This document shows, in pieces, positions 1-53,433 of a DNA stretch of 53,433 bases. This stretch comes from an uncultured Gammaproteobacteria bacterium. GTDB lineage: Bacteria > Patescibacteriota > Patescibacteriia > S139-126. The position numbers and the translations under genes were made by a program. The stretch is from positions 21,244-74,676 of the forward strand of contig CAZBLW010000002.1 in assembly GCA_964493305.1 (NCBI GenBank), given 5' to 3'. The first letter of the stretch is position 1. The number at the start of each line of letters is the position of its first letter. Under the pieces are notes generated by a model, which saw only the letters and a program-made list of their open reading frames with translations, had not been told where the DNA came from and searched no databases.

Positions 1-17291: not shown

Positions 17292-18632
17292 ATGGTCAAT
17301 GAAAAAATATTTAAGGCTTATGATATTCGTGGTATTTATCCGTCAGAATTAAACGAGGAAGCTGCTTATGGTATTGGTAGGGCATTAGCTAGAAGAGGTC
17401 GGGAAAAATTTCAATGTCAGCAGATTGTGGTTGGTAGTGATATGAGGTTATCGGGACCAGCTTTAAAATCAGAATTAATTCGTGGCATTACCGATGAAGG
17501 TTTAGAGGTAGTTGATATTGGTTTAGTTTCTATTGACGCGACTTATTTAACCGTTGGTAAATTGGGTTATAAGGCCGCTGTTATGATTACAGCCTCTCAC
17601 AACCCAGCCGAATACAATGGTTTTAAAATGGTTTTTTCCGGAATGAATTGGGTACGAGGTATAGAATTGAAAGATGAAGTTTTAAATCTACCTCCTCTAA
17701 CCAATACCAGTAAAGGAAAAGTCGTTACAAAAAATATTTTTACTGATTATATAAACCACGTTTTATCATTTGTTGATTTAGCTAAAATCAAACCCTTTAA
17801 AGTGGTGGTTGATGCTGGCAATGGCATGGCAGGAAAGATTGTTCCTCTGTTAGCTGAATATTTACCAATAAAAATTGTCCCCTTGAATTTTACTTTGGAT
17901 GGCAATTTCCCTGCTCATCCTTCCAATCCATTGTTGCCGGAAAGCCAAACAGAAATAAAAGAAAGAACAGTTGCAGAAAAGGCAGATTTTGGTGTTATTT
18001 TTGACGGTGATACTGATCGTTTATTTTTTGTCGATGAATTGGGTAATTTTATAAGAGCTGATGTAACTTTATTGTTATTGGCCAAATTATTCTTAACCAG
18101 AGAGCCGGGGGCGGGAATTGTTTACAATGTTATTTGTTCAAAAATTGTTCCGGAAAAAATTTTGGAATGGGGTGGTCGACCTATTAAATCACCAGCCGGA
18201 TATATAAATATTGCTACCAACATGCGGGCCGAACAAGGTATTATGGGAGGTGAGTTATCTGCTCATTATTCTTTTCGTGATAATGCTTTTAGCGACTCAG
18301 GTTTTATTGCTTGGTTAATTTTAATGCAGCTTTTATCTGAGTACAATCAGCCATTGTCAGAAATTGTTAAACCTTTTTATAAGTATGCTAAAAACGCCGA
18401 AATCAATTTAACCGTTACAGATGTAGAAAATAAATTAGCAGTTGTAAAAAAATATTTTTCTGATGGTGAACAAGATTTTACTGATGGTATCACTGTAACT
18501 TATGAAGATTGGTGGTTAAATGTTAGACCTTCAAACACCGAACCGCTACTACGCGTAACGGTTGAAGCAAACAATGAAGCAATTTTGCAGGAAAAAACTA
18601 ATAAAGTTTTAGCTGTCCTGGCTGAAGATTAA
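17292..18632 (+). CDS. Phosphomannomutase/phosphoglucomutase
   Basis: FKAYDIRG, TASHNP, DGDTDR, GELSAH, VRPSNTEP. Confidence 0.95.
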   Translation: MVNEKIFKAYDIRGIYPSELNEEAAYGIGRALARRGREKFQCQQIVVGSDMRLSGPALKSELIRGITDEGLEVVDIGLVSIDATYLTVGKLGYKAAVMITASHNPAEYNGFKMVFSGMNWVRGIELKDEVLNLPPLTNTSKGKVVTKNIFTDYINHVLSFVDLAKIKPFKVVVDAGNGMAGKIVPLLAEYLPIKIVPLNFTLDGNFPAHPSNPLLPESQTEIKERTVAEKADFGVIFDGDTDRLFFVDELGNFIRADVTLLLLAKLFLTREPGAGIVYNVICSKIVPEKILEWGGRPIKSPAGYINIATNMRAEQGIMGGELSAHYSFRDNAFSDSGFIAWLILMQLLSEYNQPLSEIVKPFYKYAKNAEINLTVTDVENKLAVVKKYFSDGEQDFTDGITVTYEDWWLNVRPSNTEPLLRVTVEANNEAILQEKTNKVLAVLAED

Positions 18633-18654
18633 ATTTATTTAAAATCATTTTTTT

Positions 18655-19521
18655 ATGATTGGTATTTTTGATTCTGGCATAGGGGGATTGACAGTTGTTA
18701 AGGAAATAAAAAAAATTTTACCCCAATATGATTTGGTATATTTTGGTGATACTGCACGGGTACCTTATGGTAATAAATCAACCGATTTGATTCGACATTA
18801 TGCAGAAAAAGATGCAGATTTTTTATTACAACAGGGTGCAAAAATAATCGTGGTTGCTTGCAATACTGTTTCAGCCGTAGCGCTGGATTATTTACGTAGT
18901 AAAATATCCGTGCCCATTTTTGGGGTAATAAAACCAGCCCTACAAGCTGCTTTGCAAGTTACTAAATCTGGTCGCATAGGTATTATTGGTACTAGGGCTA
19001 CTATCAATTCAGGAGCTTTTACCAAAGAATTAAAAGTGCTGTCAGTCAATCAAAGCGAAGACCAAACTTCAATTAACATCCCGGCTTTTGTAAGGCGACG
19101 GCAAAAAATCAAACAGTCGGTCAATAAAAAAATAAAAATTTTTTTTCAAGCCGCCCCTTTACTTGTACCTTTGATTGAAGAAAATTATGTACATAAACCT
19201 GAAGCCGTAAGAATTTTAAGACAGTACTTACAACCATTAAAACAGGCGCAGATTGATACGTTGGTTTTAGGTTGTACACATTATCCAATTATTTATGATC
19301 TAATACATTCTAAGATGAAAAATGTTGCTATTATCAATTCAGCAACATACTTAGCCCAAGAATTAAAGGAATTTTTAACAACTAATCCTGAAGTCGACAG
19401 AAATTTATTTAAACGACAACAAGTAAGATATTTTGTATCTGACCTCACTCCTCACACCAATGATGTAGCTAAAAATTTTATGGGTAAAAATATAAATTTA
19501 GAACTGGCTGATGTCTCCTAA
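18655..19521 (+). CDS. murI: Glutamate racemase with a 25-aa in-frame insertion
   Basis: IFDSGIGG, YFGDTARVPYG, VACNT, LGCTHYP. Confidence 0.96.
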   Translation: MIGIFDSGIGGLTVVKEIKKILPQYDLVYFGDTARVPYGNKSTDLIRHYAEKDADFLLQQGAKIIVVACNTVSAVALDYLRSKISVPIFGVIKPALQAALQVTKSGRIGIIGTRATINSGAFTKELKVLSVNQSEDQTSINIPAFVRRRQKIKQSVNKKIKIFFQAAPLLVPLIEENYVHKPEAVRILRQYLQPLKQAQIDTLVLGCTHYPIIYDLIHSKMKNVAIINSATYLAQELKEFLTTNPEVDRNLFKRQQVRYFVSDLTPHTNDVAKNFMGKNINLELADVS

Positions 19522-19604
19522 AACTGCATAAAAATTGTACTCAGTTATCTTTATAAAAGTTAACAAATTTGTTATAATATTCAGGTAATATTACTTATTA
19601 GTTT

Positions 19605-21824
19605 ATGGCTAAAAGAAAATATAGACTAGGTAACGGCAAATTAATTAATTGGACAAATAACTTTCATTTATCTCCGGAAACAAAAAAATCAATCGGAGTT
19701 GTTTTTGTTTTATTGTTATCGATTTTAATGATTTTGAGTTTGTTTGATAAAGCCGGTGTAGTAGGCGTGTATTTAATAAAAATGTTGCAATTTCTTTTTG
19801 GCCAACTTTATTTTTTATTTCCTTTTGTCTTCTTGGTTACCAGCTTCTTACTGATTGATAGTGAACGTTTTGGCATCAAGACTAATCATTATCTGGGTAC
19901 AATTTTATTGTCACTGGCAGTTTTGGGTCTAGCTCATGTCAATCAGAATGAGGAATTGATGTCCTTGGGAAATTTAGACAACATGGATGGCGGTGGTTGG
20001 TTTGGTTGGTTATTAGCTATACCATTGATTAAATTACTTGGTTTTTGGGCTACCATAGTTGTTTTAATTGCTATTATGTTAGTAGGATTATTTTTGACTT
20101 TCAATACTTCTTTTCAATCAATTCTAACAAAATTTGACAATCTCATACTTTGGCGCGAAAAGTTATCATCTTGGTGGTATCATTTTAGTCATCGTGATAA
20201 ATCTATTGACGACTCATTTACTGCTGAAGAAAATGAAGAGGAAGAAGAACAAGTAGCTGAACCAACTGAGTCAACGGAAGTTGATTTTTCCGCTACAACT
20301 ATAAAAAACAATGAAGGCAAACAGGCGGAATTAATTAGCTTACCAAAAAAATCAATTAAAATCGAATTGCCAATTCATTTATTAAATCCTACTAGATCAA
20401 AACCTACTAGTGGTGATATACAAGCCAATAAAGAAAAAATTAAGAAAGCTTTACAAAATTTTGGTATTGAAGTTGAAATGGGAGAAGTAAGTGTTGGCCC
20501 GACAGTTACTCAATATACACTGCGCCCTATCGAGGGGGTTAAGTTAGCTAGTATTACTGCTTTACATAATGATTTGGCCCTAGCTTTAGCCGCTCATCCT
20601 ATTCGGATTGAAGCCCCAATACCGGGTAAGGCTTTAGTGGGTATCGAAGTACCCAATCAATCAATAGCCACAGTTTCTCTACGCGAAGTTATTTCTGCCC
20701 AAGAATTTACTAGCAGGCAAAGTAATTTAACTATTGGTTTAGGTAAAGATGTGGCGGGCAAAGTTTGGACTGCAAATTTGGATAAAATGCCGCATTTATT
20801 GATTGCTGGTGCTACCGGTAGTGGCAAATCAGTATGTATCAATACGATTATTGTCAGTCTACTTTATCAAAACAATCCAGATGATTTGAAATTTATTTTA
20901 GTTGACCCTAAACGGGTGGAACTATCTTCTTACAATGATTTGCCTTACCTTTCTACACCAGTTATTACTGACGTACAAAAAACTATCAATGCTTTAAAGT
21001 GGGCCGTGGGAGAAATGGACCAAAGATATATTAAACTTTCGCAAACAAAACATAAAAATATTGCCGGTTTTAATCAAGATTTTCCCAACGAAAAATTACC
21101 TTATATTGTTATAATTATTGATGAATTAGCAGACCTGATGTCAGTCGCTGCTCAAGAAGTTGAAGCAGCTATTATTCGGTTGGCTCAAATGGCCAGGGCA
21201 GTGGGAATACATTTGGTTTTAGCAACACAGCGACCATCAGTCAATGTAATTACCGGTTTGATTAAAGCCAATATAACCACCCGCATCGCTTTTGCTGTAG
21301 CTTCACAGACAGATTCTCGAACAATTTTAGATAGCGCGGGTGCGGAAAAATTATTGGGCAAAGGTGATATGCTTTATATTTCAGCAGATATTTCTAAACC
21401 TAAACGGTTGCAATCAGCTTTAGTATCTGATGAAGAAATTAATCGTATTACAGCTTATATTAAAGATCAAAACGGCAATGAGATTGAATATGATGAATCT
21501 ATTACGGAAAAGAAAACCGGCCGGTTTAATGGTGTTGATTATGGTAGTAGCGGCGAAGATGATTTACTTGATGAAGCCAGGAGTTTAGTTATCAATGCCC
21601 AAAAAGCTTCAGCTTCATATTTACAAAGAAGATTGCGAGTTGGATATGCAAGAGCCGCTCGATTATTAGATTTATTGGAAGAAGAAGGAGTAATCGGCCC
21701 GGGTGATGGAGCTAAACCAAGAGATGTTTTAATTGCTCGAGATGAATATGAAGCAACTAGCGAATTTACCAGCGAAGATACTACCAATTTTCAAGAAGAT
21801 GAAGATGAAGTAGATAAAGATTAG
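19605..21824 (+). CDS. ftsK: DNA translocase FtsK/SpoIIIE
   Basis: N-terminal TMs, GATGSGKS, IDELADLM, LATQRPS, gamma domain ASYLQRRLRVGYARAAR. Confidence 0.97.
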   Translation: MAKRKYRLGNGKLINWTNNFHLSPETKKSIGVVFVLLLSILMILSLFDKAGVVGVYLIKMLQFLFGQLYFLFPFVFLVTSFLLIDSERFGIKTNHYLGTILLSLAVLGLAHVNQNEELMSLGNLDNMDGGGWFGWLLAIPLIKLLGFWATIVVLIAIMLVGLFLTFNTSFQSILTKFDNLILWREKLSSWWYHFSHRDKSIDDSFTAEENEEEEEQVAEPTESTEVDFSATTIKNNEGKQAELISLPKKSIKIELPIHLLNPTRSKPTSGDIQANKEKIKKALQNFGIEVEMGEVSVGPTVTQYTLRPIEGVKLASITALHNDLALALAAHPIRIEAPIPGKALVGIEVPNQSIATVSLREVISAQEFTSRQSNLTIGLGKDVAGKVWTANLDKMPHLLIAGATGSGKSVCINTIIVSLLYQNNPDDLKFILVDPKRVELSSYNDLPYLSTPVITDVQKTINALKWAVGEMDQRYIKLSQTKHKNIAGFNQDFPNEKLPYIVIIIDELADLMSVAAQEVEAAIIRLAQMARAVGIHLVLATQRPSVNVITGLIKANITTRIAFAVASQTDSRTILDSAGAEKLLGKGDMLYISADISKPKRLQSALVSDEEINRITAYIKDQNGNEIEYDESITEKKTGRFNGVDYGSSGEDDLLDEARSLVINAQKASASYLQRRLRVGYARAARLLDLLEEEGVIGPGDGAKPRDVLIARDEYEATSEFTSEDTTNFQEDEDEVDKD

Positions 21825-21834
21825 TTTAGTTATT

Positions 21835-22518
21835 ATGGTTGCTTTCACAGTAAGAAAAATAAAGGACGATAGTACCAGTTTGGGTGAATTATTAAATAAA
21901 AAAAGACAAGAAGTAGGGTTGAGCCTAGCCCAACTAAGCCGTCGTACTGCTATAGCCGAAAGATACTTAGCTGCTATTGAAGCTGATGATTGGTTGAAAT
22001 TGCCAGGGGAAGTTTACGTTAGAAATTTTTTGCGGCGATTTGCTCTTGAAGTTGGTCTTGATCCAATCAGAGTAGAAAAAAAATATGAACAAAACCACCC
22101 CCTTTTTTCTACCAGTAGTATTCACAGTCTGCAAAAAACATTACCACTTGCTTCGAAAAACTTTATTGTTTTGCCAAAGTTTATTAGAAATTTTTTAATA
22201 ATTGTTTTGTTGATTTTGTTGATAAGCTATATTGGTTGGCAGGCTAAAGCTTATTTTACCCCACCGCAATTGAATATTTATTATCCAACTGATAATCTTA
22301 TAACAGATGTCCCTACTATTACTTTAAGTGGACAGACCGATCCCGAAGTTGAAGTAGCAATCAACGATATTGCTGTCCCGGTGAATAACGGCTTATTTGA
22401 GGAAGAAATTGATTTACAGCCCGGAGTAAATATTTTAAAAATAACTGCCACCAAAAAAAATGGTCCCAGCAAAGAAACGTTTGTTAGAGTAATGTGGCGT
22501 ACAGATTTAATCAATTAA
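21835..22518 (+). CDS. RodZ-like HTH membrane protein with C-terminal Ig-like domain
   Basis: XRE-type HTH with LPGEVYVRNFLRRFA, one TM, C-terminal beta-rich domain; lies between ftsK and recA. Confidence 0.75.
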   Translation: MVAFTVRKIKDDSTSLGELLNKKRQEVGLSLAQLSRRTAIAERYLAAIEADDWLKLPGEVYVRNFLRRFALEVGLDPIRVEKKYEQNHPLFSTSSIHSLQKTLPLASKNFIVLPKFIRNFLIIVLLILLISYIGWQAKAYFTPPQLNIYYPTDNLITDVPTITLSGQTDPEVEVAINDIAVPVNNGLFEEEIDLQPGVNILKITATKKNGPSKETFVRVMWRTDLIN

Positions 22519-22531
22519 TTTAATATAATAT

Positions 22532-23560
22532 ATGCCAAAAAACAATACTAATCAAATGGATGATAAGCATTTAGCTACGGCTAGTGCTGTTGAACAAATA
22601 AAAAATAAATTTGGTGAAGGTTCAATAATGAAATTTGGTCAAGCTCGTACCATGGTAGTAGACGTAGTACCGTCGGGTTGTTTGTCATTGGATATAGCTC
22701 TAGGTGTAGGCGGAGTACCACGCGGTCGAGTGATTGAAATTTTTGGTCCCGAGGCTTCAGGTAAAACAACCTTGGCTCAACACATTGTGGCCGAAGTACA
22801 AAAATTGGGAGGTATAGCTGCTTTTGTTGATGCTGAACACGCTCTTGATCCAGAATATGCTCAGAAGATAGGAGTAAATGTAAATGAATTATTAATTTCT
22901 CAACCTGATACTGGTGAACAGGCCTTGGAAATAGTAGAAACTTTAGTAAGGTCAAATGGAGTTGATGTTATCGTGGTTGATTCGGTGGCTGCTTTAGTGC
23001 CCAAAGCGGAAATAGAAGGTGAAATGGGTGATTCGCATATGGGTTTGCAAGCCAGACTTATGTCACAAGCATTGCGAAAATTGACAGGTATAGTTTCTAA
23101 AACTAGAACCGTGGTAATTTTTATCAACCAAACCAGACAAAAAATAGGTGTATTTTTTGGTAATCCCGAAACCACAACTGGTGGTACAGCCTTGAAATTT
23201 TATTCATCTGTTAGAATTGAGGTACGTCGCAGTGCTCAAATTAAGCAGGGTGATAAAATTATTGGTAATCGAGTAAAGGTTAAAGTTGTGAAGAACAAAG
23301 TTTCCGCCCCTTTTCGTACCACTGAGTTTGATATTATGTACAATGAAGGAATCTCCCGTGCTGGTGATATGATTGATACTGGTGTTGAATGGGGGATAAT
23401 AAAAAAAAGCGGCAATACTTATGCTTTTGGTGAAGAAAAATTGGGAGTTGGCAGGGAAAATGCCAAAATATATTTACGACAAAATCCAAAGTTGATGGAA
23501 AAAATTTATAAAGCAGTTTGGGAAGCCGTAAAGGAAAAACGCAAATTAGAAAACAGTTAA
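22532..23560 (+). CDS. recA: Recombinase A
   Basis: [42 protein letters not shown]. Confidence 0.99.
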
Positions 23561-23563
23561 ATA

Positions 23564-23595
23564 AAAAAAACTGTCTCCATAGGGACAGTTTTTTT
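23564..23595. terminator. Bidirectional terminator between recA and efp
   Basis: AAAAAAACTGTC / GACAGTTTTTTT stem between convergent genes. Confidence 0.85.
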
Positions 23596-23605
23596 GATTC
23601 TTTAA

Positions 23606-24163
23606 TTAAACTCTTTCTACGTATTCACCCGTATCGGTGTTGACTCTAATTTTATCTCCTGAGTTTATAAACATAGGTGCTTGAATAGATAGGCCATTTT
23701 CTAAAGTAATTTGTTTGGTAACCGATCCGGCCGAATCTCCTCTTACTCCCGGAGGAGCATCGGTGACCACATATTCAATTTTAGTTGGCAAAGAAATTGT
23801 CACTGGTTTATTGTTGTAAAGTAACACATCAATTTCCAGTCCCTCTTTTAAATATTTGATCATCTCAGTAATATCTTCAGCCGAAAGGCTAAATTGTTCA
23901 TAGGAAGCACCATCCATAAAATGATAGCCATCACTATCATTGTAGAGAAAAGATGCTCGTCGTCGTTGAATGTCGGCTTCTTCGATTTTATCGCCACCAT
24001 TAAATGATTTTTCAATGACTTGGCCAGTAATAAGGTTTTTTAATTTAGTTCTTAAAGTCGCACCACTACGAGCAACTTTTATATGTTGGGTAAATTGTAC
24101 TACATAAGGTGCCCCTTCAATTTCCAGCACACGTCCTAGTTTGATTTCTGACATTTCTAACAT
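23606..24163 (-). CDS. efp: Elongation factor P (Arg32 loop KVARSG)
   Basis: RTKLKNL-TG, YHFMD--SYEQ, PGVRGD, LENG---APMFI--GD-IRVNTDTGEY. Confidence 0.96.
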   Translation of the reverse strand: MLEMSEIKLGRVLEIEGAPYVVQFTQHIKVARSGATLRTKLKNLITGQVIEKSFNGGDKIEEADIQRRRASFLYNDSDGYHFMDGASYEQFSLSAEDITEMIKYLKEGLEIDVLLYNNKPVTISLPTKIEYVVTDAPPGVRGDSAGSVTKQITLENGLSIQAPMFINSGDKIRVNTDTGEYVERV

Positions 24164-24170
24164 AAGAATA

Positions 24171-24262
24171 GAATCTAGAATTAAGAATAAAGAATAAAGG
24201 AAAAAATTAAAATTAAGTAATAATTTTAAGCTAAAAGCTGTTAGCTAATTGCTATAAGCTAA
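24171..24262 (+). repeat. Two heptamer arrays in the rpsR-efp gap
   Basis: 24171-24198: GAATCTA GAATTAA GAATAAA GAATAAA. 24228-24262: AAGCTAA AAGCTGT TAGCTAA TTGCTAT AAGCTAA. Confidence 0.8.
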
Positions 24263-24264
24263 TA

Positions 24265-24492
24265 TTAGCGAGTAGTATAGGGCAGAAGTGCCATAAAGCG
24301 GGCACGTTTGATGGCTTGCGATAGTTTTCTTTGGTGAGTATCGCAAACTCCTGATTTTCTACGTGGTACTATTTTGCCATAAGATGAAGTAAAACGACGA
24401 ATTGATTCGGTGTGTTTATAGTCTATTACTTGAATATTATGTACACAAAAATAACACGCTTTAGTTTTTTCAACAGTTGGTTTTTTGTTCAT
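24265..24492 (-). CDS. rpsR: 30S ribosomal protein S18
   Basis: CYFC, IDYK, GKIVPRR, HQRKLSQAIKRARFMALLPY. Confidence 0.98.
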   Translation of the reverse strand: MNKKPTVEKTKACYFCVHNIQVIDYKHTESIRRFTSSYGKIVPRRKSGVCDTHQRKLSQAIKRARFMALLPYTTR

Positions 24493-24502
24493 ATAAAATT
24501 AG

Positions 24503-24949
24503 TTAAAAAGGAATTTCATCAACATTTATTTCTTCTTCACCATCGTTTTCCAGAGCGGGTTGGCTAAAATCATCAGCCGAGTTGTTTTTAGATGGTGCCG
24601 CGGAATAATTTTGGTTATTGCCGGGACGGTCTAGCATAATCATATTCTCAGCAATAATTTCGGTACGATATTTTTTGTTACCTTGCTGATCTTCCCAACT
24701 ACGAGTTTGTAATCTGCCTTCTAAATAAACCTTACTACCTTTGGTTAGATATTGAGCACAGATTTCTCCCAACTTTCTCCAGGCAACGATATTGTGGTAT
24801 TCCACCCTTTCTTGGCGATTACCGTTGGCGTCATTCCAGACAAAATTGGTGGCCACAGTAAAAGAAGTAACATTGGTACCTTGGGGGGTAGTTCTAGTTT
24901 CGGGATCTCGGGTTAAGTTCCCGATGATCATAGCTTTATTTAAGTTCAT
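24503..24949 (-). CDS. ssb: Single-stranded DNA-binding protein
   Basis: NKAMIIGNLTRDPE, KGSKVYLEGRLQTRSW, acidic C-terminal DEIPF. Confidence 0.98.
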   Translation of the reverse strand: MNLNKAMIIGNLTRDPETRTTPQGTNVTSFTVATNFVWNDANGNRQERVEYHNIVAWRKLGEICAQYLTKGSKVYLEGRLQTRSWEDQQGNKKYRTEIIAENMIMLDRPGNNQNYSAAPSKNNSADDFSQPALENDGEEEINVDEIPF

Positions 24950-24970
24950 AGGAGTAGAGATTAAGAGTTA

Positions 24971-25444
24971 TTAGATTTTTTCTTCAGATAAAATTTCGTC
25001 TAATTTTTTATCTAATTCGTCCAAAGAAATTTTATTTTGATTTTTATCTGAACTGGAAGTATCTCTATCATTTTTATCTTGATCTCGTTCTCGTTTATCT
25101 CTCTCAGGACTAGCTTGCATTCTGGTTTTTTCTTTTTCTCTCTCTTCTCTAGACTTTGGCTTAGTCTTGATAATAATAAATCTTAAAAGATTTTCATCAA
25201 TTTTTAATTTTTTTTCAATACTTTTTAGTTTTTCAGGAGCTAGATTTAGCTCTAATAAAAAATAATAACCATGTCTAAGATGCTTAATCGGATATGCCAT
25301 TTTTTTCCGACCAAAGCTATCTTGATAGGTTATTTCACCACTTTGGGCAATAAAAAAATCTGTAATTTTTTTTATTACAGCTGGTACTTCATTCTCGGCT
25401 AGAGTGCCAGGAAGAATACCTAAAAATTCATAATATTGTGTCAT
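24971..25444 (-). CDS. rpsF: 30S ribosomal protein S6 with charged C-terminal extension
   Basis: YEF--I, GRKKMAYPIK, GYY, LRFIII; rpsF-ssb-rpsR operon. Confidence 0.95.
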   Translation of the reverse strand: MTQYYEFLGILPGTLAENEVPAVIKKITDFFIAQSGEITYQDSFGRKKMAYPIKHLRHGYYFLLELNLAPEKLKSIEKKLKIDENLLRFIIIKTKPKSREEREKEKTRMQASPERDKRERDQDKNDRDTSSSDKNQNKISLDELDKKLDEILSEEKI

Positions 25445-25451
25445 ATTTTTT

Positions 25452-25502
25452 TCCTTTGGTTCATCCCAAAAATATGGGAGACTGCCTTCTAATAGGCAGA
25501 GG
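25452..25502 (-). promoter_or_regulatory. Candidate S6:S18 autoregulatory leader
   Basis: On the minus strand: CCU-CUGCC/GGCAG hairpin, UCCCA/UGGGA hairpin, then ACCAAAGGA (SD) 6 nt before the rpsF ATG. Confidence 0.5.
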
Positions 25503-25561
25503 TTGGTTAATTATTAATATTTTCTGTACAATTTAGGTATGGATAAATTATCACAAAATAT

Positions 25562-26770
25562 ATGAATCAGTCAAGGGACAGACAGTATTTTTTTATTCTT
25601 GGTGGCCATCCGGCATTGTCGGTGGCGGAAATTTGTGCTTATTTATCTCAAAAAAAATATGATTTTTCAATTTGCGCAGCTGGTCATGATTACTTAATCA
25701 TTTCCACTAATCAGACTGTAAGTTCAGATATTTTACAATTTATTGGTGGTAGCGTGAAGTTTGGGGAAATAATTGAAAATTTTAAGTCTTTACCAACTGC
25801 AACCGAACTCAAAGTTTACTTACCCAATCAGGATAAAATATTTTTTGGATTGTCATTTTATCCTATAAATTTAAGGGGAAATTCAAAAGTAACTAGTTTT
25901 CATTTAGGATTAGCTCTAAAAAAATTATTAAAGGAAACCGGACAAAGTGGGCGTTTAGTGACTAGTAAACAAAATGATTTGTCAGCGGTAGTGATTACAA
26001 AAAACAAATTATTAACCAAGCAAGGGGTAGAGTTGGTTATTTTGAGAGGGGAAACTAAGTATTATTTGGGAAGAACTTTATCGGTTCAACCTTTTGAACA
26101 ATTAAGTCAGAGAGATTACGGTCGACCTCAGCGGGATGATCGTAGTGGAATGTTGCCACCTAAATTAGCTCAAATTATGTTGAATTTAAGCTTGTCTCCG
26201 CTGGACGGGAAAATTTTGGACCCTTTTTGTGGATCGGGCACGATTTTACAAGAAGCATTATGGCAAAACAGGCAACACATAATTGGCTCAGATATTTCAG
26301 CTCAAGCTATAGCTGATAGTAAAAAAAATTTAGCTTGGTTGCATAGTCAATATGATTTATCAGTAGGTCATGTAAAATTATTTCAGTCAGCAGTTAAAGA
26401 GTTGTCAAAAATTATTGCCCCCGATAGTCTGGCAGCCATCATAACTGAACCAGATTTAGGACATCCGGACATTAGTCCAAAAAATTTATTAGTAGAGAAA
26501 ACGAGATTAGAAAAATTGTATCTTGAAGCTTATCAAGTTTTTTTTAAATTATTAAAAAATCATGGTAGAGTAGTGATGGTCTGGCCAGTATTTTTTAATA
26601 ATAATTTTTTAAATATTGAACAGTCACTGGTAAAGTTAGGGTTTAAAAAAATATTGTCTTTACCAGATGAGTTGTTGAATATATATCAATTAAACAAAAG
26701 AAATAATTTACAATATGCAAGAGCAGGACAAAAAGTGGGTAGAGAAATTACTCTCTGGCAAAAAAATTAA
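25562..26770 (+). CDS. Trm11-like (COG1041-type) SAM-dependent RNA methyltransferase
   Basis: RDYGRP, SGMLPPKLAQIMLNL, LDPFCGSGTIL, IITEP. Confidence 0.75.
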   Translation: MNQSRDRQYFFILGGHPALSVAEICAYLSQKKYDFSICAAGHDYLIISTNQTVSSDILQFIGGSVKFGEIIENFKSLPTATELKVYLPNQDKIFFGLSFYPINLRGNSKVTSFHLGLALKKLLKETGQSGRLVTSKQNDLSAVVITKNKLLTKQGVELVILRGETKYYLGRTLSVQPFEQLSQRDYGRPQRDDRSGMLPPKLAQIMLNLSLSPLDGKILDPFCGSGTILQEALWQNRQHIIGSDISAQAIADSKKNLAWLHSQYDLSVGHVKLFQSAVKELSKIIAPDSLAAIITEPDLGHPDISPKNLLVEKTRLEKLYLEAYQVFFKLLKNHGRVVMVWPVFFNNNFLNIEQSLVKLGFKKILSLPDELLNIYQLNKRNNLQYARAGQKVGREITLWQKN

Positions 26771-27851
26771 ATATGGGATTTTGTCTTTATTGCTGGTTAA
26801 TTTGCTACTGACAACAGTGGCGGTAGTTTATTTTTTACAAGTTCAAACTAACCCCTTTTTTTATCCCGGATTTTTAAGTAGTTATAACCGATTAAAATCC
26901 GTACAAACAATTGATCGGCAAACTGATCTTCGTAGTTACGAACTTATTTTTGGTGGAGATGTGATGTTGTCTCGTCACGTGCAAACTTTACAAGAAAAAA
27001 ACGGTTCTTATTTGTCAGCATGGGAAAATATTTATCAAGAATTTAGTGAGGCTGATTTGGCGATTATCAATCTTGAATCTCCTTTTGCATATACTGGTCC
27101 TTATCCTACCGAAGGTATGACTTTCCGAGCCCGACCAGAAAATATTGTTGGCTTAAATTCTGCCGGTATCGACGTGGTTCATCTGGCTAACAATCATTTT
27201 GGCAATGCTGGTCTATCTGGTATGAATGATACTTGGCAGTTGTTGGCAGACAATAATATTATTTATGTGGGAGCTGGTACAAATACCAAAGATGCTTATC
27301 AAGGTAAAATTGTAGATGTTGCTGGTTGGCGCGTAGGTTTTGTTGGACAAAGTTATGATGTACCCTGGTACGCAGGGGGAGAAAATTCTCCTGGGATTGC
27401 AGTTTATGATTTAGAAAAATTAAAGCAAGCGATTAACCAATTAAAAACAAACCAAGCGGATTTTATCGTCGCCATGTTTCATGGTGGTATCGAGTATACT
27501 TATAATCCCAATCAAGAACAAATAAATTTTGCCCACGCGGCGATTGAGGCTGGGGCTGATGTTGTAATTGGCCATCATCCTCATTGGATTCAGGATACAG
27601 AAGAGTACCAGGGTAAATATATTTTTTATTCATTGGGTAATCTGATTTTTGATCAAAACTGGTCGCAAGAGACTAGTCAGGGCTTGGTAGTTAGTTTAGA
27701 AATTGTAAATAATCAAGTGGTCAAAGTAATACTGCGGCCGGTTGTGATTGAAGAAAATTTTCGTCCTCGCTTTGCCAACTTAGATGAAAGCAAAACAATA
27801 TTGAAAAACATTAATTTACCATTTGCTTATCGGCTTCCGTTTGACAATTAA
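26715..27851 (+). CDS. CapA-family metallophosphoesterase, membrane-anchored
   Basis: N-terminal TM, GDVML, NLE, LANNH, HGG-EY, GHHPH, YSLGN. Confidence 0.9.
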   Translation: MQEQDKKWVEKLLSGKKIKYGILSLLLVNLLLTTVAVVYFLQVQTNPFFYPGFLSSYNRLKSVQTIDRQTDLRSYELIFGGDVMLSRHVQTLQEKNGSYLSAWENIYQEFSEADLAIINLESPFAYTGPYPTEGMTFRARPENIVGLNSAGIDVVHLANNHFGNAGLSGMNDTWQLLADNNIIYVGAGTNTKDAYQGKIVDVAGWRVGFVGQSYDVPWYAGGENSPGIAVYDLEKLKQAINQLKTNQADFIVAMFHGGIEYTYNPNQEQINFAHAAIEAGADVVIGHHPHWIQDTEEYQGKYIFYSLGNLIFDQNWSQETSQGLVVSLEIVNNQVVKVILRPVVIEENFRPRFANLDESKTILKNINLPFAYRLPFDN

Positions 27852-27899
27852 CCTAAAGCTGAGTAAGATACTCTAATTAATAATTTTCCGGAGGTAGCG

Positions 27900-28445
27900 A
27901 TGAGTTCTTTTAAAAAAAATATTCCCAATTCTTTGAGTTTATCTCGAATTTTCCCTTTTACTGTATTTATTGTTTATTTTATTGTTGTTGGCGATAAAAT
28001 GTGGTTTTCGATAGTAGCTATTTTAGCTTCACTAACCGATTGGTTAGATGGTTATTTAGCCAGACGTTGGCAAGTGATTACCAAGCTAGGTATTATTTTG
28101 GATCCTATTGGTGATAAGGTTATTATTGCCTGTGGTGTAGTAACTCTTTATATTTTTGCTTATGTGCCCTTGTGGTTATTTATTACCATAATTGCCAAAG
28201 ATTTTTTTATTTTGTTAGGCGGTTTGTTGCTTAAATTTAAATATAACCAAGAGGTGCCGTCGGCTAATTGGTCAGGAAAATTGACTACCGTTGTAATTAC
28301 TATTACTTTATTTTTACATTTTTATTTTTCATCTGACGATTTAATAGTTTTTCAACTAATGACAGCTCTTAGTATAATCGTAGTTATATTCAATTATTCT
28401 CAAAGGTTTTTCATTTTGAAAAATAATTTACTAGAGGTCAATTAA
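27900..28445 (+). CDS. CDP-alcohol phosphatidyltransferase (PgsA-like)
   Basis: PNSLSLSR, DWLDGYLARR---G--LDPIGDK signature, GKLTT. Confidence 0.92.
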   Translation: MSSFKKNIPNSLSLSRIFPFTVFIVYFIVVGDKMWFSIVAILASLTDWLDGYLARRWQVITKLGIILDPIGDKVIIACGVVTLYIFAYVPLWLFITIIAKDFFILLGGLLLKFKYNQEVPSANWSGKLTTVVITITLFLHFYFSSDDLIVFQLMTALSIIVVIFNYSQRFFILKNNLLEVN

Positions 28446-28529
28446 TGACCTCTTTTTTAATAGATTGACTTTTAAATTTGTTTCTTTTAAACTACAAAAA
28501 ATATTTGTTTATCAAACTAGGAGGAAGTC

Positions 28530-28826
28530 ATGGAAATTATCAGTCTAATTGCCGAGGTAAATAAACATAGTACATTTAAATTAGATTATGAAAAAATGTC
28601 AGACGGGCATTTACTTACTATTGCTATTGAAAAAAATCAGATAAAAAAATTAATCCGTCTCTATCGGCGGATTATAAAAGAATTTAAATGTGAGAACTTA
28701 GTAGCTACCAATCAACCCACCCAGCCAATTTTTGGCAGGGATAGTGAAAAAAAATTATACAACCTATTCTTTTCTGAACAATCGGAAATAATCAAAACAA
28801 TAAAATTTATCGGGACTCATTATTGA
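28530..28826 (+). CDS. Hypothetical protein
   Basis: 98-aa ORF with an AGGAGG SD; no recognisable motif. Confidence 0.7.
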   Translation: MEIISLIAEVNKHSTFKLDYEKMSDGHLLTIAIEKNQIKKLIRLYRRIIKEFKCENLVATNQPTQPIFGRDSEKKLYNLFFSEQSEIIKTIKFIGTHY

Positions 28827-28842
28827 GTCCCTTTTCAATGTA

Positions 28843-29907
28843 TTAAACACTAAAGCGAAAATGCATCACGTCGCCGTCTTGCACAATATATTCCTTACCC
28901 TCAATTCTTAGTTTGCCATTGTTTTTCGCTCCTAGTTCACCATTATAGTCAATAAAATCTTGGTAAGAAATAACTTCCGCCCGGATAAACCCGTGTTCAA
29001 AATCAGTATGAATCACCCCCGCAGCTTGGGGCGCTTTAGTGCCGGCTGTTACTGTCCAGGCGCGTGATTCTTTGGGCCCAGAAGTAAAATAAGTTATTAA
29101 ATTTAAAATTTGGTAGGAAGTTTTAATAAGTTTATCTAAACCAGTTTCAGTGATGCCACTCTCTTTTAAATAATCTCTCATTTCTTCGTCAGTTAGTTCA
29201 GTTAATTCCGCTTCCAGTTTGGCACAGATTTTGATGGTGTTGGACGGTAGATTTGTTTCTTTTTTTAAATCTTCCTCAGCCACATTGTAAACATAAAACA
29301 GTGGTTTAGCGGTGAGTAGATTTAGTGATTTAATAATTTTTTCTTCCTCTTCATTAAATGATAAGGTACTAGCCCACTGGCCTTGTTCTAAAACTGATTT
29401 TATTTTTTCTAACAATACTTTTTCCTGATCAAGTAATTTATCATGTGGTCCTTTCATTTGGGAAATAGTTTTATCCAGTCGTTTGTTGACTGTTTCCAAG
29501 TCAGCAAAAACCAATTCCAAATTGATAGTTTCTTTGTCAGCTTCTGGATCTATTTTTCCATTTACATGAACAATATTCGTATCTGCAAAATTTCTTACCA
29601 CTTCTACAATAGCATCTACTTCTCTGATGTGGGATAAAAATTTATTGCCCAAACCTTCACCTTTGTGAGCATCTTTTACTAAACCAGCAATATCTACAAA
29701 TTCGATGATGGTGGGTATGGTTTTGGCGGATTGTGACAGTTGAGTTAATTTAACTAATCTGTCATCAGGAACTTCAACAACACCGACATTGGGATCAATA
29801 GTACAAAAGGGATAGTTTTGGGCATCAGCTTGGTTTTTGGTCAGGGCATTAAACAGGGTTGATTTGCCGACATTGGGAAGGCCTACGATACCGATTTGAA
29901 ATGACAC
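28843..29907 (-). CDS. ychF: Redox-regulated ATPase YchF
   Basis: GIVGLPNVGKSTLF, NYPFCTIDPN, DIAGLV, GVIHTDFE-GFIRAEV, GKEY-VQDGD. Confidence 0.98.
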   Translation of the reverse strand: MSFQIGIVGLPNVGKSTLFNALTKNQADAQNYPFCTIDPNVGVVEVPDDRLVKLTQLSQSAKTIPTIIEFVDIAGLVKDAHKGEGLGNKFLSHIREVDAIVEVVRNFADTNIVHVNGKIDPEADKETINLELVFADLETVNKRLDKTISQMKGPHDKLLDQEKVLLEKIKSVLEQGQWASTLSFNEEEEKIIKSLNLLTAKPLFYVYNVAEEDLKKETNLPSNTIKICAKLEAELTELTDEEMRDYLKESGITETGLDKLIKTSYQILNLITYFTSGPKESRAWTVTAGTKAPQAAGVIHTDFEHGFIRAEVISYQDFIDYNGELGAKNNGKLRIEGKEYIVQDGDVMHFRFSV

Positions 29908-29915
29908 GGGATTTT

Positions 29916-29957
29916 GAATTATGAATTAAGAATTACGAATGACGAATTAAGAATTAC
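29916..29957 (+). repeat. Heptamer tandem array (x6) just upstream of ychF
   Basis: GAATTAT GAATTAA GAATTAC GAATGAC GAATTAA GAATTAC. Confidence 0.9.
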
Positions 29958-30047
29958 AAATAATTCTTAAAACGAAGTAATTGTAGCGGCAAATATAGTA
30001 GCAGTCAATTGGCTAGTAATAAATTTTTGCTATGCTAAAATTAATTT

Positions 30048-30383
30048 ATGTCAAAATATTTTTATGTTTTTGTAGTCATATTAATGAGTGCGTTTGGTGT
30101 TTTGGGAGATTATTTTATAAAACTTTCCGGCAATAGTCAGAAGTATATGTTAGTTAAGTGGTTTATTTTGGGCTTGTTGATTTATTCATTTTCGGCATTT
30201 GGTTGGTTTTTTGTGATGAAGCATATTAAACTGTCAATTTTGGGAGTTTATTATGCTTTAACTACAGTAATTTTGCTAGTAGGCCTTGGTTTAATTGTCT
30301 TCAAAGAAACATTAAACATTTATGAAATCATTGGTGTGCTACTGGCAGTAGCCTCGCTAATATTGTTATCTAGATTTGCCTAA
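30048..30383 (+). CDS. Small 4-TM DMT/SMR/EamA-like transporter
   Basis: 111 aa, four hydrophobic helices, E-L----IIG-LL-- pattern near the C-terminus. Confidence 0.7.
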   Translation: MSKYFYVFVVILMSAFGVLGDYFIKLSGNSQKYMLVKWFILGLLIYSFSAFGWFFVMKHIKLSILGVYYALTTVILLVGLGLIVFKETLNIYEIIGVLLAVASLILLSRFA

Positions 30384-30444
30384 ATAATAATTTGTTTATT
30401 GTTTAATAAATTGTTATAATTAATTTTGCAATTAACAATTTTTT

Positions 30445-30693
30445 ATGATTACTAAAGAATTTTTCAATCATTTGACCAAAACCATTGATGCAGTATTTTG
30501 GGGACTTTTTCTGCAAGGTATTACTTTGTTTTTACTGGCAGTACTGATTTTTATTTTTCCCAAAGCTTTGGTAATTTTGGCGGTTGTATTCTTTTTGTGG
30601 TTAGCTTTTATTTCTTTACTACTAGCGTATCGGGTGTGGAGTTCAAAAAAGAAATATCATAAATATTGGCAATGGTTGGAAGACAAAGAATAA
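30445..30693 (+). CDS. Small membrane hypothetical protein
   Basis: Two hydrophobic segments; abuts the next gene. Confidence 0.7.
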   Translation: MITKEFFNHLTKTIDAVFWGLFLQGITLFLLAVLIFIFPKALVILAVVFFLWLAFISLLLAYRVWSSKKKYHKYWQWLEDKE

Positions 30694-30694
30694 T

Positions 30695-31477
30695 ATGGGT
30701 AAAAAATTAGTTTTTGATTTAGAGACAAAAAAAACTTTTGACGAAGTCGGTGGGCACCAAAATGCCCATCTTTTAGGTATGTCGGTTTGTGGGGTATATG
30801 ATTATGAAACTGGTAAATATTCTGCTTACAAGGAGACAGAGATAAAAGAGTTAGAAAATTTATTCAAACAAGCGGAGTTACTTATTGGTTTTAATTCCAA
30901 ACATTTTGACAATACTGTTTTGCAACCATATTTCAATTTGGATTTAAAATCTATTCCTCATTTAGATATCTTAGAAGAGGTAGTAAAGCAACTTGGTTTT
31001 AGAATTAAGTTAGAAAGCTTAGCTCAGAGTACTTTGTACAGCGGAAAATCGGGTAGTGGGCTTGATGCTATTGCTTATTATCATGCGGGAGATTGGGATA
31101 AACTGATTAAATATTGTTTGGATGACGTACGAGTAACCAAAGATTTATATGAATATGGTCAAAAACACGGACGGTTATGGTACCAAACATCAGGTAAAAT
31201 AGTACCTTTCAATATTTCTTGGGCAGAGCAACCAAGTATTAAAGAAATATTGATGAAGGCCTTAAAGCAATATCAACAAGTGGAAATAGAATATTTAAAA
31301 GTAACTTCTGACAATACCAGTCGGGAAGTTAGAAAAATTGACATTATGGCCATGGATCAAGAAAGAATCAAAGCTTATGATCATACAGTTAAAGCCGAAA
31401 GGATATTTGCTATAGCTAAAATATTGAATCTCAAAGTTGTTGGTCAGATGTCTTCTTTCCAGCCCCAGCTGTTTTAA
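30695..31477 (+). CDS. RNase H-like DEDDy 3'-5' exonuclease (YprB/RNase_H_2-like) fused to a WYL-like domain
   Basis: ExoI FDLET, ExoII GFNSKHFD, ExoIII YCLDDV. C-terminal A----QQVEIEY...R-ID...L/IKAYDH...ERIF-I-KI. Ends QPQLF. Confidence 0.8.
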   Translation: MGKKLVFDLETKKTFDEVGGHQNAHLLGMSVCGVYDYETGKYSAYKETEIKELENLFKQAELLIGFNSKHFDNTVLQPYFNLDLKSIPHLDILEEVVKQLGFRIKLESLAQSTLYSGKSGSGLDAIAYYHAGDWDKLIKYCLDDVRVTKDLYEYGQKHGRLWYQTSGKIVPFNISWAEQPSIKEILMKALKQYQQVEIEYLKVTSDNTSREVRKIDIMAMDQERIKAYDHTVKAERIFAIAKILNLKVVGQMSSFQPQLF

Positions 31478-31503
31478 TTTTTTATTTTTGCTATCATAAC
31501 AAT

Positions 31504-32583
31504 ATGAAAGTAGTAGGTATAATTTGTGGTGGTCGTAGCGCTGAACACGAAGTTTCGCTACAATCAGCCAAAAATATTTTAAAAGCACTACCAGCTGATA
31601 AATATCAACCAGTATTATTGGGTATTGATAAAACAGGTAATTGGCGTCTTTATGACGTAGCAGCAGCGTTTTTATATCCAGATGATCCTAAGAAAATTGC
31701 TTTAGCTGACAAAGGTATTGATATTGCCCTCAGTCAAGGAGGAGAAATAATTGATCTCAGCAGTGGTCAAAAAATCAATCAACTAGATGTTGCTTTTCCT
31801 ATTGTCCATGGTACTGACGGCGAAGACGGAACTCTACAAGGTTTACTTAAGTTATTGGATATCCCTTTTGTCGGTCCGGATGTTTTATCTTCAGCAATTT
31901 GTATGGATAAAGATTTTGCCAAAAAAATAATGCAGGCCAATAATTTACCCACGTCTCCTTATCTTGTAGTTTTGACAGTGGCTGAGGCCTTAGCTAATTT
32001 TGATCAATATGTTCAAGAGTTGGGTTTGCCTTTTTTTGTTAAGCCATCAGCGCAGGGTTCTTCTGTGGGTATTAGCAAAGTAAAAGATTTTCAAGATTTT
32101 GAAGTGGCTATCAAAGATGCTTTTCAATTTGATGACAAAGTTTTATTGGAGAAGTATATGGCGGGTAGAGAAATTGAGTGTGCAGTTTTGGGCAATGAAG
32201 AACCAACAGTTTCTTTACCTGGAGAAATAATTCCTCAACACGAGTTTTATTCTTATGAAGCCAAATATCTTGACGATCAAGGAGCAATTTTAGTAGCTCC
32301 CGCTCAATTAACCAAAGAACAGATAACCACAGTACAAGCTTTGGCCAAAAAAACTTTTCTAGCCCTGGGTTGTCGTGGTATGGCAAGAGTAGATTTTTTT
32401 ATGGTAGAAAATGATTTTTATGTAAATGAAGTAAATACTATTCCTGGTTTTACCAAAATAAGTATGTATCCCAGGCTCTGGCAGGTAAGTGGCTTGAGTT
32501 ACGAAGAACTTATTCACCAATTGATTAAATTGGCTTTAGATAATTTTAAAGAACAAAAAAAATTAAAAACATCATATGTTTAA
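31504..32583 (+). CDS. ddl: D-alanine--D-alanine ligase
   Basis: GGRSAEHEVS, HGTDGEDG, GSSVG, FYSYEAKY, NEVNTIPGFT. Confidence 0.98.
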   Translation: MKVVGIICGGRSAEHEVSLQSAKNILKALPADKYQPVLLGIDKTGNWRLYDVAAAFLYPDDPKKIALADKGIDIALSQGGEIIDLSSGQKINQLDVAFPIVHGTDGEDGTLQGLLKLLDIPFVGPDVLSSAICMDKDFAKKIMQANNLPTSPYLVVLTVAEALANFDQYVQELGLPFFVKPSAQGSSVGISKVKDFQDFEVAIKDAFQFDDKVLLEKYMAGREIECAVLGNEEPTVSLPGEIIPQHEFYSYEAKYLDDQGAILVAPAQLTKEQITTVQALAKKTFLALGCRGMARVDFFMVENDFYVNEVNTIPGFTKISMYPRLWQVSGLSYEELIHQLIKLALDNFKEQKKLKTSYV

Positions 32584-33076
32584 TCAAACAATAAATATAT
32601 ATCAAAAAGTTTGTTTATTTACCTTAAGAGTTTTTCTGGGGTTTATTTTTTTATGGGCCTTTTTAGACAAAACTTTTGGTTTGGGATTTTCTACCCCTAA
32701 AGCCAAAGCTTGGATTAATGGTGGCTCACCCACTGGTGGATATTTAGGCAATCTGCAAGGGACATTAGCCACTGTGTTTAATAATATATCGGCAAGTACT
32801 CTGGTAGAGTGGCTTTTTATGTTGGGTTTATTGGGGGTGGGACTGGCTTTAATATTGGGGATTGGCTTGAAAATAGCAGCAGCAGCCGGTAGTTTAATGA
32901 TGTTTTTTATTTATTTATCCCAACTGCCACTGAAAACAAATCCGTTTGTTGATCAACATTTGATTTATATTTTAGTTTTATGGGTACTGTTGTTTTTCCA
33001 AGCGGGAAGTTATTTTGGCTTGGGAAAATGGTGGTCAGAATTGAATTTTATTAAAAAGAATAAATGGCTAATTTGA
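32576..33076 (+). CDS. DoxX / TQO small subunit DoxD-like membrane protein
   Basis: LRVFLGFIFLWAFLDK, G--L-LG, four TMs. Confidence 0.8.
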   Translation: MFNQTINIYQKVCLFTLRVFLGFIFLWAFLDKTFGLGFSTPKAKAWINGGSPTGGYLGNLQGTLATVFNNISASTLVEWLFMLGLLGVGLALILGIGLKIAAAAGSLMMFFIYLSQLPLKTNPFVDQHLIYILVLWVLLFFQAGSYFGLGKWWSELNFIKKNKWLI

Positions 33077-33516
33077 TTAAACCAGGTGTTGACTATATTG
33101 GCATAAGCACCCCCTTTTATTGTCATGATGGTAAAAACAATTTTTTATTTCATCGACGAAGTATAAATTGTCGTGATGAAATTGGTAAGTGGGATCCTGG
33201 CTCTGGACAGTTGGAATTTGGTTTAACACCCGAAGAAAATGTTTTAAAGGAATTAGCCGAAGAGTATGGTTGTCAAGGTAAAATTTTGGAAAAATTGCCG
33301 GCACATTCTATTTTGCGTACCAATAAAAATCAGCCAACCCATTGGTTGGCTATACCTTTTTTTATTTTAGTAAATCGTTCAGAGGTAAAAATAAATGACC
33401 CTGAAAAAATCGATGAAATTGGTTGGTTTACTTTAGATAACTTACCCCAACCACTACACGAAGGTTTTAATTTCACTTTTATTCATTATCAAGAATATTT
33501 TAAAAAGTATTTATAA
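33064..33516 (+). CDS. NUDIX hydrolase
   Basis: [25 protein letters not shown] Nudix-like box; WF-L--LP. Confidence 0.85.
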
Positions 33517-34788
33517 ACCAATATCTTGATAGAGAGGGAATTGAGTTGTTAAATCATTAACAGCTTTTTTTATTTTGTTTTTTATCACTTCATCGCCAAT
33601 ATTTTTTATTATTTCTACTATCAACTCACCTACCAATTTTGTTTCTGCTTCTTTTAATCCGCGCGTAGTGATAGCCGGAGTTCCTAATCTTAAACCAGAC
33701 GGATCGGTGGGTTTTCTTTGTTCATTGGGGATAGTGTTTTTATTGGCATAAATACCAACTTCATCCAGGGCAGTTTCGATTTCGCGACCACTGTGACCGG
33801 TATTAGTTAAATCAATCAACATTAAATGATTGTCGGTACCTCCACTAACGAGTTCTAAACCATTGTCCTGTAATGTTTGTGCCAATATTTGGGCGTTGTT
33901 TAGGACTTGTTGTTGGTATTTTTTAAATTCAGGCAAGAGCGCTTCTTTGAAAGCCACAGCTTTAGCGGCAATAATATGTTCCAAGGGGCCACCTTGAATT
34001 CCAGGAAAAACCGCACTATCAATATTTTGCGCTAGATTTTTTTTGGCCATTGGTTCTAAACGATTGATATTTTTTGATAAAATAATTGCCCCTCTAGGAC
34101 CGCGTAAAGTTTTGTGAGTAGTAGCCGTTACTACATCAGCCAAAGGTATTGGGTCCGGGTGAAGTTTGGCAGCTACTAGGCCGGCAATATGAGCCATGTC
34201 AACCATAAAATAAGATCTAACTTCATCAGCAATAGTTTTAAAATCTGAAAAATTAATAATGCGAGGGTAAGCTGAAGCCCCAGCTAAGATAAGTTTTGGA
34301 CGATGTTTTAAAGCCAACTCTCTAACTTCATCAAAATCTATTAGTCCATTTTTTATATTTACTCCATAATGAATAAATTTATAAAATTGTCCGGAAAAAT
34401 TTACTTTATGACCGTGTGTCAAATGTCCGCCTTCTGATAAACTCATTGATAGCACCGTGTCTCCAGGTTCTAGTAAAGCTAGATAAGCAGCAGCATTGGC
34501 TTGTGATCCCGAGTGTGGTTGGACATTTGCATGTTCAGCTTGAAAAATATTTTTTGCCCTGGCAATTGCCAATTTTTCTATTTGATCAATAAATTCGTTG
34601 CCACCATAATATCTTTTATCTGGATAACCTTCAGCATATTTGTTGGTCAATACCGTGCCCATTGTTTCCAGCACTGCTGACGAAACATAATTTTCTGAAG
34701 CTATCATTTCTAGTCCATCTCGTTGCCTTTGCAATTCATTTAAGATAATTTGATAAATTTCTGAGTCGTATTGTTGTAGATATTTCAT
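33511..34788 (-). CDS. glyA: Serine hydroxymethyltransferase (start probably ATG 34788)
   Basis: [40 protein letters not shown]. Confidence 0.99.
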
Positions 34789-34828
34789 GCTCTTAATTTT
34801 AATCATTGCTAAAATATTTGGCAAATAG

Positions 34829-34852
34829 AAAACCCCTCAAAAAATGAGGGGT
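34829..34852 (-). terminator. Terminator hairpin after the 34859-35188 ORF
   Basis: ACCCCTCA/TGAGGGGT stem; T run on the minus strand. Confidence 0.7.
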
Positions 34853-34858
34853 ATAGTA

Positions 34859-35188
34859 TTATTCGATTTCCAAACTCACTTGGTATTTTTTTGAAAATTC
34901 TTCAATAAATTTATTGAATTCTTCTTCTACGTTTTCAGAAAATATTAAATATTTTCTTATATTTTTTTCCTGGTGTCTTTCGTCGAGACCGCGTTTTATA
35001 AAGACCCAAGAGCTCGGATCTTTTTCAGCAATAAATTTTTTGAATTCATAATGGAATACTTCAGGTAAAAAAATTTTTTCTTTCAGATTGTTTGGGTCTT
35101 TGATTAAAACAGTGGGTATTTCAATCGGTAGGTGAACAAAAGATTTTTCTTTCCTTTTGAGAACTTTGATAACTTTGTTATTTTCCAT
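34859..35188 (-). CDS. Hypothetical protein
   Basis: 109-aa ORF bounded by terminators; no motif recognised. Confidence 0.7.
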   Translation of the reverse strand: MENNKVIKVLKRKEKSFVHLPIEIPTVLIKDPNNLKEKIFLPEVFHYEFKKFIAEKDPSSWVFIKRGLDERHQEKNIRKYLIFSENVEEEFNKFIEEFSKKYQVSLEIE

Positions 35189-35257
35189 TTCTAACCTCTT
35201 TTAATTTGTAAATGTAATGACAGATTATTATTATCTATTTTTATTAAATTGTCAAGT

Positions 35258-35284
35258 AAAACCGCCAAAGTTTTGGCGGTTTTT
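35258..35284 (-). terminator. Terminator after Elp3
   Basis: AAAACCGCCAA / TTGGCGGTTTT stem overlapping the stop codon. Confidence 0.8.
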
Positions 35285-36902
35285 AGATTTTTTTTACCAT
35301 ATAGGAACCTTGCAGGTGATAACCTAATTTTTTACGATAGTATTCTCTAACTCCAATACCGGCGATAACCGCTATTTTTTTATAACCATGCTGGCGGGCA
35401 ATAGTTTCGGCCTGATTCATTAGTTTTTTACCTAAGCCCCGGTGTTGTAATTTATTTTTACTGTCAGCATCATGTCGGACTAGTTCGCCATAGACATGTA
35501 GTTCTCTAACCAGAGCGGCATTTTGTATTTCGGGAAAAAGAACTTGGTTATTTTCAGTATTTAAACGTAAGCGGACAAAACCATAAATTGCGGTGCGGTT
35601 TTTATTTTCCCAAGATATAAAAAATTCTTTACCCCCACTAGCTTGATATTCATCAACAAACAATTGGGCTTGATCTAGGTCTTTATTTTGATAGCGGGCT
35701 TCACGGCAACGAATGCAGTGACAACGTAAATTTCGTTTTTTTAATTCTGCTTGTAACATTTCGCGTAAATTGGTGATTTTGTTACCAGCCCTGATGCTTT
35801 GTTCGGGAAAGTCACGAATCAATCGATTAATGCGACAATAGTAGGGTACTATTTGTTTTAATTCTAAAAGTAAATCAAATAATTTTTTTTCCGGGTAAGG
35901 TTTGTATTTACCAGATTTGTACCAAGAATATAGTGGAGCAAATTCACTAACAATGGTAGGATAAATTTTAATTTGATCTGGTCTAAAATCGGGGTCACTG
36001 AAAATTTGCCATAAAGTTTTTTTGTCTTTTGCTGGCGTAGCTCCAGGTAAATTTTGCATAATGTGATGATCAATTTTAAAACCATTTTCACGCAAGCGTT
36101 TGGTGGCAATTATAGAATCTTTAATATGATGACCGCGAACTATTAGGTCCAAAATTTTATCATCCAATATTTGAATACCAAGCTGTACTCGAGTACAACC
36201 CAAAGCACGCAATCTCTTTGTTTCTTTGACCGTTACCCAATCCGGTCTAGTTTCTAAAGTGATACCGATTATGCGATATTGGGCAGTTTCATTTATTTTT
36301 TGGGCTTGGGTTAGATTATAAGAGCGAATTTTTTTGGGTATGGTTTTATTAGTCAATACGTAAGTAAAATAATTAGCTGCTTCAAAACAACGTTTGATAA
36401 ACCACTGTTGATAAGACCAAGGATAAGCAGACCAAGTACCACCCAAAACTAGTAGTTCAATTTTATCTGGTTCGTGACCATTGAGAAAAAGTGCTCGCAT
36501 ACGATTGTGCACTTGCCAATACGGATCAAATTTATTCGCCACCGCTCGCATTGCTCCTGGTTCAGTGGAGAGATAACTTTTGGGCATCCCCGGTTCCAAA
36601 GGACAATAAATACATTTGCCAGGACAAGGATAGGGCTTGGTAAGTACAGTAATAGGAGTTACTCCTGACAAAGTTCTGGTGGCTCTAACTTTCAAAAGTT
36701 CGCTGATTTTGGCAAGGGGCTTTATTTTTTTATTTTCTATAAGCTTTTGATATACTAAACGTAGCTCGTTTTTTGGTTGGGGAGGCAGTTTATATTGAGT
36801 TGAAATTTTTCGATTCATAGCTAAAAATTGCACCTCATTTTTAGGTGGATGAGCTAACATAGTTAGAATAATTTCTTTTTGGGCAGTTTTATTTATATGC
36901 AT
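35283..36902 (-). CDS. elp3: Elp3-family radical SAM/GNAT tRNA carboxymethyluridine synthase (start probably ATG 36902)
   Basis: RTLSGV, CPGKCIYCP, PKSYL--EP, GGTW, ETRPD, LVRELHVYG, QHRGLGKKLM, GVREYYRK-GY. Confidence 0.93.
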   Translation of the reverse strand: MHINKTAQKEIILTMLAHPPKNEVQFLAMNRKISTQYKLPPQPKNELRLVYQKLIENKKIKPLAKISELLKVRATRTLSGVTPITVLTKPYPCPGKCIYCPLEPGMPKSYLSTEPGAMRAVANKFDPYWQVHNRMRALFLNGHEPDKIELLVLGGTWSAYPWSYQQWFIKRCFEAANYFTYVLTNKTIPKKIRSYNLTQAQKINETAQYRIIGITLETRPDWVTVKETKRLRALGCTRVQLGIQILDDKILDLIVRGHHIKDSIIATKRLRENGFKIDHHIMQNLPGATPAKDKKTLWQIFSDPDFRPDQIKIYPTIVSEFAPLYSWYKSGKYKPYPEKKLFDLLLELKQIVPYYCRINRLIRDFPEQSIRAGNKITNLREMLQAELKKRNLRCHCIRCREARYQNKDLDQAQLFVDEYQASGGKEFFISWENKNRTAIYGFVRLRLNTENNQVLFPEIQNAALVRELHVYGELVRHDADSKNKLQHRGLGKKLMNQAETIARQHGYKKIAVIAGIGVREYYRKKLGYHLQGSYMVKKI

Positions 36903-37643
36903 ATAGGTAAAGCAGAAAAAATAATTCAACAAATGTCAGGTAATTATAATTTAATTGCTGATGATTTTTCTGATTCTAGATATAAAGTTTGGTCAGAAAT
37001 GAAATTTTGGGAAAACTACTTTCATGATGGACAAAAAGTTTTGGACGTTGGTTGTGGTAATGGTCGTCTAGTTCAACTTTTAAGCAATAAACAAGTTGAT
37101 TATTTTGGTTGTGATATCTCAGATAAATTGATCACTTTAGCTAAAGGCAAGTGTCAGCAGTATAACTTTAAAACGTTTGATTTTCAAGTCGCTGATATAA
37201 GACAACTACCCTATCAAGATCATATTTTTGATATTGTGCTAGCGGTGGCAGTTTTGCATCATTTACCACATCCGGACAATCGCTGGCAGGCACTACAGGA
37301 AATTTACCGGGTATTGAAACCAGGTGGTTTATTGTTGATGAATAATTGGTATTTTTGGAATGCAACCGCCAACAAAAAATATCAAATCAAAAAACAGATG
37401 TTGATTAATTGGTTAAGAGGTTTAGAAAAACAGGCATTACTTATTCCTTGGAAAAATAGCCAAGGCAGAGTAGTAATTAACAGGTATTATTATGCTTTTC
37501 ATAAAAGGGAATTGGCAGAATTGGTCAAACAAAGCGGTTTTGTTTTGGAACACAATGAGATAGTTAGTCGTCAGTCCAATCAATCATCTAAAATATTGTT
37601 TGAAAGTTTACTAACTACAGCCAGAAAACCTCGGGTTGATTGA
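36897..37643 (+). CDS. Class I SAM methyltransferase resembling the Trm9/ALKBH8 tRNA-cm5U methyltransferase domain
   Basis: YNLIADDFSDSR--W, LDVGCGNGR, AVAVLHHL---NRWQALQEIYRVLKPGG---W, LIPW, RYYYAF. Confidence 0.75.
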   Translation: MHIGKAEKIIQQMSGNYNLIADDFSDSRYKVWSEMKFWENYFHDGQKVLDVGCGNGRLVQLLSNKQVDYFGCDISDKLITLAKGKCQQYNFKTFDFQVADIRQLPYQDHIFDIVLAVAVLHHLPHPDNRWQALQEIYRVLKPGGLLLMNNWYFWNATANKKYQIKKQMLINWLRGLEKQALLIPWKNSQGRVVINRYYYAFHKRELAELVKQSGFVLEHNEIVSRQSNQSSKILFESLLTTARKPRVD

Positions 37644-37691
37644 TTTTTAATTTTTGACTGGCAATGTTACAATAATAATACATATAAATAT

Positions 37692-38840
37692 ATGAAAAAA
37701 ATATTTTTTTTAATACTTTTTAGTTGTTTGTTAGCCGTTCCGGCTAGCGCTCAAACAATCACGGACAATCATTTTGTCAGTGGTGAGGTTTTGAATATTG
37801 AAGGCAAATATGAAAAAGATTTATTTTTAGCGGGTACGCAAATAAATTTTTCTGGTCAGGTATTGGGTGATCTGTTCGTTTTTGGTCAGAATGTAAATAT
37901 CAAAGGTGAAGTGGGTGGGAGTATTTTTTTTCTTGCTAGTCAGATCAATCTTGATGCCAAAACCGGTGGTTCTGTTCGAGGTTTAGCACAAACAGTAAAT
38001 CTAAAAAATAGTATCGCTCACAATGCAACTATTTTTGGCAGTGTTATTAACTCTCAGGCGGAAGTCGGTTGGCATGGTTATTTTGTAGCTAGAGAAATGG
38101 AAATCGGCGGTGCATTTCAAAGATTGGATCTTAAGACAATGCAAGCTAAAATTAACGCGCAGATAGAAAATGATTTAGTTATTGTTAGTACAGATGCAAA
38201 CAATCAAATAGAAGTAATTGCTCCTGCAGAAATAGGCGGGAATGTTGATTTTACTGGAAGTAATAAGTTATCAATAGCCGATGATGTGAAAATATACGGC
38301 CAAGTCAATAAACATGATTTGATCCGACCGACAACAGAAAATTTTATTGATTATGGTCAGATATTTTGGTGGTTAGTTTGGTCATTTGCTATGATTTTAG
38401 TTGGTTTGGTGATGATTACTTGGTTTGGTAACAATTTATTGACCCTACCAAAAATAATTGTCCAAGAGAATTATAAATTACTGTTACCAGGATTAATTAT
38501 TTTTATATTATTACCTATTGTTGCCGTATTGTTATTTGTTAGTTTAATCGGTATTCCACTCGCTGTTATATTGTTTTTGTTTTACGCTTTGTCTTTTTAT
38601 TTGGGGCAAATTGTTTGGGCTATTTGGTTAGGTGATTTTATTCAACAAAAAATAAGGACTAAACCAAAGTTAACCAATGATTCCAAAAATTATTTATTTT
38701 GGTGTTTAGTTTTAGGAGTTTTAGTCTGGCGAGTAATTTTATCAATTCCATTATTGGGAGGTTTGCTAGCTTGGTTGTTTTATTTGATAATTTTAGGTAG
38801 CATTTGGCGGATACTTAAAGTGAATATTAAAGAAAATTAA
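37692..38840 (+). CDS. Secreted beta-helix (bactofilin-like) repeat protein with C-terminal multi-TM domain
   Basis: Signal peptide, repeated F--G--I---G-V-G units, then four hydrophobic helices. Confidence 0.7.
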   Translation: MKKIFFLILFSCLLAVPASAQTITDNHFVSGEVLNIEGKYEKDLFLAGTQINFSGQVLGDLFVFGQNVNIKGEVGGSIFFLASQINLDAKTGGSVRGLAQTVNLKNSIAHNATIFGSVINSQAEVGWHGYFVAREMEIGGAFQRLDLKTMQAKINAQIENDLVIVSTDANNQIEVIAPAEIGGNVDFTGSNKLSIADDVKIYGQVNKHDLIRPTTENFIDYGQIFWWLVWSFAMILVGLVMITWFGNNLLTLPKIIVQENYKLLLPGLIIFILLPIVAVLLFVSLIGIPLAVILFLFYALSFYLGQIVWAIWLGDFIQQKIRTKPKLTNDSKNYLFWCLVLGVLVWRVILSIPLLGGLLAWLFYLIILGSIWRILKVNIKEN

Positions 38841-38841
38841 T

Positions 38842-39717
38842 ATGAGTTTGGATATTAAAGTTAAAAAAAAGCCACCCAGTCAAAGTAATATTTCTCCTCG
38901 GCCAGTCAATCAGCCGGTAAAAGATGCAGCGCGGATCAATCTACCTCCCAGCAATCAAGGGTCGTCAACTTCTAGTCAGCCACCAAAAGCCAAAGCAAAA
39001 AAAACCAAGAGTAACATGTGGTGGTGGTTATTGTTTGTTTTATTGTTTGTACTGTTTGTAGGAGTTATTTATTATATTTGGCGTGACAATAATACAGATG
39101 ATGGTGTCAAGACAGCTAAACCAGTCTCAACTCCAGCTGGTATCGTATCTAATTTTGTGACGGAAACGACCCCTCCTCCCAATGCAGAAGTAGATTCTCC
39201 CCAGAACTTTGATATTAGTTTAGTGAATGAACGAGTAGCCGAATTTGAACAGATGACCAACAACTTTATTGATAGTGTGATTATAAATAGTAGCAGTAGC
39301 ACTACCACAGTAAAAAGCATTGAAGATTTTGATCAACAAGCTAGGTCACTAAATGATTTGGCTCAAACTTTAGCAGACTTTTTGCCCAATCAATATGAGC
39401 AACTACAAGTGTTAGCTAGAACTAGTAGTAACTATGATCAAACTAAAGATTATTTAGTATCAATTGATGACTATTTGGGTAGAGTGAGAGGAGAAATACA
39501 AGTGCTAGATGCTTTATTGGCTTTGGGAGAAAATCAAAATTTTAGTAATGAAATTACAGTCTCAGTGAAAAATTTAAATGAATATTTTAAGCAGATAAAG
39601 AATTTGACAAAATTAGTTGATCAATTGTTAACAAACACAGCCGGCAAAGAGACAGAAAATATTTTATCTACTAGCACTACTAGTACAGTATCCTCAACTG
39701 TTGATATAGAAAATTGA
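38842..39717 (+). CDS. Single-pass membrane protein: Pro/Ser-rich N-terminus, helical external domain
   Basis: WWWLLFVLLFVLFVGVIYYIW TM segment. Confidence 0.75.
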   Translation: MSLDIKVKKKPPSQSNISPRPVNQPVKDAARINLPPSNQGSSTSSQPPKAKAKKTKSNMWWWLLFVLLFVLFVGVIYYIWRDNNTDDGVKTAKPVSTPAGIVSNFVTETTPPPNAEVDSPQNFDISLVNERVAEFEQMTNNFIDSVIINSSSSTTTVKSIEDFDQQARSLNDLAQTLADFLPNQYEQLQVLARTSSNYDQTKDYLVSIDDYLGRVRGEIQVLDALLALGENQNFSNEITVSVKNLNEYFKQIKNLTKLVDQLLTNTAGKETENILSTSTTSTVSSTVDIEN

Positions 39718-39772
39718 TTTTTTATCCCCCAGATATTTGTTATAATTAAATAAGATAATTAAATATTTTATT

Positions 39773-40000
39773 ATGGCCGAAAAAGTAAAAAAAATCGAAG
39801 TTGATCGCGAATTATGTATTGGCGCAGCTTCTTGTATTGGTGTAGCCCCCGAGGCTTATGAGTTAGATGAGGAAAATATTGCGATTGTTAAAAAAGGTTG
39901 GGAAACTTTGTCAGACGAAACCCTTATTGCTTCTGCCGAAAGTTGTCCTACTAAAGCCATATTTGTTTACGGTGAAAACGGCGAGCAAATTTTCCCCTAA
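39773..40000 (+). CDS. Single-cluster ferredoxin, probably 3Fe-4S type
   Basis: VDRELCIGAASC...AESCPTKAI (CxxAxxC plus CP). Confidence 0.9.
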   Translation: MAEKVKKIEVDRELCIGAASCIGVAPEAYELDEENIAIVKKGWETLSDETLIASAESCPTKAIFVYGENGEQIFP

Positions 40001-40042
40001 TTGGAACTTTAAATTGCAATAATATTTTGTTATAATGAATTT

Positions 40043-40384
40043 ATGAAATTCATTATTAGATGGTTAATTAACGCTTTACTACTTCTATTGATAGCATATT
40101 TTTTACCTGGGATCGAAGTAGCAAGTTTATTTAGTGCCTTGATAGCTGCCGCAGTTCTTGGTTTAGTCAATGCCTTAATTCGACCAATAATAATTTTGAT
40201 TACTTTGCCAATTAATTTACTGACCTTGGGTTTGTTTACTTTGGTTATCAATGCTTTATTGTTTTGGCTGGTAGCAACTTTTTTGGATGGTTTTTATATT
40301 ACTGGTTTTTGGGCAGCTTTTTGGGGGTCATTATGTTTGAGTTTTGGTTCTTGGTTAACTAATAAATTTATTTTTAATAAATAA
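40043..40384 (+). CDS. YvlD / phage holin 4-like 4-TM membrane protein
   Basis: A--LGLVNA-IRP, LP-NLLTLGLF--VINA, F--A--G. Confidence 0.85.
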   Translation: MKFIIRWLINALLLLLIAYFLPGIEVASLFSALIAAAVLGLVNALIRPIIILITLPINLLTLGLFTLVINALLFWLVATFLDGFYITGFWAAFWGSLCLSFGSWLTNKFIFNK

Positions 40385-40390
40385 AAAGTT

Positions 40391-41005
40391 ATGTTGGGAA
40401 AATTTTTTGAAAGATTAATTCCCAAATTAAGACAGGAATTTCTTTTGGTAATTTTTTTATTGCTAGGTTATGCAGTAGCTCAAGCTGATTTATCAACTAT
40501 GCAGATTGCAATAGTTTTTAATTTTTTGTTGTTGTTATTGATAGTTTGGTTAATCAAAGTTTTTATTAAAGAAGATTTTTCTCGAGCTTACAAAGGTTTT
40601 ATTGTTTTGGTTTCAGGCATAACTATGCTCACAGCTGGTTTGTATTCATTTATTATTTATTATATTGACATTGCTGCTGATCCTTGGGCATCTTTATGGC
40701 AGTATGCTTATCTGTTTTTTCCATTGTGGGTAATCATAGAAGGAGCATTGATGTTATTTATTTTAAATTTTGACAATCACATCAAAAGTTTCAATTTAGA
40801 AGCTAAGGTTGAAACTACAGAACCACTCTTGGGTGATTTTGTTGTTGTAGCTCTGGCCACAGTAGTTTTGATTATTTTGGGAGATTTTATTTTAAATCTT
40901 TCTTGGCATTTGAATATTTGTTTAGTTTTGACAATAAATTTAATTGTTATCAATCAATTTGGTGGTCAGATTGAAGAATCTAAAATTGTTAAAATTAAAA
41001 AATAA
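40391..41005 (+). CDS. Multi-pass membrane hypothetical protein
   Basis: About six hydrophobic segments. Confidence 0.75.
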   Translation: MLGKFFERLIPKLRQEFLLVIFLLLGYAVAQADLSTMQIAIVFNFLLLLLIVWLIKVFIKEDFSRAYKGFIVLVSGITMLTAGLYSFIIYYIDIAADPWASLWQYAYLFFPLWVIIEGALMLFILNFDNHIKSFNLEAKVETTEPLLGDFVVVALATVVLIILGDFILNLSWHLNICLVLTINLIVINQFGGQIEESKIVKIKK

Positions 41006-41068
41006 TGTGGCAAAGCATTTTAAATTTTATTTTGTTGATATTTGAACAGATTTTAGATATTAGAAAGT

Positions 41069-41098
41069 AAAAACCTCTCTTGTAAAAGAGAGGTTTTT
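41069..41098 (+). terminator. Intrinsic terminator
   Basis: AAAAACCTCTCTT / AAGAGAGGTTTTT stem. Confidence 0.85.
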
Positions 41099-41111
41099 AA
41101 ATTCTCATGGC

Positions 41112-41140
41112 TTGACAAAAAAAATTTTTTAAACTAATCT
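41112..41140 (+). promoter_or_regulatory. Sigma70 promoter for the Cys-rich ORF
   Basis: TTGACA - N17 - TAATCT. Confidence 0.65.
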
Positions 41141-41203
41141 ATAGTATCTTTTGTACCAAATCAATTAAACAACTTATTAAAAATATTACCAAGGAGGAGT
41201 GAG

Positions 41204-41431
41204 ATGTTTTTGAAGATTGTAACCGGAGTTAGCTGCTCCATTTGTGGGGCAAAGCATGAAGATTTTACAGAAGAATTCTGTATATTTGAGTGCCCTGAGT
41301 GTTCTATACATTTTTGCCAGTTGTGTTTTGAAATGGATAAGAACAGCAATGGCCACACAGTTCTTTGTCCTAATTGTGGGACAATAGTAGAATTACCTAA
41401 ACCTTCTTCCCCAAAAATAAAAAGCCCATAA
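41204..41431 (+). CDS. Cys-rich two-zinc finger protein (RING/PHD/C1-like spacing)
   Basis: CxxC-x15-CxxC-x4-CxxC-x13-CxxC; AAGGAGG SD, own promoter and terminator. Confidence 0.85.
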   Translation: MFLKIVTGVSCSICGAKHEDFTEEFCIFECPECSIHFCQLCFEMDKNSNGHTVLCPNCGTIVELPKPSSPKIKSP

Positions 41432-41447
41432 CTTATGGGCTTTTTTT
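41419..41447. terminator. Bidirectional terminator overlapping both stop codons
   Basis: AAAAAGCCCATA-act-TATGGGCTTTTT. Confidence 0.85.
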
Positions 41448-42101
41448 ATTTATTTTTTTCCATAACCACCAAGAGTAGCCAAAACTAGAAAAAAGCATCA
41501 AACAAATAATTAGACCAAATAGCCAGGCATAAATTTTTGGGTCTAGTAGAGCACCCAAAATCATTAGCAATCCACTCACTACAAAAATCTTACCACCCAA
41601 ACGATGAGTTTTATTCCAAATTTCTTCATTGGATAATGTCCAAGGTGTACGAATACCCACAAACCAATTTTTTTTCACTTTGGGTAAAAAATTTCCTAAA
41701 ATTATAAAAAGTAAACCAATACCCAAGGGCACTACTTTAGCAATTGGTATGTTATAACCCAGAGCATTTAATGAAGTAAAAAAATAAATTGCACACAGAA
41801 AAAATACTAACGCCAATCGGATAACTTGATAAGTTTTGGCAAATTCTTGATATCTTTTTTTCATCGGATCAAATATTGGTAAGGTCACCATCATCAAATA
41901 AACCACAGCAATCATAACTGGAAAAAAGAAAGCGGCAAAATTTTTATTCGACCAATTATCTGGTTGACCACTGATATTCCAGTGGATAGGAACCAGTGGA
42001 GGAAAGTTTTGATAGAAATAAATACTGGCCAGAAAAGTTATGGTTAGCAAAATAATCGCTAAAGACTCTTTGTTCCAGTTAATTTGGTAGGGAAGTTTCA
42101 T
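41433..42101 (-). CDS. DUF1648 + SdpI-family immunity membrane protein
   Basis: P---P-HWN--G-PD, GN-LPKVKKNWFVGIRTPWTLSNEEIWNKTHRLGG. Confidence 0.92.
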   Translation of the reverse strand: MKLPYQINWNKESLAIILLTITFLASIYFYQNFPPLVPIHWNISGQPDNWSNKNFAAFFFPVMIAVVYLMMVTLPIFDPMKKRYQEFAKTYQVIRLALVFFLCAIYFFTSLNALGYNIPIAKVVPLGIGLLFIILGNFLPKVKKNWFVGIRTPWTLSNEEIWNKTHRLGGKIFVVSGLLMILGALLDPKIYAWLFGLIICLMLFSSFGYSWWLWKKINKKSP

Positions 42102-42109
42102 ATATTTAT

Positions 42110-42373
42110 TTAATTTTTATATAATTTTGCTAATTTACTCAGCAACTCTTCAAGAACCGATAAATTTAGTGAGTAAATTAAGTATTTACCTTGACGTCGG
42201 CTAGAAATCAAATCAGCACTTTTTAGTATATTTAGATGATGTGATAACGAAGCCCCAGTGATATCAAAGTGCGCCAAAATTTGTTGTACAGTTAAATCAT
42301 TTTTCTTTAATAATTCAATAATTTTTTGTCTATTTTTGTCCGCTAGAGCATTTAATACCAGGTTGATAGTCAT
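42110..42373 (-). CDS. ArsR-family repressor, SdpR-like
   Basis: ALAD-NR--I--LL, ASLSHHL-ILK-ADL----RQG----YSLN. Confidence 0.92.
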   Translation of the reverse strand: MTINLVLNALADKNRQKIIELLKKNDLTVQQILAHFDITGASLSHHLNILKSADLISSRRQGKYLIYSLNLSVLEELLSKLAKLYKN

Positions 42374-42374
42374 A

Positions 42375-42402
42375 TAACATTTAGATATTTATCTAAATGT
42401 TA
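42375..42402. promoter_or_regulatory. ArsR/SdpR operator, perfect 13-2-13 inverted repeat overlapping the -10 box
   Basis: TAACATTTAGATA-tt-TATCTAAATGTTA. Minus-strand TTGACA (42425-42420) - N17 - TAACAT (42402-42397). Confidence 0.85.
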
Positions 42403-42503
42403 ATATAAGTAAAATAATTTGTCAAATTTAAAGCCCAGTTTAGTTTTTTGTCGTTTAGTTTTTTGTTTGATTTTATGGTATAATTAACAATATTTAGTCA
42501 ATT

Positions 42504-45224
42504 ATGAAGAGAGTTAATGTAAAAAAAATTTATCAATTTATCTACACACTCTCTTTGTTGTTTTTATTTTTAGCGCCAGCTGGATTTTTGAATTTTGGCA
42601 ATTATTTAAAAGCACAAAATGCCACTAGTTTGGTGGGGATTTTAAATCTAGCCGAAGGCCAAGTTTTATCACAAAATTATACTTTTAAATTTGAAACCAC
42701 CACTTTGGTGGATTTTGTTGAAATACATTTTATTCGTTTGGACGTTACTAACCAAAACAATAGTAGGGCGATTGCTCGGCGTGAAACTACCACCTCAAAT
42801 TATTGGTATTATGATTTAGATATTAGTCAATTAGAGAATGGTATTTATCAATTACAAACTATGGCTATTTTAGCTGATGGTACTGCTTTAGCTGGGCAAA
42901 ATAGAAGATTTACTGTCAATAAAGTTATATCGCTGCCAGTTAATTTACAAATTATCGAACCTACCCCAGAACAAATTTTGAAAGGCAAGGCATTTTTTGT
43001 TGCCCAAACTGGAACGCCTGTTTCTGAACTAACTTTTTCTGTTTATAATAATTTTAATATTTTGGTTAAGCAGTATATTAGTCAGGTAGCTACTTCGACT
43101 GATAGGCATCAGGTCGAAGTAAATACCACCGATCTTGGTAGTGATGGTAAATATAAGCTGGTGGTTAATTTAATTGATGCCAACGGCTCAATCTCGGAAC
43201 AAAGTGCAATATTTTATACTGCCAATGCAGTTGATCAGTCCGAAATTAGTTCCACTACCACGGCTATTAGAGTTAGTATTATCAGTCCTACCAACAATCA
43301 AAAGCTATCCGGTAAAGTTTTATTGCAAGCTAAAGTAACGGCCAAAGTCGATAGTTTATATTTTGTTTTACAGGGTAAATATATTCCTACTGATTTGTTT
43401 GATAATAATATTTGGCAAGCCTATATATTATCCAACAATTTTCCCAACGGCGGATACGATTTATTGGCCAAAGCCCAAGTCAATAACCAAGAGTATTTCA
43501 GTAGTATAATAAAAATATTTTTTAACTCTCCTACTAGTACGACGGAATATATAACTGATAGCAATAAACAAACTTCTACTTCTACATTGATTCAACCACT
43601 TACCCCAACCACCACCAGTCAAGTTGTCCCGATATTTGCACCGACTAATACTCAGGCTACAGCATCTAAGATCAACTTGATCAACGACAATAATGACTCG
43701 TCCATAATTTCGGAAATACAAGAGTTATCGACTTCAACCAATAAAGTATTATTAAATTTACCCCCCGAATGTTTAAATGAAGATATTCAAGAAAATGTCA
43801 CTTGTCAAACTTATTTTAAAAATCAAAATCAAATAGCCACTAGTTGTTTAGAGAAAATTTTGAATATTCCTGAATGCCAACAACAAAACGAACAATGTCA
43901 ACGTGATGGAGTGAATGATTATCAATTGTGCGAACGTTATTTAACCGAACCCAGATCTTCAAGGTGGTGTGACTTAGTTGAATTTAAGAGCCAACCTTTA
44001 TGTGCAAATTATATTAGTCAGCCAAAACCAACATTTAATATCAGTTCGGATCTTAATCCTTTTTGTGTTCAGCAATCAATTTTCAACAATGAACAATGTC
44101 AAAAATTTCTGTCTTTTGTGAAATTGCCCAGCGAATGTAAACAAGCCGGGATAGTTAGTAAAGAAGACTGTCAAAATTTTTTAAATAATCAAAATTTTAC
44201 TACCGCCTGTCAATTGCTTGGGACTACTGATTCTGACAATTGTCGTCAGGTGTTGGTGGCTAAATATCAGACAGAAACCCATTGTTTAAATGAAACTAAT
44301 TGTCAACAAAAATTAGATAATTTTGTAAATGAATTAGCCGCTAGAGAAATATCAAATCGTGTTTTAGAACAGGCTAAAATTATTTTACCGAATAATTTTG
44401 TTTCTTCTGAAAACATTCAAACACCAGATTTAAAAAATTTAGCCTCTCGTTTGCCCGTGCAAGTAAAAGATAAATCTAGTTATCAATTAAAATCAGCCCA
44501 GTCAGCTGTAGTAATTACTGACGATCGTTTAGTTAAACCACTGCCGGCTTTATTGGTAAAAGATACTGACCAAGATGGTTTACCTGATGATATTGAAAAA
44601 AGGTTGGGTACCAACCCAGATCTGACTGATACTGACGGTGATGGTTATTCGGATTTAGTTGAAGTAAAAAATGGCTACAATCCTTTATTGGCCAATGAAA
44701 AGTGGCAGAAAAATTTGGCCGGTGTAGAAAAAGCGTTACTCCAAGAAATTGTTTTTGAACAGCCAGTAATTACTGGTCAAGAAAGCAATGATTTACAAAT
44801 AGAGTCTATAACCAATACTTCATTGAGTCAGGCCGAATCTACCAATTTATTATTACGCGGAACTGGGCCGGCTTATACCGTCTTAAGTTTATATTTTTAT
44901 TCTGATATACCTTTGCTAGCGACCGTCCAAGTAGATGAATTTGGTCGGTGGCAATACACTTTGTCTGATACTTTGACCGATGGGGAGCATCAGGTATATT
45001 TGGCTATCAATGATGACACGGGGAAAATTCAAAAAAAATCTTCTGCACAAATATTTTTTGTAAACGAAGCCAAAGCTGTTTCTGCAGGCGAGTATATTGA
45101 TTTGACAGAAATACAAGACATGACTTTGTTAGAGAAATATTATTTAGAAGCAGCCGCTGGTTTGATATTTTTTGCCGTGCTAATTTTTTTCTTAGTCAGA
45201 AAAACTCAAAAAAATATTAAATAA
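42504..45224 (+). CDS. Large surface protein: Ig-like domains, Cys-pair repeats, DxDxDG Ca-binding motifs, C-terminal TM anchor
   Basis: Signal/TM start, Thr-rich linker, C-x10-C repeats, DTDQDGLPD...DTDGDGYSD, C-terminal AAAGLIFFAVLIFFLV-RK. Confidence 0.85.
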   Translation: MKRVNVKKIYQFIYTLSLLFLFLAPAGFLNFGNYLKAQNATSLVGILNLAEGQVLSQNYTFKFETTTLVDFVEIHFIRLDVTNQNNSRAIARRETTTSNYWYYDLDISQLENGIYQLQTMAILADGTALAGQNRRFTVNKVISLPVNLQIIEPTPEQILKGKAFFVAQTGTPVSELTFSVYNNFNILVKQYISQVATSTDRHQVEVNTTDLGSDGKYKLVVNLIDANGSISEQSAIFYTANAVDQSEISSTTTAIRVSIISPTNNQKLSGKVLLQAKVTAKVDSLYFVLQGKYIPTDLFDNNIWQAYILSNNFPNGGYDLLAKAQVNNQEYFSSIIKIFFNSPTSTTEYITDSNKQTSTSTLIQPLTPTTTSQVVPIFAPTNTQATASKINLINDNNDSSIISEIQELSTSTNKVLLNLPPECLNEDIQENVTCQTYFKNQNQIATSCLEKILNIPECQQQNEQCQRDGVNDYQLCERYLTEPRSSRWCDLVEFKSQPLCANYISQPKPTFNISSDLNPFCVQQSIFNNEQCQKFLSFVKLPSECKQAGIVSKEDCQNFLNNQNFTTACQLLGTTDSDNCRQVLVAKYQTETHCLNETNCQQKLDNFVNELAAREISNRVLEQAKIILPNNFVSSENIQTPDLKNLASRLPVQVKDKSSYQLKSAQSAVVITDDRLVKPLPALLVKDTDQDGLPDDIEKRLGTNPDLTDTDGDGYSDLVEVKNGYNPLLANEKWQKNLAGVEKALLQEIVFEQPVITGQESNDLQIESITNTSLSQAESTNLLLRGTGPAYTVLSLYFYSDIPLLATVQVDEFGRWQYTLSDTLTDGEHQVYLAINDDTGKIQKKSSAQIFFVNEAKAVSAGEYIDLTEIQDMTLLEKYYLEAAAGLIFFAVLIFFLVRKTQKNIK

Positions 45225-45225
45225 A

Positions 45226-46590
45226 ATGAAAAAATTTTTTGAAAATAAAAATTGGCAGTTAGTTTATGGATTAACTTTGGTTATTTTAATTCCGGTAGTC
45301 ATAATTATCAATACACTAAACTTAAACAGAAGTTTTAAATCTGACATTGATATTCAATTACAGAGACAAGCATTGGCTTTTGGTCGCTTATTCAATATTG
45401 CTTTACTTAATTCTGACTGGTCAGCAGAGGCAATACAAAAGAATATTGATATGACTATTAGTAAGCAAAAGGATATTTCGGCTATTCAGGTTAGTCGTAG
45501 TGAAAATGACAATTTTTTAGTAGTTGCCAGCTCTATTGCTGGACAGATCAACAGACAAATTAATTCCCCGCATTATTTTTTTGCTTGGCAACGCAATGAT
45601 GCTATCGCCAGTTTGGTTGTAAAAGATAATTTGCAAACTATTTTTCCCGCCGCTGATGATATTTTTTCAGCGGATAAGAAATACTGGTTAGTAGTTATGC
45701 CCTTGCTTGATGCTAGTGACAAAAAACAATATTTATTATCGATGGTAATTTCACTTGACGTTATGGATCAGCTGATGAGCTCAACTTTTGCTAGTAGTTA
45801 TATATTTTTGACTATTACAGTTTTGATTTTAATTCTTTTATTGTCGGCCAACACCCGATTGTTTGAATATGGTATTTTATATCGTAAGATCAAGGCTATT
45901 GATCAGATGAAAGATGATTTTATATCTATTGCTTCACATGAACTTCGTACCCCTCTAACTATTATTAAAGGATACACTTCCATGTTGATGCTAGAGGGTA
46001 AAAATATACTAACCAAACCACTCCAAGATTATTTAGTTACTATTAGCAGCGCTACTGACCGCTTGGCAGCTTTGGTTGAGGATTTATTGAATGTTTCTCG
46101 GATTGAACAGGGTCGTTTTAAGATTGAGTTAGATAAAATTGATCCTTTGCCTATAGTTAAAGAGGTGATAACTGAGTTAAAAGTTGAAGCTGCTAAGAAA
46201 AATATTATCATGTCTTGTGAGTGTACTGGTAATTTTTCCATCAAAGCAGATCCGGCCAGATTGAAACAGGTATTTGTTAATATTATTGGTAATGCGGTAA
46301 AATATACAATGACAGGATCAATCCAAGTAAAATTGACTGTCAAAGAAGATTGGTTGGAGATTAGAGTAATTGATACGGGTATTGGAATGTCTGCTCAAGA
46401 AAGAGAACGTTTATTTCAAAAGTTTTATCGTATCAAAAACGATAAGACCAAAAACATTGTTGGCACGGGGTTGGGTTTATGGATTACCAGGGAAATTGTT
46501 AATATGATGTCAGGGCGAATTTATCTCGACAGCATAGAAGGAGTAGGCACTCAGGTTAGTATTAGTTTTCCTTTACAAAAAAATTCTTAA
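45226..46590 (+). CDS. Membrane sensor histidine kinase
   Basis: Two TMs, SHELRTPL H-box, NAVKY, DTGIG, GTGLGL. Confidence 0.97.
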   Translation: MKKFFENKNWQLVYGLTLVILIPVVIIINTLNLNRSFKSDIDIQLQRQALAFGRLFNIALLNSDWSAEAIQKNIDMTISKQKDISAIQVSRSENDNFLVVASSIAGQINRQINSPHYFFAWQRNDAIASLVVKDNLQTIFPAADDIFSADKKYWLVVMPLLDASDKKQYLLSMVISLDVMDQLMSSTFASSYIFLTITVLILILLLSANTRLFEYGILYRKIKAIDQMKDDFISIASHELRTPLTIIKGYTSMLMLEGKNILTKPLQDYLVTISSATDRLAALVEDLLNVSRIEQGRFKIELDKIDPLPIVKEVITELKVEAAKKNIIMSCECTGNFSIKADPARLKQVFVNIIGNAVKYTMTGSIQVKLTVKEDWLEIRVIDTGIGMSAQERERLFQKFYRIKNDKTKNIVGTGLGLWITREIVNMMSGRIYLDSIEGVGTQVSISFPLQKNS

Positions 46591-46608
46591 TCTTAACCAG
46601 TATAATAT

Positions 46609-46977
46609 ATGATAAAAAAAATTCTTATCGCCGAGGATGAACCGGAGATTTTACAATTGTTGACTGATATGTTAGCAACAGCGGATTTTGTTGTTGAACC
46701 GGCTCAAGATGGCGACGAAGCCTTACAAAAAATAAAAAAAGAAAATTTCGATCTAATTTTACTTGATATGCAAATGCCCAACAAAGACGGCTTTGAAGTA
46801 CTGGAAAATTTGCACCATCAGGGGAAATTAAATTCAATGAAAGTCGTTATTTTGTCCAATATTGATAATGAAAAATGGGTACGTCGAGCAAGAGAATTGG
46901 GAGCGATTGATTATTGGTTGAAAATTGATATTCACCTAACTGAACTAGTGGATAAGGTCAAAAAATTATTGGGTTAA
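46609..46977 (+). CDS. Single-domain response regulator receiver (CheY-like)
   Basis: ILIAEDE, LILLDMQMP, GA-DY--K; no output domain. Confidence 0.95.
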   Translation: MIKKILIAEDEPEILQLLTDMLATADFVVEPAQDGDEALQKIKKENFDLILLDMQMPNKDGFEVLENLHHQGKLNSMKVVILSNIDNEKWVRRARELGAIDYWLKIDIHLTELVDKVKKLLG

Positions 46978-48716
46978 TTGCTGAAACTTTGTTGTTGCCA
47001 CAAGGCTGCATAAAGTGAATTCTGTGCTAGTAATTCACTGTGGTTACCACTGGCGATAATACGTCCCTGTTGTAATAAATAAATAACATCCGCATGTTTA
47101 ATAGTAGCCAATCGGTGGGCAACTAGAATCCTGATTAGATCAGGATTTTTTTGTTCAATTTCCTTGATGGTTTTAGTAATAGCACTTTCAGTGATAGTAT
47201 CCAAACTACTGGTAGCTTCATCAAAAATAAGAATTTTAGGTTTCCTGATTAGAGCTCTAGCGATAGCCAATCTCTGTCTTTCACCACCTGATAGTTTAAG
47301 TCCACCTTCACCAATACGGGCATCGAGTCCACGTTTGTCTCTAGTTAAAATATTTTCTACCGACGCTGATCGCAGGGCTAGTAAACAATCCTCATCACTT
47401 GCTTGAGGATTGGTGAAAATTAAATTTTCTCTAATTGTTCCAGCAAAAAGTTGTGTTTCTTGAGCTACCAGGCCAATCATTTGTCTCAGAGTAGTAAAAT
47501 TTATTTGGGTATGTTCTATTTGATCGTAATAAATTTTACCACCAGTGGGTTTATATAAGCCCACTAAAAGTTTAATTAGCGTAGTTTTTCCTGAACCGCT
47601 AGGACCGACAAAAGCCACAGTCTGACCAGCTTTTATATTTAGATTTATTTCTTTGACCGACGGATCTTGACTTGATTGATAAATAAAATTAACCTGAGAA
47701 AATTTTATTTCTTTTATTTTTTCCAAATTGACCGGTTGAGCAGGAACTTTATCAATCGGCTTATTTAGAATTTTTTGTAAAATTTCTCCACTAGCTTGAG
47801 CTTCACGATATTCGGTAATTAGTTGACCCAGATCAGTTAGAGGAGTGAAAATTAAAAATGAATAAAATAGTAAGGTAAAAAATTCGCCCAAAGTAATAAC
47901 CTGCAAATATATTAACCACAGCATTAGTAGCAACATGGTTGATCGTAAAAAGTTTATCATTGTCCCTTGGATAAAACTCATAGTGCGAACAAGTTTTATT
48001 TTTTTTAGTTCCAATTGCAATATCTTGTCATTGACTAGGTTCAATCGGGAAATTTCTTGTTGTTCCAAACCCAAACTTTTTACCAATTCCACATTGCGAA
48101 TAGTTTCAGTAGTAGAACCAGCCAAATCAGCCTTTTCGGCAATAATTGCAGTTTGGGCTTGTTTAATTTTTCGACTGATATAAAAAGTAACCGCACTCAA
48201 GGTTGGGATTATCAAGACAAAAATCAATCCCAATGACCAGTGAACAATAAAGGCATAAATTAAGACAAACAAAATACCAATCAGGGAGAAAAACAAAATA
48301 TCTATCAAACTACGAATTAGTTTTTCCGCATCTTGTCTGGCTTTGTTTAAGTTTTGTAATAATTCGCCACTGCGTTGGTCTTCAAATTCCATGTAAGGCA
48401 AGGAAAAAGCGTGTTGTAAGCTGTCGGCGTACAGTTTAGCACCCAATTTTTGAGTTATCATATTGACATAATAGTCTTGGAAATTTTTTGCCAAACGAGA
48501 AATCAAAGCTGCACCGATAGCCAAAGCCAATAAGCCTAAAATTCCATATAGAAAAGTATTCTTGTCCAATTCTGAAAATTTGGTAGCATAGCGATCAATG
48601 ATAAGTCGAAAAATTTGGGGGTCCAACAAAGAAAAAACCCTATTGATAAGCGCTAAAAAAAGGGACAAAATAAATATCCCTCGATAATTTTTTAAATACT
48701 GCCAAAATAATTTCAT
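46974..48716 (-). CDS. ABC exporter, fused TMD-NBD (MsbA/MdlA-like)
   Basis: Six TMs, GPSGSGKT, LSGGERQR, IFDEATSSLD, AHRL. Confidence 0.96.
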   Translation of the reverse strand: MKLFWQYLKNYRGIFILSLFLALINRVFSLLDPQIFRLIIDRYATKFSELDKNTFLYGILGLLALAIGAALISRLAKNFQDYYVNMITQKLGAKLYADSLQHAFSLPYMEFEDQRSGELLQNLNKARQDAEKLIRSLIDILFFSLIGILFVLIYAFIVHWSLGLIFVLIIPTLSAVTFYISRKIKQAQTAIIAEKADLAGSTTETIRNVELVKSLGLEQQEISRLNLVNDKILQLELKKIKLVRTMSFIQGTMINFLRSTMLLLMLWLIYLQVITLGEFFTLLFYSFLIFTPLTDLGQLITEYREAQASGEILQKILNKPIDKVPAQPVNLEKIKEIKFSQVNFIYQSSQDPSVKEINLNIKAGQTVAFVGPSGSGKTTLIKLLVGLYKPTGGKIYYDQIEHTQINFTTLRQMIGLVAQETQLFAGTIRENLIFTNPQASDEDCLLALRSASVENILTRDKRGLDARIGEGGLKLSGGERQRLAIARALIRKPKILIFDEATSSLDTITESAITKTIKEIEQKNPDLIRILVAHRLATIKHADVIYLLQQGRIIASGNHSELLAQNSLYAALWQQQSFSN

Positions 48717-48781
48717 AAATTTAGTCTAGACAACAGTGTAGCATAAAAACCAATAATATAAAATTAATAGAATTTACAGTC

Positions 48782-49219
48782 TCATCGCTTATTTTTTATA
48801 TTTTTCAATCTATTTATGATCTTTTTAATTTGTTTTTCGTTTAGTATTTTCCTAGGTTGACCACGATGATCAAGATTGCCAATGTGAGTATTGGGAATTA
48901 AATGGAAATGTAAATGTTTGATACTTTTACCTGTGCCAGTTAGACTTCCATCTCTAACCAAAATACTTATATTTTTTATTTTTAATTGATGGAGTCTAGA
49001 TATGCCTTGGCGAATTAATTTATCAATGTCTTTTTGTTCCCCGGGATTTAAATGTAAAAAAGATATCACATGTCTTTTGGGTATAACTAATAAATGATAA
49101 GGATGATAGGGTGCTAAGGCAAAAGTAAGATAAGCTGTTTTATTTTGTAAAAAAATTTCTTGCTGACAATTACAAAATGGACATTTTTTAAGTCGTTTTA
49201 CAAAGTTACTATAAAGCAT
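48782..49219 (-). CDS. HIT-family nucleotide hydrolase
   Basis: CPFC, H-LVIPKRH, HLHFHLIP. Confidence 0.93.
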   Translation of the reverse strand: MLYSNFVKRLKKCPFCNCQQEIFLQNKTAYLTFALAPYHPYHLLVIPKRHVISFLHLNPGEQKDIDKLIRQGISRLHQLKIKNISILVRDGSLTGTGKSIKHLHFHLIPNTHIGNLDHRGQPRKILNEKQIKKIINRLKNIKNKR

Positions 49220-49272
49220 AAAAGTATTTTATATATTTATTAATATTATAGCATTTTTGTACTTTTTTTTAC

Positions 49273-49329
49273 TTATCCACAGGTTATTCAATAACAACTA
49301 TTGACCAATAAATTTTGATAGTGTAATGT
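49273..49329 (+). promoter_or_regulatory. Perfect DnaA box followed by a sigma70 promoter
   Basis: TTATCCACA at 49273-49281; TTGACC (49301) - N17 - TAATGT (49324). Confidence 0.6.
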
Positions 49330-49335
49330 AGTCAA

Positions 49336-49630
49336 TACCGAAAGTAAAAATTTTGAATCTTGTTCTTTAAAATTCCCTATTAGGGAAACAAAACTCCCAA
49401 TTAGGGAAAAATTAATTCGCGGTGCGGAAAATAGATATTAAGTGGATCATATGGTCAAAAAATAAAACGAAACGAATGCCTCTGGCAAACGACTTCCGAA
49501 GAAGTACACTTAATTATCTCAAATAATCAAATTTTTTCCGCAAGGAGACTCCAGCAAGATTCATTTAAACCCGTCTACCAAGACATTTTCTATATAACCA
49601 TAGGAAATCTGTCTCAGACGGGTTTTTTTC
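49336..49630 (+). ncRNA. Candidate structured non-coding RNA of unknown family
   Basis: No ATG-initiated ORF over ~20 codons on +. Stems 49354-62/49555-63, 49423-31/49534-42 and 49437-44/49507-14, four small hairpins, and a 59-nt terminal hairpin plus T run. Confidence 0.6.
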
Positions 49631-49701
49631 TTGCCAAAAAAACAAATAAGCTATAAGATAATTTAATTCATTTTCATTAACAATTATTATTGGAGGTAAT
49701 C

Positions 49702-50310
49702 ATGGAGTTTATAGCTCTAGGCTTATTAGCTTATTTAATCGGTTCGATACCGTTTGGCTATCTGATTGCCAAACATAATCAGGTTGATATTCAAAAAGTA
49801 GGTAGCGGTAATATTGGCGCTACTAATGTGTTTAGAACTTTGGGTGCTAAGTGGGGCACTTTGACATTGGTTTTGGATGTGGCTAAAGGTTTTTTGGCTA
49901 TCAGTTTAGTAAATATTTTTTTTGCAGAACCCATGGTTGGTTATTATATTTTGGCTGGTAGTCTAGCTATCATTGGTCACTTTAAACCAGTTTGGTTAAA
50001 CTTCAAAGGTGGTAAAGTAGTTGCCACATCTTTAGGAGTTTTGTTGGGTCTGAGCCCAGCTTGGTTTATAGTCATAATCTTGTCAGTTTTTGTACTGACC
50101 ATACTACTGGCCAAAAAATTTGGTTCCCAAAAAATTGCTGCTCAAAAAGTAGCCTTAGGTTCAATACTAGCAGCTATCTCAGCGGTAGTTGTAAAAATAA
50201 TTTTTGGTGGTGGTTTTAACCAACAAAATTTTGAAATTACCATATTTATAATTGGTATCACTATCATTATTTTACTGGCCCATAAAGACAACATCAAAAA
50301 AATTATCTAA
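49702..50310 (+). CDS. plsY: Glycerol-3-phosphate acyltransferase PlsY (start probably ATG 49702 after GGAGGT)
   Basis: YLIGSIPFG, GSGNIGATNVFR, D-AKG, GHFKP---FKGGK-VAT; slightly short C-terminus (HKDNIKKII*). Confidence 0.93.
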   Translation: MEFIALGLLAYLIGSIPFGYLIAKHNQVDIQKVGSGNIGATNVFRTLGAKWGTLTLVLDVAKGFLAISLVNIFFAEPMVGYYILAGSLAIIGHFKPVWLNFKGGKVVATSLGVLLGLSPAWFIVIILSVFVLTILLAKKFGSQKIAAQKVALGSILAAISAVVVKIIFGGGFNQQNFEITIFIIGITIIILLAHKDNIKKII

Positions 50311-50314
50311 ATTC

Positions 50315-50341
50315 AGCCCTCAATTTATGAGGGCTTTTTTT
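50315..50341 (+). terminator. Terminator after plsY
   Basis: AGCCCTCA/TGAGGGCT stem plus T run. Confidence 0.85.
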
Positions 50342-50386
50342 AATGTAAGGGTTGTGTTAAGCTGGGAAAAAATAACAGGAGGATTT

Positions 50387-50677
50387 ATGTTCGTTTTAAA
50401 AATCGATTTAGCTTATTTACATATCCATGCCGATATGTTTGAAAATAAAAAATCACCACACGGTTCAATGTATTGGCGCTGCCTTTATACCCAAAAAATA
50501 ATCGAATGGTTGGATGTAGAAATGTTAGTCAAGGACAAAAATAAAATATATCAAGAAACAATAAGTCGTCCTTATTGTCCCAAATGTAAACCTGAGGCAG
50601 TTAAACATCCGCATTTAAATTTTCCTGATATTGCTGAGCCAATAGCAAAGCAACAAATGATTGAAGTTATGTGGTAA
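50387..50677 (+). CDS. Hypothetical protein (96 aa; true start ATG 50387)
   Basis: AGGAGG SD before ATG 50387; the longer track ORF overlaps plsY and its terminator. Contains CPKC. Confidence 0.75.
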   Translation: MFVLKIDLAYLHIHADMFENKKSPHGSMYWRCLYTQKIIEWLDVEMLVKDKNKIYQETISRPYCPKCKPEAVKHPHLNFPDIAEPIAKQQMIEVMW

Positions 50678-50678
50678 C

Positions 50679-50708
50679 AAAAAACCCGCCCTTAATAGGC
50701 GGGTTTTT
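50679..50708. terminator. Bidirectional terminator
   Basis: AAAAACCCGCC / GGCGGGTTTTT stem between convergent genes. Confidence 0.88.
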
Positions 50709-50725
50709 AATATCAGAGAAATTGT

Positions 50726-51052
50726 TTAGTTCCAATTTCTTTGTCGGTTGCCACCACCACCAAAACCGCGACCACGATTGCCGAAATCCCGGCGAGGTCT
50801 GTCAGTCATTGGTCTGGCTTCACTCACAGTGATAGTGCGGCCATCAAGCTCTTTGCCATTGAAAGTAGTAATAGCATTTTCAGCTTCTTCATCTGTAGAC
50901 ATTTCTACAAAGCCAAAGCCTTTTGATCGGCCTGACATTTTGTCTGTGATGATGATGGCAGATTCTACATTACCAGCTTGAGAAAAGGCTTCTTGCAAGC
51001 CTTCTTGAGTGGTGTTGTAGGATAATCCACCGACGTAAAGTTTTTTTGCCAT
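50726..51052 (-). CDS. RRM (RNP-1) RNA-binding protein with Gly/Arg tail
   Basis: RNP2 LYVGGL, RNP1 KGFGFVEM, RG/GGG tail. Confidence 0.98.
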   Translation of the reverse strand: MAKKLYVGGLSYNTTQEGLQEAFSQAGNVESAIIITDKMSGRSKGFGFVEMSTDEEAENAITTFNGKELDGRTITVSEARPMTDRPRRDFGNRGRGFGGGGNRQRNWN

Positions 51053-51201
51053 AGTAATTTGACTTACACAAATAAAATTTGCAAGAGCGACCTAACTATT
51101 TATGTGACTTACACTAAATTTAGTTAATTATTTGTGTAAGCAAATATAAAATAGAACCACTTGCTTGCAATCAGTATGGCATGTTTAGTAAGCATTGTCA
51201 A
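51053..51201 (-). promoter_or_regulatory. Promoter and long structured 5' UTR of the RRM gene
   Basis: TTGACA (51201-51196) - N17 - CATACT (51178-51173); 13-bp inverted repeat 51063-75/51128-40. Confidence 0.65.
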
Positions 51202-51221
51202 TCATTGTAAAATTGAAATAT

Positions 51222-51246
51222 AAAAGCCTGCAAACTTTTGCAGGCT
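51222..51246 (-). terminator. Terminator after the desaturase gene
   Basis: AGCCTGCAA/TTGCAGGCT stem; TTTT on the minus strand. Confidence 0.8.
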
Positions 51247-51263
51247 AGGAGTTGCTTGACTAG

Positions 51264-52328
51264 CTAAGTTGGTTGGGATAATTGTTTGAGTAAACGGAAA
51301 TGTGCTAGTAAGGCATGAATAAAAGAACGATAAGATAAATATTGAAGATTGAATTTTTTGCAAGTTGCTTGTACAAATTGTTGTAATTGTGGGTAGTGAA
51401 TATGACAGATACGACTAAATAAATGATGTTCAATTTGAAAATTCAATCCGCCTAAATACCAGGTGGCAATTTTATTTTGGTTGGCAAAGTTGGCTGTAGT
51501 TTTAATTTCATGGATTGCCCATTCAGTGGGAAGTTGTTTATTTTTAGCTATGATAGGAAATTCATTTCCCTCGACAATATGAGCCAATTGAAATACTAGT
51601 GCTAAAGTCAGACCGAGAATGAGGTGAATAGCAATAAAAGCAATCAAAACTTGCCATAAGGGATGAAAAAAACTGGGGAGAACTAACATGTAGCCAAAAT
51701 AAGAAAATTTGGAAGTAAAAAAAATAATTACATCATAAAGACGAGGTTTTGGTAGTTGGTAGTCATTTATTTTGTTGAGAAAAAATCTTCTCATGTCACC
51801 GTAAAATATCCAGGATAAAGACATTAGACTATAAAGTGGTAAGGCATATAAATGTTGCCATCGGTGCCAAACTCGCCAAGGCTGGGCGGGACTCAGTCGC
51901 ATTAAACCGTTGGTATTGATATCGCTATCAAGTTCAGAAATATTAGTATAGGTATGATGTAAGATATTGTGTTTGGTTCGCCAGACCCAACTGCTACCAC
52001 CAATAAGATCTAGGGTAAAACCCAATAAAGTATTTATTTTTTTATTTTGACTGTAGCTGCCATGATTGGCGTCGTGTTGAATATTGAAACCAACTAAGAC
52101 AAAAGCTTGAGACAGTAAAAAAATTAGTACCAAAGATACTAAAATAGAATGGGAGAAAAAAACTAAAGCAGTGTAACTACTGAGTAACCAGATAAAGATA
52201 ATAATTGTTTTTAAAAACATCTGCCGATTGCCAGTTTTTTTGATTTGTTTTTCTTGAAAATATTTTTCCACCGAGTTTTTTAACTCAGAGTAAAAATTTT
52301 CCCGTTGAGTGAATTTAATTATTTTCAT
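51264..52328 (-). CDS. Membrane fatty-acid (acyl-lipid/acyl-CoA) desaturase, front-end-like
   Basis: Three His boxes: HDANH, HNILHH, QIEHHLF; WYLGGLNFQIEH. Confidence 0.95.
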   Translation of the reverse strand: MKIIKFTQRENFYSELKNSVEKYFQEKQIKKTGNRQMFLKTIIIFIWLLSSYTALVFFSHSILVSLVLIFLLSQAFVLVGFNIQHDANHGSYSQNKKINTLLGFTLDLIGGSSWVWRTKHNILHHTYTNISELDSDINTNGLMRLSPAQPWRVWHRWQHLYALPLYSLMSLSWIFYGDMRRFFLNKINDYQLPKPRLYDVIIFFTSKFSYFGYMLVLPSFFHPLWQVLIAFIAIHLILGLTLALVFQLAHIVEGNEFPIIAKNKQLPTEWAIHEIKTTANFANQNKIATWYLGGLNFQIEHHLFSRICHIHYPQLQQFVQATCKKFNLQYLSYRSFIHALLAHFRLLKQLSQPT

Positions 52329-52487
52329 TTTTTTCCTTTTTGTTAATGAACAGGTGATAAACTATTTCCTAAGTATTATATCTGTTTTAATTGTTTATGA
52401 CAAAGTCAAAATTGACAAAGTATAAATGTTTTGTTAATTTGATGTATTAAAAAAGTACATTAAATCAATTAACTAAAAGGAGTAAAA

Positions 52488-52826
52488 ATGAAAGAGTCAG
52501 ATGAATTGAAGAAAAAACAAGAGTTAGACAAAACAGGTAAGATAAACGGTCAAAGACCAGTTGATATAATCCGAGAAATGAATCCCGGAATTCATATTCC
52601 CACCGGTGCGGAAATTGCCGGAATGTTGAAAAAAGAATTTGGTGAAAATTTAGAAAAATCAGTAAGTCTTGATAGACGGCAAGTCTATGAATACGCCCAA
52701 GGACTTGGCTATACTGGGCCAGACGAAATTAAAGAAATTTCCGAATTTATGATCAACGCACAAGGTTTACAACCTATTTTTGATGACTCTATTGGTCAGT
52801 ATTATTTGGAAGCAATTAATTTTTAA
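52488..52826 (+). CDS. Hypothetical protein (monocistronic)
   Basis: TTGACA (52412) - N17 - TAATTT promoter, AAGGAG SD, terminator at 52834-52858. Confidence 0.8.
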   Translation: MKESDELKKKQELDKTGKINGQRPVDIIREMNPGIHIPTGAEIAGMLKKEFGENLEKSVSLDRRQVYEYAQGLGYTGPDEIKEISEFMINAQGLQPIFDDSIGQYYLEAINF

Positions 52827-52833
52827 TTTTATT

Positions 52834-52858
52834 AAACCGCATTATTGTATGCGGTTTT
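52834..52858 (+). terminator. Intrinsic terminator
   Basis: AAACCGCAT/ATGCGGTTT stem. Confidence 0.8.
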
Positions 52859-52928
52859 ATTATTTGACAAATATTGGTTTAAAGTTATAAAGTAGAAAAA
52901 ATTCTTTAAAAATATACAGGAGTAAGTC

Positions 52929-53231
52929 ATGAAAAAAATAACGTTAAACAGATCAATTTACGAGTTGATATTAAGAAAAAGGGAATACGAAGTAAAGTAC
53001 AAATGGTTAGGAAAAAAAATTTTGGGTGAGATCAATTATCTAGAAGAAAAAATATATATCAATATTTATTTATTTTTGGTGGATGTCTATATTCATGAGA
53101 TATTACACGAAAGATATATTGAGCTAAGTGAGAAACAAATCAAGATAAAAACTGACAAAGCAATTGCGAGAATGACGCAAAGACAAATTATGCGATTATC
53201 TCGACAGTTATTAAAAAGATTAAAAATTTAA
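52929..53231 (+). CDS. Small basic protein with an HExxH motif
   Basis: GEINY----IYIN ... IHEILHE; AGGAG SD; own terminator. Confidence 0.75.
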   Translation: MKKITLNRSIYELILRKREYEVKYKWLGKKILGEINYLEEKIYINIYLFLVDVYIHEILHERYIELSEKQIKIKTDKAIARMTQRQIMRLSRQLLKRLKI

Positions 53232-53233
53232 AT

Positions 53234-53261
53234 AACCGCTTGTTAAAACAAGCGGTTTTTT
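53234..53261 (+). terminator. Intrinsic terminator
   Basis: AACCGCTTGTT / AACAAGCGGTT stem plus T run. Confidence 0.85.
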
Positions 53262-53304
53262 CTGTAAATTATTATTTTATATTTTTAAGATGTATAATAA
53301 ATAT

Positions 53305-53433
53305 ATGAGTGTTGATCAAACAGCCGTAATGTATTTGTCCGCCTATGGGCCAGTAGCTATTTTTTTGGGTGCATTTTTTTTTGGCGAGTCAGTTATTATT
53401 GCTGCTGCTTTTTTAGCTAGTCAAGGTTTATGG
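53305..53433 (+). CDS. N-terminus of a DedA/VTT-family membrane protein (runs off the window)
   Basis: MSVDQTAVMYLSAYGPVAIFLGAFFFGESVIIAAAFLASQGLW; YG--AIF...GE----AA--LA-QG pattern. Confidence 0.7.
   Translation, partial: MSVDQTAVMYLSAYGPVAIFLGAFFFGESVIIAAAFLASQGLW

What the first reader, a model, noticed from the sequence alone, without database searches (positions are those of the whole stretch)
30695..31477. DEDDy exonuclease-WYL fusion ending in a beta-clamp-like motif (QPQLF)
Seen: complete ExoI/II/III motifs (DLE, FD, YCLDD), then ~65 aa with WYL-domain layout (A----V-I-Y...R-I...AYDH...R-F-I-KI), and a terminal QPQLF (31460-74). Established: WYL domains sense nucleic acids in DNA-damage and anti-phage regulators, and Q-x-x-L-F (QL[S/D]LF) peptides bind the sliding clamp. 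Inference: a clamp-tethered, ssDNA-sensing 3'-5' exonuclease acting in proofreading, repair or defence. I am not aware of this three-part architecture having been characterised.
Basis: partly seen in the sequence, partly recalled or inferred. Interest (0 to 1): 0.7.

Follow-up and report, generated by a model that had tools for sequence, protein, structure and literature searches.

The report
Clamp-tailed DEDDy exonuclease with WYL domain
This gene of a tiny Patescibacteria (CPR) bacterium encodes a conserved, uncharacterised DNA-trimming enzyme (3'-5' exonuclease) that carries a single-stranded-DNA-binding WYL domain and ends in a peptide that looks like the tag used to dock onto the replication sliding clamp, so it is probably a replication-fidelity or DNA-repair enzyme.

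Summary
ORF 30695-31477 (+, 260 aa) has an intact DEDDy exonuclease core: D8, E10, N67, F71, D72, Y140 and D144 are invariant in 73 homologs. Its C-terminal domain is a WYL domain by Pfam and PADLOC, by a profile search of PDB sequences, and by Foldseek on a confident AlphaFold model. It ends in QPQLF.

The tail is a conserved short linear motif. In the WYL clade, 119 of 120 clusters end in Q-x-x-[LM]-[FLIV]. The ~190-aa relatives without a WYL domain keep a clamp-type tail (QASLF, QEVLF, NLTLPF) behind an unconserved linker. Only 2 of about 1,250 other ORFs in the same DNA end this way. Relatives fused to MrfA/YprA helicases have no tail (0 of 32).

The exonuclease belongs to the MrfB/YprB-type branch of PF13482. 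In one subclade a UvrD-like helicase lies directly upstream, and in another a Cas4-like nuclease and lexA flank it. The context is housekeeping, not defence.

My best reading is a beta-clamp-tethered 3'-5' DNA exonuclease, helped by ssDNA binding through the WYL domain, that acts in repair or extrinsic proofreading. Clamp binding, ssDNA binding and nuclease activity are inferred, not shown. I found no paper describing this architecture. I class it as a new variant of known kinds. Whole-genome searches were shut, so the proofreader idea could not be tested.

The parts
30695..31477 (+). Whole gene, 260 aa plus stop: exonuclease, WYL domain and clamp-type tail. The ATG lies 1 nt after the stop of the upstream 82-aa membrane ORF, and ddl starts 26 nt downstream.
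30695..31228 (+). DEDDy 3'-5' exonuclease domain of PolB/PolA-exo type (PF13482), residues 1-178. It includes the conserved beta-hairpin at 160-173 and W176, which close the domain in all family members.
   Evidence: Pfam; invariant columns; AF2 model; Foldseek hits to T7, RB69 and Sso PolB1 exo domains
30716..30724 (+). ExoI motif D8-L-E10
   Evidence: D8 and E10 invariant
30893..30910 (+). ExoII motif N67-S-K-H-F71-D72
   Evidence: N67, F71 and D72 invariant
31112..31126 (+). ExoIII motif Y140-C-L-D-D144 (the Y-x3-D that defines DEDDy)
   Evidence: Y140, C141 and D144 invariant
31238..31447 (+). WYL domain, residues ~182-251: one helix followed by five beta-strands. Y200 is invariant. K226, R236 and K242 align with ssDNA-contacting basic residues of CapW and DdPif1.
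31448..31474 (+). Unstructured C-terminal tail M252-F260. The putative beta-clamp-binding motif Q256-P-Q-L259-F260 is at 31460-31474.
   Evidence: No secondary structure and lower pLDDT; Q256 and L259 invariant; tail statistics
12890..14899 (-). UvrD/PcrA-like SF1 helicase (669 aa). It has the same Pfam architecture and about the same length (665-709 aa) as the helicase encoded directly upstream of the exonuclease in 24 related loci, but orthology was not tested. Here it lies about 16 kb away on the other strand. It is a possible functional partner (inference).

Best explanation
The gene encodes a housekeeping Mg2+-dependent 3'-5' DNA exonuclease of the MrfB/YprB-type (PolB-exo-like, DEDDy) branch of PF13482. 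Its flexible C-terminal peptide (S-F-Q-P-Q-L-F-COOH) docks into the hydrophobic cleft of the beta sliding clamp (DnaN). This brings the nuclease to clamp-marked 3' ends such as primer termini, nicks and gaps left by replication or excision. The WYL domain sits between the catalytic domain and the tail. It binds the adjacent single-stranded DNA (template or an unwound flap) and so raises affinity or gates activity. The enzyme then trims mismatched, damaged or displaced 3' ends. In lineages where a UvrD-like helicase is encoded directly upstream, that helicase probably supplies the unwound 3' strand. In other phyla the same exonuclease domain is fused to an MrfA helicase instead of carrying a clamp tail. 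What is shown here: motif integrity, the folds, the conservation pattern of the tail, the gene contexts and the domain architectures. What is inferred: nuclease activity and polarity, ssDNA binding, clamp binding, and the cellular pathway.
For: 1. Catalytic core. D8, E10, N67, F71, D72, Y140 and D144 are invariant. PF13482 hits 73 of 73 homologs and PF10108 (PolB_exo2) hits 71 of 73. The AF2 model has pLDDT 92 and pTM 0.88, and its best Foldseek matches are proofreading domains of T7, RB69 and Sso PolB1 polymerases.

2. Tail behaves as a short linear motif.
- 119 of 120 WYL-clade clusters end in Q..[LM][FLIV]. Q at -5 and L at -2 are each present in 119 of 120.
- The WYL-less ~190-aa relatives keep QASLF, QTSLF, QEVLF or hexapeptide-like NLTLPF and FSLPF behind a linker that carries little information (0.7-1.3 bits at positions -7 to -14).
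- 60 of the 62 ORFs with such an ending, out of 1,313 ORFs, are this protein.
- The tail has no secondary structure and lower pLDDT.
- 0 of 32 helicase-fused or N-terminally extended relatives have the tail. This fits the idea that the tail is one of two alternative tethers.
- The sequences fit the published pentapeptide QL[SD]LF and hexapeptide clamp-motif classes (established knowledge). A stand-alone exonuclease that binds the clamp through a C-terminal CBM has a precedent in mycobacterial DnaQ (PMC11348249).

3. WYL domain. A family profile matches the Pif1-helicase WYL (8bnv, E=1.8e-6), PafBC (6.7e-6) and CapW. Foldseek on the isolated domain gives CapW at TMq 0.70 and rmsd 2.5 A, plus BrxR, PafBC and DriD. 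K226, R236 and K242 align with ssDNA-contacting basic residues.

4. Repair context. A UvrD-like helicase lies directly upstream on the same strand in 24 of 71 loci, with gaps of 29-52 nt in about 11 of them. A Cas4-like PD-(D/E)XK nuclease, a small IMS_HHH ORF and LexA flank the gene in 10 loci. MrfA-helicase fusions exist, and MrfB is a biochemically shown Mg2+-dependent repair exonuclease (10.1101/426304).

5. Housekeeping distribution. At least 584 species genomes encode a relative, the representative library holds 3,439 clusters at 50% identity, and the tree follows taxonomy.
Against: No experiment or complex prediction supports clamp binding. Neither the cognate DnaN nor the clamp motifs of other clients in these lineages could be examined, because whole-genome tools were shut. 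No canonical clamp client with a clear motif was found in the fetched DNA. Most of the UvrD adjacency comes from one subclade, so it represents few independent events and could be plain synteny. In this window the helicase is 16 kb away, and the gene sits in an operon with membrane and cell-wall genes. The WYL score of this particular protein is below Pfam's threshold. One of the basic ssDNA-contact positions is V232 here. A minority of family members lack a recognisable tail (6 of 29 short forms and 2 of 5 WYLb).
Confidence: 0.62

Rival explanations
1. It is the replicative proofreader of Patescibacteria, a functional equivalent of Pol III epsilon. It would ride on the clamp beside DnaE and excise misincorporated nucleotides during chromosome replication, rather than act in repair.
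For: It has a clamp-type tail and an exo fold of polymerase-proofreading type. It is near-ubiquitous, single-copy and vertically inherited in CPR. One source names a homolog 'DNA polymerase III epsilon subunit-like'. Mycobacterial DnaQ sets a precedent for a clamp-bound extra proofreader. Some bacteria with an inactive PHP domain lack a recognisable DnaQ and are proposed to use non-canonical proofreaders (PMC12926913).
Against: Its nearest relatives are MrfB-type repair exonucleases fused to or paired with helicases. The conserved neighbours are repair genes (UvrD-like, Cas4-like nuclease, LexA), not replisome genes. No element for binding the polymerase alpha subunit is evident. The presence or absence of DnaQ and the state of the DnaE PHP site in these genomes could not be checked.
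Confidence: 0.2
2. It is a WYL-regulated anti-phage or anti-plasmid nuclease, in which the WYL domain senses a nucleic-acid signal of infection and switches on DNA degradation.
For: WYL domains are common in defence regulators such as CapW and BrxR. PADLOC's CRISPR-associated WYL model hits residues 184-249.
Against: Only the generic WYL domain model hits, and no defence nuclease model does. There is no HTH or WCX domain. The context is housekeeping synteny, not a defence island. The phylogeny follows taxonomy. The WYL domain is dispensable in many lineages, whereas the clamp-type tail is kept.
Confidence: 0.03
3. The C-terminal Q-x-x-L-F is not a clamp-binding motif. It would instead be a docking peptide for another partner (for example the helicase or a protease adaptor), or an intramolecular autoinhibitory tail. 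The enzyme could also act on RNA 3' ends, as RNase D and RNase T do.
For: Clamp binding is untested. DEDDy enzymes include RNases. The extra conservation upstream of the motif in the WYL clade (G250, M252, S254 and an aromatic at -6) goes beyond the canonical clamp motif. The UvrD-like neighbours have a conserved tail of their own, which shows that these lineages use several terminal peptides.
Against: The invariant positions (Q at -5, L at -2, F/L/I at -1), the position at the exact C-terminus, and the hexapeptide variants (NLTLPF) all match the two known clamp-motif classes. The best structural matches are DNA-polymerase proofreading domains. The sister architectures are DNA-helicase fusions.
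Confidence: 0.12

Closest known systems
MrfB/YprB exonuclease of the MrfAB (YprAB) mitomycin-repair pair (Bacillus subtilis), and MrfA-helicase-exonuclease fusions
   Same: It has the same Pfam family (PF13482) and a PolB-exo-like DnaQ-superfamily fold. The closest non-CPR relatives of this protein in the representative library are C-terminal exonuclease domains of DEAD + Helicase_C + WHD_HRQ1 + MZB (MrfA-type) helicases. MrfB is a shown Mg2+-dependent exonuclease acting in DNA repair.
   Different: There is no MrfA/YprA partner here or in the related loci; the neighbouring helicase, where present, is SF1 UvrD-like. There is no TPR domain. Instead the protein has a WYL domain and a clamp-type tail, which the fused forms lack (0 of 32). 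ExoIII is Y-x3-D (DEDDy), whereas the MrfB paper highlights a conserved His.
Mycobacterial DnaQ (additional proofreader) and E. coli Pol III epsilon
   Same: These are stand-alone 3'-5' exonucleases that reach their substrate by binding the beta clamp through a short motif. In mycobacterial DnaQ that motif is C-terminal (PMC11348249; PMC3664792).
   Different: They belong to a different branch of the superfamily (DEDDh, PF00929), have no WYL domain, and epsilon also binds the alpha PHP domain. A proofreading role for the present protein is untested.
WYL domains of bacterial Pif1 helicases (TePif1, DdPif1, SsPif1)
   Same: They are the best sequence matches to this C-terminal domain (8bnv, E=1.8e-6). 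In them a WYL domain is attached to a DNA-processing enzyme as an accessory ssDNA-binding module rather than a transcriptional switch. The basic residues corresponding to DdPif1 R495 and R501 are kept (R236, K242).
   Different: The host enzyme is a helicase, not a nuclease, and no clamp motif is reported.
wHTH-WYL-WCX regulators (PafBC, DriD, CapW, BrxR)
   Same: They share the WYL fold (Foldseek TMq 0.63-0.71) and bind ssDNA through basic residues on the same face.
   Different: This protein has no HTH or WCX domain and no evidence of dimeric regulator architecture. The canonical W and Y of the WYL/RWHVR motif are replaced (Q-E-R-I-K here).

Membership tests
DEDDy 3'-5' exonucleases (DnaQ-like superfamily; Pfam PF13482 RNase_H_2 / PF10108 PolB_exo2) | ExoI D-x-E, ExoII N-x2-3-[FY]-D and ExoIII Y-x3-D acidic/Tyr motifs all present | tested here: met
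   D8/E10, N67/F71/D72 and Y140/D144 were read from the DNA and are invariant in 73 homologs
DEDDy 3'-5' exonucleases (DnaQ-like superfamily; Pfam PF13482 RNase_H_2 / PF10108 PolB_exo2) | Profile match above the curated threshold, and an RNase H-like fold resembling polymerase proofreading domains | tested here: met
   PF13482 scores 43.6 bits against a cut-off of 22 and hits 73 of 73 homologs. Foldseek matches T7, RB69 and Sso PolB1 exo domains.
DEDDy 3'-5' exonucleases (DnaQ-like superfamily; Pfam PF13482 RNase_H_2 / PF10108 PolB_exo2) | Metal-dependent 3'-5' exonuclease activity | not testable with these tools
   Needs a biochemical assay
MrfB/YprB (partner of MrfA/YprA helicase) | Encoded next to, or fused with, an MrfA/YprA (DEAD + MZB) helicase | tested here: not met
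   There is no MrfA-type helicase among the Pfam-scanned window ORFs or the recurrent neighbour clusters of the 71 loci analysed. The neighbour is UvrD-like SF1 in 24 loci. Fusions occur only in more distant relatives.
MrfB/YprB (partner of MrfA/YprA helicase) | C-terminal TPR domain (B. subtilis type) | tested here: not met
   The C-terminal domain is WYL. The MrfB paper notes that the TPR domain is also absent in Pseudomonas MrfB.
WYL domain (PF13280) | Sm/SH3-like five-stranded beta-barrel preceded by a helix, structurally matching solved WYL domains | tested here: met
   The AF2 model of the domain alone has pLDDT 86.7. Top Foldseek hits are PafBC, CapW (TMq 0.70, rmsd 2.5 A), BrxR and DriD.
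WYL domain (PF13280) | Sequence-profile match above the curated threshold | tested here: inconclusive
   This protein scores 17 bits against a cut-off of 21.8. However, the PADLOC WYL model gives 26.8 bits and E=8.4e-7, 47 of 73 homologs hit at E<=0.01 with the best at 5.7e-9, and the family profile matches PDB WYL domains at E=1.8e-6.
WYL domain (PF13280) | Basic ligand-binding residues, and actual ssDNA or ligand binding | tested here: inconclusive
   K226, R236 and K242 align with contact residues of CapW and DdPif1, but the first Arg of RWHVR and the DdPif1 R491 equivalent (V232 here) are not kept. Binding itself is not testable here.
Beta-clamp (DnaN) client proteins carrying a clamp-binding motif | Peptide matching QL[SD]LF / Q-x-x-L-(x)-F in an exposed, disordered terminus or loop | tested here: met
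   Q256-P-Q-L-F260-COOH. The tail has no secondary structure, and pLDDT falls to 66-73.
Beta-clamp (DnaN) client proteins carrying a clamp-binding motif | Motif conserved among orthologs while flanking linker residues vary | tested here: met
   119 of 120 WYL-clade clusters and 23 of 29 short forms carry it. Linker information is 0.7-1.3 bits at -7 to -14, against 2.3-3.5 bits at -5, -2 and -1. The background is 2 of about 1,250 ORFs.
Beta-clamp (DnaN) client proteins carrying a clamp-binding motif | Physical binding to the cognate clamp cleft | not testable with these tools
Pol III epsilon (DnaQ) proofreading subunit | DEDDh motif (PF00929) and a C-terminal segment that binds the alpha PHP domain | tested here: not met
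   ExoIII is Y-x3-D. There is no PF00929 hit and no NCBIfam hit. The C-terminus is a WYL domain plus a clamp-type tail.
WYL-regulated defence systems (CapW/BrxR-type) | wHTH-WYL-WCX architecture next to a defence operon | tested here: not met
   There is no HTH or WCX domain. The neighbours are housekeeping genes. PADLOC hits the WYL model only.

The most novel reading that the evidence does not exclude
This family is the long-sought or alternative replicative proofreader of Patescibacteria and some other streamlined phyla. It would be a PolB-type DEDDy exonuclease that replaces epsilon/DnaQ, travels with the replisome on the beta clamp through its C-terminal tail, and in the Paceibacteria/ABY1 lineages uses a WYL domain to detect the frayed single-stranded 3' end or template. 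This would be a third solution to bacterial proofreading beside DnaQ and the PHP domain.
Probability: 0.2. Interest if true: 0.8.

Novelty: new variant of a known kind. Interest (0 to 1): 0.6.

Why it matters
Patescibacteria (CPR) make up a large share of bacterial diversity, have minimal genomes, and are almost entirely uncultured, so little is known about how they keep their DNA accurate. This work defines a widespread family: at least 584 species genomes and 3,439 clusters at 50% identity. Databases annotate it only as 'ribonuclease H-like domain-containing protein'. Its architecture gives a concrete and easily tested mechanism, a 3'-5' exonuclease delivered to DNA ends by the sliding clamp. 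The family also shows modular swapping of the tether, with a clamp tail in some members and an MrfA-helicase fusion in others. It adds a second case, after Pif1, of a WYL domain serving a DNA-processing enzyme rather than a transcription factor. If the enzyme proves to be a proofreader, it would be a new route to replication fidelity in bacteria.

Tried and rejected
- Direct sequence search of PDB with the full protein gave nothing meaningful, and NCBIfam gave nothing.
- Foldseek with the full-length model was dominated by polymerase exo domains and by retroviral integrases (RNase H fold plus SH3-like domain). It did not settle the C-terminal domain, so that domain was folded and searched separately.
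- I looked for canonical clamp clients (DinB, DnaE, PolA, LigA, MutS, MutL) in the ~1.2 Mb of fetched CPR DNA to calibrate lineage-specific clamp motifs. Only two DinB-like ORFs and a PolA fragment turned up, none with a clear motif. Neither dnaN nor a clamp client was found among the 30 window ORFs scanned by Pfam.
- Whole-genome search and download were shut. The DnaQ, PHP, PolA-exo, MutS and MutL census and the dnaN retrieval could therefore not be done.
- Large ORFs downstream of short-form genes (L074, L046) were checked as possible dnaE. From their sequences they do not look like dnaE.
- Independent gain of the WYL domain was considered because WYL-bearing forms sit in at least 3 places in the tree. 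However, the WYLa and WYLb WYL domains are 23-46% identical to each other, so one early insertion with later losses is equally possible. I left this open.
- The defence reading was rejected on context and the PADLOC result.
- Literature searches for this architecture (WYL with clamp-binding motif; WYL with exonuclease and Patescibacteria; PF13482) found no description.
Full report
**The observation**

The window carries an ORF at 30695-31477 on the + strand that encodes 260 aa. Reading the DNA directly:
- GAT-TTA-GAG at 30716-30724 encodes D8-L-E10 (ExoI).
- AAT...TTT-GAC at 30893-30910 encodes N67-S-K-H-F71-D72 (ExoII).
- TAT-TGT-TTG-GAT-GAC at 31112-31126 encodes Y140-C-L-D-D144 (ExoIII).
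- CAG-CCC-CAG-CTG-TTT-TAA at 31460-31477 encodes Q-P-Q-L-F followed by the stop.

**The exonuclease domain**

Pfam assigns residues 6-154 to PF13482 (RNase_H_2, E=3.9e-11), with weaker matches to the PolB-type (PF10108) and PolA-type (PF01612) proofreading domains. A search of 5.8 billion proteins returned 1,150 relatives, the best 120 of them 254-278 aa long. Where a source gives a name, they come mostly from Patescibacteria (Komeilibacteria, Nomurabacteria, Parcubacteria) and are called only 'ribonuclease H-like domain-containing protein' or 'hypothetical'.

In a 73-sequence alignment every catalytic and motif residue is invariant: D8, E10, N67, F71, D72, Y140 and D144. An AlphaFold2 model built on that alignment is confident (pLDDT 92.1, pTM 0.88). 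Its best matches among solved structures are the proofreading domains of T7 DNA polymerase, RB69 gp43 and Sulfolobus PolB1. The N-terminal 178 residues are thus an intact DEDDy exonuclease of polymerase-proofreading type. Activity is inferred, not measured.

**The WYL domain**

For this one protein the Pfam WYL score is below threshold (17 bits against 21.8), although it spans the whole profile. The assignment becomes solid at family level:
- 47 of 73 homologs hit PF13280 at E<=0.01, the best at 5.7e-9.
- PADLOC's WYL model hits residues 184-249 of this protein at E=8.4e-7.
- A profile of the last 90 residues from 39 genomes finds the C-terminal WYL domains of Pif1 helicases (8bnv, E=1.8e-6; 8bns), PafBC (6.7e-6), PafC and CapW among PDB sequences. 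The paper behind 8BNV and 8BNS confirms that these are Pif1 helicases with a C-terminal WYL domain.
- The domain folded alone (pLDDT 86.7) is one helix plus five strands. Its top Foldseek matches are PafBC, CapW (TMq 0.70, rmsd 2.5 A), BrxR (TMq 0.71) and DriD.

In the HMM alignments, K226 aligns with the second Arg of CapW's RWHVR motif and R236 with the Arg of 'FRDF'. R236 and K242 correspond to DdPif1 R495 and R501. Published work implicates all of these in ssDNA binding. The first RWHVR Arg and the DdPif1 R491 position (V232 here, R in the family consensus) are not kept. ssDNA binding is plausible but unproven. The closest relatives suggest an accessory ssDNA-binding role, as in Pif1, rather than a regulatory sensor role.

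**The tail**

This is the most informative part.
- Among the 120 best clusters, 119 end in Q-x-x-[LM]-[FLIV]-COOH. Q at -5 and L at -2 are each present in 119 of 120, and the last residue is F in 58, L in 41 and I in 19.
- In the C-terminal 90 residues, the only invariant columns across 39 genomes are Y200 of the WYL domain and Q256.
- A scan of one genome per GTDB species found at least 584 genomes encoding a relative.
- Extracting the full ORFs showed a second architecture of ~190-200 aa with no WYL domain at all, in Saccharibacteria, Doudna-, Ryan-, Magasanik- and Taylorbacteria, Omnitrophota and others. These proteins still end in QASLF, QTSLF, QEVLF or QAALF, or in hexapeptide-like NLTLPF, FSLPF or PTSLF, at the exact C-terminus.
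- In these short forms the 8-10 residues before the motif carry almost no information (0.7-1.3 bits), while positions -5, -2 and -1 carry 2.3-3.5 bits. That is the signature of a short linear docking motif on a flexible linker.
- As a control, of 1,313 non-nested ORFs in the 80 loci plus the window, 62 end in such a motif, and 60 of those are this exonuclease.
- The model shows no secondary structure and reduced confidence in the last nine residues.

The sequences fall into the two classical beta-clamp-binding classes, pentapeptide QL[SD]LF and hexapeptide QLxLxL/F (established knowledge). A stand-alone exonuclease that binds the clamp through a C-terminal motif has a precedent in mycobacterial DnaQ (PMC11348249). 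The tail is conserved, so the 'not conserved' half is not met. The 'does not bind DnaN' half cannot be tested with these tools.

**Family structure**

An exhaustive profile search of 1.84 billion representatives found 3,439 clusters at E<=1e-3 and 398 at E<=1e-30. Beside the two stand-alone forms, the nearest relatives are 920-1,180-aa proteins in which the same exonuclease domain forms the C-terminus of a DEAD + Helicase_C + WHD_HRQ1 + MZB helicase. [quoted passage not shown]

These fused forms, and forms with N-terminal extensions, end right after the conserved '...IPVxW' hairpin. None of the 32 carries the tail. The exonuclease therefore appears to use alternative tethers, either a covalently attached helicase or a clamp-type peptide. 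B. subtilis MrfB is a shown Mg2+-dependent exonuclease of a dedicated repair pathway and was modelled on a PolB-family exo domain.

A maximum-likelihood tree of the exonuclease domains places the window next to Candidatus Paceibacter (92% identity). The main WYL-bearing group forms one clade (support 92/85). Five other WYL-bearing proteins are scattered among short forms, and four of those five have Pfam-confirmed WYL domains. Their WYL domains are 23-46% identical to those of the main clade. A single early insertion followed by losses is therefore as likely as repeated gain. Either way, the tail persists whether or not the WYL domain is present.

**Context**

In this window the gene lies in a tightly packed co-directional string: EamA-like small membrane protein, 82-aa membrane protein (its stop is 1 nt before the ATG), the exonuclease, Ddl, a DoxX-like protein and a NUDIX hydrolase. 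YchF lies upstream and SHMT and Elp3 downstream. The rest of the window is housekeeping: IF2, RNase Y, YmdB, UvrD-like helicase, PGM, MurI, FtsK, RecA and others.

Clustering the neighbours in 71 loci gave these patterns:
- A UvrD-like helicase sits directly upstream on the same strand in 24 loci, with intergenic gaps of 29-52 nt in about eleven.
- A Kerfeldbacteria-type arrangement occurs in ten loci: a predicted membrane-anchored ORF of ~275 aa (not annotated), a Cas4-like PD-(D/E)XK nuclease, the exonuclease, a small IMS_HHH ORF and LexA.
- The YchF, SHMT and Elp3 synteny is shared with the window.

The UvrD adjacency is largely confined to one subclade, so it counts as few independent events. 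In the window's genome a UvrD-like helicase of the same size and Pfam architecture lies 16 kb away on the other strand (12890-14899). The repair flavour of the neighbours, together with the helicase fusions in other phyla, points to DNA repair or 3'-end processing. Nothing points to phage defence: PADLOC hits only the generic WYL model, and the gene is not in a variable island.

**Interpretation**

The best-supported mechanism is a clamp-tethered 3'-5' DNA exonuclease. The tail docks on DnaN left at primer termini, nicks or gaps. The WYL domain holds adjacent ssDNA. The DEDDy site trims the 3' end, with a UvrD-like helicase as a likely helper in some lineages. I put this at about 0.6.

A narrower and more exciting version is that the protein is the replicative proofreader of CPR bacteria. 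That remains possible (about 0.2). The presence of DnaQ, the state of the DnaE PHP site and the clamp motifs of other clients are therefore unknown.

**Novelty**

Full-text searches found no paper that combines WYL with a clamp-binding motif, and none describing this family. The 2026 survey of bacterial polymerases and their nuclease partners does not mention Patescibacteria or this family.

An earlier AI follow-up in this scan reached a similar reading on a homolog in another genome. That is a lead that agrees, not independent evidence. The present work adds:
- the WYL-less tailed forms;
- the background statistic for the tail;
- the tail-less MrfA fusions;
- the tree;
- the neighbourhood census;
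- the mapping of ssDNA-contact residues.

Each component is a known kind: an MrfB-type exonuclease, a WYL domain and a clamp motif. The combination, and its role as a CPR-wide housekeeping enzyme, is a new variant.

Noticed in passing
L005, L009, L012, L015, L017, L019, L022, L024, L027, L030 (helicase genes ending ~30-50 nt before position 10001); window 12890-14899 (-): The UvrD-like helicases encoded just upstream of the exonuclease share their own conserved extreme C-terminal peptide...[GS]FLPD[VI][SD][ED]W-COOH. The window's UvrD-like protein ends ...DSDDELPTIEYD. This is an acidic and aromatic terminal peptide reminiscent of SSB-type docking tails, and its partner is unknown.
   Followed up: no
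L020, L023, L029, L031-L036, L047 (around 8000-12500): A Kerfeldbacteria-type conserved cluster: a predicted membrane-anchored ORF of ~275 aa (not annotated), a Cas4-like PD-(D/E)XK nuclease with a C-terminal Cys cluster (PF12705/PF01930), the exonuclease, a small 80-120-aa ORF with only the IMS_HHH thumb motif of Y-family polymerases (opposite strand), and LexA (opposite strand). There are no CRISPR-cas genes.
   Followed up: partly
L040, L042, L044, L058, L061, L064 (gene directly downstream of the exonuclease): A PF04308 'RNaseH_like' (DUF458) protein of ~160-190 aa is encoded immediately downstream, on the same strand, of the exonuclease in six Saccharibacteria/Ryanbacteria-type loci. These include both short and WYLb forms.
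   Followed up: no
L048, L059, L060, L080 (+3 gene): In four of the eight Doudnabacteria-type loci that share the Lgt-like and membrane-protein genes after the exonuclease, the next gene is a ~95-aa ORF with the PCHRVV signature of O6-alkylguanine-DNA alkyltransferase. This annotation rests on the motif only.
   Followed up: no
window 15658-17196 (+), 37692-38840 (+), 38842-39717 (+): Three sizeable ORFs (512, 382 and 291 aa) have no Pfam match at the thresholds used.
   Followed up: no
record titles of L002, L004, L012, L016, L020, L021, L027, L028, L030, L033, L034, L039, L045, L063, L074, L075: Many MAG records are titled 'uncultured Gammaproteobacteria bacterium', yet they carry this CPR-type gene in CPR-type synteny and group with Patescibacteria in the tree. 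The deposited taxonomy labels look wrong.
   Followed up: no
window 30445-30697: The 82-aa two-helix membrane ORF upstream ends 1 nt before the exonuclease ATG. This ORF (cluster c19) is kept at the same position in 4 related sources (window, L001, L002, L011), where it replaces the UvrD-like gene found there in other lineages.
   Followed up: partly

What the first reader, a model, noticed from the sequence alone, without database searches (positions are those of the whole stretch)
49273..49630. Self-contained, ORF-free ~290-nt structured RNA behind a DnaA-boxed promoter
Seen: a perfect DnaA box (49273-81), a TTGACC-N17-TAATGT promoter, and then a region with no substantial + strand ORF. It has a closing stem TGAATCTTG/CAAGATTCA (49354-62/49555-63), twin near-identical hairpins TTCCCT-att-AGGGAA and TCCC-aatta-GGGA, and nested stems TGCGGAAAA/TTTTCCGCA and ATTAAGTG/CACTTAAT. 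These enclose a multiloop with three mini-hairpins and an A-rich linker. It ends in a three-segment 59-nt hairpin (49567-49625) with a T run; plsY has its own promoter (TTGCCA-N17-TAAGAT, 49631-59). I found no RNase P (GAGGAAAGUCC), SRP, tmRNA, T-box or hammerhead core. Inference: an undescribed ncRNA, possibly replication-linked. One loop reads cUUCGg on the minus strand, so the strand is not certain.
Basis: partly seen in the sequence, partly recalled or inferred. Interest (0 to 1): 0.75.

Follow-up and report, generated by a model that had tools for sequence, protein, structure and literature searches.

The report
Abundant new structured RNA, Patescibacteria
The flagged stretch is a real gene for a roughly 276-base, heavily folded non-coding RNA that matches no known RNA family, occurs only in a narrow group of ultra-small (Patescibacteria/CPR) bacteria, and is by far their most abundant transcript seen in the stretches examined in wastewater RNA data sets; its function is unknown.

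Summary

**Structure.** The + strand folds far better than shuffled sequence, with z -6.9 to -8.2 in the window and -5.9 to -8.4 in nine relatives.

**Conservation.** The element sits upstream of plsY in ten distinct relatives (PlsY 69-93% identical) and is single copy. It is more conserved than plsY third codon positions. Twelve helices are kept through compensatory changes: 98% of 604 pair cells are paired and 25 of 79 pairs changed on both sides. G-U pairs, the promoter and the terminator all point to the + strand.

**Known families.** Rfam 15 gives no match, in the window or in six relatives.

**Expression.** In RNA runs of nine studies, contigs cover only this RNA and not the flanking genes. 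Word depth reaches 2,000-3,500 in one study and above 100,000 in another. The RNA begins about 20 nt after the -10 box, so it is 5'-processed. Where the 3' end is covered, it ends in the terminator U-run.

**Verdict.** This is an independent, abundant ncRNA gene of a new family. I think it most likely binds protein, as a scaffold or sponge. The replication link rests only on a conserved DnaA-box-like promoter element. Back-joined "circular" contigs in one study are probably artefacts.

The parts
49273..49287 (+). Conserved upstream promoter element TTATCCACAGGTTAT. Its first 9 nt are a perfect DnaA-box consensus, always 19 nt before the -35 box.
   Evidence: the only perfect copy in the window; conserved in the relatives read (L086/L088 have TTATCAACA) while the flanks vary. 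It is kept where the HIT gene is absent.
49301..49329 (+). Promoter: -35 TTGACC (49301-06), 17-nt spacer, -10 TAATGT (49324-29). Predicted start near 49336.
   Evidence: TTGACC is invariant and the -10 is kept as TAAnGT in the relatives. Not listed by the consensus scan, because the -10 matches only 3 of 6.
49337..49347 (+). Small 5' leader hairpin (UAC-CGAAA-GUA). It is present in the primary transcript but absent from the abundant RNA.
   Evidence: The stem covaries in relatives (UACCA/UGGUA in L089, UACCU/AGGUA in L093, UUACC/GGUAA in L085). RNA contigs start after it.
49350..49625 (+). Stable RNA, about 276 nt. The 5' end is at A49350 (by homology to L097 8657). The 3' end is in the U-run after the terminator.
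   Evidence: Searches give the ends in L097 (8657/8658 and 8935-8938). One search gives an exact 195-nt RNA contig at 49355-49549 from the window's own strain.
49354..49362 (+). P1 closing stem, 5' strand (pairs with 49555-49563).
   Evidence: 9 bp. Three relatives have A to G, giving G-U, which is possible only on the + strand.
49373..49407 (+). Variable domain: hairpins V1 (49373-87) and V2 (49395-407). Each is a YCC...GGR stem followed by an A-run. Relatives carry 1 to 4 or 5 such hairpins.
   Evidence: stems covary (UCCCU/AGGGA, AUCCU/AGGAU, CCUCU/AGAGG, CCUUU/AAAGG, CCUAC/GUAGG). The copy number differs between close relatives.
49423..49431 (+). P3, 5' strand (pairs with 49534-49542).
   Evidence: G-C changes to A-U in four relatives.
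49437..49444 (+). P4, 5' strand (pairs with 49507-49514).
   Evidence: inner part AAGUG/CACUU versus GAGUG/CACUC. The outer part has a different sequence in each lineage but is always complementary.
49445..49505 (+). Apical multiloop: hairpin Ha (49445-56), conserved A-rich strand AAAAAAUAAA (49457-66), hairpin Hb (49477-87), AACG linker, hairpin Hc (49492-505).
   Evidence: Hb covaries, with GNRA loops GCAA or GUAA in three relatives. The outer pair of Hc switches A-U to U-A.
49514..49526 (+). Hairpin Hd on the 3' side between P4 and P3. In the window it competes with an outer extension of P4.
   Evidence: UUAU/AUAA, AUUU/AAAU, GCU/AGC, GCUU/AAGC, GCUUU/AAAGC, GUAC/GUAC in relatives.
49534..49563 (+). 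P3 3' strand (49534-42), conserved joining strand AAGGAG... (49542-54), and P1 3' strand (49555-63).
   Evidence: UUUCCGYAAG and CAAGAUUCA are invariant in all the relatives.
49567..49629 (+). Conserved three-segment intrinsic terminator hairpin (49567-49625) and T-run (49623-29). It is kept as part of the RNA.
   Evidence: RNA contigs of X12, X25 and X26 end at the homologous GGG(UUU).
49631..49659 (+). plsY's own promoter (TTGCCA-N17-TAAGAT), abutting the terminator T-run. It is not part of the RNA.
   Evidence: Conserved in relatives.

Best explanation
49350-49625 (+) is a stand-alone gene for a stable, highly structured, very abundant non-coding RNA of a family not yet described.

Shown: it is conserved, single copy and on the + strand in ten relatives of one narrow Patescibacteria clade, always just upstream of plsY. 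Its fold is kept by compensatory changes. The fold consists of a closing stem P1, a variable array of YCC/GGR hairpins with A-rich tails, P3-P4, a three-hairpin apical junction, a side hairpin Hd, and a long terminator hairpin. In RNA runs of nine studies the RNA, but not its neighbours, is assembled, at depths far above those of neighbouring mRNAs.

Inferred: it is transcribed from the TTGACC-N17-TAAnGT promoter, which carries a fixed DnaA-box-like upstream element. It is cut about 14 nt downstream of the start, just after a small conserved leader hairpin. It ends at its own intrinsic terminator, and plsY uses its own promoter.

Mechanism, inference only (about 35-40% of my belief): it acts in trans as a protein-binding RNA. 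The conserved core would be a scaffold. The reiterated hairpins with A-rich tails, whose number varies between strains, would be repeated docking sites that hold or titrate an RNA-binding protein, as in CsrB/RsmZ- or 6S-type sequestration. The partner is unknown. The highly expressed RRM protein two genes downstream is one candidate.
For: Fold: z -6.9, and -5.9 to -8.4 in all ten sequences.

Homologs and synteny. Single copy: nhmmer.

Covariation: an automatic RNAalifold run on a MAFFT alignment recovers P1, V1, P3, Ha, Hc and the terminator, with 4 pairs changed on both sides. My curated helix table has 79 pairs and 604 cells, 98.3% paired against 89.3% in shuffles (0 of 2000 reach it), and 25 pairs with two-sided changes against 12 (0 of 2000).

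Purifying selection: RNA identity is 76-88% against plsY third positions at 44-78%.

Strand: 13 G-U cells against 5 A-C cells.

No known family. No phage, plasmid or viral match.

Expression: the window's own RNA is an exact 195-nt contig, and the only other exact own-strain contig in the 38 kb laid is on a tRNA gene. For the relative L097, contigs cover only 8652-8938, at depth 2065, 3487 and up to 1.8e5, with zero on the flanks in the true RNA libraries. The neighbouring RRM mRNA is at 274-358.

Ends.

Not essential housekeeping: one lineage carries internal deletions and another lacks Hc and V2.
Against: The function is not tested at all, and no partner protein is identified.

The GGA/GGR motifs lie in stems rather than loops, unlike CsrA sites. 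The overall shape is a branched junction rather than the 6S rod.

All expression evidence comes from assembled contigs, which have no strand information and only crude depth.

The 5' processing is inferred from contig starts and joint positions, not from 5'-end mapping.

The RNA is always next to plsY, so a cis role cannot be fully excluded. With only ten close relatives, some covariation counts reflect shared ancestry. My curated helix registers were chosen by eye.
Confidence: 0.8

Rival explanations
1. It is a clade-specific functional analogue of 6S RNA or Ms1. An abundant RNA binds RNA polymerase. P1 would be the closing stem, the large asymmetric loop between P1 and P3 would be the 'bubble', and P3-P4 would be the internal stem.
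For: Very high abundance and 5' processing resemble 6S. There is a coarse three-part layout. No 6S match was found in the window. The stretch another reader proposed as 6S (8242-8520) has no RNA cover in four runs.
Against: The Rfam 6S models give no match even at E<=10, in the window and in six relatives. The 5' side of the 'bubble' holds 1 to 5 hairpins and varies in length by more than 50 nt. The apex is a three-hairpin junction, not a loop. One lineage has lost much of the apical part.
Confidence: 0.12
2. It is a cis-acting leader (riboswitch or attenuator) of plsY. The structured domain senses a signal and the long hairpin is a regulated terminator.
For: It is always directly upstream of plsY, in the same orientation, and ends in a strong terminator. 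An earlier first-stage note on a relative proposed the same alternative.
Against: A conserved -35/-10 pair lies between the terminator and plsY. No RNA contig crosses the terminator even at depth 2,000 to 100,000. I found no conserved alternative pairing that could act as an antiterminator (by eye on the sequences). The copy number of the hairpins varies, which is unusual for an aptamer. Relatives with more distant PlsY (56-64%) have no such element upstream.
Confidence: 0.06
3. It is a base-pairing regulatory sRNA that acts on mRNAs through its conserved single strands (AAAAAAUAAA, AACG, AAGGAG).
For: It has its own promoter and terminator, is specific to one clade, and has conserved unpaired stretches.
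Against: About 276 nt with at least ten conserved helices is far more structure than a seed-carrying sRNA needs. The conserved strands are purine- and A-rich and of low complexity. Its abundance exceeds that of any plausible target. No target search was possible.
Confidence: 0.12
4. The RNA is covalently circularised in the cell. The processed 5' end is ligated to the terminator 3' end, and this would explain its extreme stability and abundance.
For: Contigs in X25 (308 nt) and X12 (312 nt) are exactly circle + 30 nt (k-1), joining 8935 to 8658 and 8938 to 8657. In X12 the depth is only 53, so the joint is not extremely rare there. In the fold both ends meet at the P1/terminator junction. The DNA is linear and single copy.
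Against: It is seen in only one of nine studies. The two joints differ by 3-4 nt. X35 joins an unrelated sequence at exactly 8657, and X35 and X42 show other internal back-joints. That pattern is what template switching on a very abundant RNA would give. The circle has no stop-free frame, so it is not a Neo-like template.
Confidence: 0.12

Closest known systems
Orphan abundant structured ncRNAs known from metagenomes and metatranscriptomes (IMES-1 to -4, and large orphan classes such as raiA, OLE, ROOL and GOLLD; from my own knowledge of Weinberg et al. 2009/2017 and Shi et al. 2009, not re-read here)
   Same: Found in uncultivated bacteria. It has a complex multi-helix fold supported by covariation and extreme abundance in environmental RNA. 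There is no associated protein gene and no known function.
   Different: No sequence or structure match to any of them in Rfam 15. The distribution is much narrower: ten distinct sequences in one clade, and only 2 hits in 241 million metagenome records. It has a clear sigma-70-type promoter, a retained terminator and 5' processing.
6S RNA (RF00013 and relatives) and Ms1 of mycobacteria
   Same: An abundant, stable, 5'-processed RNA of about 200-300 nt, closed by a stem that pairs the 5' and 3' regions, with a large asymmetric internal loop.
   Different: It is branched rather than a rod. The 'bubble' carries a variable number of hairpins. There is no model match, and binding to RNA polymerase is not tested.
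CsrB/RsmZ/RsmY-type protein-sponge RNAs
   Same: An array of short hairpins with a reiterated purine motif (GGR + A-run), whose number differs between close relatives. It has its own promoter and a Rho-independent terminator, and is highly abundant.
   Different: The GGA lies in the 3' half of the stems, not in the loops. A large conserved non-repetitive core is attached.
Riboswitch or attenuator leaders ending in an intrinsic terminator
   Same: Structured domain plus terminator directly upstream of a metabolic gene.
   Different: The downstream gene has its own conserved promoter. No read-through is detected, and there is no evident antiterminator.

Membership tests
Any Rfam 15 family (4227 covariance models) | Score at or above the family's gathering threshold. 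| tested here: not met
   One search finds only tRNAs in the window. (E<=10, 601 nt) gives chance-level hits of 16-18 bits against thresholds of 41-94. (six relatives) finds nothing in the RNA apart from a terminator-like match at its 3' end (20.6 bits against a threshold of 41).
6S RNA | Covariance-model match (RF00013, 6S-Flavo and others). | tested here: not met
   No 6S hit at E<=10 or E<=5.
6S RNA | Rod-like fold: closing stem, central bubble, internal stem, terminal loop. | tested here: inconclusive
   P1, the large internal loop and P3-P4 fit coarsely. The loop carries 1 to 5 hairpins and the apex is a three-hairpin junction.
6S RNA | Binds the RNA polymerase holoenzyme and templates product RNAs. 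| not testable with these tools
   Needs biochemistry or small-RNA sequencing.
RNase P RNA, SRP RNA, tmRNA | Model match and universal core motifs (P4 GAGGAAAGUCC / ACAGAA; SRP domain IV; tRNA-like end with a tag ORF). | tested here: not met
   No hits, and the motifs are absent on reading. One lineage carries internal deletions, which argues against an essential RNA. The genome-wide search for the canonical genes could not be run.
Riboswitch or attenuator leader of plsY | Transcript continuous with the downstream gene under some condition, and alternative terminator/antiterminator folds. | tested here: not met
   No contig crosses the terminator in the true RNA runs. plsY has its own conserved promoter. 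I found no conserved antiterminator by eye. Contigs cannot exclude rare read-through.
CsrB/Rsm-type sponge RNA | Multiple A(N)GGA motifs exposed in hairpin loops or linkers, and a cognate CsrA/RsmA protein. | tested here: inconclusive
   GGA/GGR motifs are reiterated 3-6 times, but in stem 3' halves. The presence of CsrA in the genome is not testable here.
Natural circular RNA | Reproducible 3'-to-5' junction in RNA but not in DNA, independent of the library method. | tested here: inconclusive
   The junction appears in two runs of one study. It is absent in 12 runs of eight other studies, some of them too shallow or not reaching the 3' end. The DNA is linear.
Mobile-element guide RNAs (omega/reRNA, bridge RNA, retron msr-msd, DRT2 ncRNA) | Adjacent IscB/TnpB, IS110 recombinase or reverse transcriptase gene; for DRT2, a stop-free concatemer frame. 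| tested here: not met
   The neighbours are an ABC exporter, a HIT protein, PlsY, a 96-aa protein and an RRM protein. No stop-free frame in the circle. No phage, plasmid or viral match.

The most novel reading that the evidence does not exclude
A bacterial ncRNA of a new class is the dominant non-ribosomal transcript of a clade of episymbiotic ultra-small bacteria. It is made hyper-stable by covalent circularisation of its processed 5' end to the terminator 3' end. It is switched by DnaA through the conserved box at its promoter, so that replication status sets the level of an RNA that sequesters a key RNA-binding protein.
Probability: 0.07. Interest if true: 0.85.

Novelty: new variant of a known kind. 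Interest (0 to 1): 0.62.

Why it matters
I found no described ncRNA of this kind for Patescibacteria/CPR bacteria, which have tiny genomes and no genetics. Four literature searches turned up nothing.

A complex-folded RNA of about 276 nt out-numbers every neighbouring mRNA in wastewater and bioreactor RNA data sets from nine studies. It is therefore likely to be important for the physiology of these organisms. It also adds a new entry to the short list of large, orphan structured RNAs.

It is easy to test. It is abundant in accessible sludge communities, its ends are mapped to within a few bases, and it has a clear covariation-supported fold. That makes it suitable for probing, pull-down and structural work.

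It also gives a concrete promoter architecture for these bacteria: a DnaA-box-like element, then -35 and -10.

The limits are a narrow phylogenetic spread and no functional clue beyond its anatomy.

Tried and rejected
- **Genome-wide searches.** I could not check whether canonical 6S, RNase P, SRP or tmRNA genes, or CsrA or Hfq, exist elsewhere in the genome.
- **Raw reads.** All RNA runs are held as contigs, so there is no strand information, no true depth profile and no joint frequency.
- **More distant relatives.** The single genome-contig scan with PlsY gave only one close relative. The other 79 loci were distant PlsY genes, mostly of Verrucomicrobiota and Kiritimatiellia. The metagenome pattern scan gave 2 loci, one of them a duplicate. 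The last contig look-up, a 67%-identical ABC exporter, hit a contig that ends 153 nt before the region of interest.
- **Automatic alignment.** MAFFT misaligns the variable helices. I used a curated helix table instead.
- **Coding readings rejected.** There is a 34-aa GTG ORF in the window and 63-65-aa ORFs in L001. Neither is conserved, and the indels are not multiples of three.
- **Neo-like concatemer ORF rejected**.
- **Second copy or repeat family rejected**.
- **Phage, plasmid or viral origin rejected**.
- **Replication origin rejected:** one box only and no GC-skew turnover.
- **Literature:** nothing on ncRNAs of these bacteria.

Full report
**1. What is in the sequence**

The 482-bp spacer 49220-49701 lies between a HIT-family gene on the minus strand (48782-49219) and plsY on the plus strand (49702-50310).
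- the 9-mer TTATCCACA at 49273-81;
- TTGACC-N17-TAATGT at 49301-29;
- the closing stem 49354-62 / 49555-63;
- the two CCC/GGG hairpins;
- the nested stems 49423-31 / 49534-42 and 49437-44 / 49507-14;
- three small apical hairpins;
- a 59-nt three-segment hairpin followed by seven T;
- a second promoter, TTGCCA-N17-TAAGAT, in front of plsY (also listed).

The + strand RNA folds to -82 kcal/mol against -51 for dinucleotide shuffles, z -6.9. The minus strand gives z -4.2. There is no conserved ORF.

**2. It matches no known RNA family**

Rfam 15 at gathering thresholds finds only tRNAs in the window. A permissive search of the 601 nt (E<=10) gives only chance-level hits. A permissive search of six relatives finds nothing in the element apart from a terminator-like match at its 3' end, far below threshold. 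There is no match in the phage, plasmid or viral collections.

**3. It is conserved, single copy, and confined to one narrow clade**

The host is a Patescibacteria (CPR) bacterium. Named homologs of the neighbouring ABC exporter are 'Patescibacteria group bacterium' and 'Candidatus Kerfeldbacteria'.

PlsY has only about 20 relatives above 56% identity among 5.8 billion proteins. I fetched the DNA around 13 of them. Every locus with PlsY at 69% identity or more carries the element directly upstream of plsY on the same strand: L001, L081, L084, L085 (identical to L097), L086 (identical to L088), L087, L089, L093 and L096. The three loci with PlsY at 56-64% identity do not.

The HIT gene is absent in four of the loci, so the element travels with the plsY side. 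An nhmmer profile finds exactly one copy per locus and none elsewhere in the window or in 80 other plsY loci. A 24-base pattern from the RNA finds only two contigs in 241 million metagenome records and none in the viral contigs.

RNA identity to the window is 76-88%. plsY third codon positions are only 44-78% identical, so the RNA sequence is under purifying selection.

**4. The fold is kept by compensatory change**

All ten sequences fold far better than shuffles, z -5.9 to -8.4 on the + strand.

RNAalifold on an automatic MAFFT alignment recovers P1, V1, P3, Ha, Hc and the three terminator segments. Four pairs changed on both sides, for example G-C to A-U in P3 in four sequences. MAFFT misaligns the length-variable helices, so I tabulated twelve helices by hand and checked that the strands occur in the sequences:
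- 79 pairs and 604 cells, 98.3% paired against 89.3% after shuffling the 3' partners (0 of 2000 shuffles reach it);
- 25 pairs with changes on both sides against a mean of 12 (0 of 2000).

Two entries in the table were flagged by that check. The first P1 base of L096 is C, not U, which gives one more C-A cell. The L081 P4 strand was written with its bulged A skipped.

The clearest cases are these:
- P4 outer part: GAUGUA/UACAUC, GAG/CUC, UGUA/UACA, UAGA/UCUA, AAUA/UAUU;
- Hb: UGCC/GGCA, UGC-GCAA-GCA, UUGUU-GCAA-AACAA, UGUU/AACA;
- Hd: GCUUU/AAAGC, GCU/AGC, GUAC/GUAC, AUUU/AAAU;
- V1: UCCCU/AGGGA, AUCCU/AGGAU, CCUCU/AGAGG, CCUUU/AAAGG.

Two caveats apply. I chose the helix registers by eye. The ten sequences are related, so cell counts overstate the number of independent events.

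**5. Strand**

There are 13 G-U cells but only 5 A-C cells in the + strand model. P1 in three relatives reads UGAGUCUUG/CAAGAUUCA, which pairs only on the + strand. Together with the upstream promoter and the 3' end in the U-run, this settles the + strand. The cUUCGg loop on the minus strand is simply the complement of the CGAA loop of Hc.

**6. It is a discrete and extremely abundant transcript**

The runs are held as assembled contigs, so depth is crude and there is no strand information.

In sludge metatranscriptome X12, the window's own strain gives an exact 195-nt contig at 49355-49549 (depth 12). In the 38 kb of window that I laid, the only other exact own-strain contig lies on a tRNA gene.

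The L097-type relative is found in RNA runs of nine studies. In every true RNA library the contigs cover only 8652-8938, with zero on both flanks:

| Run | Word depth on the RNA |
|---|---|
| X25 | 2065 |
| X26 | 3487 |
| X12 | 53 |
| X35 | 137-433 |
| X31, X33, X41 | 31-45 |
| X43 | up to 1.8e5 |

The highly expressed RRM-protein mRNA two genes downstream reaches 274-358 in the same study. Three runs labelled 'metagenomic RNA-Seq' (X27-X29) show flat cover of 2-7 across genes and spacers and behave as DNA. They show that the DNA is linear and single copy.

**7. Ends**

RNA contigs begin at 8652-8659 in ten libraries and never at the predicted start near 8642. Four libraries mark 8657 or 8658 specifically, as a contig start, a chimera point or a joint. 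This is 21 nt after the -10 box. The stable RNA is therefore cut just after the small leader hairpin, whose stem nevertheless covaries. In window coordinates the 5' end is A49350.

In study P5 the RNA runs to GGG(UUU) of the terminator, at window 49622-49625. In eleven shallower libraries the contigs stop at 8858-8907, just after the 3' strand of P1. Either a form of about 215 nt without the terminator hairpin also exists, or reverse transcription through the hairpin is poor. I cannot tell which.

**8. The 'circular' contigs**

In X25 and X12 the contigs are 278 + 30 and 282 + 30 nt long and join 8935 to 8658 and 8938 to 8657. That is the signature of a circular k = 31 path. In the fold the two ends meet at the P1/terminator junction, so ligation would be sterically easy.

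Several points argue against a natural circle:
- The joints differ by 3-4 nt.
- They occur in one study only.
- X35 joins an unrelated sequence at exactly 8657.
- X35 and X42 show other internal back-joints.

This pattern fits template switching at the 5' end of a hyper-abundant RNA. I give a true circle about 12%. The circle has no stop-free frame.

**9. Promoter element**

TTATCCACA is the only perfect copy in 53 kb. One chance copy would not be surprising, since the count with up to one mismatch is as expected (18 against 18.3). However, the block TTATCCACAGGTTAT is conserved while its flanks vary. It always lies 19 nt before the -35 box, and it is kept where the HIT gene is missing. It is therefore a promoter element, and by sequence a DnaA site.

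It is not an origin. There is a single box, and GC skew stays positive across the window. A link to replication remains a hypothesis.

**10. What it most likely does**

The independent promoter, the strong terminator with no read-through, plsY's own conserved promoter and the abundance together argue for a trans-acting stable RNA rather than a plsY leader.

The size and the number of conserved helices argue for a protein-binding RNA rather than a seed-pairing sRNA.

Two observations argue against an essential housekeeping RNA and for an accessory regulator or scaffold. First, close relatives differ in hairpin number: one in L084, two in the window, four or five in L081. Second, one lineage (L086/L088) carries a version with internal deletions.

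The hairpin array (YCC...GGR stems with A-rich tails) looks like reiterated docking sites. The conserved core (P3-P4, Ha, the AAAAAAUAAA strand, Hb often with a GNRA loop, Hc, Hd, the AAGGAG strand) would be the scaffold. I therefore favour sequestration or scaffolding of an RNA-binding protein, at about 35-40%. A 6S-like polymerase binder, a pairing sRNA, a circular form and a cis leader are rivals.

**11. Novelty**

This is a new RNA family of a known general kind: an orphan, abundant, structured bacterial ncRNA. As far as four literature searches show, no ncRNA of this sort has been described for Patescibacteria.

Earlier first-stage notes on two other genomes flagged the same spacer upstream of plsY. 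They agree that the region is conserved and structured, but they are not independent evidence.

Noticed in passing
L086 1172-1429 (= L088), L087 1153-1429, L084 1159-1429: One lineage carries versions of the RNA with several small internal deletions. In L086/L088, Ha, part of Hb, the Hc loop and the 3' strand of P4 are lost. L084 lacks Hc and V2. Promoter, P1, P3 and terminator stay intact. These copies are either decaying or show that the apical domain is dispensable.
   Followed up: partly
L081 1112-1230 versus L093 and the window: L081 is the closest relative by PlsY (93%) and has a terminator identical to the window's. Yet its 5' variable domain (extra hairpins, AUGCAACGCAU, ACGG/CCGU in P3) resembles that of the most distant relative, L093 (69%). 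The RNA looks mosaic, as if its 5' domain had been exchanged by recombination.
   Followed up: no
window 48782-49219 (HIT-family gene): The 145-aa HIT gene between the ABC exporter and the RNA is present in the window, L001, L089 and L093. At the same position L085 has a 152-aa gene with no Pfam hit. No gene is called there in L081, L084, L086 and L096. This is a presence/absence polymorphism within one clade.
   Followed up: partly
window 50726-51052 (-): The 108-aa RRM protein with an RGG-rich tail is the only other strongly expressed feature of this region in the sludge metatranscriptomes (depth 274-358). It is a candidate partner for the RNA.
   Followed up: no
window 49702-50310: PlsY of this clade is isolated. 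About 20 proteins reach 56% identity or more, and then identity drops to 45% or less. Beyond the one close relative, the best hits in species-representative genomes are mostly Verrucomicrobiota, Kiritimatiellia and Lentisphaerae at about 40%. That may mean horizontal acquisition.
   Followed up: no
window 49620-49645: The terminator T-run runs straight into plsY's -35 box (GGGTTTTTTTCTTGCCAAAAAAA), and this 23-mer is nearly invariant in relatives. Termination of the very heavily transcribed RNA gene happens on top of the plsY promoter, so interference is possible.
   Followed up: no
window 8242-8520: The stretch that another first-stage note proposed as 6S RNA has no Rfam 6S match even at E<=10, and no RNA contig at 85% likeness or more in four metatranscriptomes.
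   Followed up: partly
L097 8758-8864 and 8694-8761: Further back-joined RNA contigs in other studies: X35 has a 107-nt circle-like contig at depth 433, and X42 joins 8761 to 8694. They are probably library chimeras on a hyper-abundant RNA, but they are unexplained.
   Followed up: no
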